NCBI GenBank assembly: GCA_019247845.1 | Contig: JAFBAL010000029.1 | Span: 1,215-65,214, forward strand | Length of the DNA stretch: 64,000 nucleotides | Direction: 5' to 3' | Source: Alphaproteobacteria bacterium | GTDB lineage: Bacteria; Pseudomonadota; Alphaproteobacteria; Micropepsales; Micropepsaceae | Part shown: positions 1 through 64,000 of the stretch, in pieces | Numbering within the stretch: position 1 is the stretch's first letter | Layout: each line of letters opens with the position of its first letter | Program-made: the position numbers and the translations under genes | Notes under the pieces: model-generated | Database searches by the model: none | What the model was told of the DNA's origin: nothing | The model's input: the letters and a program-made list of their open reading frames with translations, nothing else

Positions 1-87
1 CGCAACGTGGTGAACCACGCGTCCGACTTCGCCAAGGAAAGCCCCGAGCCCGATCGGGCCGAGCTCTATACGGACGTGCTGGCATGA
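1..87 (+). CDS. pdhA: Pyruvate dehydrogenase E1 alpha subunit, 3' end only (partial)
   Basis: Frame 1 reads [28 protein letters not shown], the typical E1-alpha C-terminus (SPEP..ELYTDV). Its TGA overlaps the pdhB ATG (ATGA at 84-87). Confidence 0.85.
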
Positions 88-1460
88 CGCAGATATTGAT
101 GCCCGCGCTGTCGCCCACGATGGAAGAGGGCAAGCTGGCCAAGTGGCTTGTGAAGGAAGGCGATACGGTCAAGTCAGGCGACATCCTGGCGGAGATCGAG
201 ACCGACAAGGCGACGATGGAGTTCGAGGCCGTCGACGAGGGCAGGATCGGCAGGATCCTGGTTCCCGAAGGCACCGAGGGCGTCAAGGTCAACCAGCCGA
301 TCGCCGAGCTGGTCGGCGACGGCGAGGTCGCCAGACCCGTCGCCGCCGCGAAGTCCGAGACGCCCGCGCCCGAGACCAAGCGCGAGGTCGAAGCGCCGAA
401 GAAAGCCGGCGCACCCGCGGCCGCGCCCGAAGCGCAAGCCGCGCTCGCGGGGCCTGAAGTGCCCGAAGGCACCGAGATGGTGACGCAGACCGTGCGCGAG
501 GCGCTGCGCGACGCGATGGCGGAAGAGATGCGCCGCGACGATACCGTCTTCCTGATGGGCGAGGAGGTCGCGCAGTACCAGGGCGCCTACAAGGTGAGCC
601 AGGGTCTGCTCGACGAGTTCGGCGCGCAGCGCGTGATCGACACGCCGATCACCGAGCAGGGCTTCGCGGGCCTCGGCGTCGGCGCCGCGTTCGGCGGCTT
701 GAAGCCCATCGTCGAGTTCATGACCTGGAACTTCGCGATGCAGGCGATCGACCAGATCATCAATTCCGCCGCCAAGACGCGCTACATGTCGGGCGGGCAG
801 ATGCATTCGCCGATGGTGTTCCGCGGCCCCAACGGCCCGGCCAGCCGCGTCGGCGCGCAGCACAGCCAGGACTATTCGGCGTGGTATGCGAGCGTGCCCG
901 GCATCAAGGTCGTCGCGCCCTACTTCGCCGCCGACGCCAAGGGCCTGCTCAAGGCCGCGATCCGCGATCCCAATCCCGTCGTGTTCCTGGAGAACGAGAT
1001 CGTCTACGGCCGCTCGTTCCCGGTGCCCAAGCTCGACGATTTCGTGCTGCCCATCGGCAAGGCGCGCGTGGTGAAAGAAGGCACCTCCGTCACCATCGTC
1101 TCCTATTCGATCTGCGTCGGACAGATCCTGGAAGCCGCGGAGAAGCTCGCCGCCGAAGGCATCGATGCCGAGCTGATCGATTTGCGCACGCTGCGCCCGC
1201 TCGATACCGAGGCCGTGATCCGATCGGTGCGCAAGACCAACCGCCTCGTCACCGTCGAGCAGGGCTGGCCGGTCTGCTCCATCGGCTCGGAGCTCTGCGC
1301 GGTCGTCACCCAGGAAGCCTTCGACTGGCTCGACGCGCCGCCGACCAAGGTCACCGGCAAGGACGTGCCGATGCCCTATGCCGCCAACCTGGAAAAGCTC
1401 GCGCTGCCGACCGTGGACGACATCGTGCGGGCCGCGAAGGCGGTCTGCTACCGGAGCTGA
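84..1460 (+). CDS. pdhB: Pyruvate dehydrogenase E1 beta subunit with N-terminal lipoyl domain
   Basis: Lipoyl motif [10 protein letters not shown], Ala/Pro linker, then E1-beta motifs [21 protein letters not shown] and GAQHSQ. Confidence 0.97.
99..304 (+). repeat. Copy 1 of a 206-bp near-identical lipoyl-domain repeat (copy 2 at 2319-2524)
   Basis: Base-by-base comparison of 99-304 with 2319-2524 shows only 3 mismatches. Confidence 0.9.
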
Positions 1461-1463
1461 CGC

Positions 1464-1901
1464 ATGGCCGCGAAGAAAAAGTCTCCACCGAAGGACGCCG
1501 AGAACGTCGTCGAGAAGACTTGGAAGAAGGGCGGCTGCCATTGCGGCGCCGTCGCCTTCGAGGTGCGCACGCCGACCGCGGTCGATCTCGTCGACTGCAA
1601 TTGCTCGATGTGCTGCAAGACCGGCTATCTGCACCTGATCGTGGCCAGGAAGGACTTCCGCCTGGTGCGCGGCAAGGATGCGATTTCGACCTATACCTTC
1701 AACACCGGCGCGGCCAAGCACATGTTCTGCTCGGTTTGCGGCATCAAGTCGTTCTATGTCCCGCGCTCGCATCCCGACGGCTACAGCGTGAACTTCCGCT
1801 GCCTCGACGGGCGCGAGTTCACCTCGGTTTTCACCACCGAGTTCGACGGCCGCCATTGGGAGCAGCACGCGGGCGAGCTCGCGCGGCTCGAGGAGAACTG
1901 A
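1464..1901 (+). CDS. GFA / CENP-V family Zn-binding protein
   Basis: GGCHCG, CNCSMC and FCSVCG motifs. Confidence 0.9.
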   Translation: MAAKKKSPPKDAENVVEKTWKKGGCHCGAVAFEVRTPTAVDLVDCNCSMCCKTGYLHLIVARKDFRLVRGKDAISTYTFNTGAAKHMFCSVCGIKSFYVPRSHPDGYSVNFRCLDGREFTSVFTTEFDGRHWEQHAGELARLEEN

Positions 1902-2297
1902 GTGAGCGAGGCCGAGATCTCCAACCAGCTTCTCGCGCTGTCGGGGCTGGCGCTGTCCGGCGTCTCGGTGTTCTTCACGCTGTTCTCGGCCTATATCGTC
2001 GCGCTCTATTTCTTCCTGCACCGCGCGCCGTTGACGATGCGCGTCGCGGTGTTCATCTTCCTGACGCTGGCGGTCCTCTATCTGGGCATGCTGGCCAACG
2101 AGATGTCGACGCACGCCATGGGCCTGCATCAGGCGCTCAACGACTTGAACGCGGTCAAGCCGATCGGCGCGGGCGGCCGCGCGCTGCTCCACGGCGGGGA
2201 CAGCAACGTGGACCTGCGCTGGATGAACCTCGCGGGGCTCGTCGTGAACTATCTGGCGCTGCTCTATCTCACCTTCTTCTATCGCTGGGAGCATTAG
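1902..2297 (+). CDS. Small hypothetical membrane protein (about 3 TM helices)
   Basis: GTG start abuts the GFA stop; three hydrophobic stretches; ends 3 bp before pdhC. Confidence 0.7.
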   Translation: MSEAEISNQLLALSGLALSGVSVFFTLFSAYIVALYFFLHRAPLTMRVAVFIFLTLAVLYLGMLANEMSTHAMGLHQALNDLNAVKPIGAGGRALLHGGDSNVDLRWMNLAGLVVNYLALLYLTFFYRWEH

Positions 2298-2300
2298 GCG

Positions 2301-3671
2301 ATGGCGATCAACATCCTCATGCCCGCGCTGTCGCCCACGATGGAGGAGGGCAAGCTGGCCAAGTGGCTTGTGAAGGAAGGCGATGCGGTCAAGTCGGGCG
2401 ACATCCTGGCGGAGATCGAGACCGACAAGGCGACGATGGAGTTCGAGGCCGTCGACGAGGGCAGGATCGGCAGGATCCTGGTTCCCGAAGGCACCGAGGG
2501 CGTCAAGGTCAACCAGCCGATCGCAACCCTGATCGGCGAGGACGGCGACGCCGGTGCGCCGGCCGCCGCACCCGACATCTCTTCGGCGATGGCGTCCATC
2601 AAGGATGCCGTCACCGCCGAGGCGAAGAAGCCCGATGCGCCGAAGCCTGCGGCTGCGGCGCCCGCGCCCGCCGAGCATCCCGCGCAGCGCGGGGGCGAAC
2701 GCGTCTTCGCCTCGCCGCTGGCGCGCCGCATCGCCGAGCAGAAAGGTATCGACATTGCCGGCGTTTCGGGCACCGGTCCGCGCGGCCGCATCGTCAAGGC
2801 CGACGTCGAAGGCGCCAAGCCCGGCGCGCAGAAGCCCGCGGCTGCCGCGAAGTCCGCTGCCGCACAGGCGCAACCGGCCGCGCAAGCGGGTAGCGCGTCC
2901 ATTTCCGGCGTGGCGCCGCTGCCCGACGCGCGCGCCTTCTTCAAGCCTGAGGACGTCGAGGAGATCCCGCACGACTCGATGCGCAAGGCCATCGCGCGGC
3001 GGCTGACCTCGTCCAAGACGCTGATCCCGCATTTCTATCTGACCGTCGACTGCCGCATCGACGGCTTGCTCGCCACGCGCGCGCGGCTGAACGAGGCCGG
3101 CGCGAAGTCTGCCAATCGGCCCGCCGAAGGCGGGTCCGGGGGCGGCTTCAAGCTCTCCGTGAACGACTTCGTGGTGAAGGCCTCGGCGCTGGCGCTGATG
3201 CGCGTGCCGGAAGTCAACGCCAGCTGGACCGACACCGCGATCCTGCGCCACAAGCATGCCGATGTCGGCGTCGCGGTGGCGCTCGATTTCGGCCTGATCA
3301 CACCCATCGTCTTCCGCGCGGAGGAGAAGGGGTTGGCCGCGATCTCGAACGAGATCAAGTCGCTGGCCGAGCGCGCCAAGGCCAAGAAGCTCAAGCCCCA
3401 GGAGTTCGAAGGCGGCGGCTTCTCGGTCTCGAACCTCGGCATGTTCGGCATCAAGCAATTCACCGGCGTCATCAACCCGCCGCATGCCGCGATCCTGGCG
3501 GTCGGTGCGGGCGAGAGCCGCGCGGTCGTCGTGGGCGGCAAGGTCGAGGCCGCGACGATGATGACGGTCACCATGTCCTGCGACCACCGCGTCATCGACG
3601 GCGCCACCGGCGCGCGCTTCCTGGAAGCCTTCAAGCAGTACGTCGAAGAACCGGCCGCGATGCTGCTATAG
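2301..3671 (+). CDS. pdhC: Dihydrolipoamide acetyltransferase (PDH E2)
   Basis: Lipoyl domain, E3-binding motif [17 protein letters not shown], catalytic DHRVIDG. Confidence 0.97.
2319..2524 (+). repeat. Copy 2 of the 206-bp lipoyl-domain repeat
   Basis: 203/206 identical to 99-304. Confidence 0.9.
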
Positions 3672-3694
3672 TGGCGGCATCGGGGGCTTAAGGC

Positions 3695-4861
3695 ATGGAC
3701 GAACTCGAAGCCATTCTGGAGACCAGCGCGGTCGCGGCGGTGGAGGTCGCGGCTTCGGCGATGGCCGACCGCGGGCACCAGGTCGGCGCCTGTCCCAATT
3801 GCGGAAAGCCGATGATCGGCGCCTTCTGCGCGGTCTGCGGCCAGCCGCGCGACATCCACCGCCGCTCGGTCTGGGGCCTGGTCAAGGTCCTGGTCGAGGA
3901 CATCGTCAGCTTCGACAGCCGCATCCTGCGCACCGGCTTCGCGCTGGTGAGCAAGCCCGGCGAGTTGGCGCTGGCCTTCCGCGAGGGCCGCACCCAGCGC
4001 TATCTGCCGGCGCTGCGGCTCTACCTCTTCACCTCGCTCGTCTTCTTCCTGATCCTGGGCTTCACCAACACCGCGATCATGCAGCTGCAGGTCGTGGCAA
4101 CGCCGCAGAAGATCGTCTGGCAGAACGGCAAGCCTTATATCCGCAACCCGGCGCGCGACGACGGCGATCCCGATACCGCCTTTCTTCCGAAGATGATCCC
4201 GATCTCGCCGGAGAAGGCCAGGAAGCCCGGCGGGCTGTGGAACTATTCGACCAAGATGTACTTCTTCGAGCCCATCGGCATCTATCACGCCGACCTCTCG
4301 CCGGAAGCGCGCGCGCGGCTGAAGGACACCGACGTCAATTTCGAAGTCGACGACGCGCACCATCCCAAGCATCCTCTCTCGCCCGACGCCAGGAAGAAGG
4401 CAGCGCAGACCAAGAGCTGGATCGAGAAGAAGATCTACGAAGGCATGCAGCGGCTCGTCGCCGACCCGGCCGCGCTGAACGGTCCGCTCACCACCTGGAT
4501 CCCGCGCGTGCTGTTCCTGTTGATGCCGCTCTACGCGATGCTGCTCGCGCTCTTCTACATCCGCCAGCGCAAGACGTTCTACTACGTCGACCACCTGATC
4601 TTCTCGCTGACCATCCACACCTTCGGCTTCGTGCTGCTTCTGGCGGCGGCGGGTGCGGCGCGGCTGATACCGGGGAACACCGTGGCCACCGCCGCTCTTG
4701 TCATCGGCGGGTTGTACACTTTGCTGGCCACCAGGCGTTTCTATCAGCAGAACTGGTTCTGGACCGTGGTCAAGTTCGCGCTGGTCTCGTTCTTCTACAC
4801 CTGCTTCTTCGCGCTGCCGGCGCTGGGCGTGGTGATCGTCTTGGGCTTCCTGAACGTCTAG
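3695..4861 (+). CDS. DUF3667-like membrane protein with N-terminal Zn-ribbon
   Basis: CPNCG..FCAVCGQ, then PG.L...(F/Y).EG....YLP.LRLYL and several C-terminal TM helices with HLIFSL.IH. Confidence 0.8.
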   Translation: MDELEAILETSAVAAVEVAASAMADRGHQVGACPNCGKPMIGAFCAVCGQPRDIHRRSVWGLVKVLVEDIVSFDSRILRTGFALVSKPGELALAFREGRTQRYLPALRLYLFTSLVFFLILGFTNTAIMQLQVVATPQKIVWQNGKPYIRNPARDDGDPDTAFLPKMIPISPEKARKPGGLWNYSTKMYFFEPIGIYHADLSPEARARLKDTDVNFEVDDAHHPKHPLSPDARKKAAQTKSWIEKKIYEGMQRLVADPAALNGPLTTWIPRVLFLLMPLYAMLLALFYIRQRKTFYYVDHLIFSLTIHTFGFVLLLAAAGAARLIPGNTVATAALVIGGLYTLLATRRFYQQNWFWTVVKFALVSFFYTCFFALPALGVVIVLGFLNV

Positions 4862-4871
4862 AGGTTTCGTG

Positions 4872-6251
4872 ATGGCGGATGCGTTCGACGTGATCGTGGT
4901 GGGCGGCGGACCGGGCGGCTATGTCTCAGCCATCCGCGCCGCGCAGCTGGGCCTGAAGACCGCCGTGGTCGAGCGCGACAAGCTCGGCGGCATCTGCCTC
5001 AACTGGGGCTGCATCCCGACAAAGGCCCTGCTGCGCTCGTCGGAGATCTTCCACCTGATGCACCGCTTGGGCGAGTTCGGCTTCTCGGCCGACAACCTCA
5101 CATTCGACATCAAGAAGATCGTCGAGCGCTCGCGCAAGGTCTCGCTGCAGCTCTCGAACGGCGTCGCCTTCCTGATGAAGAAGGACAAGATCGCCGTCAT
5201 CGCGGGCGAGGCCTCGTTCCCCGCGCCCGGCAGGATCGTCGTGGCGGGCAAGGATTACACCGCCAAGAACATCGTGCTCGCCACCGGGGCGCGGGCGCGC
5301 ACCATGCCGGGACTCGAGCCCGACGGGAAGCTGATCTGGACCTATCGCGAGGCGATGGTGCCCGACGCGTTCCCGAAGTCGCTGCTGGTCGTGGGCTCGG
5401 GCGCCATCGGCATCGAGTTCGCGAGCTTCTATCGCACCTTGGGCGCAGAGGTGACGGTGGTCGAGGTGATGGACCGCGTGCTGCCCGTCGAGGACGAGGA
5501 GATCTCGGGCCTGGCGCAGAAGGCCTTCGTCAAGCAGGGCATGAAGATCAAGACCGCGACCACGGTCGAGAAGCTCCAGAAGGGCGCGGACAGCGTCACC
5601 GCGACGCTCAGAGGCAAGGACGGCAAGACCGAGACCGTCACCGTCGAGCGCGTGATCCTGGCGGTCGGCATCGTGGGCAATGTCGAGGGGCTCGAGACGC
5701 TGGGCGTGAAGATCGAGAAGACCCACGTCGTCACCGATCAATGGGGCGCGACCGGCGTCGCGGGCACCTGGGCGATCGGCGATCTCGTCGGCCCGCCCTG
5801 GCTCGCGCACAAGGCCATGCATGAGGGCGTGATCGTCGCCGAGCGCATCGCGGGCGTGAAGGGCGTCCATCCGCTGGACACCGCAAGCGTACCCGGCTGC
5901 ACCTATTGCTGGCCGCAGGTCGCCAGCGTCGGCATGACCGAGGCCAAGGCGAAGGCGTCGGGCCGCAAGGTCAAGGTCGGCCGCTTCCCGTTCATCGGCA
6001 ACGGCAAGGCGATTGCCTTGGGCGACGCCGACGGGCTCGTCAAGACGGTGTTCGACGCCGAGACCGGCGAGCTTCTGGGCGCGCATATGATCGGCGCCGA
6101 GGTGACCGAGCTGATCCAGGGCTATACGGTCGCCAAGACGCACGAGGCGACCGAAGCCTCGCTCGCCGCCACCATCTTCCCGCATCCGACCCTGTCCGAG
6201 ATGATGCACGAAGCCGTGCTCGACGCCGACAAGAAGGCGCTGCACATATGA
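4872..6251 (+). CDS. lpdA: Dihydrolipoamide dehydrogenase (E3)
   Basis: GGGPGGY FAD motif, GGICLNWGCIPTK redox-active disulfide, HPTLSE. ATG at 4872 follows GAGG. Confidence 0.97.
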   Translation: MADAFDVIVVGGGPGGYVSAIRAAQLGLKTAVVERDKLGGICLNWGCIPTKALLRSSEIFHLMHRLGEFGFSADNLTFDIKKIVERSRKVSLQLSNGVAFLMKKDKIAVIAGEASFPAPGRIVVAGKDYTAKNIVLATGARARTMPGLEPDGKLIWTYREAMVPDAFPKSLLVVGSGAIGIEFASFYRTLGAEVTVVEVMDRVLPVEDEEISGLAQKAFVKQGMKIKTATTVEKLQKGADSVTATLRGKDGKTETVTVERVILAVGIVGNVEGLETLGVKIEKTHVVTDQWGATGVAGTWAIGDLVGPPWLAHKAMHEGVIVAERIAGVKGVHPLDTASVPGCTYCWPQVASVGMTEAKAKASGRKVKVGRFPFIGNGKAIALGDADGLVKTVFDAETGELLGAHMIGAEVTELIQGYTVAKTHEATEASLAATIFPHPTLSEMMHEAVLDADKKALHI

Positions 6252-6622
6252 GCGCCGTGCGCAGCATCCTCGTCGTCGTGGCGGTGGTGTTGGCGATCCC
6301 GCTGCTGGCCCTGCTGGTCTTGTGGCTGCGCGCGGGCAAGGTGGTCGTGGTGCAGAACGTCGGCAGCACCGGCATCGAGGTCACCGAGACGATCAGCGAC
6401 GGAAACTACGTCGAGCACACCGACGCCACGGTGCTCGGTCCGGGCAAGACGACCTGGCTCTATTTCTTCCCCAAGATCAAAGGCCCGCTGCTGCTGCGCT
6501 GCGTGGGCGCGGGAAGCTCGGCGCGCGTCTCGCTCGGCATCGATCCGGGACGGTTCCTGTATTCGAACGTGACGCTGGATGGTTGCGACCGCGTGGTCCG
6601 GCGCAGCGGGTTCACGCTCTAA
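6248..6622 (+). CDS. Hypothetical protein with N-terminal membrane anchor (124 aa)
   Basis: ATGA overlap with the lpdA stop; MSAVRSILVVVAVVLAIPLLALLVLW is followed by a beta-rich domain with two Cys. Confidence 0.65.
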   Translation: MSAVRSILVVVAVVLAIPLLALLVLWLRAGKVVVVQNVGSTGIEVTETISDGNYVEHTDATVLGPGKTTWLYFFPKIKGPLLLRCVGAGSSARVSLGIDPGRFLYSNVTLDGCDRVVRRSGFTL

Positions 6623-7200
6623 TTCAGCAGCCGCTTCACATCCTCGGTCAATCCATCGACGTCGTCGGTCGAGGTGGTGACCAGCCGCGCGCTGCCGGCG
6701 CGGTCGAAGAAGAACACCGAGTTGGAATGCATCACCGTGTAGGGATGGCCGGGGCTGTCCTTGGTCACGCGATAGAGCACGCGATAGCGCCGGGCGAGTG
6801 CCATCAGCCCGTTGGGCGGGCCGGTCAACCCGTCGATCTGGTGGGCGAAGCCGCGCACGTATTTGCTCAGGATCGGCTGGGTGTCGCGGTCGGGATCGAC
6901 GCTGACGAACAGGACGGCGACGTCATAGGCCTGGGTGTCGAGCTTGGTCAGCACCTGGGCGAGGTTGGCGAGCGTGGTCGGGCAGACGTCGGGGCAGTGG
7001 GTATAGCCGAAATAGAGGATGACGACCTTGCCGCGATAGTTCTGCTCGCTGACCATCGAGGCGTCGTTGGCGCGCAGCATGCGCAGCTGCAGCTTGGGCA
7101 TGGAGCCGGTGATGTCGGTGGCGTGCCACGGCTTGTCCCCCCCGCCGCAGGCGGCGAGGGTCAAGGCAAGCGCAAGCACGGCGAAGCGCACGAACGTCAT
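6619..7200 (-). CDS. SCO1/SenC family copper chaperone (lipoprotein)
   Basis: Lipobox LAAC, FGYTHCPDVCP copper motif, VSVDPDRD, VMHS. Start at CAT 7198-7200. Confidence 0.92.
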   Translation of the reverse strand: MTFVRFAVLALALTLAACGGGDKPWHATDITGSMPKLQLRMLRANDASMVSEQNYRGKVVILYFGYTHCPDVCPTTLANLAQVLTKLDTQAYDVAVLFVSVDPDRDTQPILSKYVRGFAHQIDGLTGPPNGLMALARRYRVLYRVTKDSPGHPYTVMHSNSVFFFDRAGSARLVTTSTDDVDGLTEDVKRLLN

Positions 7201-7272
7201 CGCGCCTCGATAGCATATCTGTGACCAAACGCCACTGGCCGCATTCGCGCAGGGGCGGCAAAGTCGCCCGCC

Positions 7273-8193
7273 ATGACGGCAACCCGGCACGCGACGACGT
7301 CCTCGACGCACATCGGCGCGAACCTGCCTTACGCGCTGCTGCTGACAGTGGGCGCGGTGCTGTACGTGCTGTGCCGCTACTTCCCCGTGGAGGTGCCGTT
7401 CTGGCTGCCGTGGGAGTTCTCCTGGCCGGTCTTCCTGGTGACCTTCCTGGTCCTGTTCTGGTTCGTGCGGGGCCTTAGGCGCGGCGAGGACTTGGCCCCC
7501 TGGCGCATCGCCTGCTTCGTGCTCGGGATCGCGATGGACTACGCGGTGCTGCAGACGCATCTCGACTTCTATGCCCAGCACATGTTCTTCGTGCACCGTG
7601 CGGCGCATTTCGTGCTGCATCACGCCGGCGCGTTCCTGATCGCGCTCGGCGCCGCGGGACCTGCGATCCGGCGCGGCATGCCCGACTACCTGGCGCCGCT
7701 GCTCGATGCACGGCCGGTGAAGGCCGCGATGAATGTCATGCAGCATCCCGCGGTGGCGCCGGCGCTGTTCGTGGGCCTGCTCTATTTCTGGCTGATCCCC
7801 GCGCTGCATACCCGCGTGATGCTCGACGGCAATCTCTACGACGTGATGAACTGGACCATGGCGCTGAACGGCATCGCGTTCTGGTGGCTGGTTCTCGACC
7901 CGCGTCCCAAGCCGCCCGCGCGCCTCTCCAGCCTGATGCGCGGGCTGATGATCCTTTTGATCGAGCTGCCGCAGATGGTCTTGGGCGCCATCCTCTCGCT
8001 CTCGACGCGGGACTATTATCCGGTCTACACGATCTGCGGACGCATCTTCGACATGACGGCGCTGAACGACCAGCATTACGGCGGGCTGATCATCTGGCTG
8101 CCGGGAACCTTGACGAGCTTCGCCGCGATGATCGCGGTCCTCGTCCATATGCGGATCAACGAGGAGAGGGCGGAAAATGCGCATCAGGCTTGA
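7273..8193 (+). CDS. ctaG: Cytochrome c oxidase assembly protein (CtaG / caa3-type family)
   Basis: Multi-TM protein with HMFFVHRAAHFVLHH, WHxP-like WLIP and DQHYGGLIIWLPG. Confidence 0.82.
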   Translation: MTATRHATTSSTHIGANLPYALLLTVGAVLYVLCRYFPVEVPFWLPWEFSWPVFLVTFLVLFWFVRGLRRGEDLAPWRIACFVLGIAMDYAVLQTHLDFYAQHMFFVHRAAHFVLHHAGAFLIALGAAGPAIRRGMPDYLAPLLDARPVKAAMNVMQHPAVAPALFVGLLYFWLIPALHTRVMLDGNLYDVMNWTMALNGIAFWWLVLDPRPKPPARLSSLMRGLMILLIELPQMVLGAILSLSTRDYYPVYTICGRIFDMTALNDQHYGGLIIWLPGTLTSFAAMIAVLVHMRINEERAENAHQA

Positions 8194-8605
8194 TTGGATG
8201 CTGGCAGGGCTCGTGATTGCCATGCCCGCTTCCGCAGCGGACCTGACGGTGAGCGATGCCTGGATCCGCGCGCTGCCCGCCAAGCTGCCGGCCGCGGGCT
8301 ATTTCACGCTGACCAACACGGGCAAGGCCGAGGTCTCGCTCACCGGCGCGTCGAGCGTTGCCTGCGGCATGCTGATGCTGCACAAGAGCGCGCAATCCGG
8401 CGGCATGGGCAGCATGGAGGACGTGGCCGCCGTCGCGGTGCCCGCGGGCGGCACGATCAGGTTCGCGCCGGGTGGCTATCACCTGATGTGCATGGACCCG
8501 ACGCCGGCGGTCAAGCCGGGCGGCAAGATCGGCGTCGAGCTCACTTTCGCAGGCGGCGCCAGGCTGGCGGCCGACTTCGCGGTGAAGAACGCGCAGGGCA
8601 AATAG
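8177..8605 (+). CDS. PCu(A)C periplasmic copper chaperone
   Basis: Signal peptide, DAWIRA, AAGYF, LHKS..GMGSM, PGGYHLM. Confidence 0.9.
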   Translation: MRIRLDWMLAGLVIAMPASAADLTVSDAWIRALPAKLPAAGYFTLTNTGKAEVSLTGASSVACGMLMLHKSAQSGGMGSMEDVAAVAVPAGGTIRFAPGGYHLMCMDPTPAVKPGGKIGVELTFAGGARLAADFAVKNAQGK

Positions 8606-8652
8606 GCGGCAGCAGCTCCAGTCGCGCCGGCCGCCGCCGGCAAGGCCGGCCC

Positions 8653-9375
8653 TCAGTAGTCGAACAGCTCCTTCAGGAACCATTCGCGCTCGCGCAGGAT
8701 CTCGCGGGTCTCGCGCCCGATCTTGGGATTGTCCTCGAACGCGTCGACGCGGTCCGAGGTGTTGAGCTTGTCGCTCTCGTGGATCAATCCCAGCGCCTTG
8801 TCGACGTTCATCGCGTGGCGAAGCTCGCCGGTGACGAGACGCTCGAAGTCCTCGCGCAGGGTCTCGTTGCGGATGACGTATTGGGCGATGTTGTTTTCCT
8901 TGTACGCCGCGCGCAGGTCGTCCTTGGTCCTGCACGCCTTGATCGTCTCGTAGGGGTTCTTCATCGCCAGCTCGAGGAAGCGATAGGTCTGGAAGCCGAT
9001 CAGATCGTGGATCGCCTTTTCCCTTCCATAGGTGTCGTCGAGCAGCTTCGCCTGGTCGAGGTCGAGGATGAACTTGAGCCAGCGCCTAAACCCGCGCCAG
9101 GTCGAATCGTAGAAGTCGCCATGCCCCTTCTTGCGCAGCCGGCGCGACAGGCCGCCCGCGCCGCTGCAGCCGTGCGAGTACAGCGAGATGTACTGGTCGC
9201 GCGGCTCGCGCACGGTGATGAAATGGAACTTCTCCGGGTGATAGTCGTCGCCGACGGGCCGGTGCTTCTCGAAGGCCACGATTTTCTCGTTCGCGCATTC
9301 GGTCAGCACGTACGAGATGAAGGTCGATCCGGTCTTCTGCGTGTCAAGGTAAACGAACGTTTCGAACTCGTGCAT
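8653..9375 (-). CDS. Sulfotransferase-family protein (240 aa)
   Basis: MHEFETFVYLDTQKTGSTFI (5'-PSB loop) and VREPRDQYISLY (3'-PB). Confidence 0.75.
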   Translation of the reverse strand: MHEFETFVYLDTQKTGSTFISYVLTECANEKIVAFEKHRPVGDDYHPEKFHFITVREPRDQYISLYSHGCSGAGGLSRRLRKKGHGDFYDSTWRGFRRWLKFILDLDQAKLLDDTYGREKAIHDLIGFQTYRFLELAMKNPYETIKACRTKDDLRAAYKENNIAQYVIRNETLREDFERLVTGELRHAMNVDKALGLIHESDKLNTSDRVDAFEDNPKIGRETREILREREWFLKELFDY

Positions 9376-9380
9376 ACGCT

Positions 9381-10259
9381 TCACACGCCGTAGCGCGACC
9401 CCCATTCCTTTGCCGGGCCGCCCAGGATGGCGGCGCTTGCGTGAATCTCGTCCTTGAAGAAGTCGGCGAGGACGTTCTTGATGTCGTCGGTCATCTCGAG
9501 CTTGGCGGCGGATGCCTTGCGATTGTGGTCCGGCGGGATGTCGCCGCTGCTTTTTTGGGGATCGGCGCCCAGGAAGGTGAGGATGTCGGCGCGCGTCTCG
9601 TCGGGCTTGGACGCGATGTCGTCGAAGAAGAACCAGCGGAAGTTCACCTTCGGCGCGTGCTTCTGCCAGCGCTCGACGATGCGCGCGGGATAGCCGACGC
9701 GCTGGAGCTGCGGATAGCGCTCGAGATAGCGGCGGAAGCGCACCGGATCGGCAAGCATGCTCGAATCGAACTTCTCGCGGCGGTGCGCCATGGAGAGCTG
9801 CGACCAGGCGCGCGACACCGGATCGCGCACCAGGACCAGCACGCGGATCTCGGGGAAGCGGGCGGCGACCTTCTCGATGACGTCGCCTTCCATGCCGCTG
9901 TAGCCGGGCGTGACGTCGCCCGAGATCAACTTGCCCTTGAACCGGAACAACTGCGCGTATTTGTCCAGGTCGACCGGCTTGCCGGACAGCGCGGCCGCCT
10001 CTTCCAGGAACTCCATGTCGTGCTCGCCCCATTTGCGGCGCGAGCCCGACCTTTCCTTGTTCTGCCGCTTGGCCCGCTTGGCCTTTTTCAGCCCCTTGAG
10101 CGCATTGGTGAATTGCGGCACGTCGCGGCTCAAATAATGGAATTCCTTGACCGGCGGCATCCAGAAATCGGGATGGAACTGGAGCTGATCGAACAGCCAG
10201 CCGGTGCCGGCCTTCTGCATGCCCACGCAAAGGAAATCTGGACCCACTTCCACAAACAT
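9381..10259 (-). CDS. Sulfotransferase (PDFLCxGxQKAGT type)
   Basis: GPDFLCVGMQKAGTGWL, KEFHY, GDVTPGY, VRDPVSRAWS; SD-like GGGGAG upstream of ATG 10259. Confidence 0.88.
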   Translation of the reverse strand: MFVEVGPDFLCVGMQKAGTGWLFDQLQFHPDFWMPPVKEFHYLSRDVPQFTNALKGLKKAKRAKRQNKERSGSRRKWGEHDMEFLEEAAALSGKPVDLDKYAQLFRFKGKLISGDVTPGYSGMEGDVIEKVAARFPEIRVLVLVRDPVSRAWSQLSMAHRREKFDSSMLADPVRFRRYLERYPQLQRVGYPARIVERWQKHAPKVNFRWFFFDDIASKPDETRADILTFLGADPQKSSGDIPPDHNRKASAAKLEMTDDIKNVLADFFKDEIHASAAILGGPAKEWGSRYGV

Positions 10260-10476
10260 CTTCGCAGCTTCTCCCCGGCGGCCCATGCCGCTGATCGTTT
10301 CGCTTCCGGAACCATTGGATGGCCTTCGGCCGGCCAGTGGATGGCCGTCATTTGGCCAAGCGGGGCAAGGCGGCGCCCCGGCCTTTCAGGAGTGGCGGAG
10401 CGGACCATACGATAGCGCCGCGGCCCGGTCGAGTCTGGAAGTTGCAATTGTATCAAGGTTGTATCGGCTACTTTGC

Positions 10477-10505
10477 TTGACCCTTCAGATTTGTCATGAA
10501 ATATT
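10477..10505 (+). promoter_or_regulatory. Possible sigma70 promoter for the 10573 operon
   Basis: TTGACC (10477-10482), 17-nt spacer, AATATT (10500-10505) in an AT-richer intergenic region. Confidence 0.4.
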
Positions 10506-10572
10506 CCCGCGCCGTTTAAACCCCAACACCGACGTTCATTCGGACCGGCCACGAGCAGGAGCGTTCTGTACG

Positions 10573-10845
10573 ATGTCTACGACCGAAACTTCGCCCAAGG
10601 AGCGGGCCGCCAGCCCCGCAGAGCGCGCCGCCAAGAAAGCGCTCAGGAAGGTCAAGGGCGTCGATGTCTCCGAGCTCGAGCGCCGCGTCCTCATCGCCGA
10701 GCTGCGCGCCCGCGAGGTCGAGGCCGAGGTGCGCTATCTCGTCGCCACGCAGACGCGCCGCGAGATGCGCGCCGGCAAGCGCGACAAGCCCAAGAAGGAA
10801 AAGAAGGCCGGCGGGCGCAAGGTCCGCGCCGACATGGCCGACTGA
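10573..10845 (+). CDS. Small Lys/Arg-rich hypothetical protein (90 aa)
   Basis: AGGAG upstream of the ATG; GC3-rich codon usage; central helix ELERRVLIAELRAREVEAEVRYL with basic tails. Confidence 0.7.
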   Translation: MSTTETSPKERAASPAERAAKKALRKVKGVDVSELERRVLIAELRAREVEAEVRYLVATQTRREMRAGKRDKPKKEKKAGGRKVRADMAD

Positions 10846-10865
10846 GCTTGCGGGCGGCCGCGCCC

Positions 10866-10902
10866 CGGACTCGACGTTCGGACTCGACGCCCGGACTCGA
10901 CG
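10866..10902. repeat. Three tandem copies of CGGACTCGACG, 13-bp period
   Basis: Copies at 10866-10876, 10879-10889 and 10892-10902, separated by TT and CC. Confidence 0.9.
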
Positions 10903-11016
10903 ATTGCTCCGTACCCTGAATTCCTTGCCGCGGCCGCGACCCGGGGCGCGGTGGAATTCGTCATGACGATGATCTAGATTGCCGTTCAACGCCTTATCCC
11001 AATCGCGAGCCTTCCG

Positions 11017-13425
11017 ATGACCCCTTCCGACAGCCCGACGAGCCAGCAGGATGGCGGGCCCGATGCCAACGAGATGTCCCCGGCGGAGCGCAAGGAAGCA
11101 CGCCAGGCGGCCGCCAAGGTCCGCGCCACCGTCAACGGCTTCATCGCCAGCGCCGACCGCTATCGCGACGCGCGCGACTGGGCCGGCGCGCGCAGCGGCT
11201 ACGAGGCCGTGCTCGCCCTCGACCCAAACCTGAACCACATCTGGGTCCAACTGGGGCATGCCCGCAAGGAAGGCGGCGACCACGAGGCCGCCGAGATCGC
11301 CTATAGCGAGGCCATCAAGATCAAGCCCGAGGATGCCGACGCCCATCTCCAGCTCGGCCACCTCTACAAGATCCGCGGCATGCTGCCCCAGGCGCTCGAA
11401 TCCTATTCGCGGGCGCTGGCGATCAACCCCGATTTCGCCGATGCCCAGCGCGAGGTCGAGACGCTTCGCGCCAAGATCGCGCCGGGGACGCTTTCGCCGC
11501 AGAAGAAGTCGGTCTCGGGCCGCTTCCCGCGCGTCGCCAAGCCGTCGGACGGCAAGACGCTGCATATCGTCTTCGACGTCAGCGACCTGATGCATTATTT
11601 CCGCAATGCGCGGCTGCCTACCGGCATCCAGCGCGTGCAGATCGAGGTCATCCGCAACGCCATCGAGAGCTATGCCGAAGGCGTCGCCTTCTCGATCGTC
11701 TGCTTCACCAAGGAAACGGATTTCTGGGTCGAGATCCCGCAATCCCTGTTCAACACGTTGTGCCGCCGCGCCGTGGTCGGCGGCGACCACCTGGCGCCGG
11801 AGTGGATCGGGCTTTTGTCCCAGCTCGACGCGGTGCTGGGCAGCCGCAACTACTTCGCCTTCGTGCGCGGCAGCGTGCTGCTCAACCTCGGTACCTCGTG
11901 GTGGCTGCAGAACTACTTCCTGAACGTGCGCATGGCCAAGAGCCTGTTCGGGATCAAATACGTGCCCTTCGTGCACGATTTCATCCCGGTGATGGCGCCG
12001 GAGCATTGCGTCGCCGATCTCCGGCAGGACTTCATCACCTGGGCGATCGGCGCCTTCGATCACGCCGATTTCTTCCTGGTCAATTCCAAGGCGACCTTGG
12101 CCGACCTCCAGACCGTGGGCAGGAAGCTCGGCTATCCGCCGCGCGACGCCGCGGTGATCACCCTCGATGCCGATTTCCGCAAGACGCTATCGCCGGAGGC
12201 CATCGCCGACGAGGTGGGCGACCCGGTCGAATACTTGAACTCGCTCGGGCTCGAGGAGGGCAAGTACGTGCTCTTCGTCTCGACCATCGAATCGCGCAAG
12301 AACCACATCGCGGCCTTCTCGGTCTGGCTCAAGCTGATCAAGAAGCACGGCATGAAGAACGTGCCCAAGCTCGTATGCGTCGGCAACAACGGCTGGCTGA
12401 ACGACGCCACCTTCGCCAGGCTCAACGCCAGCGACCTGCTGCAGGAGCAGGTGCTGATGCTGTCGAAGATCTCCGACGCGGCGCTGGCCGTGCTCTACCA
12501 GAACAGCGTCTGCACGCTCTATCCGAGCTCGTATGAGGGCTGGGGCCTGCCGGTGACCGAGGCCTTGTGCTACGGCAAGGTGCCGATCGTCTCCAACGTC
12601 TCGTCGCTGCCGGAAGCCGGCGGACCGTTCGCGGAATATTTCGACGTCGAGTCCGAGAAGGACCTGATGGATGCGGTCGAGCGCGTCGTCTACGACGACA
12701 AGTACCGCCAGCGCCGCGAACAGAAGATCCAGGCCGAGTTCAGCCCTCGCGGCTGGAACCAGATCAGCCAGCAGGTCGTGGGCCAGCTCAAGGACTGGGC
12801 CAAGGCGCATGCCGGCGATTCCGCGCCCGAGCTGCCGGCCAGCGCCCACGGCATCTGGCCGCTGCCGGCCGACATGGGCACGCTGCACGCGCTGACCGCC
12901 AATACCAGCAACATCCTGTGGGCCGGCCTGAAGAGCGGCGAGGTCTACCGCAACGGCCCGGGCTGGTGGTGGCCCGAGCACTGGGGCTGCTGGATCAAGA
13001 ACACCGGCCCGTCGCAGATCGCCTTCGTGCTGAAGGACGTGGCGAACCAGGCGATCGAGGTCTTCGTGGGCGTGCGCGGCGTACAGGGCCGTGCCTCGGT
13101 CGCGACGTTGAAGAGCGAAGGCGCGCGCACGGCCACCGTGGCGATGACCCACGAGCAGGACAAGGTAATGGCGATGAGCCTTCCGGCGCAGCCGGAGGAC
13201 GAGCGGCTGGTGGTGATCAACGTCTCGAGCGACGTGGCGGCGGATTTCCGCGCCACCACCGGCGGCGTGGACTTCCGCTCCTGCGGCGTCGGCGTGCGCT
13301 GGGTCTATGCCTGCCGCGAAGACGACGTGCTGGCGCGCATGAAGATGGTCGAGGCGATCGCGCTCGGCGACTTCGAGCGGCTGAAGCGCCAGCCGCCGGA
13401 ATCGGACTTCTTCCTTCACACGTGA
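11017..13425 (+). CDS. TPR-containing GT4-type glycosyltransferase with extra C-terminal domain
   Basis: N-terminal TPRs (WVQLGHARKE, HLQLGHLYKI), LPTGIQRVQ, FVHDFIP, VSTIESRKNH, YPSSYEGWGLPVTEAL (EX7E). Confidence 0.88.
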   Translation: MTPSDSPTSQQDGGPDANEMSPAERKEARQAAAKVRATVNGFIASADRYRDARDWAGARSGYEAVLALDPNLNHIWVQLGHARKEGGDHEAAEIAYSEAIKIKPEDADAHLQLGHLYKIRGMLPQALESYSRALAINPDFADAQREVETLRAKIAPGTLSPQKKSVSGRFPRVAKPSDGKTLHIVFDVSDLMHYFRNARLPTGIQRVQIEVIRNAIESYAEGVAFSIVCFTKETDFWVEIPQSLFNTLCRRAVVGGDHLAPEWIGLLSQLDAVLGSRNYFAFVRGSVLLNLGTSWWLQNYFLNVRMAKSLFGIKYVPFVHDFIPVMAPEHCVADLRQDFITWAIGAFDHADFFLVNSKATLADLQTVGRKLGYPPRDAAVITLDADFRKTLSPEAIADEVGDPVEYLNSLGLEEGKYVLFVSTIESRKNHIAAFSVWLKLIKKHGMKNVPKLVCVGNNGWLNDATFARLNASDLLQEQVLMLSKISDAALAVLYQNSVCTLYPSSYEGWGLPVTEALCYGKVPIVSNVSSLPEAGGPFAEYFDVESEKDLMDAVERVVYDDKYRQRREQKIQAEFSPRGWNQISQQVVGQLKDWAKAHAGDSAPELPASAHGIWPLPADMGTLHALTANTSNILWAGLKSGEVYRNGPGWWWPEHWGCWIKNTGPSQIAFVLKDVANQAIEVFVGVRGVQGRASVATLKSEGARTATVAMTHEQDKVMAMSLPAQPEDERLVVINVSSDVAADFRATTGGVDFRSCGVGVRWVYACREDDVLARMKMVEAIALGDFERLKRQPPESDFFLHT

Positions 13426-13432
13426 CACAGCG

Positions 13433-14242
13433 ATGCTCGTGATCTGCTACGGGATGGCGAAGTCCGGCAGCACGCTGGCCTACGAGCTGGTGCGCGGCGT
13501 GCTGGGAAGCGCCGGCCACAGCCAGGCCAGGATCAAGAGCAAGGCCTTGCGCAAGCGCGACGACGGCAACTACCTGGCGACGGTCGCGCGCGAGGCGCTC
13601 GAGGACGCCATGGCCAAGATCGGCTCCGAGCGCATCGTCGCGGCCAAGACCCACAAGGTCTTTACCGACGACATGTTCCCCTGGATCGAAGAGATGCAGG
13701 CGGCCCGCAAGCTCCAGGTCATCGCCTCCTATCGCGATCCGCGCGACATCTGCCTGTCCCTCGTCGATCACGGCCAGCGCTCGCGCGCCAAGGGCGACGG
13801 CTCCTATGCCCATGTCGGCGATCTCGAGCGCGCCATGCATCTGGTCGAGAAGGCGATCCCCAAGTTCCGCCAATGGGGCGCTGTGGAGGGGACGCTGCGG
13901 ATGTTCTACGAGACTGTGGCCTTCGCGCCGGATGCGGCGATCGACGCGATCGAGGCCGTGCTCGGCGTCAAGGGCGACCGGGAAGCGGCCAAGAAGCACG
14001 CTTTCGAGGACGCTTTCACCCAGCTCAACAAGGCCAGGAAGAACCGCTACGAGGACGAGCTGGACGACGCGCAGAAGGCCATGATGCTCGATGCCTTCGG
14101 CGTCTTCATCGAGAAGGTCTGCGGGCGCAACGACCAGGAATGGTTTTCGCGCCATCGCCGCCGCGTGATGCGGCGGCTGGCCGCGGAGAGCGCCGCCGGA
14201 GACGGCACGGCGAACGGCGACGGCGCCGCGGGAGGCGGCTGA
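13433..14242 (+). CDS. Sulfotransferase-fold protein
   Basis: ICYGMAKSGST loop, AAKTH, SYRDPRDICLSL. Confidence 0.78.
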   Translation: MLVICYGMAKSGSTLAYELVRGVLGSAGHSQARIKSKALRKRDDGNYLATVAREALEDAMAKIGSERIVAAKTHKVFTDDMFPWIEEMQAARKLQVIASYRDPRDICLSLVDHGQRSRAKGDGSYAHVGDLERAMHLVEKAIPKFRQWGAVEGTLRMFYETVAFAPDAAIDAIEAVLGVKGDREAAKKHAFEDAFTQLNKARKNRYEDELDDAQKAMMLDAFGVFIEKVCGRNDQEWFSRHRRRVMRRLAAESAAGDGTANGDGAAGGG

Positions 14243-14245
14243 GAC

Positions 14246-15352
14246 GTGGAACTGATCCTGCATATCGGCACCGAGAAGACCGGCACCACATCGGTCCAGA
14301 ACTTCTTCCGCACCAACCGCGAAAAGCTCGCCAAGCGCGGCGTCCTCTATCCGGTGGCGCCGGGCCAGCGCAACCACACCGCTCTCGCGGCCGCGGCGCA
14401 GGAGATCTCCAAGCGCGATCCGCTGCGCAAGACCGCCGGCCTCAAGACCGACGAGCAGGTGCGCAAGTTCCGCGGCAAGCTCCTGGCCGATCTCGAGCGC
14501 GAGACCAAGGCCAAGCCCTTCAAGCTCGCGGTGATGTCGAACGAGCACTGCTCGTCGCGCCTGCTCGAGGACGGCGAGGTGCAATGGCTGCACGACAAGC
14601 TCGCCAAGCTGTTCTCGAAGACGCGCATCGTCGTCTATCTGCGCCGACAGGACGACTACCTGCTCAGCACCTATTCGACCTCGGTCAAGAGCGGCGGCAC
14701 CCAGCCGCTGGCGCTGCCGACCGAGCGCAAGGTGCAGCAGCGCTACGACCATTGGGACATGCTCTCGCGCTGGGCGCGGATTTTCGGGCGCGAGAACGTC
14801 GTCGCCCGCCGCTTCGAGAAAACCGCGCTCAAGAACGGCGACATCGTCGACGACCTCCTCGAGGCCGCGGGCATCGAGCTGGCGCCGGCTTACGAGAAGC
14901 CGCAGAACGTCAACGAGAGCCTGGACGGCCAGTCGCTGGAGTTCCTGCGTCTCTTTAACAAATTCGTCCCCCGCTTCGCGGAAGGCGACCTGAACCCCGT
15001 GCGCGGCAATATCGCCGACACGCTGAGCCGGTTCTCGGACGGGCCGCTCCTGACCCTTCCGGAGCGGGAACTGGCGGAATTCCAGGCCTCTTTCGCCGAT
15101 TCCAACGCCAAGGTCGCCGCGGAATATTTCGGCGGAGCGCGGCCCGGCTCCGACGATCCGCTGTTCGAGCGGCGCAGCGACAATCGGGCGCGTGTTCATC
15201 ACGCGCCGCTTACGGTTGAACGCGCAGTGGAATTGGGGGCGCTGCTGTGGCAGGAAAAGCAGGCGCAGGTGAACCGACTCGCGCAGAAGCTCAAGGACGG
15301 CCGGGCCGAGCTCAAGCAGACGCGGCGCAAGCCCAGGAGCGAGGACGCATGA
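14246..15352 (+). CDS. Sulfotransferase-like / P-loop protein with C-terminal coiled coil
   Basis: LILHIGTEKTGTTSVQ, MSNEH, VVYLRRQDDYLLS.Y, NESL. Confidence 0.75.
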   Translation: MELILHIGTEKTGTTSVQNFFRTNREKLAKRGVLYPVAPGQRNHTALAAAAQEISKRDPLRKTAGLKTDEQVRKFRGKLLADLERETKAKPFKLAVMSNEHCSSRLLEDGEVQWLHDKLAKLFSKTRIVVYLRRQDDYLLSTYSTSVKSGGTQPLALPTERKVQQRYDHWDMLSRWARIFGRENVVARRFEKTALKNGDIVDDLLEAAGIELAPAYEKPQNVNESLDGQSLEFLRLFNKFVPRFAEGDLNPVRGNIADTLSRFSDGPLLTLPERELAEFQASFADSNAKVAAEYFGGARPGSDDPLFERRSDNRARVHHAPLTVERAVELGALLWQEKQAQVNRLAQKLKDGRAELKQTRRKPRSEDA

Positions 15353-15378
15353 ACGAGGTGACGGACTAGGATACCGAA

Positions 15379-15996
15379 ATGCTTTTGAGCCTGAACAAGA
15401 AATTCCTCTTCATCGCCAATTTGAAGACCGCTTCCACTTCGATCGAGCGCGTGCTTTCGAACCATTGCGAGCTGCGCCTCACCCAGTCCAACCACGCCAA
15501 GCATCAGACCTTCATCGAGTTCGCCGAGCGCTTCAAATGGATGCTGTCGCTCACCAATGTCGAGGATCTGTTCGTCTTCGGCGTGATCCGCGACCCCGTC
15601 GATTTCGTGCTCAGCCTCTACAATTCGCACAAGCGCGAGCAGTTCAAGGAGAACCCGCGCCTCTATACCGGCGACATGGATTTCGCGCGCTTCATCACCC
15701 AATGGGTGCCGCGCAACGCCGACCAGCTCAAGAACCAGTATCTGCGCTTCGTCAGCACCGAGGGCCGGCTCATCACCAACCTGCTCATCTCCTACGACAA
15801 GATCGACGCAGGGCTCGAGATGGTGGCCAACAGAATAGGCGTGCCGGAGCTCACCAAGCTGCCGCGCGCCAATGCCAGCCCCTCGGGCATGAAGCGCGAC
15901 GAGCTGACCCGCGAGCAGATCGAATGGATCGAGGCGCGCTTCCGCCGCGACCGCGAGTTCATCGACCGCCACGCCGACCGCCTCACCGGCGTCTGA
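15379..15996 (+). CDS. Sulfotransferase family 2-like protein
   Basis: FLFIANLKTASTSIE and FGVIRDPVDFVLSLY. Confidence 0.8.
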   Translation: MLLSLNKKFLFIANLKTASTSIERVLSNHCELRLTQSNHAKHQTFIEFAERFKWMLSLTNVEDLFVFGVIRDPVDFVLSLYNSHKREQFKENPRLYTGDMDFARFITQWVPRNADQLKNQYLRFVSTEGRLITNLLISYDKIDAGLEMVANRIGVPELTKLPRANASPSGMKRDELTREQIEWIEARFRRDREFIDRHADRLTGV

Positions 15997-16229
15997 CGGA
16001 CGGCGCCGGAAACGGGTTTTTCCCAGGTTTATCCGGCATTTGGCGCGCAACCGCCTCGCAATTTCACGGCAAGCAAATCTCACCTCGACTCATATGTCGT
16101 CGAGATGTCACGGTTCTCCAGATTAAAAAGATTTGTGACGGAATCCGGTATATCGGTGGTTGAAACCGGTTAGAATATTTCGGGGGCACGTGTGGATTCG
16201 CAATTCTTTGGGGCTATGCGCTAACAAAA

Positions 16230-17645
16230 GTGAAAACGCTTCTTCTCGTTTACCAACTGGCGAGCGGTGAGGAGATTGCCGAGACGATGCTGCGCTCGGC
16301 GCTCGGCGATCTCGTGCGCGTTTGCGAATACCGGGTCGATCCGGATTGCTGCGGCCATCTCGGCTGCCGCCGTGCGTCTGAATTCGACCGCGCGGGCTAT
16401 CAGCTCTTCGTGCATCGCGCCGCCGCCGACGGCTCGCTCGAAGTCCCCAAGACCGGCGATCTCACCGTCGTGCAGCTGCGCGAGCCGACGCGCCGCGCGC
16501 TCACCCTTTATCGCGCCGATCTGGCAGAGCGCGGCCGCGCGCATTCTCCGGAGGCGTTGCAGAGCTTCCTCGCGAGCGAGGCGCTGCGCACGGTCGATTT
16601 CCAGCGCAAGTGGGAAGCGGCCCCGCGCCGTTTCGTGCTGCGCACCGAAGCGCTGGCCGCGGCGCCGCGCGATACGCTGGACGAGCTTCTCTCCGAAGCC
16701 GGTGTGCGCCGCGAGGCCGGCGGCATCGTCCCGGTGCCCGCGCTCGGCGAGGACACGCTCGGCGCTTTCGAGGCGGATGCCGATTTCCTGCGGCCCTTGC
16801 ATGCCGAGTTCATGAACCTGCTCGCGGAGGAGGTGGACTATCTGGGCTATCCGCTTTGGCAGGACCGCAAGCCCGCCTCCGGCCCGGTGACCACGATCTA
16901 TCGTGCCCGCCGGGCGCTCGCCGACGGACGCTTCGACGAGGTGATCGCCGGCCTGGGCGCCTTCGTCGCCGTCAACGGTGCGGAGCCCGAGGTGCGCGCG
17001 ATCCTGGGCCAGGCCTTGCTCGAAGCCGGCCGCGAGGTCGAAGGCCGCCGCGCGCTGGACGGGCTCATCAAAGCCAGCCCCGACAATTTCGAGGCCTATG
17101 GGATACTGGCGCGTCATGCCCACCGGCTCGGCCTCGCCATCGAGCTGCGCGGCATCCTGCGCGAGGCCATGAGCCGGCCGGGCGGCCCCGAATGGACGCG
17201 CGCCTTCCTGGGCAAGAACCGGATCGAATCCGATCTGTCGCGGGAGCTTCCGCCCGCCGCCCACAAGCCGCTGGTCGGCCGCAGCGCGGTCGTTGGCGGC
17301 TTCAGCTGGATCCTCGGCCGCAAGCCCGAAAGCGACGCGGTCATCGAAGGCCACCGCCACCTGCACGACGACGACGAGCTGCGCACGACCCTGCTGCGCT
17401 CGCAGGAGTTCCGCGAGTTCCACGAGCGGTTCGAGGCCGGGATGGAGCATGCGCCGGAGGAGGCGAGCCCGGTCACGCGCGACGACCTGCTGCAGGCATT
17501 GCGGTGGCTGCTCAACCGCCCCTTGCGCTCGCGCGCGGAAGCCGACGATCTTCTGAGCTCGCCGTCCCCGGCGGCGTTGCGCCTGCGCCTGATCGGCGAA
17601 GCGGAATTCGCCTCGGCCTGGCGTCACATGGCCGACGATTTCTGA
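16230..17645 (+). CDS. Hypothetical multidomain protein: degenerate sulfotransferase-like N-terminus, TPR-like helices, two C-terminal helical repeats
   Basis: 471-aa ORF with GTG start; VVQLREPTRRAL; TPR-like AILGQALLEAGR; repeats FSWILGRKPES..LRTTLLRSQEF and LRWLLNRPLRS..LRLRLIGEAEF. Confidence 0.65.
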   Translation: MKTLLLVYQLASGEEIAETMLRSALGDLVRVCEYRVDPDCCGHLGCRRASEFDRAGYQLFVHRAAADGSLEVPKTGDLTVVQLREPTRRALTLYRADLAERGRAHSPEALQSFLASEALRTVDFQRKWEAAPRRFVLRTEALAAAPRDTLDELLSEAGVRREAGGIVPVPALGEDTLGAFEADADFLRPLHAEFMNLLAEEVDYLGYPLWQDRKPASGPVTTIYRARRALADGRFDEVIAGLGAFVAVNGAEPEVRAILGQALLEAGREVEGRRALDGLIKASPDNFEAYGILARHAHRLGLAIELRGILREAMSRPGGPEWTRAFLGKNRIESDLSRELPPAAHKPLVGRSAVVGGFSWILGRKPESDAVIEGHRHLHDDDELRTTLLRSQEFREFHERFEAGMEHAPEEASPVTRDDLLQALRWLLNRPLRSRAEADDLLSSPSPAALRLRLIGEAEFASAWRHMADDF

Positions 17646-17696
17646 GCCCGCGGCCGCTTCCCAACGCGCGCGGGGCGACGCTATACAGTCGCCACC

Positions 17697-18866
17697 ATGC
17701 CAAACGCACAGAACCCCAATATCCTGATCGGCGCGTCCATCCCGCGCTCGGGCCATCACTTTCTCGCCGACATGATGACGGGCTATTTCGGCCCCGATCT
17801 GTACTACTGCGAGTACTATACGCTGGCGAATTGCTGCAAGCAGGTGCCGTGCACGCGGCGCGGCAACTTCGGCACCATCTACCAGAAGAGCCACGACCGC
17901 GACTTCAAGCTGCCGGCCGACGTCGCCGATGCGCTCTATCTCATCCAGTACCGCCATCCGGTGCCCGAGGCGCTGTCGGACCGCGAACTCGACATCAAGG
18001 ACACGCTCGGCCGGCCCAGCCTCGGCTACCGCCGCACGCGCGCGGGCTTCATGCAGTGGCTGGCGGCGAAGGCGGTCTATTACCGCCGCTTCCACGACAA
18101 ATGGATGGCCAAGCGCCTGCCCAATGCGCTTTATCTCGATTACGCGCAGCTCTCCAAGCGGCCGGGCGAGATCATGCGCGAGATCCTCACCCGCTCGGGC
18201 GCCGCGGTCGACGAGGCGCGCCTCAAGCAGGTCGTCGAGCGCTCGGGCGGCTCGCGCGGCGGCGGATCCGAGACCTACAAGCCGCGCGTGGTGAGCGACA
18301 GCCCGTATTTCGACGCCGAGCTTCTGGGCGCGCTCGAGGATTTCGTGCTCAAGCGCTGCCCGGCCTACGGCTTCTCGCGCGAGCTCGGCGGCTCGTACGA
18401 GGACAGCGCGCTCTACGGCCTCATCCTGCTCAAGGACCAGAACGAGCCTCTGCCCGGCGGCGGCGAGGGCAAGCGCTTCAAGATCGCGGCCAAGCTCGCG
18501 CCCGATCATCCCGAGGTGCGCCGGCGCAACATCGTGCGCATGCTGCGCGAGAACCACGTCACCCAGGCGCTGAAGCGGGCCGAGGCGCTGGTCGCGGACG
18601 AGCCGCTCTATGCGCCCGGCTACGAGCTGCTGTTCCGCGTCTCGGCCGATACCGGCACGCCGGTGCCCGAAGCGGCGCTCACCGGCAACGCGCTCGTCGC
18701 CTGCTCGGAAAGCGCCGAGCTTCTCACCAGCCTCTCGGAGGCGTTCCTCGCTGCCGGCTATTCCGTCAACGCCGTCGCCGCCGCGTCGCTCGCCGCCCAG
18801 CTCGATCCCGACAGCGAGGATATCCGCGACCGGCTCGAAGCCGCGCTGTCGAGCGCGAAAAAGTAG
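17697..18866 (+). CDS. Sulfotransferase-fold protein with C-terminal TPR-like helices
   Basis: GASIPRSGHHFL, YQKSHD, IQYRHP..AL.S; helical C-terminus. Confidence 0.72.
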   Translation: MPNAQNPNILIGASIPRSGHHFLADMMTGYFGPDLYYCEYYTLANCCKQVPCTRRGNFGTIYQKSHDRDFKLPADVADALYLIQYRHPVPEALSDRELDIKDTLGRPSLGYRRTRAGFMQWLAAKAVYYRRFHDKWMAKRLPNALYLDYAQLSKRPGEIMREILTRSGAAVDEARLKQVVERSGGSRGGGSETYKPRVVSDSPYFDAELLGALEDFVLKRCPAYGFSRELGGSYEDSALYGLILLKDQNEPLPGGGEGKRFKIAAKLAPDHPEVRRRNIVRMLRENHVTQALKRAEALVADEPLYAPGYELLFRVSADTGTPVPEAALTGNALVACSESAELLTSLSEAFLAAGYSVNAVAAASLAAQLDPDSEDIRDRLEAALSSAKK

Positions 18867-18879
18867 CCCAAAGTAGCCC

Positions 18880-19272
18880 ATGGATCCTGCGCCGATCGCC
18901 CTGCCGCTGCTGATCGCCCTGGCGGCCGGGCTGATCGGGCTGGCGGTGGGAAGCTTCCTGGGCGTGCTGGTGCTGCGCCTCCCGCACCGGCAACCGGTGG
19001 CGATGGCGCGTTCGCAATGCCCGCATTGCGGACACGTCTTGCGGCCGGGCGAGCTGATCCCGGTCGCAAGCTGGCTGATCCAGCGGCGGCGCTGCCGGGC
19101 TTGCGGCGCAACGCTCTCGGCCTTCTATCCCGTCATGGAGCTCGCCGCCGCCGCGGTTGCGATCGGCGCCGCGGTCTTCCTGCCGTGGCCCGAATCGATC
19201 TTTGCCTGCCTGGCCGGATGGGCGCTGCTGGTGGCGGTGGGCTTGGCTGTCGGGCTCGCGGATCGATTGTGA
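18880..19272 (+). CDS. Prepilin peptidase A24 N-terminal domain only (no catalytic C-terminal domain)
   Basis: GSFLGVLVLRLP, RSQCPHC, LIPVASW..QRRRCRAC, YPVMEL; ends at ..GLADRL* after 130 aa. Confidence 0.85.
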   Translation: MDPAPIALPLLIALAAGLIGLAVGSFLGVLVLRLPHRQPVAMARSQCPHCGHVLRPGELIPVASWLIQRRRCRACGATLSAFYPVMELAAAAVAIGAAVFLPWPESIFACLAGWALLVAVGLAVGLADRL

Positions 19273-19302
19273 CCGGCACGGCTGTCATGTTAGGACCAGC
19301 CC

Positions 19303-19941
19303 ATGGATGACGAACGCGATCTCGAGGTCCGGCTTCAGAACCTGCTCGCCAAGCGCGGGCAAGAGCTGGTCAAAGGGCTGGTCGAGGAAGTCAGCAGCCT
19401 GCATCGCGAGATCGCGGGGCTGAAGCGCGAGCTCGGCGCGCTCGCCGACTACCAGGCCACGCGCGCCCGCTGGCTGGAGATCGACGGCGCCACCACGCGC
19501 ACGCTGCGCCTGCCCACGACGGTCACGATAGAGGCGGACCACCTGCTGCGCCCGCGCGACGGCTTCTATGCCATGGAATACACCGACGTCGGCCGGCCGT
19601 TCCGCTGGACGGGGCCGCTGCCGCAGTTCTCCTTCGACGTCTTCATCGACCGCCGGCCGGGTGTCGATCTCAAGCTCGAGGCGTTGAGCTGCATCGATTT
19701 CGAGCAGCAGAAGGACGTCATGCTGGTGGTCGACGGCGCGCCGGTGTCCGTCGAGCTCGAGCCCAACGGCTCGGGCTTCGACTGGATGGCGTTCCTGCCG
19801 CCGCGCGACGACGCGCGCTCGAGCAACATCGTCTTCGTCCTTCCCGCCGTGCTTACGCCGTCCGACGGCAACGATCCCCGCCCCATGGGCATCGCCTTCG
19901 CCCGCCTCACGCTTGTCGCGCGAGAATCCGCACCCGGATGA
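19303..19941 (+). CDS. Hypothetical protein: N-terminal coiled coil plus beta-rich domain (GFYxxE...RWTG)
   Basis: EEVSSLHREIAGLKRELGAL heptads; DGFYAMEYTDVGRPFRWTGP; DPRPMGIAF. Confidence 0.7.
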   Translation: MDDERDLEVRLQNLLAKRGQELVKGLVEEVSSLHREIAGLKRELGALADYQATRARWLEIDGATTRTLRLPTTVTIEADHLLRPRDGFYAMEYTDVGRPFRWTGPLPQFSFDVFIDRRPGVDLKLEALSCIDFEQQKDVMLVVDGAPVSVELEPNGSGFDWMAFLPPRDDARSSNIVFVLPAVLTPSDGNDPRPMGIAFARLTLVARESAPG

Positions 19942-20885
19942 GCATGCCCCGCATCACCGCCGCGATCTGCACCTATAACCGCTACGATCTGCTGCCCAAG
20001 GCGATCGCGAGCCTGGAGCGTCAGAGCCTTCCCAGGTCCGACTACGAGATCCTGGTGATCGACAACTCGCCCGATCACGCGCAGTCGAGCGAGTTCTCGA
20101 TCGGCTTCAAGGACGCGCCGGGCCTGAGCTGGGTGATCGAGCGCATGCCGGGCCTCTCCAACGCGCGCAACGTCGCCGCGCGCATGGCCAAGAGCCCGCT
20201 CGTCGCCTACATGGACGACGACGCCGTCGCCGCGCCCGACTGGCTCGAAAAGCTCGTGGCCGTGTTCGATCGTTTCGGGCCCGAGGCCGAGGTCGTGGGC
20301 GGCCGGGTCGATCCGATCTGGGAAGTGCCGCAGCCGCGCTGGCTGCCCGACAGCCTGCTCGGCAACGTCTCGGTGGTGAACTGGGGCGGCAGCGACCGCT
20401 TCGCGGCGCCGGGCGAATGGGTCGCCGGCACCAACATCGCCTTCCGCATCGCCTCTCTCGACAAGGCCGGCGGCTTCTCGGTCCATCTGGGCCGCACGCG
20501 CGGCGGCCAGGCGCTGCTCTCCAACGACGAGACCGACGTGATCGAGCGCATGACCGTGCAAGGCGCGCGGCTGATCTATGCGCCGGGCGCCGTGGTCGAG
20601 CACCTGGTGCCGTCCGAGCGCCTCACCCAGGGCTGGTTCCGCCGCCGCGTCGCCTGGCAGGCCGTGTCGGACTACCTGCTCGACCCCGAGCGGCTGTTCG
20701 AAAAGGCGCCGAGCTATTGGCGCGGCGTCACCGAGTTCTATGCGCGCCTTCCGCCCAAGGACCGCAACCCTCGCGGCCTCTACGTCGAGCAGCACGACGG
20801 CGAAATGTTCCGCATGCAGATGAGCGCGCTCTACAACTTCACGGTCGTGATGCTGACCGGCTTCCGCGGCCTGGACGGCGGATGA
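19938..20885 (+). CDS. Glycosyltransferase family 2
   Basis: AICTYNR, VIDN, GLSNARN, YMDDD, AGTNIAFR, SNDET. Confidence 0.92.
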   Translation: MSMPRITAAICTYNRYDLLPKAIASLERQSLPRSDYEILVIDNSPDHAQSSEFSIGFKDAPGLSWVIERMPGLSNARNVAARMAKSPLVAYMDDDAVAAPDWLEKLVAVFDRFGPEAEVVGGRVDPIWEVPQPRWLPDSLLGNVSVVNWGGSDRFAAPGEWVAGTNIAFRIASLDKAGGFSVHLGRTRGGQALLSNDETDVIERMTVQGARLIYAPGAVVEHLVPSERLTQGWFRRRVAWQAVSDYLLDPERLFEKAPSYWRGVTEFYARLPPKDRNPRGLYVEQHDGEMFRMQMSALYNFTVVMLTGFRGLDGG

Positions 20886-23152
20886 GCGCGATGACCGGCG
20901 CGGCGCGTGCGAAGGTCTGGCCGGGTGCGCGCGTCGCGGTGCTGTCGCCGACCCCCACCCATCCGCAGGATTTCGGCAACCGCAAGCGCGTCCACGCCAT
21001 CTGCAAGCGCTATACCGACGAGGGCGCGCTCGTCACCTTCGTCCACTATCCGGCCGAGCTCGAATGGCGCGGCCAGCTGCCCTGGCGCGCCGAGCGCGAG
21101 ATGAGCCAGGCCTGGGCGCAGCACTTCACCGTCGGCCCGACGCGGACGCTGCATACCGATCCGAGGGGCTACAACCACTCGATCGACGAATGGTGGGACC
21201 ATTCGATCGGCGACTTCCTGCACTGGCTGTTCTCGGTGCAGACCTTCGATATCTTCATCGTCAACTATTCCTGGCTCAGCAAGGCGCTGGAATACGCGCC
21301 GAAATCGACCTTCAAGATCCTCGACACCCACGACAAGTTCTCGGGCCGCCGCGGCATGCTGGAGCAGCTCGGGCTGAACCCCGAATTCTTCTATACCAGC
21401 GAGTCGGAAGAGCGCGTGGCGCTGGGCCGCGCCGATCTGGTCTGGGCGATCAAGCAGGAAGAGGCCCAGCAGCTCGCGCAGATGACCGAGACGCCGGTGC
21501 TCGCCATGCCGCATCTCGACCCGCTGCGTCCGCTGGCGCGGCCGGCGCCCGATCCGGACGGCTATTTCCGCGTCGGCGTCATCGGCGCGCGCAACAACGT
21601 CAACCGCATGAACATCAACGCGTTCCTGCAGGTTGCCGAGCCGGTGTTCCGCAACGGCTTTGCGCCCATCAAGGTCGTGATCGCCGGCACGGTCTGCAGC
21701 CTGATCGAGAACGTCGGCAGCCCTTTCGTCGAGCTGCGCGGCCGCGTCGACGACGTCGAGGATTTCTACGCCTCGGTGGATTGCGTCGCGGTGCCGATGC
21801 GCGTCTCGACCGGCCTCAAGATCAAGACCGGCGAGGCGATCTCGCTGGGCGTGCCGGTGGTATCGCTCGCCCACGCCTTCGAAGGCTACGAGCCGGCGCA
21901 CGAGCTCCACACCCTGCGCGACTTCCCCGACATGGCGCGCGCGCTCACCGAGCTTTCCTTCGCGCCGCGCGAGACGCTCGACGCGCTGGCCTCGGCGTCG
22001 CGTGCGGCGCACCGCAAGACCTCGACCGCGATCCAGGAAGCCTTCCGCCGCAGCGACGTCTTCGCCCGCGACAAGCGCCAGCTGATCGTCATCGCCGTCG
22101 ATTCGCGCGCCTTTCTGGAAGGCAGCATCTTCAACCTGGCGCTGGCTTCGATGCGCGAATACCTGAGCAGCTTGTGCATGCTCATGGTGGTCGTGGTGCG
22201 CGGCAAGGCGTCCGAGGTCGCCGCAAATCCGGCCGCCGTCGACCGTTTCGGCCGCGTGGTCGTGGCGTCGGATCTCGACGACGCCGAGGCGCTGCGTCCG
22301 CTGCTCGCGGAGCACGGGGTCGAAGTCGTCGCGGTCGACGAGTTCCTGAAGCGCGCCCAGCCGGCGCTGGTGGTCGCCGACGCGCTGCATCCCGCGCTCA
22401 GGACCGAGAGCACGCCCGACGCCGTCCTGATCTCGCGCGTCGAGATGATGGCGTTTTCGGAAGGCCGGCCGTATTTCGAAGTGCCGGCAGGAGGCTATGC
22501 GCGCGCCTATGCGGCGACGCCGGCCCTTTCGGCGGAAACGGCCAGCCGCATCGCCGCCTCCGGCGCGGAGCATCTTCCCGCTCCGTGCTTCTGGCGCTCG
22601 CACCACATCCGCTTCCCGCGCATGCGCGACATGAGTGGAACGCGCTCGGTGGCGCTGCTGGGTCGGCCCGGCGCGCCGGCGGTGCAGATGGCCGCCGCCA
22701 TGGCACGCGCCTGGAAGCTCAATCCCTTCGCGGTCTGCGGGCTCGGCGAGGAGCCTCCCCCGGACCAGGCGCTGCCGTGGTTCAGCGCGGACGACTACAT
22801 CGCGCAGCTCCTCGCCGCGCGCACGCCGCTTCCGAGCTTCGCCGTCGACCTGTCGACGGGGCAGCCGGGCCTTCCGCTCTGCCGCGAGTTGCTGGAGCGG
22901 CTGCGGGTGCCCACGATCGCCACCGCGCCGATCGCGCTGCATCGCTCCTTCGCGGCGGAGCCCAACCTGCTGCGCGCCGCGACGGAGGGCGAGCTATGGA
23001 CCTCGCTGCGCTTCCTGGCGCAGGAATCCGACGAGGTCATCGACCACGCGCTCGGCATCGTATGGTCGGACCAGAACAGCGACCGCGGCTGGGCATGGAT
23101 CTGGCGCTACTGCACCAATCTGTTCGAGACCAGGGACGCGCAGTTCACCTGA
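20882..23152 (+). CDS. GT4-like glycosyltransferase with long C-terminal extension (756 aa)
   Basis: ATGA overlap with GT2; PTHPQDFGNRKRV, ILDTHDKFSGR, STGLKIKTGEAISLGVPVV. Confidence 0.82.
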   Translation: MSAMTGAARAKVWPGARVAVLSPTPTHPQDFGNRKRVHAICKRYTDEGALVTFVHYPAELEWRGQLPWRAEREMSQAWAQHFTVGPTRTLHTDPRGYNHSIDEWWDHSIGDFLHWLFSVQTFDIFIVNYSWLSKALEYAPKSTFKILDTHDKFSGRRGMLEQLGLNPEFFYTSESEERVALGRADLVWAIKQEEAQQLAQMTETPVLAMPHLDPLRPLARPAPDPDGYFRVGVIGARNNVNRMNINAFLQVAEPVFRNGFAPIKVVIAGTVCSLIENVGSPFVELRGRVDDVEDFYASVDCVAVPMRVSTGLKIKTGEAISLGVPVVSLAHAFEGYEPAHELHTLRDFPDMARALTELSFAPRETLDALASASRAAHRKTSTAIQEAFRRSDVFARDKRQLIVIAVDSRAFLEGSIFNLALASMREYLSSLCMLMVVVVRGKASEVAANPAAVDRFGRVVVASDLDDAEALRPLLAEHGVEVVAVDEFLKRAQPALVVADALHPALRTESTPDAVLISRVEMMAFSEGRPYFEVPAGGYARAYAATPALSAETASRIAASGAEHLPAPCFWRSHHIRFPRMRDMSGTRSVALLGRPGAPAVQMAAAMARAWKLNPFAVCGLGEEPPPDQALPWFSADDYIAQLLAARTPLPSFAVDLSTGQPGLPLCRELLERLRVPTIATAPIALHRSFAAEPNLLRAATEGELWTSLRFLAQESDEVIDHALGIVWSDQNSDRGWAWIWRYCTNLFETRDAQFT

Positions 23153-23185
23153 TCGCGGTCATTCGACCGGGGGAGCCGGCTTCGG

Positions 23186-23998
23186 TCACCGGACTTCCTG
23201 CGCCCATTTCAGCAGCTTGGCCTGCCGGCGGTCGGCGTTGAGCGCGGCCTCGAACTCCGCCCAGTTGGCGATCCTGTCCTGGTAGCGCACCTCGCGGTCC
23301 TGCACCGTGGCGCTCCAGATCCGGCGGCCGGGCTCGAGCTTGGGCGCGCCGATCGCCTCCAGCGCTGCGAGCGTCGACGTCAGCGCCGCTTCGGGCGCGA
23401 CGGATTTCAGCTGCGTCTCATAGTTGATGCGAATCGCCGGCAGGCCGCGCTCGTCGATCTGTTCGTCGATCCACTCGTACCAGTGCCGGACATAGCGCGC
23501 CCACTTGACGAACTGCTCGGCATCGGGCGCGGGCTTGACGGCGGTGGTGTCGACGTTGACGTGAAGCTTGACGGTGCGCGCCTTTATGCCGGAGATGAAG
23601 CTCTCGATGGGGCGCCGCCGCAGAACGATATAGCCCACGTCTTCGCGCGAGAAGATCTCGCTCTCGACCAGCTCGCGCTGCAGATGCGCGCCGAACAGCT
23701 TGAACACCAGCAGCTTGCCGCCGCCGGCCTCGCTGATCAGCTCCAGGGTGCGGCCGGGATGGGCGGCGCGCCATCGGCACAAGCCGGCGTCGTCGACGAT
23801 CTCGCCGCCGGACGCCGCGCGCAGCGCCGCGTGATCGGCCTCGGTGAAGAGATGCACGCCCCTGGGGTGGAACAGCTCGGACTTCATGTGGATGTCCGGA
23901 CAGCTGTGCAGGAGATGGCACAGATGGCTGGAGCCGGTCCTGGGCACGGCCAGGATGCAGACGAATTTCAACTTATGGGTGAGCGGCGCGCGCGACAT
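23186..23998 (-). CDS. Stf0-like sulfotransferase
   Basis: ILAVPRTGSSHL, SELFHP, VFKLF, VLRRRPIESFIS, INYE. Confidence 0.8.
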   Translation of the reverse strand: MSRAPLTHKLKFVCILAVPRTGSSHLCHLLHSCPDIHMKSELFHPRGVHLFTEADHAALRAASGGEIVDDAGLCRWRAAHPGRTLELISEAGGGKLLVFKLFGAHLQRELVESEIFSREDVGYIVLRRRPIESFISGIKARTVKLHVNVDTTAVKPAPDAEQFVKWARYVRHWYEWIDEQIDERGLPAIRINYETQLKSVAPEAALTSTLAALEAIGAPKLEPGRRIWSATVQDREVRYQDRIANWAEFEAALNADRRQAKLLKWAQEVR

Positions 23999-24104
23999 TC
24001 CGGGACACTAATCAAGGCCCCAGGCGATAGCCAGGGCCCCCGAATTGGGCTAAGGCCAGCTTTACTGATTATATTGCAACTGAGTAAGAATCGCCGGGCG
24101 GGCC

Positions 24105-24902
24105 GTGGCCAAGACTTCCATCCTCCTCTCGCACGAACGTTCGGGAAGCCATCTGGTGGGCGAGTATATCGGCTCGCTCGAGAACTTCCGCATGGTCGAC
24201 GAGGTGTGCAATCCGGGCGCCGTGCGTCCGGGCAAGCACCCCGAATCGTTCCACCGCTTCCGCTACGACTACATCCTGAAGGACGAGTCTTATCTGCTCG
24301 ATCCCAGCCGCCAGCGCCATGTCGATTTCTGCGGCGGCTTCTTCGACCACCTGCGCCGGCTCAAGGCACCCAACGACATCGCGATCGACATCAAATACGG
24401 CCATGTGCAGAACTTCGAATGGTGGTGGTGCCCGGTGCTCGAGCGGCCGTTCCTGCTCACGCTGGCGCAGGAGATCGATATCGGCATCGTCCATCTCTAT
24501 CGCGAGAACGTGGTCGAGGCGACGGTGTCGAGCCTGATCGCCGACAAGCGCAAGGTGTGGCATTCCTGGGAGGCCGGCGCCGACAGGCCGCCCGAGCGCT
24601 ACAACCTTCCGGTCCCCGCAATCGTCTACCGCGCCAAGCTGCTCGAGCGGCAGACCGCGCTCTACAAGGACTGGTCGGCGCGCAACCGCAAGCTGTCCCT
24701 CACCTATGAGGAAGTATCCGCCGGCCTCGAGGACGGCGGCGAAGCCCAGTCCAGGCTGAACGCCTTCCTGGGCTCGAAGCCCAAGCGCGCGTTCAAGCCC
24801 AAGCACCGCAAGCTTACCCCGCCGCTGCGCGAGGTGGTCGAGAACTACGACGAGCTGAAGCGCGCTTGCGACGCCGAGGGGCTGTCCCGGTTTGTCCCCT
24901 AA
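24105..24902 (+). CDS. Stf0-like sulfotransferase
   Basis: LLSHERSGSHLV, DEVCNP, IDIKY, HLYRENVVEATVS, LTYEE; GTG start. Confidence 0.78.
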   Translation: MAKTSILLSHERSGSHLVGEYIGSLENFRMVDEVCNPGAVRPGKHPESFHRFRYDYILKDESYLLDPSRQRHVDFCGGFFDHLRRLKAPNDIAIDIKYGHVQNFEWWWCPVLERPFLLTLAQEIDIGIVHLYRENVVEATVSSLIADKRKVWHSWEAGADRPPERYNLPVPAIVYRAKLLERQTALYKDWSARNRKLSLTYEEVSAGLEDGGEAQSRLNAFLGSKPKRAFKPKHRKLTPPLREVVENYDELKRACDAEGLSRFVP

Positions 24903-24966
24903 CGGCGCACCGAAGTCCGACGCCGCCCCGGCCGTTCCTGCCGGGCTGTTGGCGGGCTCGGCGGGC

Positions 24967-25821
24967 ATGGCCGTCGAGTACCGCTATCCCGATTTCCTGT
25001 GCATCGGCGTGCAAAAGGCCGGCACCAGCTGGCTCGACGTCAATCTGCGCCGTCATCCGCAAATCTGGCTGCCGCCGATGAAGGAGCTGCAGTTCTTCAG
25101 CCATGTGCATCTGCCCGCCACGCGGCGCTGGACCGACCGCCAGCGCCGCCATCGCGGCCTGCAGTTCCTGCGCCGCTACATGGAGCGCAATGCGCCCGAG
25201 GCGTGGAACTATCGCTATGTCGGCCGGCTCGCCGACCTGATCGCGGGGCCGGTGACCGACGGCTGGTACGGCCGCATGTTCGCGCTCGCGAGCCCCGAGC
25301 GGATTTGCGGCGAAATGACGCCGGAATATTCCCTGCTGCCGGAGGCCGGCATCGAACACGTGCTCAGGCTGTCGCCGGACGTGCGCATCATCCTGTCGCT
25401 GCGCGACCCGATCGAGCGCAGCTGGTCGCATATCCGCATGCTGGCGCGGCAGCGCGGAATCGAGGCCGCCGCGGAGCTGGTGCCCTTCGCCCATGTCGAG
25501 GACCACCTCGAGCGCGCCGACTATGCCGCCATCGTCGCGCGATGGCGCCGGTTCATCCCGGAGGACCGCTTCCACGTCGTTTTCATGGACGACGTGGCGG
25601 AGCGGCCTTACGAGGTCCTGGAAAAGCTCTGCGGCTTCCTGGGCGTGAGCTATGAGCCCGGCGTCTTCAAACGGGCCGAGGAGTCCGTGCACGCGGGCGA
25701 GGCGCAAGAGATGCCGCCTGCCGTGCTTGCGGCGCTGAAGGAAAACCTCAAGCCCGCCTATGACGGGATCGCCGCGCTCTACCCTGAGATCGGCGCTCGC
25801 TGGACGGCCCGGTATTACTGA
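24967..25821 (+). CDS. Sulfotransferase (PDFLCIGxQKAGT type), paralog A
   Basis: YPDFLCIGVQKAGTSWL, KELQFF, GEMTPEY, LRDPIERSWS. Confidence 0.88.
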   Translation: MAVEYRYPDFLCIGVQKAGTSWLDVNLRRHPQIWLPPMKELQFFSHVHLPATRRWTDRQRRHRGLQFLRRYMERNAPEAWNYRYVGRLADLIAGPVTDGWYGRMFALASPERICGEMTPEYSLLPEAGIEHVLRLSPDVRIILSLRDPIERSWSHIRMLARQRGIEAAAELVPFAHVEDHLERADYAAIVARWRRFIPEDRFHVVFMDDVAERPYEVLEKLCGFLGVSYEPGVFKRAEESVHAGEAQEMPPAVLAALKENLKPAYDGIAALYPEIGARWTARYY

Positions 25822-25915
25822 CGTTGCGCCGCGCCGCGGCGCCGAATACGCCGATGTTGCGCCGTTGGTTTGCGGCATGGCACTTTGGCCGCGCAATCCG
25901 TGACGGATCTTCGCC

Positions 25916-26848
25916 TTGCCCTCCGACAAGCCGTGGAACACAGCCGAGGTGCCGCAGGAGATCTTCGACTCCTTCGGCATGATCGGGCCGGAGGAACGGC
26001 GCTGCTTCTGGTGGCTGGCGCGCCATTGCGCGAGCGGCGAGGGCGCCATCGTCGATGCCGGCGCCTTCGTCGGCGCCTCGACCCTGTGCTTCGCCTCGGG
26101 CGCGGCCGCCGCGGGCATCGAGAGCGTCAAAGGCGGCAAGCCGGTCCATGCTTACGACTATTTCGCGGCCATCGACGCCTATGTCGCCCAGGCCATCTCC
26201 AAGAAGTTCCGGCCCATCGCGCAGGGCGAATCCTATCTCGACATCTTCCAGCAGCAGACCGCCAGATATGCTTCCCTCATCGAGGCGCATCCGGGCGATT
26301 TCATGCAGGCGCGCTGGAGCGGCGCGGCCGTCGACATCCTGTTCATCGACGTCGCCAAGCGCGCCTGGCTGAACAGCCACGCCATCGCCGAGTTCTTCCC
26401 GAGCCTGGTGCCGGGACGCTCGATCGTGGTGCACCAGGATTATTTCCACTGCTGGCATCCCTACATCCACATCGGCATGGAGTTCTTCGGCGACGCCTTC
26501 GAGCTCGTCGACGAGCTGGTGCTGCACCAGAGCCGCGTGTGGCGGCTGGTCGCGCCGCTGCCGCCCGAGAAGATCGCGCGCATGAAGGCCTATGACCTCG
26601 ACCGCGAGGAGCGCCTGGCGCTGCTCGACCGGTTGATCGAGCGCTCTTCGGCCGCCTGCCGCCCGATGATGGAGGTAGTGCGGCTGTGGCAGATCTGCCT
26701 GGACAAGGACTATGACGGCGTGGCGGCCGAGCTCGAACGACTGCGCCGGGTCTACGGCATCGACGGGCGGCACGAGCTGTGGTGCCGCCAGGCGCTGATG
26801 GTCGAGAAATATCGCGCCGACCAGCTCGGCGCCGCCAAGGTCCGGTGA
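25916..26848 (+). CDS. Class I SAM-dependent methyltransferase
   Basis: IVDAGAFVGAST (motif I), AYDYF, ILFIDVAK, VVHQDY. Start uncertain (TTG 25916 or ATG 25979). Confidence 0.8.
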   Translation: MPSDKPWNTAEVPQEIFDSFGMIGPEERRCFWWLARHCASGEGAIVDAGAFVGASTLCFASGAAAAGIESVKGGKPVHAYDYFAAIDAYVAQAISKKFRPIAQGESYLDIFQQQTARYASLIEAHPGDFMQARWSGAAVDILFIDVAKRAWLNSHAIAEFFPSLVPGRSIVVHQDYFHCWHPYIHIGMEFFGDAFELVDELVLHQSRVWRLVAPLPPEKIARMKAYDLDREERLALLDRLIERSSAACRPMMEVVRLWQICLDKDYDGVAAELERLRRVYGIDGRHELWCRQALMVEKYRADQLGAAKVR

Positions 26849-27771
26849 TGGCCGAACAACGCCGAAATCCGCAGACGCCGGACCGGCACCAGAGCCCGGC
26901 CGTGACGGACGGCGAGCCGCGCGAATTGCGCTATCCCGACTTCCTCTGCATCGGCGCGCAGAAGGCGGGCACGACCTGGCTCGACCGCAACCTGCGCCGC
27001 CATCCCAGGCTCTGGTTCCCGCCGATCAAGGAGCTGCACTATTTCAACGAGCTCTATGTCCCGAGCAGCCGCAGCTGGACGGCGCGCTATCGCCGCGACA
27101 AGGGCGCGGCTGCGTTCCAGCGCTATCTGAAGCGCGTGCCGGACGAGGAGGCGCGCGACTACCGCCAGCTGGCGCGCATGGCCGACATCGTCACCGGCCC
27201 GATCTCGGACGACTGGTACGGCCGCATCTTCGCGCTGGCGGGGGAAGAGCGCATCGCGGGCGAGATCACGCCCGACTACAGCCTTTTGCCCGACGCCGGC
27301 ATCGAGCATGTCCTCAGGCTCGCGCCGAACGTGCGCATCATCCTGTCGCTGCGCGATCCGATCGAGCGCAGCTGGTCGCATATCCGCATGAGCGCCCTGG
27401 GCTACGGCGAGAAGGGGCCGGAGATGATTCCGCAGCTCGCCAGCAACCCCGATGTGCTGGCGCGCTCGAACTATCCCGCGATGATCGCGCGCTGGCGCAG
27501 GTACGTGCCCGAGGACCGGTTCCTCGTCGTGTTCATGGACGACATCACCGCCGAGCCGCATGCGGTGCTGCAGACGCTCTGCCGGTTCCTGAAGGTGCCG
27601 TTCAACGAGAAGCGGTTCCGCAAGGCCGCCGCCGCGGTCCATGTCGGCGAGGCCAAGCCGATCCCCGCCCCTGTGCTCGCCACCCTCAAGGACAGGCTCA
27701 AGCCGGTCTACGAGGAGCTGGGCGGGCTCTACCCCGAGATCGCGGAACGCTGGGCGGCCAGGCATTATTGA
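26848..27771 (+). CDS. Sulfotransferase (PDFLCIGxQKAGT type), paralog B
   Basis: TGATG overlap with the methyltransferase stop; YPDFLCIGAQKAGTTWL, GEITPDY, LRDPIERSWS. Confidence 0.88.
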   Translation: MAEQRRNPQTPDRHQSPAVTDGEPRELRYPDFLCIGAQKAGTTWLDRNLRRHPRLWFPPIKELHYFNELYVPSSRSWTARYRRDKGAAAFQRYLKRVPDEEARDYRQLARMADIVTGPISDDWYGRIFALAGEERIAGEITPDYSLLPDAGIEHVLRLAPNVRIILSLRDPIERSWSHIRMSALGYGEKGPEMIPQLASNPDVLARSNYPAMIARWRRYVPEDRFLVVFMDDITAEPHAVLQTLCRFLKVPFNEKRFRKAAAAVHVGEAKPIPAPVLATLKDRLKPVYEELGGLYPEIAERWAARHY

Positions 27772-27847
27772 GCGGCGACCGCTCCATCTTTAAGGTAGCG
27801 GCTTGATTTGACTCTGTCGCAGGTTGCGGCGGATCAAGGGCGATCGA

Positions 27848-29491
27848 ATGAGGCTTGATCGAATTCGGCCGTATCAACGCGGCGGCGCGCTCTATTGCCT
27901 GATCGCGGCCGTCGCGATCGGCGCCTCTGCGCGTGCGGGCCTGTTGCCTGGGCACGACCTCGCGCAGATCGCGCCGCTGTCGGGCCATCTCGTCGTCAAC
28001 GGGTTGTCGCTATGGTTCGCCGCCGGCGCGGTTACCGGACCGGGCCAACGCTCGGCAATGATGCGCGTGGGCGTTTTCCTATCGTCCTATGCGCTGGGGA
28101 TCGTGGGTCTGATCCTGGCCGTCAGTGCCGTCTTCGACCTCACGATGCTCGATGCACCGGCGCTCCTGCTCGTCGTCCCGGGGCTTGCGGGATTGCTGCC
28201 GATTCTTGCGGGCGGGGAAGAGCGCCACGTGGGCGCCGAAGCCCTCGACGAACTGCCGCGCATTCCGTTCGGCCCGCTGCTGGCCGGTTTCGCCGGCTCG
28301 GTCGTGCGGCAAACGATAGTGTGGATCGTGCTGTTCGCTGCGTTCTTCCTGCTGGTCGAATGGTACTTCGTTCTGAAGCACGTCCTTTGGCAGGGCGCGC
28401 GCTACGACTTGTTCTCCGTCGCAAGGAACAATATCGCGGCGGCGCTTGATGCCTGGCCGGTCGTGGTTCCTCTGTTCTTCATCGGGATCGTGACCGCATC
28501 GAGCGGTTGGGGGCCGCTCCTGCGTCCCGCCGTCGAAGGCTTCAAGGAACGGCTCGGATTCGCGAGCCTGACGCCGCACCAACGCGCGATCGTTCAGGCG
28601 CGGCTGTATCGGCTTTGGAGCTACGCCAATGCCCCCGAGCAGGAGGGCGGTTCGATCGCGGCCCTGTTCCTGCCGCTGGTTCCGGCGTTCGCGTTCGTGG
28701 GACTGGCCCTGTGGTTCCTTTGGGAAAGCCAGGCCGTGGCGGAATGGCTGTTTCCGGCTACCGGGCCGCGATCGCCGGGCGCGTGGAGCTTGCTCGTCCG
28801 CAACCACAAAGCCTTGATCTGGCCGACGATGCTGATCGTCCCCGCGGCCTGGAGCCTGTACCGCTTGGGGACCGACCTCTGGCCGCAAGCCTTGAAGCAG
28901 GCGCTTGTCGTGGATCTCCAGAAGGGTCCGGGTTTCGACATGGGCCAAATCCGTGCCTTGCGGCGCGCGATAGCGCGCGACACCAGGCAGAGCCGCGACG
29001 AAAGCGCGTTTGCGCCGCCGGGCTATCTGTTGGAGCAACGCCTTCGCCGCAGCCGGTGGCTCTATGCCGCTTCCATCGTCGCGCTGCTGGTGGCGGTCCT
29101 CGTCACCTGGCGCAGCTTGGCGGGCTATACGCTCATCACCGACGCCGGCTTCGAGGATGTCGGCTTCCTGACGGGCCGGCACTTCTATCGATACGACGAG
29201 GTCGTCTCCGTCCAGCCGACGTGCTTCCTGCTTCGCAACGACGATGTCGGCTATCAGGTCGAGTTCCGAGACGGCCGCTCCGCCGATCTGCTGGAGGAAA
29301 GCGACTTGCCCGGGGCTCTCGCGCCGCTCGTGCGCATCGACGAGCGGCTCCGGCATTCGCGCGCGGCGTTCCGGCCCCTGGCCGACAATCCCCTGGGACT
29401 GGAAAGCGCCCGGGACTGCGCCCGGACCCTGGGGGCCAAATACGGCGACGGACCGGGTTTCGCCCGGATCATGCATGCGCCGGCGAAATGA
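27848..29491 (+). CDS. Hypothetical polytopic membrane protein (547 aa)
   Basis: Long ORF with many hydrophobic segments and a soluble C-terminal domain; no family recognised. Confidence 0.65.
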   Translation: MRLDRIRPYQRGGALYCLIAAVAIGASARAGLLPGHDLAQIAPLSGHLVVNGLSLWFAAGAVTGPGQRSAMMRVGVFLSSYALGIVGLILAVSAVFDLTMLDAPALLLVVPGLAGLLPILAGGEERHVGAEALDELPRIPFGPLLAGFAGSVVRQTIVWIVLFAAFFLLVEWYFVLKHVLWQGARYDLFSVARNNIAAALDAWPVVVPLFFIGIVTASSGWGPLLRPAVEGFKERLGFASLTPHQRAIVQARLYRLWSYANAPEQEGGSIAALFLPLVPAFAFVGLALWFLWESQAVAEWLFPATGPRSPGAWSLLVRNHKALIWPTMLIVPAAWSLYRLGTDLWPQALKQALVVDLQKGPGFDMGQIRALRRAIARDTRQSRDESAFAPPGYLLEQRLRRSRWLYAASIVALLVAVLVTWRSLAGYTLITDAGFEDVGFLTGRHFYRYDEVVSVQPTCFLLRNDDVGYQVEFRDGRSADLLEESDLPGALAPLVRIDERLRHSRAAFRPLADNPLGLESARDCARTLGAKYGDGPGFARIMHAPAK

Positions 29492-29505
29492 ACGGCCGCC
29501 TGAGC

Positions 29506-29533
29506 TTGACCGCCAAGCCTTGGTCAGTATATT
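29506..29533 (+). promoter_or_regulatory. Sigma70 promoter of rplU-rpmA
   Basis: TTGACC (29506-29511), 16 nt, TATATT (29528-29533), about 80 bp upstream of rplU. Confidence 0.65.
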
Positions 29534-29613
29534 GCGCGGCTCCCGTGAACCGGCCGAGGGCGGGAGTCGGTCTCCGACCAGTATTGGCCCAATGAATTCA
29601 AGGACTTAAGACC

Positions 29614-29925
29614 ATGTTCGCGGTCATCCGCACAGGCGGCAAGCAGTACAAAGTCGCCAAGGACGACGTCATTTCGGTCGAGAAGCTGATCGGCGATGCC
29701 GGCGGCACGATCACCTTCGGCGAGGTCCTCCTGCTGGGCGGCGACAGCCCGAAATCCGGCGCGCCGCTCGTCAAGGGCGCCTCGGTCGTGGCCGAGATCG
29801 TCGCCCAGGAGCGCGGCGAGAAGGTCATCGCCTTCAAGAAGAAGCGCCGCAAGAACACGCACCGCAAGCGCGGCCATCGTCAGCACTTCACGAAAGTGAA
29901 GATCACCGAAATCCACGCGGGCTAA
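29614..29925 (+). CDS. rplU: 50S ribosomal protein L21
   Basis: [14 protein letters not shown] and KRGHRQ. Confidence 0.98.
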
Positions 29926-29937
29926 GGAACTTACGTC

Positions 29938-30219
29938 ATGGCGCACAAGAAAGCAGGCGGCTCGTCGCGCAACGGTCGCGATTCGAACCCCAAGATGCTC
30001 GGCGTGAAGGTGTTCGGCGGCCAGAAGATCGCCGGCGGCAACGTCATCGTCCGTCAGCGCGGCACCAAGTTCCACCCCGGCGACAATGTCGGCATGGGCA
30101 AGGATCACACGCTCTTCGCGCTTTGCGACGGCCAAGTGGCTTTCCGCGAAGGCTACAAGCGCCGCACGTTCGTATCGGTGATTACGAACCCGGAGCTTGC
30201 GGAGAACGCGGCGGAATAG
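29938..30219 (+). CDS. rpmA: 50S ribosomal protein L27
   Basis: [16 protein letters not shown] and [10 protein letters not shown]. Confidence 0.98.
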
Positions 30220-30268
30220 GCGGTCCGAGAAAAGGGGCCGCCGACCTAACGGCGGCCCATTCGAGGTG

Positions 30269-30297
30269 AGGGAGATGGTCCGCCATCTCCCTTTTTT
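30269..30297 (+). terminator. Rho-independent terminator after rpmA
   Basis: AGGGAGATGG-TCCG-CCATCTCCCT stem followed by a T run; a second hairpin GGGCCGCCG-ACCTAA-CGGCGGCCC lies at 30235-30258. Confidence 0.85.
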
Positions 30298-30325
30298 GTT
30301 TCCCTCGCCGATGGAGGGAATTGTC

Positions 30326-32519
<2,194 letters not shown>

Positions 32520-32549
32520 AGTTGCGGCTCAACGAGTGGAGTATCCGAC

Positions 32550-33023
32550 CTGACGACCCGTAAGACGACCGGCACCAAGCGCGCTCCCAAAGCGGCGCCG
32601 AAGCCGAAAGCAGCGCCCCAGGCGAAGGCCAAAGCGGCGCCCAAGACGAAGAAGGCGGCCGCGTCCGCCTCCGCAGGTGCCGCGGACCCCACGCTGCTCA
32701 ACCGCATCCTGAAATCGCTCGACGACGACAAGGCCGAGGACATCGTGACGCTGGACCTTTCCGGCCGCGCCGCGTTCTGCGACGCGATCGTGATCGCGAC
32801 CGGGCGGTCGTCGCGCCACGTCGCCTCCATGGCCGAGCATCTGGCGCGGCGCCTGAAGGAGGCCGGCTACGGCACGCGGCCCGTCGACGGCGCGCGCCAG
32901 GGCGACTGGGTTCTGGTCGATGCCGGCGACGTCGTGGTGCACATCTTCCGGCCCGAGGTGCGCGCCTATTACGACCTCGAAGGCATGTGGTCGGTCGACG
33001 AGCCGTCGCGCGTCCGCGCTTGA
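32550..33023 (+). CDS. rsfS: Ribosome silencing factor RsfS with Lys/Ala/Pro-rich N-terminal extension; probable CTG start
   Basis: LDDDKAEDI, VIATGRSSRHV, WVLVDAGDVVVHIFRPEVRAYYDLEGMW. The frame is open back to CTG 32550, which follows GGAG (32538-32541). Confidence 0.9.
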   Translation: MTTRKTTGTKRAPKAAPKPKAAPQAKAKAAPKTKKAAASASAGAADPTLLNRILKSLDDDKAEDIVTLDLSGRAAFCDAIVIATGRSSRHVASMAEHLARRLKEAGYGTRPVDGARQGDWVLVDAGDVVVHIFRPEVRAYYDLEGMWSVDEPSRVRA

Positions 33024-33039
33024 GAAGCGAGCGCTTGCC

Positions 33040-33522
33040 GTGCGGCTTCTCATCCTCTGCATCGGCCAGGCGCGCGGGACATCGGAAGGCGCGCTGACCG
33101 AGGAATATGTCGAGCGCGCCGTCCATATGGGCCGCAGGCTCGGCATCATGGACGTGACGGTCGAAGAAGTCGGCGTCTCCAAGGTCCGCGAAACCAAGAA
33201 GCGCATGCAGGACGAGGCCGAGCGGCTGGCGGCGCGGGTGCCTGCGGGCGCACAGGTCGTCCTGCTCGACGCCAAAGGCAAGGGCATGACGTCCGAGGAC
33301 TTCGCCGAGATGATCGGCGCGCTGCGCGATGCCGGCACCAAGCACCTGGTCTTCGTCATCGGCGGCCCCGACGGTCTGGGGAGCCTGCCCAAGATCCGCG
33401 CCGGCCGCAGCCTCGCTTTCGGGCCGCAGATCTGGCCGCATCTTCTGGTGCGCGCGATGCTGGCCGAGCAGGTCTATCGCGCGCTGACGATCCTGGGCGG
33501 ACATCCCTATCACAGGGCGTAG
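33040..33522 (+). CDS. rlmH: 23S rRNA pseudouridine-1915 N3-methyltransferase
   Basis: GTG start; LLDAKGK, FVIGGPDG, WPHLLVRAMLAEQVYRA..IL.GHPYHR. Confidence 0.95.
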   Translation: MRLLILCIGQARGTSEGALTEEYVERAVHMGRRLGIMDVTVEEVGVSKVRETKKRMQDEAERLAARVPAGAQVVLLDAKGKGMTSEDFAEMIGALRDAGTKHLVFVIGGPDGLGSLPKIRAGRSLAFGPQIWPHLLVRAMLAEQVYRALTILGGHPYHRA

Positions 33523-33538
33523 GCCGACGCTCCGCTGC

Positions 33539-33554
33539 GTAACCGCTTCTTAAC
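33539..33554 (+). promoter_or_regulatory. CtrA-type box upstream of fliX (1 mismatch)
   Basis: GTAA-CCGCTTC-TTAAC versus consensus TTAA-N7-TTAAC, ending 41 bp upstream of the fliX ATG. Confidence 0.65.
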
Positions 33555-33595
33555 CACGACGTGCGAATGTCGTGTGTCGCAATGGGACGAAACCC

Positions 33596-34024
33596 ATGGA
33601 GATCAGGAGCCCCGGCAGAGTCGAAGCCGCTTCCAGCCGCCGCGTATCCAAAGGCACGACGGGCGGCGAACAGACGTTCAGCGTCTCGGGCGCATCCGAC
33701 CCCCGCCCGCAGGCCGTGGCCGCGCCCGGCCCGCTGACCGCGCTCGACTCGATCCTCACGCTGCAGGGCATGGATGACTCGCTCAGCGGCCGCTCGAAAG
33801 GCCTGGCGCATGGCGAGCACCTGCTCGACATGCTCGATCAGGTGCGCGACGGACTGCTCGCGGGCGGCATCCCGCGCTCGACGCTCAACCGCCTCGCGGT
33901 CGCCGTCGGCCGCCGCCACGAGAGCTTCGCCGATCCCAAGCTGCAAAGCGTGCTCGACGAGATCGAGCTGCGCGCGCATGTCGAGTTGGCGAAGCTCGAG
34001 ATGATGGACAAGCGGGTCGCTTGA
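33596..34024 (+). CDS. fliX: Flagellar assembly regulator FliX
   Basis: LDSILTLQ, G..LLDMLD..R.GLL.G, DPKLQSVLDEIELRAHVELAKL. Confidence 0.88.
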   Translation: MEIRSPGRVEAASSRRVSKGTTGGEQTFSVSGASDPRPQAVAAPGPLTALDSILTLQGMDDSLSGRSKGLAHGEHLLDMLDQVRDGLLAGGIPRSTLNRLAVAVGRRHESFADPKLQSVLDEIELRAHVELAKLEMMDKRVA

Positions 34025-34027
34025 TCC

Positions 34028-35313
<1,286 letters not shown>

Positions 35314-35317
<4 letters not shown>

Positions 35318-38241
35318 AGCGTCAGGGCCTCATCCAGGAAGGCTTTGAGTTCGGACGTGTGCTGGCTCGCGAGCCCCGCCGCGGTGGACGCATACTCCGG
35401 CCGTCCAACATAGCGCGGCTTGGCGCTGCCGCCGAGATGGGCGACGGTCTCTTCGATGCGCGGCGCGATGAAGGTCCAGGCGCCTTGGTTCCTGGGCTCT
35501 TCCTGGCACCACACCAGATCGGCCTTGGGGAAGCGGTTCAGCTCGGCGCGGAGCACGGCCTCGGGGAAGGGATAGAGCTGCTCGATGCGCAGGATCTGGA
35601 TGCGGTTCTCGCCCCGCTTCTCGCGCTCTTCCATCAGGTCGAAATAGACCTTTCCGGTGCACAGGATCACGCGCTTGATCTCGCCGTCCTCGGCGAGCTT
35701 GACGGTGGTGGCGCCGGGCACGACCTCGGCCTGGTCGCGGAACACGCGATGGAACGAGCTGCCCGGCAGCATGTCGGAGAGGAACGAGACGCAGCGCTTG
35801 TGGCGCAGAAGCGACTTCGGCGTCATCAGCACCAGCGGCTTGCGGAACGGCCGGTGGATCTGGCGGCGCAACACGTGGAAATAGTTCGCCGGCGTCGTCG
35901 GATAGCAGACCTGGATGTTGTCCTGGGCGCAGAGCTGGAGATAGCGCTCGAGCCTTGCAGAGGAATGCTCCGGTCCCTGGCCCTCGTAGCCGTGCGGCAG
36001 GAGCATGACGAGGCCGCACATGCGCAGCCATTTCATCTCGCCCGAGGCGATGAACTGGTCGATCACGACCTGCGCGCCGTTGGCGAAGTCGCCGAACTGC
36101 GCTTCCCACAGCACCAGCGCCTTGGGCTCTGCGCTCGAATAGCCGTATTCGAAGCCCAGCACCGCTTCTTCCGACAGCAGCGTGTCGATGACCTCGAACT
36201 CGGCTTGCGGACCGCCCAGATGGTTCAGCGGCAAATAGCGCTCTTCCGTCTGCTGGTCGACGAAGGTCGAGTGGCGCTGCGAGAAGGTGCCGCGCGACGA
36301 ATCCTGGCCCGACAGACGCACCGGCACGCCTTCCTTCAGCAGGGTGCCGAAGGCCAGCGCCTCGCAGGTCGCCCAGTCGAAGCCTTCGCCGCTCTCGAAC
36401 ATGGCGCGCTTGGCGTCGAGCTGGCGCGCGATGGTGCGGTGGATGTTGAATCCTTCCGGCACGGTCGTCAGCGCCTCGCCGACGCTCTTGAGCATCTCGA
36501 TCGGCAGCGCGGTCTCGCCGCGGCGGTCGCCCGCGGGCGCCACCGCAAGGCCGGTCCAGCGGCCGTCGAGCCAATCGGCGCGGTTGGGCAGGTGCGATTT
36601 GGAGGCGTCGAACTCCTCGTCCAGCCGCGCATTGAACGCGCCGACCATCGCCTTGACGTCGGTCTCGCCCAGCGTGCCGTCGTCGACCAGCTTGTCGGAA
36701 TAGAGCGCGAGCGTGGAAGGATGATCCTTGATCGCGCGGTACATCAACGGCTGTGTGAACGACGGCTCGTCGGTCTCGTTATGGCCGAAGCGGCGATAAC
36801 AGAACATGTCGATGACGACGTCCTTGTGAAACAGCTGGCGGAACTCGGTGGCGATGCGCGCGACGTGCACCACGGCCTCCGGATCGTCGCCGTTCACGTG
36901 GAAGATGGGCGCCTGCACCATCAACGCCACGTCGGACGGATAGGGCGAGGAGCGCGAATAGATCGGCGCGGTGGTGAAGCCGATCTGGTTGTTGACGATG
37001 AAATGGATCGTGCCGCCGGTCTTGAAGCCCTTGGTGCCCGACATCGCGAAGCACTCGGCCACCACGCCTTGCCCTGCGAATGCCGCATCGCCGTGGATGA
37101 GCAGCGGCAGCACGCTGCCGCGGTTGTCGCAATCCTGGAGCTGCGATTGCTTGGCGCGCGCCTTGCCGAGCACGACGGGATCGGCGGCCTCCAGATGCGA
37201 CGGGTTCGGCGTCAGAGAGAGGTGTACCTTCACGCCGTCGAACTCGCGGTCCGACGAGGCGCCCAGGTGATACTTCACGTCTCCCGAGCCCTGCACCTCG
37301 CTGGGCTTGGCGCTGCCGCCCTGGAACTCGTGGAACAGCTGGCGATAGGGCTTGGACATGACGTTCGCGAGCACGTTCAGGCGCCCGCGATGGCTCATGC
37401 CGAGCACGATCTCCTTCACGCCCAGGCTGCCGCCGCGCTTGATGATCTGCTCGAGCGCGGGAATCATGGATTCGCCGCCGTCGAGCCCGAAGCGCTTGGT
37501 GCCCAGGAATCGAAGGCCGCAGAACTTCTCGAAGCCCTCGGCCTCGATCAGCTTGTTCAGGATGGCGCGCTTGCCTTCCTGCGTGAACGCGATCTCCTTG
37601 TCCGGCCCCTCGATGCGGCGCTGCAGCCAGTCCTTCTGCTCGGGATCGTTGATGTGCATGAACTCGTAGCCGATGCGCCCGCAATAGGTGCGCTTGAGGA
37701 TCTCCACGATCCGGCGCGGCGTGGCGCTCTCGAGTCCCAGCACGCCGCCGACATAGACCGGGCGGTCCATGTCCTCGGGATGGAAACCGTAGAAGGCGGG
37801 ATCGAGCTGGGGATGCGGCGCCTTGGGCGCGAGCTTCAACGGGTCGAGGTTGGATTCGAGATGGCCGATGACGCGATAGGCGCGCACCATCTGGATCGCG
37901 CGGATGGATTCCTGCGCCGCGGCGCGCACGTCCTTCTCGTTGACGCCGGCCTTGGCGGGCCATTGTCCGGTGAGCGCGCCGACCAGGTCGCCGCTGGCGA
38001 GCTCGGGCCGCGCATCGCGTGCCCAGGCGGGGCCGCGGCCGAGCTGGGTGGGCTTCAGCCGCTGCTCGGCGAGCCCCGCGAAATAGGCCGCCCAGGACGG
38101 GTCAACGGCGTCGGGATTTTCCTGGTATTGGGCATAGAGGGATTCGATGAAGGCGGCGTTGGCGCCTTGCAGGAACGACGTCGCCTCCAGGATGTCATTG
38201 GTCGAGCGGTTCAGCCGGGAAGCGGGATTTTGCGTATTCAT
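35314..38241 (-). CDS. sucA: 2-oxoglutarate dehydrogenase E1
   Basis: [50 protein letters not shown]. Confidence 0.98.
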
Positions 38242-38381
38242 TTCAAATACTTAAGGACGGACTTCTTGGGCCCGGCCGGTCCTGGGGCGGCACGCGTGAA
38301 GGGGATGGCGTGGTACCGCCGAATGCTCGTCAATACAACGCTTTCCAGCGTTAATATGGGCTCAATGGGACATTTTTACGA

Positions 38382-39464
38382 ATGAAGCGGCTGCACGGGC
38401 TGGACGCGCTTCGGGGCCTGGCGGCGCTCATCGTCGTCGTCTGGCACTGGCAGCATTTCTTCGCGGTCGACGGCGACTTTCCCGACCATTGGTCGCGCGC
38501 GGACCAGCCGTTCTATCTCTTGTTGAAGCCGTTCTATGTCCAGGGCTGGGCCGCGGTCGACCTGTTCTTCGTGCTGTCGGGCTTCGTGTTCTTCTGGCTC
38601 TACGGCGAAGCGGTACGCGAGCGCCGCATCGCGGGCTTCGAGTTCGCGCGGCTGCGCTTCTCGCGGCTCTATCCGCTGCATTTCGCGCTGCTGCTCGTCG
38701 TGGCCGGATTGCAGTTCCTGTTCTGGCGCATGACGGGAAGCTTCTTCGTCTACCAGGACAACGATTGGCCGCATTTCGTGGCGCATCTGTTCATGGTCGA
38801 GAACTGGTGGCCGCGCTCGCCGCAGAGCTTCGACGGCCCAGCCTGGTCCGTGTCGATCGAGGTGATGCTCTATTGCCTGTTCTTCGCCGCATCCAGGTTG
38901 GGAATGCGCCGCGGATGGCAGATGGCGCTGGTCGCAGCCGGCGGAGCCGCGCTGCTCTTCGTCGACGAGCATATCGGGCGCGGCATCATCGGGTTTTTCA
39001 TGGGCGGCGTCGCCTTCACGCTGTGGAAGCGCTGGCGCGACGGCAGCCTGGTGCTGTCGCGCTGGCTGATGGCGGCGACCATCGCCGGGTGGATCGTATT
39101 GCTCGCGCTGCTCTATGCCGACAGCCCGCTGCTCGCGAACGGCGAGGGCAATTCCGGCTTCCTCGTGGTGTTCGACGTTCTGCTCTGCCCGCTCACGGTG
39201 CTTGCCGTGGCGCTGCGCGAAAGCGCGCGCGGGCCGTCGAAGCTGCCGCTCGAATACCTGGGCGACATCTCCTATGCGACCTATCTGATCCATTTCCCGC
39301 TGCAGCTCGCGCTCGCGCTCCTGGCGCAGCGGCTCGACCTGGAGTGGAGCTTCTTCATGCAGGCCTGGGCGATGCCGGCCTTCTACATCGTGCTGATCGC
39401 TCTCGGCACGCTGTCCTACCGCTTCTTCGAGCGGCCGATGCAGCGCCGGCTGCGCGGGCGCTAA
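38382..39464 (+). CDS. Acyltransferase family 3 (O-acyltransferase)
   Basis: GLDALRGLAA, AVDLFFVLSGF, RFSRLYPLH, WSVSIE, LGDISY..YLIHFP, FERP. Confidence 0.92.
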   Translation: MKRLHGLDALRGLAALIVVVWHWQHFFAVDGDFPDHWSRADQPFYLLLKPFYVQGWAAVDLFFVLSGFVFFWLYGEAVRERRIAGFEFARLRFSRLYPLHFALLLVVAGLQFLFWRMTGSFFVYQDNDWPHFVAHLFMVENWWPRSPQSFDGPAWSVSIEVMLYCLFFAASRLGMRRGWQMALVAAGGAALLFVDEHIGRGIIGFFMGGVAFTLWKRWRDGSLVLSRWLMAATIAGWIVLLALLYADSPLLANGEGNSGFLVVFDVLLCPLTVLAVALRESARGPSKLPLEYLGDISYATYLIHFPLQLALALLAQRLDLEWSFFMQAWAMPAFYIVLIALGTLSYRFFERPMQRRLRGR

Positions 39465-39506
39465 TTCCATTCAAGACCGCGCGGCCCCGTCGCGGCAGGA
39501 TGAGGC

Positions 39507-41445
39507 ATGTTCGATCGGCGTTCCTTCCTGGCCGGCGCAAGCGCGACAGCGTTGTGCGGGCCCGCGCTTGGCCAGCCCCCGTTGGGGGTGCCTGCGCCCG
39601 GGCGGCGGTACGCGTTCGATGCGGCGGCGTTCCCGCGTTACGACCTCGACGTCGCCATCGACCGCGCCGCGCAGACGCTGGCCGCCGAGGCCGCGATCAC
39701 GGTGCCGCGTCCCCTGGTTCGGGACGGCATGATCGTCTTCGCGCTCGCCGAGGACGCGAAGGACCTCGTGGTGAAGGTCGACGGCGCGGCCGCGCCGCCC
39801 ACGCCGGTGAAAGACCCGAACACGCCTGCCGCGCTGCGCCGCTGGCAGGTCGCCGCGGCCGCGGGCGAGGGCGCCGTCCGCGTCGAGATCTCGTATCGCC
39901 TGGTCGCAGCCATCGGCCCGGTCTTCGCGATCAAGCCCGACGGCGCCGTCGCCTCGGGCACCGCTTTCGCCTGGTATCCGCAGATCGAGCGCGCCGACCA
40001 TGTCCGGCTCGAAGGCACCGGCCGAGTGCGCATCGTCTCCGGCGCCGACGTCGTCGTCGCGGGCGGCGTTGCAGGTCCGGACGGGGCGGTCACGGTCGAC
40101 GAGCCGCGCTATTTCGAGTTCGCCGCCGCGCCCTATCGCATCGTCGACAGCCGCAAAGGCCGCGCGCGGCTCTATCTGCTGCGCGATCATCCGAATACGG
40201 CAGTTTTCGCCGAACGCCTCGACCGGCTGATCGCCGTGCTGGAGCGCCATTTCGGCCCGCTGCCCTCGGCGCGCTTCGACCTCGCCGAGGCGCCGCCCCT
40301 GGCCGCGCGCCAAGGCGGCTTCGACGGCGCCTCGCTCGACGGCTTCATGCTCGCGGTCGGCTTCTATTTCGACCAGCCGTTCAACACCGCATTCTTCGGT
40401 CACGAAATATCGCATCAGTGGTGGGGCGGGCTGGTGCGGCGCGTGGGGCTCGACGGCGTCTACATGTTGGACGAATGCCTGGCGCAATACGGCTCCATGC
40501 TGGCGGTCGAGGATATCGACGGCGAGCACGCGGCTGAGATCTATCGCCGCCGCGGCTTCCCCGGCTACTACGCCGAATATGGCGGGTTCATGTACCTGGC
40601 CCGCACGCTCCAGGGCATCGACGCGCCGATGACCGCGTTGCCGGCGTCCGACGGCTTCATCTGCCGTCGCGTGGTGAACGCCAAGGGCATGCTGGTGTGG
40701 CGCATGCTGGGCGACATGATCGGCCGCGAGCGGCTGTCCACCTTCCTGCGAGGCTTCGTGCGCCGGCACGCTTACAGGCGCGCCAGCCTCGCCGATCTGG
40801 TGACGGAGCTGCGCGCGCTGTTGGGCGGCGACGCATGGTTCGTCGACGACTGGTTCGACAAGGCGGGCGCGGTCGACCTGTCGCTGGAATGGAAGCAGAC
40901 GGGCCGCATGCTGTCGCTGACCGTCCGTCAGACGGCGATGCCCAAGCGGGTGCGCGTGCCGGTCGACATCCGCATGCGCGGCCGCCGCCCCCTGACCAAG
41001 ACGATCTTCATCGACGGTCCGGCGACCACGGTGGCGATGGCGGTCGCCGGGCATGTCTCCGACGTGGCGCTGGATCCGCAATACCGCGTGCTGCGCTGGA
41101 CGCCCGAATTCCACGCCCAAGCCGAGGCGATCGCGCCTTACGTCAAAGGCGATATCGCGCTGAACTACGGCAAGACGGCTGCGGCCCGCGCGATATTCGA
41201 GGCGGCGCTGCCTTCCGCCGGCGGCGAGCTTCAGGCGCTTCTCGAGCGCGGGCTCGGCGACGCGGATGCGAACGACGCCAGGAATGGGGATGCGGCCATC
41301 CATTACGGCAAGGCCTTGGCGCTCGCGCCCGACCACTGGCAGGTCCCGGAAGTGTGGCGGGCGCTGGCCGATGCCTATCGCGCGCTGGATGACGAAACGA
41401 AGGCCCTTGCGGCCAACGAAAGCGGCGCGCGCGCCATTGCCCGGC

Positions 41446-41459
<14 letters not shown>
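39507..41459 (+). CDS. Tat-exported M1-like (gluzincin) metallopeptidase with C-terminal TPR-like helices
   Basis: MFDRRSFL twin-arginine signal; HEISHQWWG with downstream LDE; KGMLVWRML; [10 protein letters not shown]. Confidence 0.8.
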
Positions 41460-42324
<865 letters not shown>

Positions 42325-42333
42325 GGTGGCTCT

Positions 42334-42696
42334 CTATGGATGGATCTTGGGCGCTTTCCTGGTCTCGTCGACCAGGGCACGGACGGCGTCGCCGGTGAGC
42401 TTGGAAAGCTCGGCATAGGCCGCGTCGGTATATTTGCGGTCTCCCTTGCCGCGGCCGGTCATGTCGTAGCCGTCGCCGGTATAGGTGAGATCGAATTCAA
42501 AGGGCGCCGCGGGGCTTCCGTCCTTGGCGACGAAGACCAGGCTCTTGCCGTCGCTGCAGCTCGCCACGAGCCACGGCGTGCCGCCATAGGTCTTGGTCAC
42601 CGGACCGGTGGCGCAGCTTTCCGGCGCCTGCGGGTCGAGCGCGAGCGCGGGCGCCGCCGCCGTCAGAAGCAAGAGTGCCGTAAGCCTGCCGATCAT
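42334..42696 (-). CDS. Exported hypothetical protein with one Cys pair
   Basis: Signal peptide [19 protein letters not shown]; C-x17-C ([20 protein letters not shown] region). Confidence 0.75.
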
Positions 42697-42704
42697 CCCG
42701 TCCT

Positions 42705-43280
42705 CTAGCGCATGTTGCGGACGATGCCGTCCAACGTCTTCTGATACGTCTGCATCATGTTGGTGAGCATGTCGTAGGCCTGGTTGCGCTTGTTCACCAG
42801 CTGCTGCAGCCGGATCATGTCGAGCTGCGAGTCTGCGTTCAGCTTGTCGATCTCGCCCTTGATCCGGGCGCGCTCGCCGTCGTCGGCCGCTTTCTCCAGT
42901 TCCGATACCAGCTGCTTCAGCTGCGTGTTGCGCGCCGTCATCTGGGCGATCTGCTGCTCGAGCAGCGTCTGCTCGCGCCCGGCGGAGAGCACCAGCATCG
43001 CGGCCATCACCTCATCGGGGCTGAGCTTGCCGGTATCGAGGCAGCTGGTCGGCTGCGGACAGGCTTCGCGCACGTCGTCCTTGGCGCCCGATTCCGACGC
43101 GTCGCCGATCGCCAGGCGGTTGGCCTCGACGCCCACGAAGCGCTTGCCGTGCTTGTTCAGGTGGCGCGACAGGGTGGCGGCGACGCGCGCGGCGTCCGCG
43201 TCGGCTGCCGTGGTCTCGGCGAGCGCTGGCGTGGCGATCGTCAGCGCCGCAGCGAAAGAGATTGCGAGCTTGCCCATCAT
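42705..43280 (-). CDS. Exported coiled-coil protein with Bsp22-like (T3SS tip/filament) C-terminal motif
   Basis: Signal peptide [21 protein letters not shown]; C-terminus [41 protein letters not shown]. The resemblance is from my recollection of Bsp22, not from a search. Confidence 0.7.
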
Positions 43281-43289
43281 GGTCCCCAC

Positions 43290-43768
43290 CTAGAGCTTGC
43301 GGTTGTCGAGCTGCTGGCTGTTCCCGATCTCGTCCAGGATGCGCCGGACGTCGTCTTCCATGCCCTTGATGGCGTCCTGCAGCTCGCCTTGCCGCTCGTG
43401 CATCCGCTGCAGGTCGCGATCCTTGGCCTCGCGATCCTTGTCGCGCTCCATGCCGCCGATCCGTCCGTCGAGAAGATGCCTAGCCCTGTCCATCGCCAGC
43501 AGCGACATGCCGGTCCGCGCGTCGTCGTCGGGGAGGTCGCGCAACCGAAAGCACGCATCCGTTACCCGGCAGGCGCCGCGAAGGTCGTCCTTGAGTCCCG
43601 AGATCGAGACGTCGCCGGTGCCGACCAGGCCGCCTTCGTGCTCGAGGGTCTGCTTGCCGTGCTCGGTCATGTGCTGCTTCAGCAGCGCGACGAGGTCGTC
43701 TTGCGCAGAGGCGAGCGCGGGCGAGACGCCCGCAAGAATGACCGAGACCAGTGCGGCAGGCAGCAGTT

Positions 43769-43772
<4 letters not shown>
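43290..43772 (-). CDS. Exported paralog of 42705-43280 lacking the terminal motif (160 aa)
   Basis: ATGA overlap with the sucC stop; signal peptide; shared blocks (L)xxHxxxHGK, KDDxRxACxxxxxC and an amphipathic helix. Confidence 0.75.
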
Positions 43773-44932
<1,160 letters not shown>

Positions 44933-44944
44933 GGGATTCCTGGC

Positions 44945-45895
44945 TTAGGCGGCGATTTCGGTGCGCCGCACAATACCAGTGAAGGCCGGGGGGGCAAGCG
45001 CCGAAATCCGGTCCGTGGCGGCGATGGCAGCGAACGCCACGGCAAGCCCGCCCAACAGGTCGACGACGTGGTGTCCACCCTGGATCGGGGTGGCGACCAG
45101 CACCACGGCGTTCAGGGCCGCGACCGGCCAGCGCAGGACTTTCACCTCGCGCGCATACCAGGCGACCAGCATGGCCAGCGCACCGTGGAAGGACGGGAAG
45201 CCGACCAGCCCCTTGGCGCTGGTCGGCGAGATCGGGCCGGGCCCGTTCGCGAGCAGGGCTTTGAGCTCCTGCGCATAGTGGCCGTCGAGCGCCAGATTCA
45301 GATGGGCCGCGACCTGGGGCGGCAGGTCGTAGACCGAGAAGGCGCCGAAGGAGGGGAAGGCCGTCCAGAAGAACACGGTCAGCATCGCGCCGATGGCGAT
45401 GGAGAGGCACAGGCGGTAGACGCGCTCGCATTGCCCGGTGAAGGACAGCGCGATGATCAGCATCGCGATCTGCGGCATGACCGACCCGTAGCAGAACTGC
45501 AGCACCGCATCGATGCGCGGATAGCCGGTCATGAACGCCATCAGCGCCGGCCAATCGATGCCGAGCATCCTGTCGGCCTTGGCGAGCAGCCAGTCGATGC
45601 GCGGGCCTGCAACGGTCAGCAGAAGATAGTTGAGCAGGCTGAACGCGGCCGAGAACACGACCAGGAACGCGGTGCCGAACAGCATGGTGCTGAGGCGCTC
45701 GTCGCGGCGATAGCGCGTGTAGAACACGCCGCCGGCGACCATCGCCGCCGACAGCAGCGCCAGCGTCGCATAGGCTTTGCCGTCGAGGTCGAAATGGAAC
45801 GCGGTTGCCCAGGCCGCGTCGACGATCACGATCGCGGCGGCGACGGCAAGAAGGATGCGCTGCAAAAGCGTCAGGGCCGCGGCTCTGGGGTCCAC
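44945..45895 (-). CDS. PAP2-superfamily membrane protein (PAP2_3 / Aur1-Ipt1-like)
   Basis: Multi-TM; FPSFH and [11 protein letters not shown] motifs. Confidence 0.82.
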
Positions 45896-45930
45896 GGCCC
45901 TGCTTCTAATTGGGATGCGTTAACGCGCGC

Positions 45931-46851
45931 TTAGTAGCCGCCGCTGTCGCCGACGCCGCCGCTGTTGAGCGCATTGCCGTCGAGCTCGACCTCGCGCGCC
46001 GTGTTGCGCTCCATGTCGGCGCAGACCCGCGTGCGGAAGGTGAAGAACATGTCGCCCGTGCCGTATTTGCGCAGATTCGTGCGCTCGGTGCAGTCGACCA
46101 CGCTCATCGCCGGCGCGCATTTCAGCATGCCGTCCTTGAAGTGGCGCACCGCCTCGCCCTCGCCGCATTGCAGGATCACGCCCTTGGAATAGAGGCCGGC
46201 CATGCCCTGGTCGGACTGGACCACGTCGCCCATCACGATCTTCAGGCGCGCGCCCGCGATGCAGCGCGCGACCTCGCCCTCATAGGACGACTCGATCCAG
46301 GTGTCGGCGGTCATATGCGTGGCCGGGAACTCGCGGCCGTCGGCGGCGATGCACACCGCATGGATCGACTTGACCACGGTCGCATCCTGCATCTCGCAAT
46401 GCCCGCGCGCCACAGCGACCGCGCCGATGTCGGAATTGTTGTGGATGTTGACGTATTCGTAGCTGCCGCCGCCATAGACGATGACCTGCGCGCCGGCTTG
46501 CGCATTCGCCTCGGCCATCGCCTGCGCGAAGGCGGCGACCTGCACGTTGATCTTGTTGATCACCACCACCTTGTTGATGTTGATGTTCTTGTTGAGGTTC
46601 AGGTTCTTGTTGATGTTGATGTTCTTGTTGATGATGATCGGATGATCGTGGCACCCGCCGCCGCCGCCGCCATAGCCGCCGTTCACGCTGCCGAAGCCGC
46701 CGCCGCTGCCCGCGACGCTGATGCCTGGCGCGCCGCCGCCGGTATAGAATCCGCCCGCAGAGGCCGGCGTGGCCGCGGCCGCCACCAGTGCCGCGCCCGC
46801 GAGCGCGCTAACCACAAACCTGAAAGAGATCGGCGACATGCTTGGCTCCAT
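45931..46851 (-). CDS. Secreted protein: Gly-rich linker, Asn-rich hexapeptide repeats, Cys-rich C-terminal domain
   Basis: Signal peptide ending ..AATPASA; GGGFG..GGGGGGC; INKNININKNLNLNKNININK; 8 Cys. Start may be 46851 or 46839. Confidence 0.8.
   Translation of the reverse strand: MEPSMSPISFRFVVSALAGAALVAAAATPASAGGFYTGGGAPGISVAGSGGGFGSVNGGYGGGGGGCHDHPIIINKNININKNLNLNKNININKVVVINKINVQVAAFAQAMAEANAQAGAQVIVYGGGSYEYVNIHNNSDIGAVAVARGHCEMQDATVVKSIHAVCIAADGREFPATHMTADTWIESSYEGEVARCIAGARLKIVMGDVVQSDQGMAGLYSKGVILQCGEGEAVRHFKDGMLKCAPAMSVVDCTERTNLRKYGTGDMFFTFRTRVCADMERNTAREVELDGNALNSGGVGDSGGY
46570..46632 (-). repeat. 3.5 tandem 18-bp units encoding N-(I/L)-N-(I/L)-N-K
   Basis: Plus strand reads CTTGTTGATGTTGATGTT / CTTGTTGAGGTTCAGGTT / CTTGTTGATGTTGATGTT / CTTGTTGAT. 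Confidence 0.9.
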
Positions 46852-47022
46852 GACTGCGTCATCCTAAACATGGCTCGCGCTTCCCAATGACGGGAAGTTG
46901 GACGAAGCCTTAATGACCGCGCCCGTCGCTTCACGATCCGTGCCACAGGATGCCTTGGTTTTGCCCTTGGACGTGCTCCAAACTGGCACATCCAAGCGAC
47001 TCGTACCCCAGGCAAACCGCCG

Positions 47023-47733
47023 ATGATCCCGATCTCGGACGACAATCCCGTCAGCCATACCCCCTTCGTGACCTGGCTCCTGGTCGCGGTCTGCGTGGCG
47101 GCCTATCTCTGGGAGCTGTCGCTCGGCGAGCGCGCCTTCGACGGCGCGCTGACGGTCCTGGGCTTCACCCCGGCCGGCTTCTTCGGCCGGGCCGAAGCGC
47201 CGTCGGAGCTGCTGGGCATCCCCGCCTTCGCCACCATCTTCATCTCGATGTTCCTGCATGGCGGCTTCCTGCATCTGGCCGGCAACATGCTCTATCTGTG
47301 GATATTCGGGAACAACATCGAAGAGGCGATGGGGCACTTCAAGTTCATCCTGTTCTATTTCGCGAGCGGGGTGGCCGCGGCCCTGACCATGGGCGCCGTC
47401 GATCCCAATTCGGCCGTGCCGATGGTCGGCGCTTCGGGCGCGATCTCGGGCGTGCTCGGCGCCTATATGCTGCTGTATCCGCGCGCGCGGGTGCACGTGA
47501 TCATCCCGCTCGGCATCATCTTCTATCCGCTCTGGGTGCGCGCGGTGTGGGTGGTCGGCATCTGGTTCGGGCTGCAGCTCTTGAGCGCGGCCTATACCGA
47601 CCCGTCCAAGCCCGGCACCGCCTTCTGGGCCCATGTCGGCGGCTTCATCGCCGGGCTGGTGCTCACCCCCGTCCTGAAATCGCGCGACGTGCGCTATTTC
47701 GGCCCCTATTTCCAGCGCGGACCCTGGTCATAA
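47023..47733 (+). CDS. Rhomboid family intramembrane serine protease
   Basis: SMFLHGG..HL.GNML.LW.FG.N.E, GASGAISG (Ser), AHVGGF (His). Confidence 0.95.
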   Translation: MIPISDDNPVSHTPFVTWLLVAVCVAAYLWELSLGERAFDGALTVLGFTPAGFFGRAEAPSELLGIPAFATIFISMFLHGGFLHLAGNMLYLWIFGNNIEEAMGHFKFILFYFASGVAAALTMGAVDPNSAVPMVGASGAISGVLGAYMLLYPRARVHVIIPLGIIFYPLWVRAVWVVGIWFGLQLLSAAYTDPSKPGTAFWAHVGGFIAGLVLTPVLKSRDVRYFGPYFQRGPWS

Positions 47734-47740
47734 CAAAAGC

Positions 47741-47756
47741 TGGCATGCCTTTCGCT
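47741..47756 (+). promoter_or_regulatory. Possible sigma54 (-24/-12) promoter for the PAS gene
   Basis: TGGCATG-CCTT-TCGCT has the correct GG-N10-GC spacing and two mismatches to TGGCACG-N4-TTGCW. Confidence 0.35.
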
Positions 47757-47833
47757 CTCCCGTTCCGGTAAGCGCAGAGCGGCGTTCCGAACTGGATCAA
47801 TCGCCCTGCCGACACATCACGGGGCGAGCGTCC

Positions 47834-48505
47834 ATGAAGCACAAGAACTCCCATCTCCTGGTCGGCTATTGGAGCCGCCTTCGCAACGGACGCGACGTTC
47901 CCGATCAGACCGACATCGATCCGCGCGCGATCAAGCGCATGCTGAGCCACGTCTTCATCCTCGACGCGGCCAATCCGGGACGGCCGATCTATCGCCTCGC
48001 CGGCACCGGGTTGTGCGAGCGCTTCGGCATGGAGCTCAAAGGCACCGGATTCCTTGCGCATTGGGAAGGCCAGTCGGGCATCGCGCTCGGCTCGCTGCTC
48101 AAGCAGGCCCAGAAGACGCGACAGCCGGTGTGCCTTTCGGCGATCGGGGCGACCGCGGATTGCGGCATGGTGGAGCTCGAGACCATCCTGGCGCCGATCA
48201 CCTTCAACGGCGGCGAGCCGATGCGCTTCCTGGGCCTGACGCAGGTGCTGAGCGACATGGCGCTGCTCGCCGGCCGCCCCATCGCCTTCCAGCGCCTGGT
48301 GGCCTCGGCCCTGGTGCGCGAGGACGAGCCGCTCGCCGCACCCGTCCATCTGGCGCCGCCTCCGCCGCCGGTGCAGGCGATGCGCAACCATCCCAAGGCG
48401 CCGCATCTGCGCCTGGTCGTGAACCAGGACAAACCCGCCGATGTCGAGGTCAATTCCGAAGAGGTCCTGCGCCGCATGGCGCAGCTGTTCAACGGCAACC
48501 AGTAG
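47834..48505 (+). CDS. Stand-alone PAS domain protein (PAS_5 / DUF1457-like)
   Basis: YWSRLR.GR..P...DIDP..I...L..VFILD, YRLAGT.LC..FG.ELKG. Confidence 0.85.
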   Translation: MKHKNSHLLVGYWSRLRNGRDVPDQTDIDPRAIKRMLSHVFILDAANPGRPIYRLAGTGLCERFGMELKGTGFLAHWEGQSGIALGSLLKQAQKTRQPVCLSAIGATADCGMVELETILAPITFNGGEPMRFLGLTQVLSDMALLAGRPIAFQRLVASALVREDEPLAAPVHLAPPPPPVQAMRNHPKAPHLRLVVNQDKPADVEVNSEEVLRRMAQLFNGNQ

Positions 48506-48538
48506 GGACGACCCGCAAGCGCGGCCGGGCCTCGAGGC

Positions 48539-48895
48539 CTATTGCGGATCCTGCTGCGGCATCGGAGTTTCGCCGCGCTGCTGATCGTTCTTGTGGATCG
48601 GATTGTCCAGCGGGTCGGCGTGCATGACGTCGCGGTCGAACTGCTGCTCGTGGTCCTTGCGCTCGAGGAAGGGAACCTCGTACTTCTCGATCTTGGCGCG
48701 ATAGGCCTCGAACCGGGCCTCGTCGTCCGGCAGGCGCTTGTCGCAGCGGTCGGGCGGAAGGCCCGCCTGCTCCTGGCACCAGAGATCGAAGTTCATCGTC
48801 TTGACGTCGTAGCGTTCCGTCTGGGCGTGACTCGACGACACAACGGCGGGCAACGCGAAAAGCGCGGCGGCGAAGGCGAGCCTGAAGGATTTCAT
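48539..48895 (-). CDS. Exported hypothetical protein (about 118 aa)
   Basis: Signal peptide MKSFRLAFAAALFALPAVVSSSHA; WCQE..LP..RCD Cys pair. Confidence 0.7.
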   Translation of the reverse strand: MKSFRLAFAAALFALPAVVSSSHAQTERYDVKTMNFDLWCQEQAGLPPDRCDKRLPDDEARFEAYRAKIEKYEVPFLERKDHEQQFDRDVMHADPLDNPIHKNDQQRGETPMPQQDPQ

Positions 48896-48986
48896 ACCGT
48901 CCATAACGCCCAGCCCGGCAGCGGAGTTGCAGCCGCCAGCATATGGGCGAAGCCATGGCAAAGATAGCGGCATGGCGAAGATGGCG

Positions 48987-50636
48987 CTATTGCGCCGCCA
49001 CCCTGGCGTGATCCTCGGCAACTTTGACGAATTGCGGCGCAAGCGCGGGCCGTCCCAGGATCATGTCCGAGGCCTTCTCGGCGATCATGATCGTGGGCGC
49101 GTTGGTGTTGCCGCTGACCAGCGCCGGCATCACCGAGGCGTCGACGACGCGCAATCCTTCCAAACCGTGAACCTTCAATTGCGGATCGACGACACTTTCG
49201 CCATCCGTCCCCATCTTGGCGCTGCCGACCGGGTGATAGATCGTCTCGGCGGTCTTGCGGATGAAGGCGTCGATCTGCTCGTCCCTGGTGACGTGCGCGC
49301 CGGGCATCAGCTCGGGCCCGCGATAGGGATCGAACGAGGTCTGCGCGAACACCTCGCGCGCCAGCTTGACGCCCTCGCGCATGACGCGGCGGTCCTCCTC
49401 GGCCTCCAGATAGTTCGGCTGGATCAGCGGCGCCACCAGCGGGTCGGCCGATTTGAGCGAGATGTAGCCGCGGCTCTGCGGCCGCAGCTGGCAGACATGG
49501 GTCATGAAGCCGTGCCGGTCGCCCTTGACGCGCGTGTGGTCGTACATCAGCGCGGTGATGAAATGGAACTGCAGGTCGGGCGTTTCGAGATCGGGGCGGC
49601 TCTTCAGGAAGGCGCCGGACTCGAGGCCCTGGCCGGTGGCAAGGCCCGTGCCGAACAGCATGTATTGCAGGCCGGTCTTGAGCGCGTTCAGCGGCTTGGA
49701 CTGGCTGAACAGCGTGATCGGCTGGGTGCATTCGTACTGGATCGAGCAGTCGAGATGGTCCTGCAGGTTCTTGCCCACGCCCTTCATGTCGGCCACGACG
49801 GGGATGTCGAAGCGGTTCAGCACCTCGCCGTCGCCGACGCCCGACAGCATCAGCACCTGCGGCGTGTTCACAGCGCCGCCGCACAAGAGCACCTCGCGCG
49901 TCGCGCGGACCTTGTGCGACTGTTTCCTCTGCACGAACTCGACGCCGACCGCGCGCTTGCCCTCGAACAGGATGCGCGCGACGTGGGCGTGGGATTCGAT
50001 CGTCAGGTTCGGCCGCTTCACCGCGTCGTGCAGATAGGCCTTGGCAGCGCTCCAGCGCTTGCCCTCGTGGATGGTGAGCTGGTAGGGCCCGAAGCCTTCC
50101 TGCTGGGCGCCGTTGAAGTCGTCCGTATACGGATGTCCGGCTTCCTGGCCCGCCTGCACGAAGCTGCGGAACAGCGGATTGACGGAGCGCCCGCTCGACA
50201 CGCGCAAGGGCCCGTCGTGCCCGTGAAAATCGTCGCCGCCCTTCTCGTTGCCTTCCGCGCGCTTGAAATAGGGCAGCACGTCGGCGAACGACCAGCCGTC
50301 GCAACCCATCTGCCGCCAGCCGTCATAGTCGCGCGCATGGCCGCGGATATAGATCATGCCGTTGATCGAGGACGAGCCGCCCCAGCCCCGGCCGCGCGGC
50401 CAATAGAGCTTGCGGCCGTTCAGGTGCAGCTGACCTTCGGTCTCGTAGTACCAGTTGTACGGATTGGGCTTGCCGAGAAGGGCGGGGATGCCCGCCGGCA
50501 TGTGGATCATCGCCGACTTGTCGCGGCCGCCCGCCTCGATCAGCAGCACCTCGACGTTCGGATCGGCCGAGAGGCGGCTTGCCAGGACGCAGCCCGCGCT
50601 GCCGGCGCCGACGACGATATAGTCATAGGCCTTCAT
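48987..50636 (-). CDS. GMC oxidoreductase (choline dehydrogenase-like)
   Basis: YDYIVVGAGSAG, PRGRGWGGSSSINGMIY, NLQDH, TIYHPVG, GNTNAPTIMIAEK. Substrate not assignable from motifs. Confidence 0.92.
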   Translation of the reverse strand: MKAYDYIVVGAGSAGCVLASRLSADPNVEVLLIEAGGRDKSAMIHMPAGIPALLGKPNPYNWYYETEGQLHLNGRKLYWPRGRGWGGSSSINGMIYIRGHARDYDGWRQMGCDGWSFADVLPYFKRAEGNEKGGDDFHGHDGPLRVSSGRSVNPLFRSFVQAGQEAGHPYTDDFNGAQQEGFGPYQLTIHEGKRWSAAKAYLHDAVKRPNLTIESHAHVARILFEGKRAVGVEFVQRKQSHKVRATREVLLCGGAVNTPQVLMLSGVGDGEVLNRFDIPVVADMKGVGKNLQDHLDCSIQYECTQPITLFSQSKPLNALKTGLQYMLFGTGLATGQGLESGAFLKSRPDLETPDLQFHFITALMYDHTRVKGDRHGFMTHVCQLRPQSRGYISLKSADPLVAPLIQPNYLEAEEDRRVMREGVKLAREVFAQTSFDPYRGPELMPGAHVTRDEQIDAFIRKTAETIYHPVGSAKMGTDGESVVDPQLKVHGLEGLRVVDASVMPALVSGNTNAPTIMIAEKASDMILGRPALAPQFVKVAEDHARVAAQ

Positions 50637-51223
50637 GGCTGGACCGCGGGCTTGTCGGTGTTGTCGGAGGGCGGCGGCGCGGCGGGAGCGGGCGGCGGCG
50701 CCTTGGCCTCGGCCTCCAGCTTCCTGAGCGAAACCTCGAGCGAGGCGAGGCACCGCTTCGTCGCGCGCGCCATCGAGCGCACCGAGCCGTTCAGCAGCCA
50801 GCAGTCGTAGTCGACCTGGGCGCGCGCCGCGTCGACGGCGAAGCCGTCGCGGCCGCGCTCCAGCGCGCGAATCAGCCGATCGCGCATCTTGTGGGTCGGC
50901 ACGTCGATGGCGGGCTCGGGCTCGACCAGCGAGCCGCGCGCGGCGATGATCGCCTTCTCGGCATAGGAATTGGCGAGCGCGCCGATGGAGCTGTCCATCT
51001 CGGTCAGCTCCATCGAGCCGCCCTGGTCGAAGGCGACGCCGGCCGAGGCGCCCACCGGCCCGAACGAGCGCGCCAGCGCCGAATAGTCCTTGAACAGCGC
51101 CTTGTTGAAGGCGGAGGCGGCGGCCTCGGGCCTGGTCTCCGGCAGGTCGTCCAAGGCCGTGTTGTTCACGCAGCCCATCACAACGACGCTGAGAACCAGC
51201 ATTCCGGCACGCAACCGCATCAT
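50633..51223 (-). CDS. Putative lipoprotein resembling the N-terminal region of alphaproteobacterial OmpA-family proteins, without an OmpA domain
   Basis: Lipobox-like VVMG-C; F..AL..DY..L, KA..AA.G..V.PE, AARAQVDYDCW; ends in a Pro-rich tail. Confidence 0.65.
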   Translation of the reverse strand: MMRLRAGMLVLSVVVMGCVNNTALDDLPETRPEAAASAFNKALFKDYSALARSFGPVGASAGVAFDQGGSMELTEMDSSIGALANSYAEKAIIAARGSLVEPEPAIDVPTHKMRDRLIRALERGRDGFAVDAARAQVDYDCWLLNGSVRSMARATKRCLASLEVSLRKLEAEAKAPPPAPAAPPPSDNTDKPAVQP

Positions 51224-51278
51224 GAATATCTCCAAGCTCGACCCGACCGCCCTGCTATAGCGCGGGCGGCGGCGAAGG

Positions 51279-51293
51279 TTAAGTGCGGCTTAA
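51279..51293. promoter_or_regulatory. Perfect CtrA box between the lipoprotein and tandem-PilZ genes
   Basis: TTAA-GTGCGGC-TTAA; a weaker GTAA-N7-TTGAC lies at 51329-51344. Confidence 0.8.
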
Positions 51294-51403
51294 GAGCGGT
51301 GAAATATGCCTGCCCGGATGTCGGCTTGGTAACCTTATGTTGACCGTCGCGGGCCCACACTCGCAACGGGGAAAACCGAGTTGGGCGTGCCCGTACGTAA
51401 GCC

Positions 51404-52051
51404 ATGAAGGATATCGAGCCCGTGATTGCCAAAGCCAAGGCGGAGCGCCGGCGCTTCCGGCGCGTGCGCGTCGATCTGACCGGCCGGCTGTTCGTTCCGG
51501 CGGATTCGCGCGAGTGCCACTGCAAGGTCGTCGACCTGTCGCCGGGCGGCGCCTCGATCGAATGCGACCTGGTCTTGGCTCAGGGCACGCAGATCGTGCT
51601 GTACGTCGACGGCTTCGGCCGCCTCGAGGGCACGCTGGCCCGCGTCGAGGGGCCCGACTTCGGCGTGCGCTTCAACTGCACGCCCGCCAAGCGCGAGCGT
51701 ATCGCCGAGCAGCTCATCCTGTTCATGAACCGCGCGCTCATCGACGAGACCGAGATGCGCCGCCACGACCGCACGCCCACCAAGGGCATCGCGCGCTTCA
51801 CCCGCGCCGACGGCCAGTTCGTCGCCTGCGAGGTGATGGACCTGTCGGTCAGCGGCGTCTCGCTCAAGACCGACGTGCGCCCGCCGATCGGCGAGTTCGT
51901 GCTGATCGGCCAGATGGCCGGCCGCGTCGCGCGTCATCACGAGCACGGCATCGGCATCGAGTTCGTCGGCGGCACGCCGGTGACGGCGGACCGGCTGCAG
52001 CCGAAGCCGGCGACCGACCGCATCGCGTCCAAGGCCGCGACGGGGCGGTAA
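51404..52051 (+). CDS. Tandem PilZ domain protein
   Basis: Two RxxxR / DxSxxG pairs: RRFRRV..DLSPGG and RRHDR..DLSVSG. Confidence 0.92.
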   Translation: MKDIEPVIAKAKAERRRFRRVRVDLTGRLFVPADSRECHCKVVDLSPGGASIECDLVLAQGTQIVLYVDGFGRLEGTLARVEGPDFGVRFNCTPAKRERIAEQLILFMNRALIDETEMRRHDRTPTKGIARFTRADGQFVACEVMDLSVSGVSLKTDVRPPIGEFVLIGQMAGRVARHHEHGIGIEFVGGTPVTADRLQPKPATDRIASKAATGR

Positions 52052-52072
52052 GGCACGCATATTGCGAACCTG

Positions 52073-52104
52073 CTCAATTCGGACCATATTCAGTCCGAAT
52101 TGAG
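52073..52104. promoter_or_regulatory. Perfect 12-bp inverted repeat, likely toxin-antitoxin operator
   Basis: CTCAATTCGGAC-CATATTCA-GTCCGAATTGAG, ending 7 bp before the antitoxin ATG. Confidence 0.8.
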
Positions 52105-52111
52105 GTTTGCC

Positions 52112-52393
52112 ATGAAGCTCGCCGGTCAGATCAAATCCGTCAGCACCTTCAAGGCCAAAGCGGCCGAGATGATCGAAGACATCACCGAGACGGGCAATCC
52201 AGTGATCCTGACCGTCAACGGCGAGGCGAAGGTCATCGTCCAGGATGTGCGCTCCTACGAAGAGACACAGGAGACGCTGGCGTTTCTGAAAGTGCTGACG
52301 GCGGGCGATAAAGCTCTCGAAGAGGGCCGTGTCCGTCCGGCGCATGAGGCGATGGCGCGAGTTCGCGCGCGACTCAAGAAGAAATATCCGTGA
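52112..52393 (+). CDS. Phd/YefM family antitoxin
   Basis: IKSVSTFKAKAAEMI and PVILTVNGEAKVIVQD..SYE. Confidence 0.88.
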   Translation: MKLAGQIKSVSTFKAKAAEMIEDITETGNPVILTVNGEAKVIVQDVRSYEETQETLAFLKVLTAGDKALEEGRVRPAHEAMARVRARLKKKYP

Positions 52394-52716
52394 TAGTGCG
52401 CGAAGTCCTGCTGACGGACGAAGCCGAGCGCGACATCGAAGAGATTTACGACTACATCGTCCGTCACGACAGCGTGGCGTCCGCCGAGCACGTCGTTCGA
52501 GGGCTGGAGAACTGCTGGGCCAAGCTCGAGACTTTCGCTGAGCGAGGCAATTATCCCAAGGAGATGGCGGAGCAAGGACGTCGAGACTGCCGCGAGCTTC
52601 ACTGGAAGCCGTATCGCATCATCTATAGGGTTTTGCCGAAGCTTGTTGCAGTCTACGCCATCGTCGACGGTCGCCGCGATATGCGCGCGTTCATCCAGCA
52701 GCGCTTTCGCGACTAA
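52390..52716 (+). CDS. RelE/ParE family toxin
   Basis: GTGA overlap with the antitoxin; AERDIEEIYDYI, ERG.YP.E, RE....PYRIIY, VDGRRD. Confidence 0.88.
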   Translation: MIVREVLLTDEAERDIEEIYDYIVRHDSVASAEHVVRGLENCWAKLETFAERGNYPKEMAEQGRRDCRELHWKPYRIIYRVLPKLVAVYAIVDGRRDMRAFIQQRFRD

Positions 52717-53069
52717 ACCGCGATCCCCAGCTCCGCCCGCTTCTTCTTCGTGAGCCCCGCCGCGATCAGCGCATGCGCGCGCGTGAGATAGGCCTTCAGG
52801 TCCTTCGCGCCCAGCGCGTCGAGCTTTTCGAGCTGCACCCATTTGGCGCGGGCGAGGTAGGGCGCGGGGATGATGTTCTTTTCCTTCGTCAGGATCGCGA
52901 AGCTGTCGTCGCCGGTCTTGAACGACATGGTTTGGGGCTTGGCATCGGGCGGGCCGAGCACCGCGAACATCTTGTCGCCGACCTTGTAGACGTGATCGGC
53001 GCCCCATTGGATCGACAGCTTGGCGCCCGGCAGCGACAGGCAGAACTTCTCGACCTCGGCGTATTTCAC
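52713..53069 (-). CDS. MmcQ/YjbR family protein
   Basis: FCLSLPGA, WG..VYKVGDKMFA, PAPYLARAKWV, H.L....LTKK.R. Confidence 0.9.
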   Translation of the reverse strand: MKYAEVEKFCLSLPGAKLSIQWGADHVYKVGDKMFAVLGPPDAKPQTMSFKTGDDSFAILTKEKNIIPAPYLARAKWVQLEKLDALGAKDLKAYLTRAHALIAAGLTKKKRAELGIAV

Positions 53070-53407
53070 CGTTCGATCCCCAAAGCTTCGCGCGCCCTGG
53101 CGACGTGCTCGGGCTTGACGTGCTTGGCGACCAGACCGAGCGCCATCGCCAGCACCGCGGCATCGTCGGTGAAGCCCAGGCCCGCCACGAAGTCCGGGAT
53201 CGCGTCGATGGGCGTCACGAAATAGGCCAGCGCCGCCATCAGCACGCCGCGCACGCGGCCGGGCGTCGCGGGATCGGCGGCGCAGAAATAGGCCGCGGCC
53301 GCGTCGTCGGCAAAGGGGATGCGGCCCAGCAACGCGAGCAGCTTCTTCCAGAAGCCGCGCTCGACGATGCGCTCGTTTTGCGCGATGGTCGCGGGCAGAT
53401 TGTCCAT
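53066..53407 (-). CDS. YkvA / DUF1232 family membrane protein
   Basis: FWKKL, AYFC..DP.TP, ALAYFVTPIDAIPDF..GLGFTDD. Confidence 0.9.
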   Translation of the reverse strand: MDNLPATIAQNERIVERGFWKKLLALLGRIPFADDAAAAYFCAADPATPGRVRGVLMAALAYFVTPIDAIPDFVAGLGFTDDAAVLAMALGLVAKHVKPEHVARAREALGIER

Positions 53408-53441
53408 GGGCGGATTATCCGCCATCCGAGGGCCGGCCGCA

Positions 53442-53843
53442 ATGAACACGCCGTGGAATGCCGACATCCGCCAGCCGCTGGCAGAAACGCTGGGCATCGA
53501 GGTCGTGGAAGCGACGAAGGACAAGGTCGTGGGCCGCATGCTGGTCAGACCAGAGATCTGCACCAGCTTCGACACGCTGCATGGCGGCGCGATCATGGCT
53601 TTCGCCGATACGCTGGGCGCCACCGGCGCGTTTCTGAACCTGCCGCCCGGCCACGGCACCACGACGATGGAGAGCAAGACCAATTTCATCGGCGCCGCCA
53701 AGGCGGGCACGGTGGTGAGCGCGGAATCCACCCCGGTCCATATCGGCAAGAGCACCTCGATCTGGACGACCCGCATCCTGCGCGAGGACGGCAAGCTGGT
53801 CGCGGTCGTGACCCAGACCCAGATGGTGCTTGCCCCCAGGTAA
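53442..53843 (+). CDS. PaaI family thioesterase
   Basis: LHGGAIMAFADTLGA, TTMESKTNF, GKSTSIW. Confidence 0.92.
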   Translation: MNTPWNADIRQPLAETLGIEVVEATKDKVVGRMLVRPEICTSFDTLHGGAIMAFADTLGATGAFLNLPPGHGTTTMESKTNFIGAAKAGTVVSAESTPVHIGKSTSIWTTRILREDGKLVAVVTQTQMVLAPR

Positions 53844-53905
53844 GACTTGGCGCGGATGCGAAAGCCGGTCTAAGAGTCGGCTCAGCGACATCACGGGAGA
53901 GAACC

Positions 53906-54688
<783 letters not shown>

Positions 54689-54742
54689 CGCGCGGTCGCG
54701 GGCAGGATGGCGCCGCGTTAGGCCTGCTGCCACACTGCGGGG

Positions 54743-55282
54743 ATGAGCGAATCGGCCATCCTCGCGTGGCAGAGCTATTTCGTGACGATCGCGGCGGTCA
54801 GCGCCACGCTCGCAGGCCTTCTGTTCGTGGGCCTCACCATCAGCCTCAGCCAGGTGCTGCAGGGCTACGGCTATCTCTCCCGCGCCTTCATCGCGCTGTT
54901 CATGCAGTTCGAGATGCTGTTGCTGGGCATCTTCGGCATCGTGCCGGGACAGCCGCCCTGGGTGCTGGGGGCCGAGTTCATCGTCACGGGCCTGTCGATC
55001 CTCACCGGCGTCTCGATCTTCGCCTATCACTTCCCGGAGAGCGCGCTGTCGGCGGTCTTGGGCTCGCGCGGACCGCGCACCGTGCGCGCGATCCTGGGCT
55101 ATGGCGGCACCCTGCTGCCGGTGGTGGCCGGCATCGGCATGATCTTCGGCCAGCCGCTGTCGCTCTATCTGCTCATCCCGAGCGAGATCGCGGCGCTCTA
55201 TCTCTCCATCGGCAACGCCTGGGTCTTCGCGGTCGAGATCCCGCGCCGCGCGCAGCTTGCGGAACCGCGCGAGAAGGACTGA
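54743..55282 (+). CDS. Hypothetical membrane protein (4-5 TM)
   Basis: W..YF...A..SATLAGLLFVGL.I at the N-terminus and NAWVF.VEI at the C-terminus. Confidence 0.75.
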   Translation: MSESAILAWQSYFVTIAAVSATLAGLLFVGLTISLSQVLQGYGYLSRAFIALFMQFEMLLLGIFGIVPGQPPWVLGAEFIVTGLSILTGVSIFAYHFPESALSAVLGSRGPRTVRAILGYGGTLLPVVAGIGMIFGQPLSLYLLIPSEIAALYLSIGNAWVFAVEIPRRAQLAEPREKD

Positions 55283-58200
55283 CTACCGCGCCGCGAGCTC
55301 GCGGATCTGGCTGTTGGCCAGCGTGAGCTTGGCGATGGAAAGCTCGCCCGCCCCTTCCAGAGCCGTCAGGAAGTCCTTCACGCGCGCCAGCTTGTCCTGG
55401 TTGCGCTTGACCCATTCCCTGGCCGCCGCCGCGCCGTCGACGCGGGTGCCGCTTTTCTTGGTGGGATCGAGCAGCGTCAGCGCATCGCCGGTCAGCGCGC
55501 GCTGCGCCGTGAACAGGTCGTCGTTCAGGCGGCGGATCGCCAGGCGGTCCCAGTGCTCGGCGCCGACGATGCGCTGCGACAGCCCGCGCAGGCGGTCGAT
55601 GCCGACCTCGGCGCCGATGGCGAAATAGGCGCCGGCGACGAGGTCGACGCCGAGCTCCCTGTTGTAGGCGAGCTGGGCGATCTCGGGCGCGGTGCCGAAC
55701 AGCGGCAGCGCCCCGATCTCGTCGGCGATGTCGTGCGCCACGCCGGCCTCTTCGAGCTTCCGGATGCGGTCCTGGGTGGCCTGCTTTTCGTAAGGCGACA
55801 CCAGTCCTTCGAACCTGCCGCGAAGCTTCTCCACGCCGTCGCTGTAGAGCGCGATGGTCGAGGCGAAGTCGGCATTGGCCGGCACGTTGGCCAGGAACCA
55901 CAGGCCGAGCCGCCGCAGCAGCTCGGCGATCTCGGTGTACATGGCGATCTGCGTCGCCGCGGGCACCTTGCCGTCGAGCGCATCGACGCTTTCCTTCAGC
56001 CGCGACAGGCCGAACGCGCCCTGGGCCACGACCGAGACGCGAACGACCTCGGCGCCGGACGCCCCCGTCATCTCCTTCATGCGCGCGACGAACACGGGGC
56101 CGGCGAGGTTGACAATGCGGTTGGCGAGAACGTCGGTGATGATCTCGCGGCGCAGGCGGTGGTTCTTGAGCTCGGCGCGGAACTTCGTGGCCGCCTGTTG
56201 CGGGAAATAGCTCGCGAGCTCGCTTTCGAAATGCTCTTCGTCGGGCAGGGCGCTGGCGATCAGCTCGGCCTTGAGGTCGAGCTTGGCATAGGCGAGCAGC
56301 ACCGCGAGCTCGGGCCGGGTCAGCCCCCTGTCGTCCTTGGCGCGGGCGCGAAGCTGCGCGTCGTCGGGCAGGAACTCGACCGCGCGGTCGAGGCGGCCGC
56401 GGCTCTCCAGCTCGCGCATGAAGCGCCCATGCGCGTCGAGGTCCTTCGTCGCGCGCGACTGCGCCACCGACAGCACCAGCGTCTGGTCGTAGTTGTCCTG
56501 CAGCACGTGCCGGGCGACGTCGTCGGTCATCTCGGCGAGCAGCGCGTCGCGCGCTTCGGGCGTGAGATCGCCGCGGCGCAACGGTGCGCTGAACAGGATC
56601 TTCAGGTTCACCTCGTGGTCCGAGGTGTCGACGCCGGCCGAGTTGTCGATGGCGTCGGTGTTGATCCGCCCGCCCGCGAACGCGTATTCGACGCGGCCGA
56701 GCTGGGTGCAGCCCAGGTTGGCGCCTTCGCCGATCACCTTGGCGCGGATGTCGGCGCCGTTGACGCGGATCGCGTCGTTGGCGCGGTCGCCGGCATCGGC
56801 GTTGGTCTGGGTCGAGGCCTTCACATAGGTGCCGATGCCGCCGAACCAGAGCAGGTCGACGGGCGCTTTCAGGATCGCCTTCATCAGCTCGTTGGGCGAG
56901 GTCTTCTCGCCGTCGAGGCCGGTCAGCGCGCGCATCTCGGCCGAGAGCGGGATCTCCTTCTGCGTGCGCGGGAAGACGCCGCCGCCCTTGGAGATCAGCT
57001 TGGCGTCGTAGTCCGCCCAGCTCGAGCGCGGCAGGTCGAACATGCGCTGGCGCTCGGCGAAGCTCTTCGCCGGATCGGGATCGGGATCGATGAAGATGTG
57101 GCGATGGTCGAACGCGGCCAGCAGCCGGGTGCATTTCGACAGCAGCATGCCGTTGCCGAAGACGTCGCCCGACATGTCGCCGACGCCGACCGCGGTGAAA
57201 GCCCCGCTCTGGCAGTCGCGGCCCATCTCGCGGAAGTGGCGCTTGACCGCTTCCCAGGCGCCGCGCGCGGTGATGCCCATCTTCTTGTGGTCGTAGCCGT
57301 GGCTTCCGCCCGAGGCGAAAGCGTCGCCCAGCCAGAAGCCCCTGGTTTCGGCGATGCCGTTGGCGATGTCGGAGAAGGTCGCGGTGCCCTTGTCCGCGGC
57401 GACGACCAGATAGGGATCGTCGGCGTCGTGGCGCACCACGTCCGGCGGGGGCACGACCGAGCCGTCGTGATGCAGGTTGTCGGTTACGTCGAGCAGCGCG
57501 CCGATGAAGGTCTTATAGGCCGCGATGCCCGCCGCCATCACCTCGTCGCGCGTGGCGTTCACCGGCGACTGCTTGGGATAGAATCCGCCCTTGGCGCCGA
57601 CGGGCACGATCACAGCGTTCTTGACCTGCTGCGCCTTGACCAGGCTGAGCACTTCGGTGCGGAAATCCTCGCGCCGGTCCGACCAGCGGATGCCGCCGCG
57701 GGCCACCTTGCCGAAGCGCAGGTGCACGCCTTCCACCATCGGCGAATAGACGAAGATCTCGACATGCGGCCGCGGCGCCGGAAGCTCGTCGAGCTTCTGG
57801 GAGTCCAGCTTCATCGAAAGGGCCTTGGCGTCCTTCCGATAGAAGTTGGTGCGCAGGACGCTGGCGATGACGTTGCGCAGCCGGCGGATGATGCGGTCGT
57901 CGTCGAGGCTGGGCACGTCGTTCAGCGCCTTGTCGATCCTGGTCTGCACCAGCCGGGCGCGCGCCTCGCGCTTCTCTTGATCGGCCGGGTTGTTCAGCGT
58001 GTGGAACAGCTCGACCAGCAGGCGCGCGATGTCGGGGTTGCGCGCCAGCGCCTGCTCCATGTAGTCCTGGCTGAACTGGATCGCGGCCTGGCGCAGGTAC
58101 TTGGCCGTGGCGCGCAGGATCGTCACGTCGCGCCAGGCGAGGCCGGCGCCGATGACCAGCCGGTTGAAGCCGTCGCTCTCGGCCTCGCCGGAGACGATCG

Positions 58201-60052
58201 CGCGGAAGGCTTCTTCCAGCGGCGCCTTGATGGTTTCGAGATCGGCGGCCGATCCGTCGACGCGCTCCATCTGGAAGTCGAGCAGCACGCAGCTATGGAC
58301 CTTGCCGTCGTCGTCCTTGAACGACACGGTGAAGGAATCCTCGGCGATCACCTTCATGCCGAGATTCTCGAGGATCGGCATGGTGGTGGAGAGCGGCATG
58401 ATCTCGCCGAACAGATAGAGCTTCATCCGCACCGCGGTCGGCGGATCGGTGTCCTTGCGATAGGCGCGCACGCTCAGGGCCTGGCCGCGCTCGAGCTCTT
58501 CCAGGTCGATCGCCGCCTCGCGCGGCGAGAACATGCCGGTATAGCCCGGCGAGAACCGCGCCTCGCGCGCGTGATAGAGCCGCGCGCCGTGCAGCTCGCC
58601 GTGATAGGCGCCGAGCGCTTCCTGGAACGCGTCGTCCCAGGTGCGGATGGCGGCGCGCAGGCGGTCTTCCAGCGCGCGCGGCTCGACCTGCGGGCGTTCG
58701 TCGCTCTCGCGGCCGACGATGTAGTGGACGCGTGCCAGGGCGCTGTCGTCGAGCACCGGCACCGCGGCCGAGGGGCGGCCGTGGAACACCTCTGCCAGGA
58801 TGCGGTGGATGCGCTCGCGGATATGGGTGTCGTAGCGGTCGCGCGGCACGAAGACGAGCGCCGAGACGAAGCGGTCGAAGCGGTCGAAGCGCAGGAATAC
58901 GCGCACCTTGGGCCGCTCGCCCAGCTTCAAGATGCCGAGCGCGGTATGGAACAGCTCGTCCTCGCTGACCTGGAACAGCTCGTCGCGCGGGAAGCTGTCG
59001 AGGATATGCGCCAGCGCCTTGCCGTCGTGGCTGGCGGGCGCGAGGCCCGCGCGGTCCTTCACCTTCTGCACCTTTCGGCGCAGCAGCGGGATGTCGCGCG
59101 GGCTGCGGCTATAGGCGCCGGACGTGAACAGGCCGACGAAGCGCCGCTCGCCGGTCAGCTCGCCCTTGGCGTCGAAAGTCTTCACGCCGACGTAGTCCAT
59201 GTGCACGCGGCGATGCACCAGCGAACGCTCGTTCGCCTTGGTGATGATCAGCGGCTCGGGCTGCTCGAGGAAGTCGCGGATCTGCGGCGTCAGCGACTTG
59301 CGGTCGGCGCCGCCGCGCAGCACGCGCGCTTCCGGCGTGGTGAGCACGCCAAGCCCGCTGGCCTCGACGGCTTCAAGCCGTCCGTCGCCCTCGCGCGAGA
59401 AGCGATAGTCGCGGCAGCCCAGGAAGGTGAAATGGTTGTCGCCCAGCCATTCCAGGAAGGCGACGTCCTCGTCGAGGTCTTCCTTCGCGATCGCCGGCGG
59501 ATGCGACTTCAGCCCGGCGATGGAGTCCGCCAGCTGGCCGATCATCTTCGGCCAGTCGCGCACCGCTTCCCAGACCTGGGCGAAGACCTTGCGCACGCCG
59601 TCGATCATCTGCTCGCGGCGCGTGGCGTCCACGACGGGATCGAGCACGGCGACGATGACGCTGGTCGCGTCCACGATCGGATGGAACATCGCGCGCAGCC
59701 GCGCGCCCTGCGCGTGCAGCTCGCCGGTCAGCGAGTCGAACAGGAACGGCATGTCGTCGTTGATCGCAACGAGCACGCATTCGTTGGCGGGGTAGGCCTT
59801 GTCCTCGGAATGCGGGTCGAACAGGTCGACAAGGCTGTTGCCGGGCTTGCGCGCCGCGAGCCGCTTGGCGACCAGCTTGGCCAGGGCGGCCAGCGCTTCG
59901 GCGCCGTAGCGGTTGATGTCTTCGGGCGCGGCGTTGCGGTAGAGCGCCTCGTAGAACGCCGCATCGGGACCCAGCCCCTTTGCGCCTTGGGCGAGCCGCT
60001 CCGCGGCAAGGTTTTCGTCGTCGCTGGAGGGCAGGGGAGCCGCGAGGTTCAT
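55283..60052 (-). CDS. gdh: Large NAD-specific glutamate dehydrogenase (1589 aa)
   Basis: ARGGIRWSDRREDFRTEVL.L.KAQ.VKN, VVAADKGTATFSD, GDMSGDVFGNGM, EGANLG, DAIDNSAGVD.SDHEVN. Confidence 0.96.
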   Translation of the reverse strand: MNLAAPLPSSDDENLAAERLAQGAKGLGPDAAFYEALYRNAAPEDINRYGAEALAALAKLVAKRLAARKPGNSLVDLFDPHSEDKAYPANECVLVAINDDMPFLFDSLTGELHAQGARLRAMFHPIVDATSVIVAVLDPVVDATRREQMIDGVRKVFAQVWEAVRDWPKMIGQLADSIAGLKSHPPAIAKEDLDEDVAFLEWLGDNHFTFLGCRDYRFSREGDGRLEAVEASGLGVLTTPEARVLRGGADRKSLTPQIRDFLEQPEPLIITKANERSLVHRRVHMDYVGVKTFDAKGELTGERRFVGLFTSGAYSRSPRDIPLLRRKVQKVKDRAGLAPASHDGKALAHILDSFPRDELFQVSEDELFHTALGILKLGERPKVRVFLRFDRFDRFVSALVFVPRDRYDTHIRERIHRILAEVFHGRPSAAVPVLDDSALARVHYIVGRESDERPQVEPRALEDRLRAAIRTWDDAFQEALGAYHGELHGARLYHAREARFSPGYTGMFSPREAAIDLEELERGQALSVRAYRKDTDPPTAVRMKLYLFGEIMPLSTTMPILENLGMKVIAEDSFTVSFKDDDGKVHSCVLLDFQMERVDGSAADLETIKAPLEEAFRAIVSGEAESDGFNRLVIGAGLAWRDVTILRATAKYLRQAAIQFSQDYMEQALARNPDIARLLVELFHTLNNPADQEKREARARLVQTRIDKALNDVPSLDDDRIIRRLRNVIASVLRTNFYRKDAKALSMKLDSQKLDELPAPRPHVEIFVYSPMVEGVHLRFGKVARGGIRWSDRREDFRTEVLSLVKAQQVKNAVIVPVGAKGGFYPKQSPVNATRDEVMAAGIAAYKTFIGALLDVTDNLHHDGSVVPPPDVVRHDADDPYLVVAADKGTATFSDIANGIAETRGFWLGDAFASGGSHGYDHKKMGITARGAWEAVKRHFREMGRDCQSGAFTAVGVGDMSGDVFGNGMLLSKCTRLLAAFDHRHIFIDPDPDPAKSFAERQRMFDLPRSSWADYDAKLISKGGGVFPRTQKEIPLSAEMRALTGLDGEKTSPNELMKAILKAPVDLLWFGGIGTYVKASTQTNADAGDRANDAIRVNGADIRAKVIGEGANLGCTQLGRVEYAFAGGRINTDAIDNSAGVDTSDHEVNLKILFSAPLRRGDLTPEARDALLAEMTDDVARHVLQDNYDQTLVLSVAQSRATKDLDAHGRFMRELESRGRLDRAVEFLPDDAQLRARAKDDRGLTRPELAVLLAYAKLDLKAELIASALPDEEHFESELASYFPQQAATKFRAELKNHRLRREIITDVLANRIVNLAGPVFVARMKEMTGASGAEVVRVSVVAQGAFGLSRLKESVDALDGKVPAATQIAMYTEIAELLRRLGLWFLANVPANADFASTIALYSDGVEKLRGRFEGLVSPYEKQATQDRIRKLEEAGVAHDIADEIGALPLFGTAPEIAQLAYNRELGVDLVAGAYFAIGAEVGIDRLRGLSQRIVGAEHWDRLAIRRLNDDLFTAQRALTGDALTLLDPTKKSGTRVDGAAAAREWVKRNQDKLARVKDFLTALEGAGELSIAKLTLANSQIRELAAR

Positions 60053-60143
60053 GGTGTGCCGGGTCGAGATTCGGGCGGGGAGATAGACCCGCCGATACTA
60101 CCGCCGCAACACCTGTATTCGAAAAGAATTTTCAGGCGAGAGG

Positions 60144-60860
60144 TCAGGCGAGATCCGGCAGGGCGGGAACCTCGTTCGCGCGCTCCTTGCGGGCATCGGC
60201 GAAAACCGCGCTCGCTGCCACCGCGATGCAGGCGATGAGCACGAAGGCGGCGTCCAGCGCGCCGCCTGCGAGCGGCCTGAGCACACACGCAAATGAGGCC
60301 AGCGCGGCAACCGGCGCAAGAAACAGAAACACGCTCTCGCGCTCGCGCAAGAGAACGGCGACGGCCGTACCCGGCACCGCGGCGAACAGCACGACCAAGG
60401 CGATGTTGGCGTCGGCCGGAAGCGCCAGGAACGCGCCTGCGCCCCAGGCGAAGCCGGCGAAGACCAGGATCGCGCTCAGGTCCTGGGAAAACGTCTTCAG
60501 CACCGTGCGTTCGAAGGGCTGGCCGATGGCGCGGCGATAGGCGATCACCACCGCGATCGCGGCGCCGATCGTGAACAGGCTCCAAGCGACGGTCTCGGGC
60601 CAGCCGATGCGCCCGGCGGCGAGCGTGGCCGCGGCGAGCGCCGGCAGCGCGATGGCGAGATGGATCGAGCGGCCCAGCAGGTTCGCGAGTCGCGCGGTTT
60701 CCTCCGCCTCGGCATGCAGCTCGGCCAGGCGCGCCACGGGATGACGGGGGTCGATCGCCGCTTGCGCAATCGCTGCTTGCGGAATCGCTGCCTGCGGAAT
60801 CGCTGCTTGGGGAATCGGGGGCTTGGAAATTTCGGCCGGCTTTTGTACAGGCAGCGCCAT
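60144..60860 (-). CDS. Hypothetical membrane protein (about 6 TM) with N-terminal PQAAI repeats
   Basis: GGAGG before ATG 60860; hydrophobic helices including FAGFAWGAG; no catalytic domain follows. Confidence 0.75.
   Translation of the reverse strand: MALPVQKPAEISKPPIPQAAIPQAAIPQAAIAQAAIDPRHPVARLAELHAEAEETARLANLLGRSIHLAIALPALAAATLAAGRIGWPETVAWSLFTIGAAIAVVIAYRRAIGQPFERTVLKTFSQDLSAILVFAGFAWGAGAFLALPADANIALVVLFAAVPGTAVAVLLRERESVFLFLAPVAALASFACVLRPLAGGALDAAFVLIACIAVAASAVFADARKERANEVPALPDLA
60753..60812 (-). repeat. Four tandem 15-bp units encoding (P/A)QAAI
   Basis: Plus strand reads GATCGCCGCTTGCGC / AATCGCTGCTTGCGG / AATCGCTGCCTGCGG / AATCGCTGCTTGGGG. Confidence 0.9.
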
Positions 60861-60913
60861 AGGTCCCTCCCACAAGGGCCGTGATTTGGAACGCATACGC
60901 TCGGCCTCCACCG

Positions 60914-60929
60914 TTAAGAATGCCTTAAC
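60914..60929. promoter_or_regulatory. Perfect CtrA box between divergent membrane-protein and exonuclease genes
   Basis: TTAA-GAATGCC-TTAAC. Confidence 0.82.
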
Positions 60930-60960
60930 GAAGCGCCGGTTCCCGGATAGGTCTGTCCGC

Positions 60961-61551
60961 ATGCCGCCTTTTCCACAGATTCGTACCGCCGTGGTGTTCG
61001 ACCTGGAGTTCACCGCCTGGGAGGGCTCGATGACGCATCGCTGGTCGAGACCCGGCGAGTTCACCGAGCTCGTCCAGATCGGCGCGCTGAAGGTGGATGC
61101 CCGGAGCTTCGAAGTGCTGGACGAACTGGACCTGCTGGTGAAGCCCAGGCTCAATCCCGTGCTGTCGGACTATTTCGTGGCGCTTACCGGCATCACCAAT
61201 GACGAGTTGGGGGCGCGGGGCATCGACTTCGTCGAAGCCTATCGGCGGTTCGCGCGCTTCGCGGATGGCGCGCCGATCTTCGCTTTCGGCCGCGACGATC
61301 TGATCTTCGATTTCAATCTGCGGCTCTACGGCCTCGAAAGCCTCGAGCCCCTGCCGCCTTATACCAACGTCGTGCCGTGGCTGATCGAGAACGGCGTCGA
61401 TCCCAAGGGCAAGAACGCCTGCGACGTCGGTCCGCTCGCGGGTGTCGCGTTCAAGGGCCAGAAGCACAATGCGCTCGCCGATTCGTACTCGGTCCTGAGC
61501 GGCATCAAGGCGCTGGCCGGCCGCGGCGCCAACAACCTGTTGCTCGCATGA
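60961..61551 (+). CDS. DEDDh 3'-5' exonuclease
   Basis: VFDLEFT, LVQIGA, LTGIT, HNALAD. Confidence 0.88.
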   Translation: MPPFPQIRTAVVFDLEFTAWEGSMTHRWSRPGEFTELVQIGALKVDARSFEVLDELDLLVKPRLNPVLSDYFVALTGITNDELGARGIDFVEAYRRFARFADGAPIFAFGRDDLIFDFNLRLYGLESLEPLPPYTNVVPWLIENGVDPKGKNACDVGPLAGVAFKGQKHNALADSYSVLSGIKALAGRGANNLLLA

Positions 61552-61916
61552 GCGAAGCCGATGTGACCGAAGCGGGCCGTCTCATCGCCGAGCTCGATCT
61601 CGCGCCGCATCCCGAGGGCGGCCACTACCGCGAGACTTTCCGCGATGCGCATTCGACCGCGATCTATTTCCTGCTCCGCGCCGGCGAGGTGTCGCGCAAG
61701 CACCGCATCGATGCCGTCGAGATCTGGCACTTCTATCGCGGCGACGCGCTGGAGCTGACGGTCGGCGACGCGGTGCATGTGCTCGGCGCCGACAATCCGC
61801 AGGTCGTGGTCCCGTCGAAGGTGTGGCAGAGCGCGCGGCCGCTGGGCGCCTATACGCTGGTCGGCTGCACCGTCGCACCGCCGTTCGAGTTTTCGAAATT
61901 CGAGCTGGCGCCATAA
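61548..61916 (+). CDS. Cupin (Cupin_5 / DUF985-like) protein
   Basis: LAPHPEGGHYRETF, STAIYFLL, EIWHFY.G, WQSA, LVGCTVAP.F. Confidence 0.92.
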   Translation: MSEADVTEAGRLIAELDLAPHPEGGHYRETFRDAHSTAIYFLLRAGEVSRKHRIDAVEIWHFYRGDALELTVGDAVHVLGADNPQVVVPSKVWQSARPLGAYTLVGCTVAPPFEFSKFELAP

Positions 61917-61961
61917 GCGCAATCGGGCGAAACGCGCAGCGGTTCGTCCGAGAAATTGCGC
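61917..61961. terminator. Imperfect hairpin between convergent genes (possible terminator)
   Basis: GCGCAAT...ATTGCGC outer arms and TCGGGCGAA...TTCGTCCGA inner arms; no T run. Confidence 0.3.
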
Positions 61962-61970
61962 GTCGACAAA

Positions 61971-62723
61971 TCAGTCGGGCACGTTGATCTGCAATATCTG
62001 CCCGAGCGCGCGCGCGATGCCGCGCGACGAGGCGCGCCCGGCATAGCCGCCCAGCGCGTTGAAGGTAATGTTCAAGGTCTTGCCCGACATGAACATCACC
62101 GGCTTGTTGCCGAGGCCGAGCCGCACCTGCTCGATGCGCTTGGCGAAGGCGTCGCGGGCCTTGGGAAGGACGAGGAAGCGGTCGATGCCGCGCGACGCGT
62201 TCTCCATCGCGTCGAAGGCCAGCGCGCGCAGCCGCGCGTCGCCGGCCAGCGCGTTCCAGTCGGCGGTGAAGTTCAGATGCACGCGGCGCGAATAGGCGAG
62301 GTGCTCGGCCTCGTCCTCGGCGGCGTTCTGCATGTCGGAGAGCGAGACCGGCGTCAGCGACGGCGTGAAGGTGTCGCCGCTGCGCTCGGCCGGCACGCCG
62401 CTCGGCGCGTCGGCGGTATAAAGCGTCATGCCGCCCCAGCCCGCGACGCGGATCACGATCGCGCCGGAATCGAATTTCAGCGCGCGGCCGCCGAGCGGCG
62501 CGTGATCGGTATAGAGGACATAGACCTCGGGATCGCCCTGGAAGCGGATCAGGTATTTGTCGCCATAGGTGTCGAGCGAGAAGGCGACGTGTCCGGCGGT
62601 ATAGCTGCCCGGCTCGATGTCGCCGACATGTTCCTTGGTCAGGCGCTGCGCCATCTCGCTCTGCGCGTGCGCCGCACCCGCAAAGAAGACGCACAAAAGA
62701 AGAGCGATCCCTGCCTTGGGCAT
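61971..62723 (-). CDS. Exported DUF4908-like protein
   Basis: Signal peptide; F.LD...L.RF....EV..L....AP.G.......G......GG.T.YT pattern, recalled from Caulobacterales DUF4908. Confidence 0.65.
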   Translation of the reverse strand: MPKAGIALLLCVFFAGAAHAQSEMAQRLTKEHVGDIEPGSYTAGHVAFSLDTYGDKYLIRFQGDPEVYVLYTDHAPLGGRALKFDSGAIVIRVAGWGGMTLYTADAPSGVPAERSGDTFTPSLTPVSLSDMQNAAEDEAEHLAYSRRVHLNFTADWNALAGDARLRALAFDAMENASRGIDRFLVLPKARDAFAKRIEQVRLGLGNKPVMFMSGKTLNITFNALGGYAGRASSRGIARALGQILQINVPD

Positions 62724-62827
62724 CCCGGTTCTTGTTCTCTAAGCCCGCTCGCCCGCGCCCCCGCGCGGACATCCCTCGGTCAATTAACGAGTCGAATTGG
62801 GCGAATTTAAGGGCGGAAGGTTGACGG

Positions 62828-64000
62828 CTATTTACTCGAATTCGGCCAGGCGAAGCGCGGATCGCGATAGACCGGTTCGCCGTCCAAGAGCGTCAGCAGC
62901 ACATGCGCCTCGTGCAGCGCGGCCGGCTTCGTCTTGAAGAGGTTGCGGTCGAGCACCACCAGGTCGGCGGCCTTGCCGGCCTCGAGCGTGCCGTCGATCG
63001 GGTCTTCGCGCGCGGCCCAGGCCGCGTCTCTCGTATAGGCGGCGAGGACCGCCGCGAGGCCGACGCGCTCCTGCGGCTGACGCGCGGGCTTGCTCGAATC
63101 GAGCGGCTGGCGCGTCACCGCGACCTGGATGGCATCGAGCGGATTCATCGACGGCGACGGCCAGTCGCTGCTGGCGATGATCCGCCCTCCCGCGGCCGCG
63201 ACGCTCGCCATCGGATACATCCAGCGCGCGCGCTTCGGTCCCAGCACCGCTTGCGCCGGCATGAACGCGGGATCGCCGGCGGAGAACCACATCGGCGTGA
63301 AGTTGGCGGCGATCCCGAGCCGTCCAAACCGCGCAATGTCGGCGGGATCTGCGACACCGATATGGGCGAGCTGATCGCGCCTGTCGCGCGGACCGTTCGC
63401 CTGGGCGGCCAGCTCGAGCGCGTCGAGGCCCGCGCGCACCGACCGGTCGCCCATCACGTGCATGTGGATCAGGAATCCTTCGGCATCGAGCCGGCGCACG
63501 ACGGCGTCGAGCGCGTCCGGCTGCATGTACAGATCGCCGCGCGCGCCCGGCGTGTCTTCATAGGGCTCCAGCAGCGCGGCGGTGTGCATGTCGATCTCGC
63601 CGTCGAGGAATATCTTGGCCGCATCCGCACGGAAGCGCCGCCCGGCCACGCGGTCGCGGCGGGCGACCATCTCGTCCACCTGTTCGGGGCCGCGCGCCGG
63701 ATCGATGCTCTGGGCCGCGACCACGCGCAGGGTCAGCTCGCCGGCCAGATCCGCGGCGCGATAGGCATCGACGATCTGCTCTGCGGCATCGGCGTCGAAC
63801 ACCGAGGTGATGCCGAAGCGATTGGCCATCGCCGTCGACCGCCGCAGAGCTTCGCGATATTCGGCCTCGGTCGGTTTGGGGAGGACGCGCCGCAGCCGAT
63901 CGACCGCGCCGTCCTTGAGCTTGCCGGTAGGTTCATGGGTCTTCGGATCGCGCTCGATCCCCGCTGTGTCGGGCCCCTTCGCATCGATTCCGGCAATCTT
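62828..64000 (-). CDS. Amidohydrolase 3 (YtcJ-like), 5' end outside the window
   Basis: Frame is open to the window edge (GIERDPKTHEPTGKL); KIFLDG, HMHVMGD, QLAH, SSDWP, GTLEAGK.ADLVVLD. Confidence 0.92.
   Translation of the reverse strand, partial: KIAGIDAKGPDTAGIERDPKTHEPTGKLKDGAVDRLRRVLPKPTEAEYREALRRSTAMANRFGITSVFDADAAEQIVDAYRAADLAGELTLRVVAAQSIDPARGPEQVDEMVARRDRVAGRRFRADAAKIFLDGEIDMHTAALLEPYEDTPGARGDLYMQPDALDAVVRRLDAEGFLIHMHVMGDRSVRAGLDALELAAQANGPRDRRDQLAHIGVADPADIARFGRLGIAANFTPMWFSAGDPAFMPAQAVLGPKRARWMYPMASVAAAGGRIIASSDWPSPSMNPLDAIQVAVTRQPLDSSKPARQPQERVGLAAVLAAYTRDAAWAAREDPIDGTLEAGKAADLVVLDRNLFKTKPAALHEAHVLLTLLDGEPVYRDPRFAWPNSSK

Follow-up and report, generated by a model that had tools for sequence, protein, structure and literature searches.

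The sucC-sucD island and its genes

In the 64-kb stretch of alphaproteobacterial DNA analysed here (the window), three small genes lie between sucC and sucD, which encode the two subunits of succinyl-CoA ligase (Table 1). The gene order is sucC-orf160-target-orf120-sucD, target being the gene under study, and the junctions are either 4-nt overlaps or gaps of 8-12 nt, with the ATG of orf160 overlapping the stop codon of sucC (ATGA). A sequence scan of the minus strand found neither a sigma-70-like promoter nor a terminator-like site between sucC and sucD, and, given this and the tight packing, the five genes look like one operon. All three products encoded between the ligase genes carry a Sec-type signal, and none has a lipobox Cys or a twin-arginine motif. 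The two ligase subunits are nearly identical to their counterparts in a Rhizomicrobium MAG (sucC of the Rhizomicrobium locus L001 carries ATP-grasp_2 and Ligase_CoA domains), and the flanks are housekeeping in nature and syntenic with a Rhizomicrobium MAG, with genes for rhomboid, PAS_5, GMC oxidoreductase, PAP2 and acyltransferase proteins and with sucA and sucB.

Table 1 Features of the sucC-sucD island in the window.
Feature	Position	Strand	Description
sucC, succinyl-CoA ligase beta subunit	43769..44932	(-)	first operon gene; near-identical to sucC of L001
orf160, upstream 160-aa paralog	43290..43772	(-)	signal peptide, variant N-domain, helix A
Target gene	42705..43280	(-)	190/191-aa Sec-signal protein with Bsp22-family C-terminal hairpin
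Target, signal peptide (residues 1-20)	43218..43277	(-)	predicted cleavage ALA|ET
Target, clade-specific N-domain (residues 21-85, 65 aa)	43023..43217	(-)	four short helices, Cys73/Cys79
Target, helical hairpin (residues 86-190, 105 aa)	42708..43022	(-)	helix A 87-129, turn, helix B 133-189
Target, stop codon	42705-42707	(-)	
orf120, downstream 120-aa signal-peptide protein	42334..42696	(-)	two Cys
sucD, succinyl-CoA ligase alpha subunit	41446..42324	(-)	last operon gene; matches sucD of L001
Terminator-like site after sucD	41436-41423	(-)	only minus-strand one in the scan

The open reading frame of the target spans 42705..43289 when read from a GTG, and offers two ATG starts, at 43280 and 43277. 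The database gene call (P0001) uses the latter, giving a product of 190 aa whose numbering we follow. Codon-position GC contents (GC3 0.92, GC2 0.42) follow the same pattern as in the other genes of the window which, together with a dN/dS of 0.24, suggests that the target is a real gene. The signal peptide, the pair of cysteines, the long helix and the C-terminal 48 residues named in a preliminary description of this DNA were all confirmed on re-reading the frame, the coordinates of the last (42705-42851) including the stop codon.

The N-terminus of the target consists of a positive n-region, an uncharged hydrophobic core and an A-x-A cleavage site (TPALA|ET), a layout which is preserved, together with the (P)ALA motif, in all 10 orthologs and in the paralogs; residues 1-21 are disordered in the AF2 model (pLDDT <50). 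The small domain that follows was modelled with helices at residues 24-37, 42-56, 62-72 and 76-79, and its cysteines, C73 and C79, lie in the motif C-P-x-P-x-S-C. The alignment of this N-domain spans 16 proteins, including the SctF-like paralogs described below and the upstream ORF, and it has no match in Pfam or NCBIfam. When an HMM of the domain was run against 243 other proteins of the hairpin family, including members encoded in type III secretion system (T3SS) loci, its sole match was P0010, a Sec-type ortholog. With no match among the T3SS-type relatives, we rejected the idea that the N-domain derives from their N-terminal part.

The remainder of the protein is a hairpin of two helices of 43 and 57 residues, modelled with pLDDT 80-97 (the mean for the whole model, built from a 64-sequence alignment, is 79.9). 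It ends in …DGIVRNMR, and in the family alignments residues N188, M189 and R190 are nearly invariant, as is an internal NKRN motif. Foldseek comparison of the model with the PDB retrieved generic coiled coils (HlyD, BAR domains, IpaB), none of them significant, and sequence searches of the PDB with the whole protein and with a hairpin profile gave coiled-coil noise only. The target had no match in PHROGs and a single coiled-coil match (E 0.003) in PADLOC, and a phage or defence origin was therefore rejected. None of the LTXXQ/CpxP-type (Spy/CpxP) models of Pfam and NCBIfam matches the target; one distant member of the hairpin family, among the matches listed, has a precomputed match to PF07813 (LTXXQ).

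The product of orf160, a truncated paralog that the preliminary description had overlooked, can be aligned with the full-length proteins P0178 and P0051 over the N-domain and helix A and into the beginning of helix B, and ends in …QLDNRKL, so that about 40 residues at the end of the hairpin are missing. As the truncated end is conserved in the related locus L021, orf160 is a maintained short form and not a fresh pseudogene. A search with the 120-aa protein found 161 homologs, each about 120 aa long and some of them from Rhizomicrobium MAGs; the AF2 model of the protein (5 strands and 2 helices, pLDDT 77.6) found no fold match in the PDB by Foldseek.

The target is under purifying selection. 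With L021, the closest relative, as reference, dN/dS was 0.24 for the whole target, 0.91 for the signal peptide, 0.16 for the N-domain, which is thus its most constrained part, and 0.21 for the hairpin; the high value for the signal peptide is expected of a segment in which only composition is constrained. The corresponding values were 0.37 for orf160 and 0.22 for the 120-aa neighbour (first 89 codons).

A hairpin family shared with type III secretion loci

A phmmer search with the target as single-sequence query in a database of 5.8 billion proteins gave 18 matches, which we grouped into three classes. The first comprises ten orthologs (183-197 aa, 46-84% identity) which share all three parts of the target, from signal peptide to hairpin, ortholog P0010 being extended to 324 aa. 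The second is a trio of proteins of 151-152 aa, P0012-14, one of them from a Rhizomicrobium MAG, in which a signal peptide and N-domain of the target's type precede a different hairpin. Members of the third class are signal-less proteins of 136-235 aa which have only the C-terminal ~105 residues in common with the target, at 41-47% identity (E 2e-18 to 1e-11); P0017, for instance, is 45% identical over the C-terminal 55% of the query (E 5e-14).

We then scored a profile of the hairpin (alignment A1) against 1.84 billion cluster representatives (50% identity), of which 1254 matched at E <= 1e-3 and 461 at E <= 1e-10, the top 150 having E-values of about 1e-39 to 1e-18. The family motif, SQxDMIxLQxLxNKRNxA…GNMR, has no heptad pattern and is conserved through to the last residue. 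Ten diverse family members had no significant match in Pfam or NCBIfam, and the source names of members, among the matches listed, are almost all 'hypothetical protein'; the family, with >1200 representatives and no Pfam or NCBIfam model, is thus an annotation gap. Many weak Pfam matches to unrelated coiled-coil families were also seen, as would be expected if the likeness to T3SS proteins were a chance resemblance between coiled coils and not homology. We rejected this explanation, whose probability we consider negligible, because the phmmer and profile E-values (1e-11 to 1e-39) rule it out; the motif, moreover, is not that of a heptad repeat, and the Pfam family hit by most members is that of the T3SS needle subunits (see below).

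The signal-less relatives are found in injectisome loci. Immediately downstream of the P0017 gene come a small ORF and the genes for a TPR class II chaperone and for SseC/YopB-like and YopD-like translocators, in a locus which also encodes a HrpJ/TyeA gatekeeper, SycN and YscX. The genes of P0035, a Thalassospira lucentensis protein (hairpin profile E 8.5e-28), and of P0091 (E 8.4e-20) are divergent from a gatekeeper gene and are followed by genes for chaperones, translocators, SctI, SctJ, SctK, SctL, SctN and SctO; on their other side lie YscX and SctV and, in L009, additionally SctD, YscE and SctF. In all, family members occupy the slot of the tip protein in five T3SS loci, namely L004, L008, L009, L011 (a deltaproteobacterial MAG) and an annotated Sinorhizobium garamanticum plasmid (NZ_CP120375.1), where the tip-slot gene is annotated 'hypothetical protein'. 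That the C-terminal module is related to T3SS proteins, as the preliminary description had proposed, is therefore borne out both by these positions and by the phmmer matches to signal-less proteins. A separate contig scan with narrow hairpin-derived patterns picked up only six loci, from deltaproteobacterial, Sorangium or gammaproteobacterial MAGs, and none from Rhizomicrobium or Bordetella.

The slot in question is that of Bsp22, the tip-filament subunit of Bordetella. The order of the bsc locus is BscF-E-D-BcrD-BscY-X-Orf4-BopN on one side and Bsp22-Btc22-BcrH1-BopD-BopB-…-BscI-J-K-L-N-O on the other, Btc22, encoded next after Bsp22, being its chaperone (PMC7498569). The gene orders of L008 and L009 are colinear with it. 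Furthermore, L004 and L008 contain tandem copies of the hairpin-family gene, and tandem copies of bsp22 have been reported in Achromobacter (bioRxiv 10.1101/2025.09.16.676505). Bsp22, which polymerises spontaneously, is described as having a long N-terminal helix (I26-A74), a variable middle and a C-terminal helix (Y144-M204) (PMC12607632; PMC7498569), and this description fits the layout of the signal-less members, in which helix A starts at a median residue of 21 and helix B extends to the very C-terminus.

The helix that the preliminary description had called Bsp22-like proved to be the conserved first helix of the family in alignment A1. The string NKRNEAFEVMTN, given there for Bsp22, lies closer to the consensus of the T3SS-type members, NKRNEAFDVMTN, than to the sequence in the window, which suggests that it comes from a real family member. 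Bordetella Bsp22 (WP_003820049.1) is not among the 120 matches listed out of 403, and the proposed membership of Bsp22 in the family rests on positional orthology and architecture and not on comparison with the Bsp22 sequence itself.

The target shares with Bsp22 and its Achromobacter homologs, the Asp proteins, a first helix that is conserved, a variable connector and a long final helix that reaches the C-terminus, and with the tip-slot proteins a strongly conserved helix B and terminal residues, and its signal-less relatives fill the Bsp22 slot in bsc-colinear loci, some of them in tandem. It differs from Bsp22 in having a Sec signal peptide in place of a type III secretion (T3S) leader of ~20 residues, in carrying the additional two-Cys N-domain, in the connector between the helices, which has shrunk to a tight turn, and in the location of its gene, which is part of the sucCD operon and has no genes for a chaperone (Btc22), translocators or machinery close by.

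Two other likenesses named in the preliminary description, to EspA and to the D0 domain of flagellin, found no support. EspA of enteropathogenic E. coli, which is exported by the T3SS and depends on a chaperone, gave no sequence match to the target in our Pfam, NCBIfam or PDB searches. EspA is nevertheless a functional analogue of Bsp22, being a tip protein that polymerises via a coiled coil of its terminal helices (PMC12607632; PMC7498569).

Possible kinship with needle subunits

The hairpin of the target also resembles the needle subunit SctF (YscF/MxiH/PrgI), with which it shares the helix-turn-helix architecture and a C-terminal end of the form I-x-x-N/K-x-R/M, although its helices are longer (43+57 residues as against about 25+35 in needles). 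Residues 121-190 of the target align with the full Pfam needle model (PF09392, positions 1-71 of 71) at 11.8 bits (E 0.28), below the family cutoff of 29.4. PF09392 was matched at E <= 0.1 by 14 of the 64 family members searched (best E 2.8e-6), no other Pfam family was hit more often, and the matches always reached the end of the model. A comparison of alignment A1 with a small needle alignment by hhalign gave a weak match with a probability of 39% and a shifted register. A remote kinship between the hairpin family and needle subunits is plausible.

For P0012-14 the relationship is much closer. These proteins score 43-52 bits against PF09392 (E 4e-11 to 6e-14; cutoff 29.4), match Yersinia YscF in the PDB (2p58_B, E 1e-4) and are retrieved by tblastn with the genuine SctF of the T3SS locus L009. 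By these sequence measures they are true members of PF09392 which carry the signal peptide and N-domain of the target. Judging from the alignments, one signal peptide and N-domain has thus been joined, within this clade, to both needle-like and tip-like filament modules, and in L005 the two kinds of gene are adjacent.

Secretion context and variation of the island

As stated in the preliminary description, the window contains no injectisome gene: tblastn of 24 T3SS proteins against the 64 kb matched no machinery gene, while recovering the target itself; one TPR chaperone query gave a marginal, non-T3SS match at 11257-11517 (E 0.002, 26% identity). T3SS machinery genes were also absent by tblastn around all the sucC-sucD islands read, within at most ±10 kb of each, and no T3SS gene lies within ±10 kb of the corresponding gene in L001 and L003.

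The Sec signal is kept in every ortholog and paralog and also occurs on the products of the two neighbouring genes, and it is no peculiarity of the target. With a simple criterion, namely a basic residue ahead of 11 uncharged residues whose mean hydrophobicity is >= 1.6, we found Sec-like N-termini in 33 of the 153 top family representatives. These Sec-type members bear various N-terminal additions (one is a DM9-repeat protein from an alphaproteobacterial MAG) and include, among the matches listed, numerous 'secreted proteins' of ~152 aa from Paenibacillus and Saccharibacillus (profile E-values of about 1e-21). The latter (for example P0238 and P0247) have a Sec signal and the same hairpin as the target, and differ from it in having no two-Cys N-domain, in their monoderm hosts and in having no linkage to sucCD; the one Paenibacillus-type homolog inspected is encoded by an orphan gene whose neighbours are unrelated and include no secretion genes. 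To our knowledge monoderm bacteria have no injectisome, so the Paenibacillus members must work without one. Members encoded in T3SS loci, in contrast, never show a Sec-like N-terminus. Since helix A begins around residue 21 in the signal-less members, the Sec signal replaces a short T3S leader, and this exchange of signals has recurred in the family and is not unique to the window.

These observations bear on whether the target might be an orphan T3SS substrate, with a hydrophobic N-terminus that Sec does not use, exported by an injectisome encoded elsewhere. The T3SS search covered the 64-kb window, which is part of a genome, and relatives have flagellar genes such as FliX nearby. We nevertheless consider such a route highly improbable, given the lack of Sec-like N-termini in T3SS-locus members, the equivalent Sec-type members in monoderm Paenibacillus, the missing T3SS genes in the window and around the L001 and L003 genes, and the joint conservation of the signal peptide, the A-x-A site and the two-Cys domain; domains with such cysteine pairs are typical of oxidising compartments.

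Placement of homologs between sucC and sucD, which the preliminary description had suggested looking for in relatives, recurs in Rhizomicrobium-like bacteria (for example in L003, L005-7 and L021), and we read the content of the island in twelve related loci. L021 has the same three genes as the window. The Rhizomicrobium MAG loci L001 and L002 encode an SctF-like protein, the 120-aa protein and an Rce1-like protease, whereas L003 has a tip-like protein in place of the SctF-like one. In L005-7 the island encodes an unrelated 159-aa protein, a tip-like and an SctF-like protein and a 121-aa protein; in L017 and L018, an unrelated 162-aa protein and a 122-aa protein; in L019, only the 120-aa protein and the Rce1-like protease; and in L020, a signal-less 110-aa hairpin, the Rce1-like protease and a 45-aa ORF. 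The 120-aa protein is thus a nearly constant element, missing only in L020, and the variable content of the rest marks the function of the needle-like and tip-like genes as accessory.

Such variation, with a truncated paralog in the window, a lone hairpin in L020 and the needle-like gene missing from L019, is also what one would expect if the interval between sucC and sucD were a hotspot for captured, drifting T3SS fragments and the target a functionless passenger in decay. This seems to us improbable in view of the low dN/dS (overall and above all in the N-domain), of ten full-length orthologs which have kept their signal peptides and C-termini intact down to 46% identity (the range being 46-84%), and of the exact end that orf160 keeps in L021.

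A possible self-assembling envelope protein

Needle and tip-filament subunits are regarded as dedicated T3SS substrates, which travel unfolded and polymerise at the tip of the machine. The core of the preliminary inference, a filament module of the T3SS coupled to Sec export with no such system in the window, holds up. The reading that we tentatively favour, with a confidence a little short of even, is that the target is a Sec-exported envelope protein which self-associates via a hairpin derived from a tip filament, with no type III machine involved. It would be made together with succinyl-CoA ligase from a single sucC-orf160-target-orf120-sucD transcript. After removal of the signal peptide (ALA|ET), the small N-domain would fold in the periplasm and probably form a disulfide between Cys73 and Cys79, and the 105-residue hairpin would drive self-association, yielding an oligomer or filament whose N-domains face outwards. 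The hairpin would descend from the tip-filament subunit of bsc/ysc-type injectisomes (the Bsp22 class) and be remote kin of SctF. Export, disulfide, self-assembly and final location, whether periplasm or surface, are all inferred.

Self-association is favoured because the C-terminal residues are the most conserved of the hairpin, and it is the C-terminal region which drives polymerisation in needle proteins. We count the nearly invariant N-M-R end and NKRN motif and the AF2 hairpin as a retained assembly surface, and the SctF-fused paralogs and the dN/dS values as signs of a system and not an accident. Several points speak against this reading: Foldseek found generic coiled coils only and the hhalign match to needles is weak; a periplasmic filament has no obvious role in a Gram-negative cell, and no route of export across the outer membrane is evident; and the island is labile, the needle-like gene being absent from L019 and replaced in L017 while L020 has only a hairpin.

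The main competing explanation keeps the same ancestry but involves no polymer. The target would then be a periplasmic coiled-coil adaptor, a spacer or a Spy/CpxP-like stress protein, soluble or anchored, whose hairpin only dimerises or binds another protein, for instance the truncated paralog or the 120-aa neighbour. Periplasmic proteins often fold as helical hairpins, the structural neighbours of the model (HlyD, BAR domains, IpaB) would suit such a protein, as would the LTXXQ match of the one family member mentioned above, and orf160, conserved although it has no terminal helix, would be as well suited to be a hetero-dimer partner as a filament cap. However, the residues best kept between Sec-type and T3SS-type members are precisely N-M-R and helix B, and the target itself matches no Spy/CpxP family, so that we regard a non-polymerising protein as a possibility on the unlikely side.

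A broader proposal, which we put forward as speculative and rather unlikely, is that Micropepsales-type alphaproteobacteria and, independently, other lineages including Paenibacillus build Sec-exported needle-like or tip-like filaments without a T3SS. Some islands would encode two-component systems, in which a Sec-SctF-like and a Sec-Bsp22-like protein have a common N-terminal surface domain, and the truncated paralog would serve as cap or regulator. If this were true, subunits of injectisome filaments could be exapted as autonomous extracytoplasmic polymers or, read inversely, the needle/tip module may have come from an older, Sec-dependent family of self-assembling proteins. The interest lies less in the target gene alone than in the pattern of filament modules joined to Sec signals, found here in a housekeeping operon of a root and soil alphaproteobacterium, in a sister form with SctF and in Gram-positive orphans. 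Whether the module assembles without a machine, and what role a polymer would have in the envelope, are now directly testable questions. A literature search turned up no account of Bsp22 or SctF relatives with a Sec signal, and none of a T3SS in Rhizomicrobium. No RNA run is listed among the sequencing runs with this stretch; the metagenome runs that contain it are two DNA runs, one from root and one from rock.

Paralogs and neighbours in the sucC-sucD islands

In two related sucC-sucD loci the N-domain, the two-Cys domain found in the target, is joined to a genuine SctF needle domain, with PF09392 E-values of 3e-13 in L005 and 4e-11 in L001, a Rhizomicrobium MAG. The SctF-like paralog P0013 also matched the YscF structure (PDB 2p58, E 1e-4), and the Rhizomicrobium protein is labelled a T3SS needle subunit by NCBI, despite its location between sucC and sucD.

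The 160-aa paralog of the target retains a variant N-domain and helix A of the hairpin, while the final ~40 hairpin residues are missing. An identical truncated end is kept in L021, the closest relative (dN/dS 0.37, window versus L021), which argues that this protein is a maintained short form, and it could possibly act as a cap or regulator.

The 120-aa neighbour, modelled by AF2 with five strands and two helices, had no match in Pfam or in fold comparison against the PDB, and its 161 homologs are all clade-restricted. Its gene lies between sucC and sucD in every related locus read except L020, in islands with or without needle-like genes. The hairpin copy in L020, P0176, has neither signal peptide nor N-domain; it represents a cytoplasmic form or else a copy that has decayed. 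Several relatives carry an Rce1-like (CPBP) protease gene in the island; the window has none.

Features of the window and of related loci
Feature	Locus	Coordinates	Strand	Remarks
120-aa secreted two-Cys protein	window	42334-42696	-	
160-aa signal-peptide paralog of target	window	43290-43772	-	directly 3' of sucC, ATGA overlap
650-aa M1-peptidase-like gene	window	39507-41459	+	
306-aa signal-peptide protein	window	45931-46851	-	
Sec-signal SctF-like proteins	L005; L001	1279-1737; 10001-10456		PF09392 match
Hairpin-only 110-aa copy P0176	L020	10001-10333		Alphaproteobacteria MAG, directly 3' of sucC
Rce1-like (CPBP) intramembrane protease	L001; L003; L019; L020	10829-11500; 10955-11626; 4360-5052; 10372-11058		
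~152-aa 'secreted protein'	L010	8001-8459		Paenibacillus, GCA_003287275.1; Sec signal, target-type hairpin
Tandem Bsp22-like genes	L004; L008	1-114, 128-823; 8001-8504, 8534-9148		T3SS loci
Bsp22-like gene	L022	11911-12450		Sinorhizobium garamanticum plasmid NZ_CP120375.1

The hairpin family outside the clade

Dozens of Paenibacillus and Saccharibacillus species encode the ~152-aa Sec-signal hairpin protein, and in the Gram-positive Paenibacillus locus its gene is an orphan among unrelated neighbours. The tandem genes in the T3SS loci agree with the bsp22 multiplication described in Achromobacter (bioRxiv 10.1101/2025.09.16.676505). PGAP labels the S. garamanticum gene 'hypothetical protein'.

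Other genes of the window

The M1-peptidase-like gene is flanked by sucD and an acyltransferase gene, a position from which it is absent in L001. The 306-aa protein contains a Gly-rich segment as well as a repeat of Asn, Ile and Lys (…NKNININKNLNLNKNININK…), and had no Pfam match at E <= 1e-5. In L001, the gene that occupies the corresponding place has a DUF8217 domain.

Follow-up and report, generated by a model that had tools for sequence, protein, structure and literature searches.

Analysis of the 64-kb window, the entire stretch of DNA under study, revealed that the open reading frame on the reverse strand at 45931..46851 encodes a protein which, judging from its sequence, is almost certainly a homolog of the HfaE family. 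The gene is probably the ortholog of HfaE (holdfast anchor protein E) in a Rhizomicrobium-like Micropepsales bacterium, and a role in holdfast anchoring in the host organism is also likely, if with slightly less assurance. This reading builds on homology to the HfaE clade that bears the published motifs, on positional orthology, on purifying selection, and on an hfaA-hfaB-hfaD operon being present in genomes of the lineage. The protein is a variant of a known adhesion protein carrying an unusual six-residue Asn/Ile/Lys repeat, and not a new kind of fiber.

The longest open reading frame, which starts at the ATG at 46851, encodes 306 aa, and the residue numbering throughout follows this 306-aa frame. 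The true start is likely M5 (ATG at 46839), giving 302 aa, because a GGAG motif lies 6 nt upstream, the homologs begin at this residue, and the database copy of the protein (P0001, at 100% identity) is 302 aa long; the HfaE-family (DUF8217) coding sequence would then span 45931..46839 (reverse strand, as for all features of this gene below). Residues 5–32 (MSPISFRFVVSALAGAALVAAAATPASA; 46756..46839) comprise a predicted signal peptide, called heuristically by eye from its n, h, and c regions and an AxA site before GG. These features are also kept in the homolog alignments, AlphaFold2 places a helix at residues 11–27, and a signal peptide is likewise reported for HfaE, all of which agrees with the secretion proposed in the original prediction. 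A Gly-rich linker of variable length and low pLDDT follows (residues 33–66; 46654..46755), and just ahead of the repeat lies Cys67 (46651..46653), which the alignments showed to be conserved in 97% of the clade of the window protein, the Caulobacterales clade exhibiting C or CC at the same place. Sequence reading, Tandem Repeats Finder, alignment, and a shuffle test together delimit five tandem hexads of the form x-[IVL]-x-[IVL]-x-K at residues 71–100 (46552..46641). Next to them, INVQV and a segment of alternating Ala and Gln (AAFAQAMAEANAQAGAQ; residues 101–122; 46486..46551) were recognized from the alignments and from a weak AlphaFold2 helix at residues 105–116; the Ala/Gln segment proper covers residues 106–122, and the Ala at its alternate positions is kept across the family. 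A beta-prone linker (VIVYGGGSYEYVNIHNNSDIGAVAVARGH; residues 123–151; 46399..46485), described from alignment, AlphaFold2, and sequence reading, harbors the NIHNN patch (residues 134–138) and leads into the conserved HfaE/DUF8217 core domain (residues 152–283; 46003..46398), which was outlined by PF26654, AlphaFold2, and the alignments. Seven of the eight Cys fall in this C-terminal domain, as had been pointed out originally (positions 152, 167, 197, 229, 245, 254, and 277), and Cys67 is the remaining one. A sigma-70 promoter scan returned no promoter-like site, two terminator-like sites were not above shuffle expectation, and a search for RNA runs came back empty.

The family assignment draws on published motifs, synteny, and a shared Pfam family, which together identify DUF8217 with HfaE. 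In the precomputed annotation, PF26654 (PF26654.1, DUF8217) is carried by P0001 and by 120 of the 120 homologs among the matches listed. HfaE has been reported to carry a signal peptide and 10 Cys and to be conserved in its C-terminal half and divergent at its N-terminus; three motifs, PHPASQV, CNERSLLR, and DGGVG, are common to all HfaE sequences analyzed (10.1101/2022.07.20.500906). In the Caulobacterales DUF8217 clade, which includes the Caulobacteraceae Brevundimonas and Asticcacaulis as well as Henriciella, Maricaulis, and Euryhalocaulis, the consensus is exactly ...PHPASQV...CNERSLLRR...DGGVG. When the clade of the window protein was compared with this clade using hhalign, the two profiles matched with a probability of ~100% and an E value of 3.4e-38 over 152 columns at 32% identity, with the three motifs aligned. 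The homolog search with the C-terminal domain alone, which the original prediction had recommended, proved fruitful, as phmmer recovered 185 representative clusters at E≤1e-3 and reached the motif-bearing Caulobacterales clade at 1e-17 to 1e-8. At the aligned columns the motifs of the window protein are diverged, a point against the assignment. Based on the profile alignment and the published motifs, FPATHMT (residues 175–181; 46309..46329) is the counterpart of motif 1 and keeps P, A, and S/T, and CTERTNLR (residues 254–261; 46069..46092) corresponds to motif 2 with 5 of 8 residues identical. Near the C-terminus, GGVG (residues 298–301; 45949..45960) matches 4 of the 5 residues of motif 3 and is invariant across the family in the alignments. 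Intermediate lineages, such as those represented by P0134 and P0140, bridge the window-type and canonical motif forms.

Compared with the HfaE proteins of Caulobacter crescentus (CC_2639 / CCNA_02722) and Hirschia baltica (Hbal_0649), the window protein likewise has a predicted signal peptide, a length of ~300 aa, a divergent N-terminal half, and a conserved Cys-rich C-terminal half, and it belongs to the same Pfam family, with diverged counterparts of the three motifs at the aligned positions. It differs in its Micropepsales origin, in the divergence of the motifs, and in having 8 Cys versus the 10 of C. crescentus HfaE. HfaE has been stated to be restricted to Caulobacterales (10.1101/2022.07.20.500906), so that a holdfast role in Micropepsales is an extrapolation; the restriction itself is corrected here, since homologs of HfaE, HfaA, HfaB, and HfaD occur in Micropepsales. 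Local scans of the window protein, its C-terminal domain, and ten distant homologs against NCBIfam and a Pfam-A set without PF26654 yielded nothing useful, and our search of the literature on PF26654, DUF8217, and PF07310/DUF1457/PAS_5 found nothing relevant. The description of the protein as uncharacterized does not hold at the family level, because it belongs to DUF8217 (PF26654), identified here with HfaE.

The repeat itself consists of the hexads PIIINK, NININK, NLNLNK, NININK, and VVVINK, in this order, with Lys at positions 76, 82, 88, 94, and 100. Tandem Repeats Finder detected an 18-bp period with 3.8 copies at 46570-46638, inside the hexad stretch, along with a 6-bp sub-period and a 36-bp super-period. 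In 200,000 shuffles, applied either to the whole protein or to residues 60–125 only, the longest run of hexads was ≤2 versus the 5 observed, and the hydrophobicity power spectrum had its top peak at period 6 and the next at period 2. The beta-prone Asn/Ile/Lys repeat encoded by 18-bp units is thus genuinely periodic, as first described. The GC content is 66.8% in the window and 44% in the repeat, where GC3 reaches 100% (all codons being G/C-ending synonyms), which indicates that the AT-richness of the repeat is set by amino-acid selection and is not a compositional artifact. The suggested comparison of repeat number across homologs was informative as well: the array is kept in 115 of 115 aligned homologs at a variable copy number of 3 to 18, with Lys in 96% at hexad position 6 and Ile in 84% at position 4. 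Estimates of dN/dS were <1 both in the repeat (0.04–0.66) and in the C-terminal domain (0.17–0.41). The array sits in the divergent N-terminal part of the protein, where it takes the place of the Cys/Pro-rich, CC-rich, or VPGVxV N-terminus found in Caulobacterales HfaE.

Our tentative preference, at less than even odds, is that the hexad array may form an ordered, self-associating beta module rather than a spacer. A possible, if somewhat less favored, alternative keeps the protein in the HfaE family and treats the array only as a spacer, extended or disordered and differing in length, which would determine how far the C-terminal domain stands from the point of attachment, without ordered beta self-assembly. 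In favor of this alternative, the AlphaFold check proposed at the outset returned an unstructured repeat in both proteins: pLDDT was 31–43 without secondary structure in the monomer of the window protein, and 47–68 with neither secondary structure nor a solenoid in a homolog with 18 hexads (79-sequence alignment). Monomer AlphaFold2 predictions are known to be of no help with segments whose folding depends on oligomerization. The spacer explanation also accommodates the six-fold difference in copy number among orthologs and the quite different low-complexity sequence of the equivalent Caulobacterales region, from which it follows that the exact N-terminal sequence may not matter. A spacer, on the other hand, would not require Ile at position 4 or Lys at position 6; the pN of the repeat goes down to 0.03 while pS is 0.09–0.52; and the strict two-residue alternation of hydrophobic and polar residues fits beta strands and not linkers. 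The predicted aggregation segments of HfaE, in turn, have been mapped to its conserved regions (10.1101/2022.07.20.500906), in line with a spacer.

A more specific version of the ordered module, which we consider doubtful, would make the x[IV]x[IV]xK array a minimal self-stacking beta module with 6- or 12-residue rungs, so far undescribed, that polymerizes HfaE into an SDS-resistant anchor fiber in Micropepsales and related lineages, the copy number of 3–18 tuning the length of the fiber or anchor and Cys67 locking the register. In the accompanying, similarly speculative arrangement, one face would bear a ladder of Asn and the other an Ile core with a Lys edge. Should the self-stacking version be true, the hfaA, B, D, E anchor system would predate or reach beyond Caulobacterales, and this system would be wired to a regulatory pair of MopJ-like PAS_5 and PilZ proteins.

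In comparison with the repeat, the C-terminal domain was modeled with high confidence as all-beta, with pLDDT ~90 in two independent AlphaFold2 models (the window protein and the 18-hexad homolog). Foldseek searches, for which the queries were the full-length models with their disordered parts included, returned only low TM-scores and nothing at E≤1e-3 (two models against the PDB, one against BFVD), so that the domain is without a detectable solved relative. A chymotrypsin-fold serine protease, brought up by a single-sequence match to hepsin in the PDB (E 6e-4), was rejected given that the catalytic residues are neither covered nor conserved; the hepsin match disappears when the family profile is used, and Foldseek finds nothing.

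The published properties of HfaE provide the frame for a possible mechanism. According to work on C. crescentus and H. baltica, HfaE carries a signal peptide for export and alone forms heat- and SDS-resistant multimers, independently of HfaA and HfaD; it is found at the holdfast pole, a localization that needs HfaA, HfaB, HfaD, and the HfsDAB export complex, and it strengthens the link between the holdfast polysaccharide and the cell envelope, the mutants shedding their holdfast under shear (10.1101/2022.07.20.500906). In the window protein, disulfides may lock the C-terminal all-beta domain of ~135 residues after Sec export. The eight Cys would be made up of five in the core, a flanking pair, and Cys67, a count under which Cys67 probably serves to fasten the beginning of the repeat to the domain or to bond intermolecularly. 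At the outer membrane, the HfaA/HfaD anchor would be the docking site of this domain. The hexad array, in which positions 2 and 4 are Ile/Val, position 6 is Lys, and the opposite face is Asn, would represent a lineage-specific replacement of the Caulobacterales N-terminus and act as a length-tunable beta-strand module that becomes ordered only upon self-association or partner binding (other anchor proteins, polysaccharide, and LPS being possible partners), and, once ordered, it would contribute to the SDS-resistant multimer. HfaA and HfaD, which are exported via the CsgG-like HfaB, are secreted parts of the same anchor complex as HfaE, but their sequences, with curlin-like A(I/V)GN and N/Q-rich repeats, show no similarity to that of the window protein.

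Neighborhood comparison revealed three recurrent genes on the forward strand. A rhomboid-family intramembrane protease (47023..47733) lies divergent from the target, followed by a single-domain PAS_5 protein (PF07310; distantly MopJ-like; 47834..48505), and a PilZ-domain protein encoded at 51404..52051 recurs in DUF8217 neighborhoods across orders. The PAS_5 gene widely accompanies DUF8217 genes and is transcribed divergently from them, being present in 74 of 80 close loci and in 9 of 10 other contexts, and the HfaE genes of Hyphomonadaceae have the same divergent PAS_5 neighbor. The rhomboid gene separates the target from PAS_5 in the hexad-repeat clade alone (73 of 80 close loci); as a universal functional partner it was rejected, for it is not found beside DUF8217 in Caulobacterales contexts. 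The downstream PAP2 gene was likewise discarded as an operon partner, with a presence in only 14 of 80 loci.

The linkage to other anchor genes varied among lineages. Genes for HfaA, HfaB, and HfaD were found neither in the 64-kb window nor closer than 6 kb to any of the 80 Rhizomicrobium-like orthologs. In 6 of the 10 other contexts (L084, L088, L089, L091, L092, and L095), hfaA-hfaB(-hfaD), with a CsgG-like hfaB, lies 1.6–3.4 kb from the DUF8217 gene, a distance in agreement with the published position of hfaE; the Brevundimonas DUF8217 gene is one gene away from hfaD. Locus L092 encodes a hexad-type protein 2.2 kb from hfaA-hfaB-hfaD, and its upstream synteny matches the window, with identities of 57% for the rhomboid, 52% for the PAS_5, and 54% for the PilZ protein. 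Within the lineage of the window, the Rhizomicrobium contig_37614 has the ortholog and hfaABD ~146 kb apart (L042 and L093), and the Rhizomicrobium-lineage assembly DASZBL01 contains both the ortholog (L058) and hfaABD (L094). The gene of the Rhizomicrobium-like lineage differs from known HfaE genes in being unlinked from hfaABD and in having the rhomboid gene inserted alongside. The missing linkage counts against the HfaE reading, while hfaE of C. crescentus itself sits eight genes from the hfa operon (10.1101/2022.07.20.500906), on which ground it can also be taken as uninformative. The statement that no csg- or fap-like export genes are adjacent stands within the 64-kb window, where tblastn found no CsgG-like gene; among relatives, the CsgG-like HfaB lies next to the L092 homolog and is present elsewhere in Rhizomicrobium genomes that carry the ortholog.

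These neighborhoods might also be read as the sign that, in Micropepsales, the DUF8217 protein has drifted away from the holdfast to another function in the envelope, for instance as a surface or periplasmic protein under PAS_5, PilZ, and rhomboid control, with the name HfaE denoting ancestry and not function. We regard this as unlikely. It is in keeping with the separation from hfaABD in the window and in 80 of 80 Rhizomicrobium-like loci, with the divergence of the diagnostic motifs, and with PAS_5, rhomboid, and PilZ genes, not hfa genes, being the tightest conserved neighbors; a literature search for Rhizomicrobium with a holdfast found nothing. A 2025 Caulobacterales phylogenomics paper likewise yielded nothing on Micropepsales. 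Against it, the lineage retains an intact hfaA-hfaB-hfaD operon, the hexad-type homolog of L092 with the same upstream synteny lies close to hfaABD, hfaE of C. crescentus is itself eight genes away from the operon, and the pairing with PAS_5 is common to Hyphomonadaceae HfaE genes that have the canonical motifs.

The original prediction had envisaged an adhesin or amyloid-like protein comparable to CsgA, FapC, or an S-layer component. The adhesive and amyloid-like part finds partial support in the heat- and SDS-resistant multimers reported for the HfaE family, but the notion of a new kind of fiber does not. A stand-alone functional-amyloid subunit of the curli or Fap kind, with the Asn/Ile/Lys repeat as a cross-beta core, the Cys-rich domain as a cap, and no relation to a known system, is very improbable, being largely refuted by the family assignment. 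The repeat does alternate polar and hydrophobic residues with rows of Asn, and a rough AGGRESCAN-type profile flagged residues 70–77 and 92–111 at its edges. Tau contains the steric-zipper hexapeptides VQIINK and VQIVYK (PHF6* and PHF6), and VVVINK, PIIINK, and the NINIYK of homologs resemble them in an I-[IV]-[NY]-K ending, a likeness that serves as a lead and not as a test; it is local and without homology, most hexads place their hydrophobic residues in another register, and the units of the window protein form a tandem array. CsgA and Pseudomonas FapC are also secreted and have tandem repeats, imperfect ones, that carry rows of Asn/Gln, and the HfaE family is amyloid-like in its SDS resistance. 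They nevertheless show no homology to the window protein, which has a repeat unit of 6/12 residues versus about 22 in CsgA, is dominated by a large folded Cys-rich domain, and has no csgBEFG or fap genes adjoining it or elsewhere in the window. Moreover, no Curlin_rpt, Fap, S-layer, or other Pfam or NCBIfam match appeared at E up to 10 (Pfam-A set without PF26654), five hexads (30 residues) are short for a fiber core, and most members of the family share the conserved C-terminal domain without the Asn/Ile/Lys repeat, which makes this domain the core of the family and not a cap.

Just as improbable, and rejected here, is a left-handed beta-helix of three hexapeptides per turn, probably trimerizing, as in hexapeptide-repeat acyltransferases: the six-residue period I-N-K-N-I-N, in which one position is always aliphatic, loosely fits [LIV]-[GAED]-x2-[STAV]-x, and the sole PDB near-match of the family profile was a 165-aa N-acetyltransferase over the repeat region, but its E value of 0.12 is not significant, no Pfam Hexapep match arose at E up to 10, AlphaFold2 readily predicts such helices and predicted none here, five hexads make under two turns, and the copy-number distribution favors increments of two hexads (12 residues) over increments of three.

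Among Rhizomicrobium-like bacteria of soil and roots, at least 146 genomes carry DUF8217, which also occurs in every sampled Caulobacterales family, and the Micropepsales homologs suggest polar holdfast-type adhesion in abundant root- and peat-associated Alphaproteobacteria. The link to HfaE is absent from the DUF name in Pfam and from the NCBI naming models, as far as these were examined, and DUF8217 entries listed as "hypothetical protein" can now be named HfaE-family holdfast anchor protein. The strictly periodic, length-variable hexad array offers a natural variant for dissecting the role of the HfaE N-terminus, that is, multimerization versus spacing of the conserved domain. The conserved MopJ-like PAS_5 neighbor, together with the nearby PilZ gene, provides a lead on the coupling of anchor production to cell-cycle or c-di-GMP signaling.

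The 306-aa ORF at 45931..46851 on the minus strand is present as earlier described, and the predicted layout of a secreted-type N-terminus, Gly-rich linker, Asn/Ile/Lys repeat and Cys-rich C-terminal part was confirmed by sequence reading, repeat finder and shuffles. In the 306-aa frame, a signal-peptide-like N-terminus (MSPISFRFVVSALAGAALVAAAATPASA before GG) is followed by the linker, Cys67, five tandem hexapeptides (PIIINK-NININK-NLNLNK-NININK-VVVINK, residues 71-100), an alternating Ala/Gln segment, a beta-prone linker with NIHNN and a C-terminal part with Cys at 152, 167, 197, 229, 245, 254 and 277. The second ATG (M5, 46839) is a more likely start than the first, because a GGAG lies six bases upstream, homologs begin at M5 and the database copy (P0001) has 302 aa. 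A scan of the upstream intergenic region found no sigma-70-like promoter; ~100 nt ahead of the start codon (46940-46945, minus strand), TGGCAC then GGATC-GTGA resembles a sigma-54 -24 element, with a poor -12 element (TTGC).

A homolog search with the C-terminal domain alone, proposed in the original prediction as a check, was run with phmmer against 1.84 billion cluster representatives and matched 185 clusters, including a second tier at 30-37% identity. These second-tier proteins, from Hyphomonadaceae, Euryhalocaulis, Henriciella, Maricaulis, Brevundimonas and Asticcacaulis and all annotated "hypothetical protein", have the same length and architecture and differ in their N-termini, which are Pro-rich, contain CC or consist of VPGVxVGxP repeats. 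The family common to both tiers, PF26654, is named DUF8217 in gene tables. Its consensus in the Caulobacterales alignment reads exactly ...PHPASQV...CNERSLLRR...DGGVG, and PHPASQV, CNERSLLR and DGGVG are the three motifs kept in all analysed sequences of the holdfast anchor protein HfaE, which has a conserved C-terminal half, a divergent N-terminus and, in Caulobacter crescentus, 10 Cys (Chepkwony, Hardy & Brun, 10.1101/2022.07.20.500906). In a profile-profile comparison, the window clade matched the Caulobacterales clade with a probability of ~100% (E 3.4e-38, 152 columns), the alignment giving FPA[ST]HM, CTERTNLR and GGVG as counterparts of the HfaE motifs, and intermediate lineages bridge the canonical and diverged forms. 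On the basis of this exact consensus, the profile match and the bridging lineages, we identify DUF8217 with HfaE and take the window gene to be a divergent member of that family, a new link reflected neither in the Pfam name nor in any NCBIfam model. The gene CCNA_02722, whose product was described as hypothetical, bearing a signal peptide and belonging to no recognised family, was named hfaE after its holdfast-shedding phenotype (Hershey et al., PMC6372794). In Hirschia baltica, hfaE directly follows the hfa locus, and in C. crescentus it is separated from it by a distance of eight genes; HfaE co-localises with the holdfast, its localisation requiring HfaA, HfaB, HfaD and HfsDAB (10.1101/2022.07.20.500906). 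As this known family has already been studied by experiment, the target does not represent a new type of system; it is a family member with diverged motifs, which would work alike.

A relative was found in 146 genomes (scan with one genome per species), and 80 loci, all from metagenome-assembled genomes, were kept; they are labelled Rhizomicrobium or unclassified Alpha-/Proteobacteria, except two labelled Rhizobium and Hyphomicrobiales. Rhizomicrobium belongs to the order Micropepsales, and the window sequence matched a root metagenome. The common gene order is GMC oxidoreductase, small ORF, PAS_5, rhomboid, divergent target, variable stretch and sucC, with the rhomboid gene in 73/80 and PAS_5 in 74/80. 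The single-domain PAS_5 (PF07310) gene of the window (47834-48505, plus strand) has counterparts as divergent DUF8217/hfaE neighbours in the contexts L081-L092; outside the Rhizomicrobium set, PAS_5 holds this place in nine of ten contexts, canonical-motif Hyphomonadaceae genes included and Brevundimonas being the exception, and PilZ, PhoH and Hexapep genes also recur near DUF8217. This shared neighbourhood position argues that the window gene is a positional ortholog of Caulobacterales hfaE, not an unrelated paralog. PAS_5 is distantly related to MopJ, a Caulobacter motility/cell-cycle regulator (NCBIfam NF051868, E 2.6e-11, a score well short of the family cutoff); the literature searched made no mention of its pairing with DUF8217/hfaE, and this widely conserved MopJ-like partner gene is new.

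The genes of the holdfast anchor operon, hfaA-hfaB(-hfaD), of which hfaB belongs to the CsgG family, lie 1.6-3.4 kb from the DUF8217 gene in six of the ten contexts outside the Rhizomicrobium set (L084, L088, L089, L091, L092 and L095), for which reason the HfaE literature was examined. The key locus is L092, where P0140, a 489-aa protein carrying a hexapeptide array, stands in the window's own upstream context (identity to the window of 57% for rhomboid, 52% for PAS_5 and 54% for PilZ), with hfaD<-hfaB<-hfaA 2.2 kb downstream of its gene. No hfaA, hfaB or hfaD occurs in the 64-kb window or within 6 kb on either side of the target in the 80 loci. The L092 HfaB query matched "holdfast anchoring protein HfaB [Rhizomicrobium sp.]", and context look-ups placed hfaA-hfaB-hfaD ~146 kb from the target ortholog L042 on contig_37614 and together with the ortholog L058 in assembly DASZBL01. 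Hence the original remark that no export genes are adjacent is correct locally and uninformative otherwise, since the Rhizomicrobium lineage carries hfaA-hfaB-hfaD elsewhere. The occurrence of HfaE, HfaA, HfaB and HfaD homologs in Micropepsales genomes is likewise new, contrary to the statement that HfaE and HfaA are found only in Caulobacterales (10.1101/2022.07.20.500906). The anchor operon itself is remodelled in the hexad-clade and Rhizomicrobium lineages: HfaD has only 176-205 aa there (L092 13695-14225, L093 7055-7612, L094 6986-7603), while the Hyphomonadaceae and Brevundimonas proteins (L084, L089, L091, L095) reach 408-424 aa.

The homolog search gave >443 relatives of the target, all of about 290-390 aa. 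Alignments of 24 and 115 sequences showed high conservation of the C-terminal ~150 residues, in which seven Cys and numerous charged residues do not vary (dN/dS 0.17-0.41, pairwise against seven orthologs). AlphaFold2, run with the 115-sequence alignment, predicted an all-beta domain over residues ~150-283 (block pLDDT 82-96) and gave the repeat a pLDDT of 31-43. The 18-hexad homolog P0078, in which a solenoid should be easier to recognise, was folded with a 79-sequence alignment; its C-terminal domain was again confident, and its repeat reached a pLDDT of 47-68 with no DSSP secondary structure. The AlphaFold check proposed for the repeat, carried out on monomers of these two proteins, thereby returned a confident C-terminal domain and no repeat structure; according to these models, the repeat would not be self-sufficient as a monomeric fold and is compatible with both disorder and folding upon assembly. 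In Foldseek searches with the full-length models, both against PDB and one against BFVD, no match reached E<=1e-3, and a family-profile search of PDB sequences gave nothing significant (top, a small N-acetyltransferase over the repeat, E 0.12), which leaves the C-terminal domain without a solved relative that these searches could detect. A single-sequence PDB match to hepsin (E 6e-4) was dismissed as chance, its catalytic residues not being involved. The 2186-aa protein P0260 (153 Cys) matched residues 89-129 of the phmmer query (query numbering) in 12 separate stretches (E 4.5e-8), which may reflect chance recurrence of a Cys motif or a distantly related domain.

The repeat has an 18-bp period at 46570-46638 (3.8 copies, Tandem Repeats Finder), and its five tandem x[IVL]x[IVL]xK units compare with a maximum of 2 among 200,000 shuffles, also when shuffling was limited to residues 60-125. 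It forms an AT-rich dip (44% GC, window 66.8%) in which every codon nonetheless ends in G or C; its composition is thus due to selection at the amino-acid level, not to foreign or slippage-prone DNA. The comparison of repeat number across homologs, also proposed originally, found the array in every aligned sequence, with 3-18 units (median 8). Within the hexad, I/V fills position 2, I accounts for 84% of position 4 and K for 96% of position 6, with N/P/T/Y/D at positions 1, 3 and 5; in long arrays the unit is the 12-mer PVTINK-NINIYK. The last hexad (xIVINK) and Cys67 are nearly invariant in both alignments, and repeat dN/dS is 0.04-0.66 against the seven orthologs. This strictly periodic, clade-specific N-terminal module is new. 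The likeness originally drawn to the amyloids curli CsgA and FapC did not extend to membership, the direct test having failed (no Pfam/NCBIfam match), as it did for LbH hexapeptide proteins (family searches, PDB profile search, AlphaFold2 structure). VVVINK and NINIYK resemble tau zipper hexapeptides, a lead only.

For the target itself, the data establish that it belongs to the family by homology, is a positional ortholog, evolves under purifying selection, has a confidently predicted beta domain rich in disulfides and co-occurs with hfaABD within its lineage. In the literature on the family, the protein is described as exported by Sec, recruited to the pole in a manner that needs HfaA/B/D and the Hfs export complex, and self-multimerising into SDS-resistant species, strengthening the holdfast-envelope link under shear. 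The C-terminal domain would be the conserved functional core, docking into the anchor complex. Cys 167, 197, 229, 245 and 254 are superfamily-wide, C152 and C277 form a co-varying pair flanking the domain, and a Cys before the N-terminal repeat region is present in both clades; the odd core Cys count suggests that Cys67 may bond to the C-terminal domain or to another chain. The hexad array may be a length-tunable, beta-strand-forming module, ordered only on association, a reading we hold tentatively, at somewhat below even chances. It draws on the strict two-residue hydrophobic/polar alternation, on the recurrence of the same residue every six positions, as in-register stacking of repeat units requires, and on strong purifying selection. 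Against it stand the lack of repeat structure in AlphaFold2, the very variable copy number, the Lys at every sixth position, which would build a charged ladder unless solvent-exposed or neutralised by an anionic partner, and the published placement of aggregation-prone segments in conserved regions, not the divergent N-terminus (10.1101/2022.07.20.500906). That the array is a pure spacer seems a little less likely, and binding or other roles take the probability left over.

Among the neighbours, the PilZ-domain gene (51404-52051, plus strand; 38-54% identity to the PilZ genes next to PAS_5 in Euryhalocaulis, Maricaulis, Henriciella and L092) may indicate that c-di-GMP feeds into the conserved neighbourhood. 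The rhomboid gene (47023-47733, plus strand) is divergent from the hfaE-like gene, an arrangement seen only in the hexad-repeat clade; of the two rhomboid paralogs (L092 9103-9813 and 16645-17370, L093 4133-4840, L094 4096-4809, L095 16787-17458), the second is transcribed away from hfaA, accompanied by DsbA and DUF4389 in Micropepsales-like loci and standing by itself in Brevundimonas. The recurrence of rhomboid and DsbA genes beside genes for Cys-rich secreted anchors may point to processing or oxidative folding. The PAP2_3 family membrane protein gene (44945-45895, minus strand), which follows the target after 35 bp in the same orientation, was rejected as a conserved operon partner, being a variable insertion between target and sucC in only 14/80 loci. 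The small ORF between PAS_5 and GMC oxidoreductase (48539-49042, minus strand; conserved part ~48599-48838) matches no Pfam or NCBIfam family, is kept in 70/80 loci and in L092 (orf106), and has an apparent internal signal-peptide-like start, MKSFRLAFAAALFALPAVVSSSHAQ.
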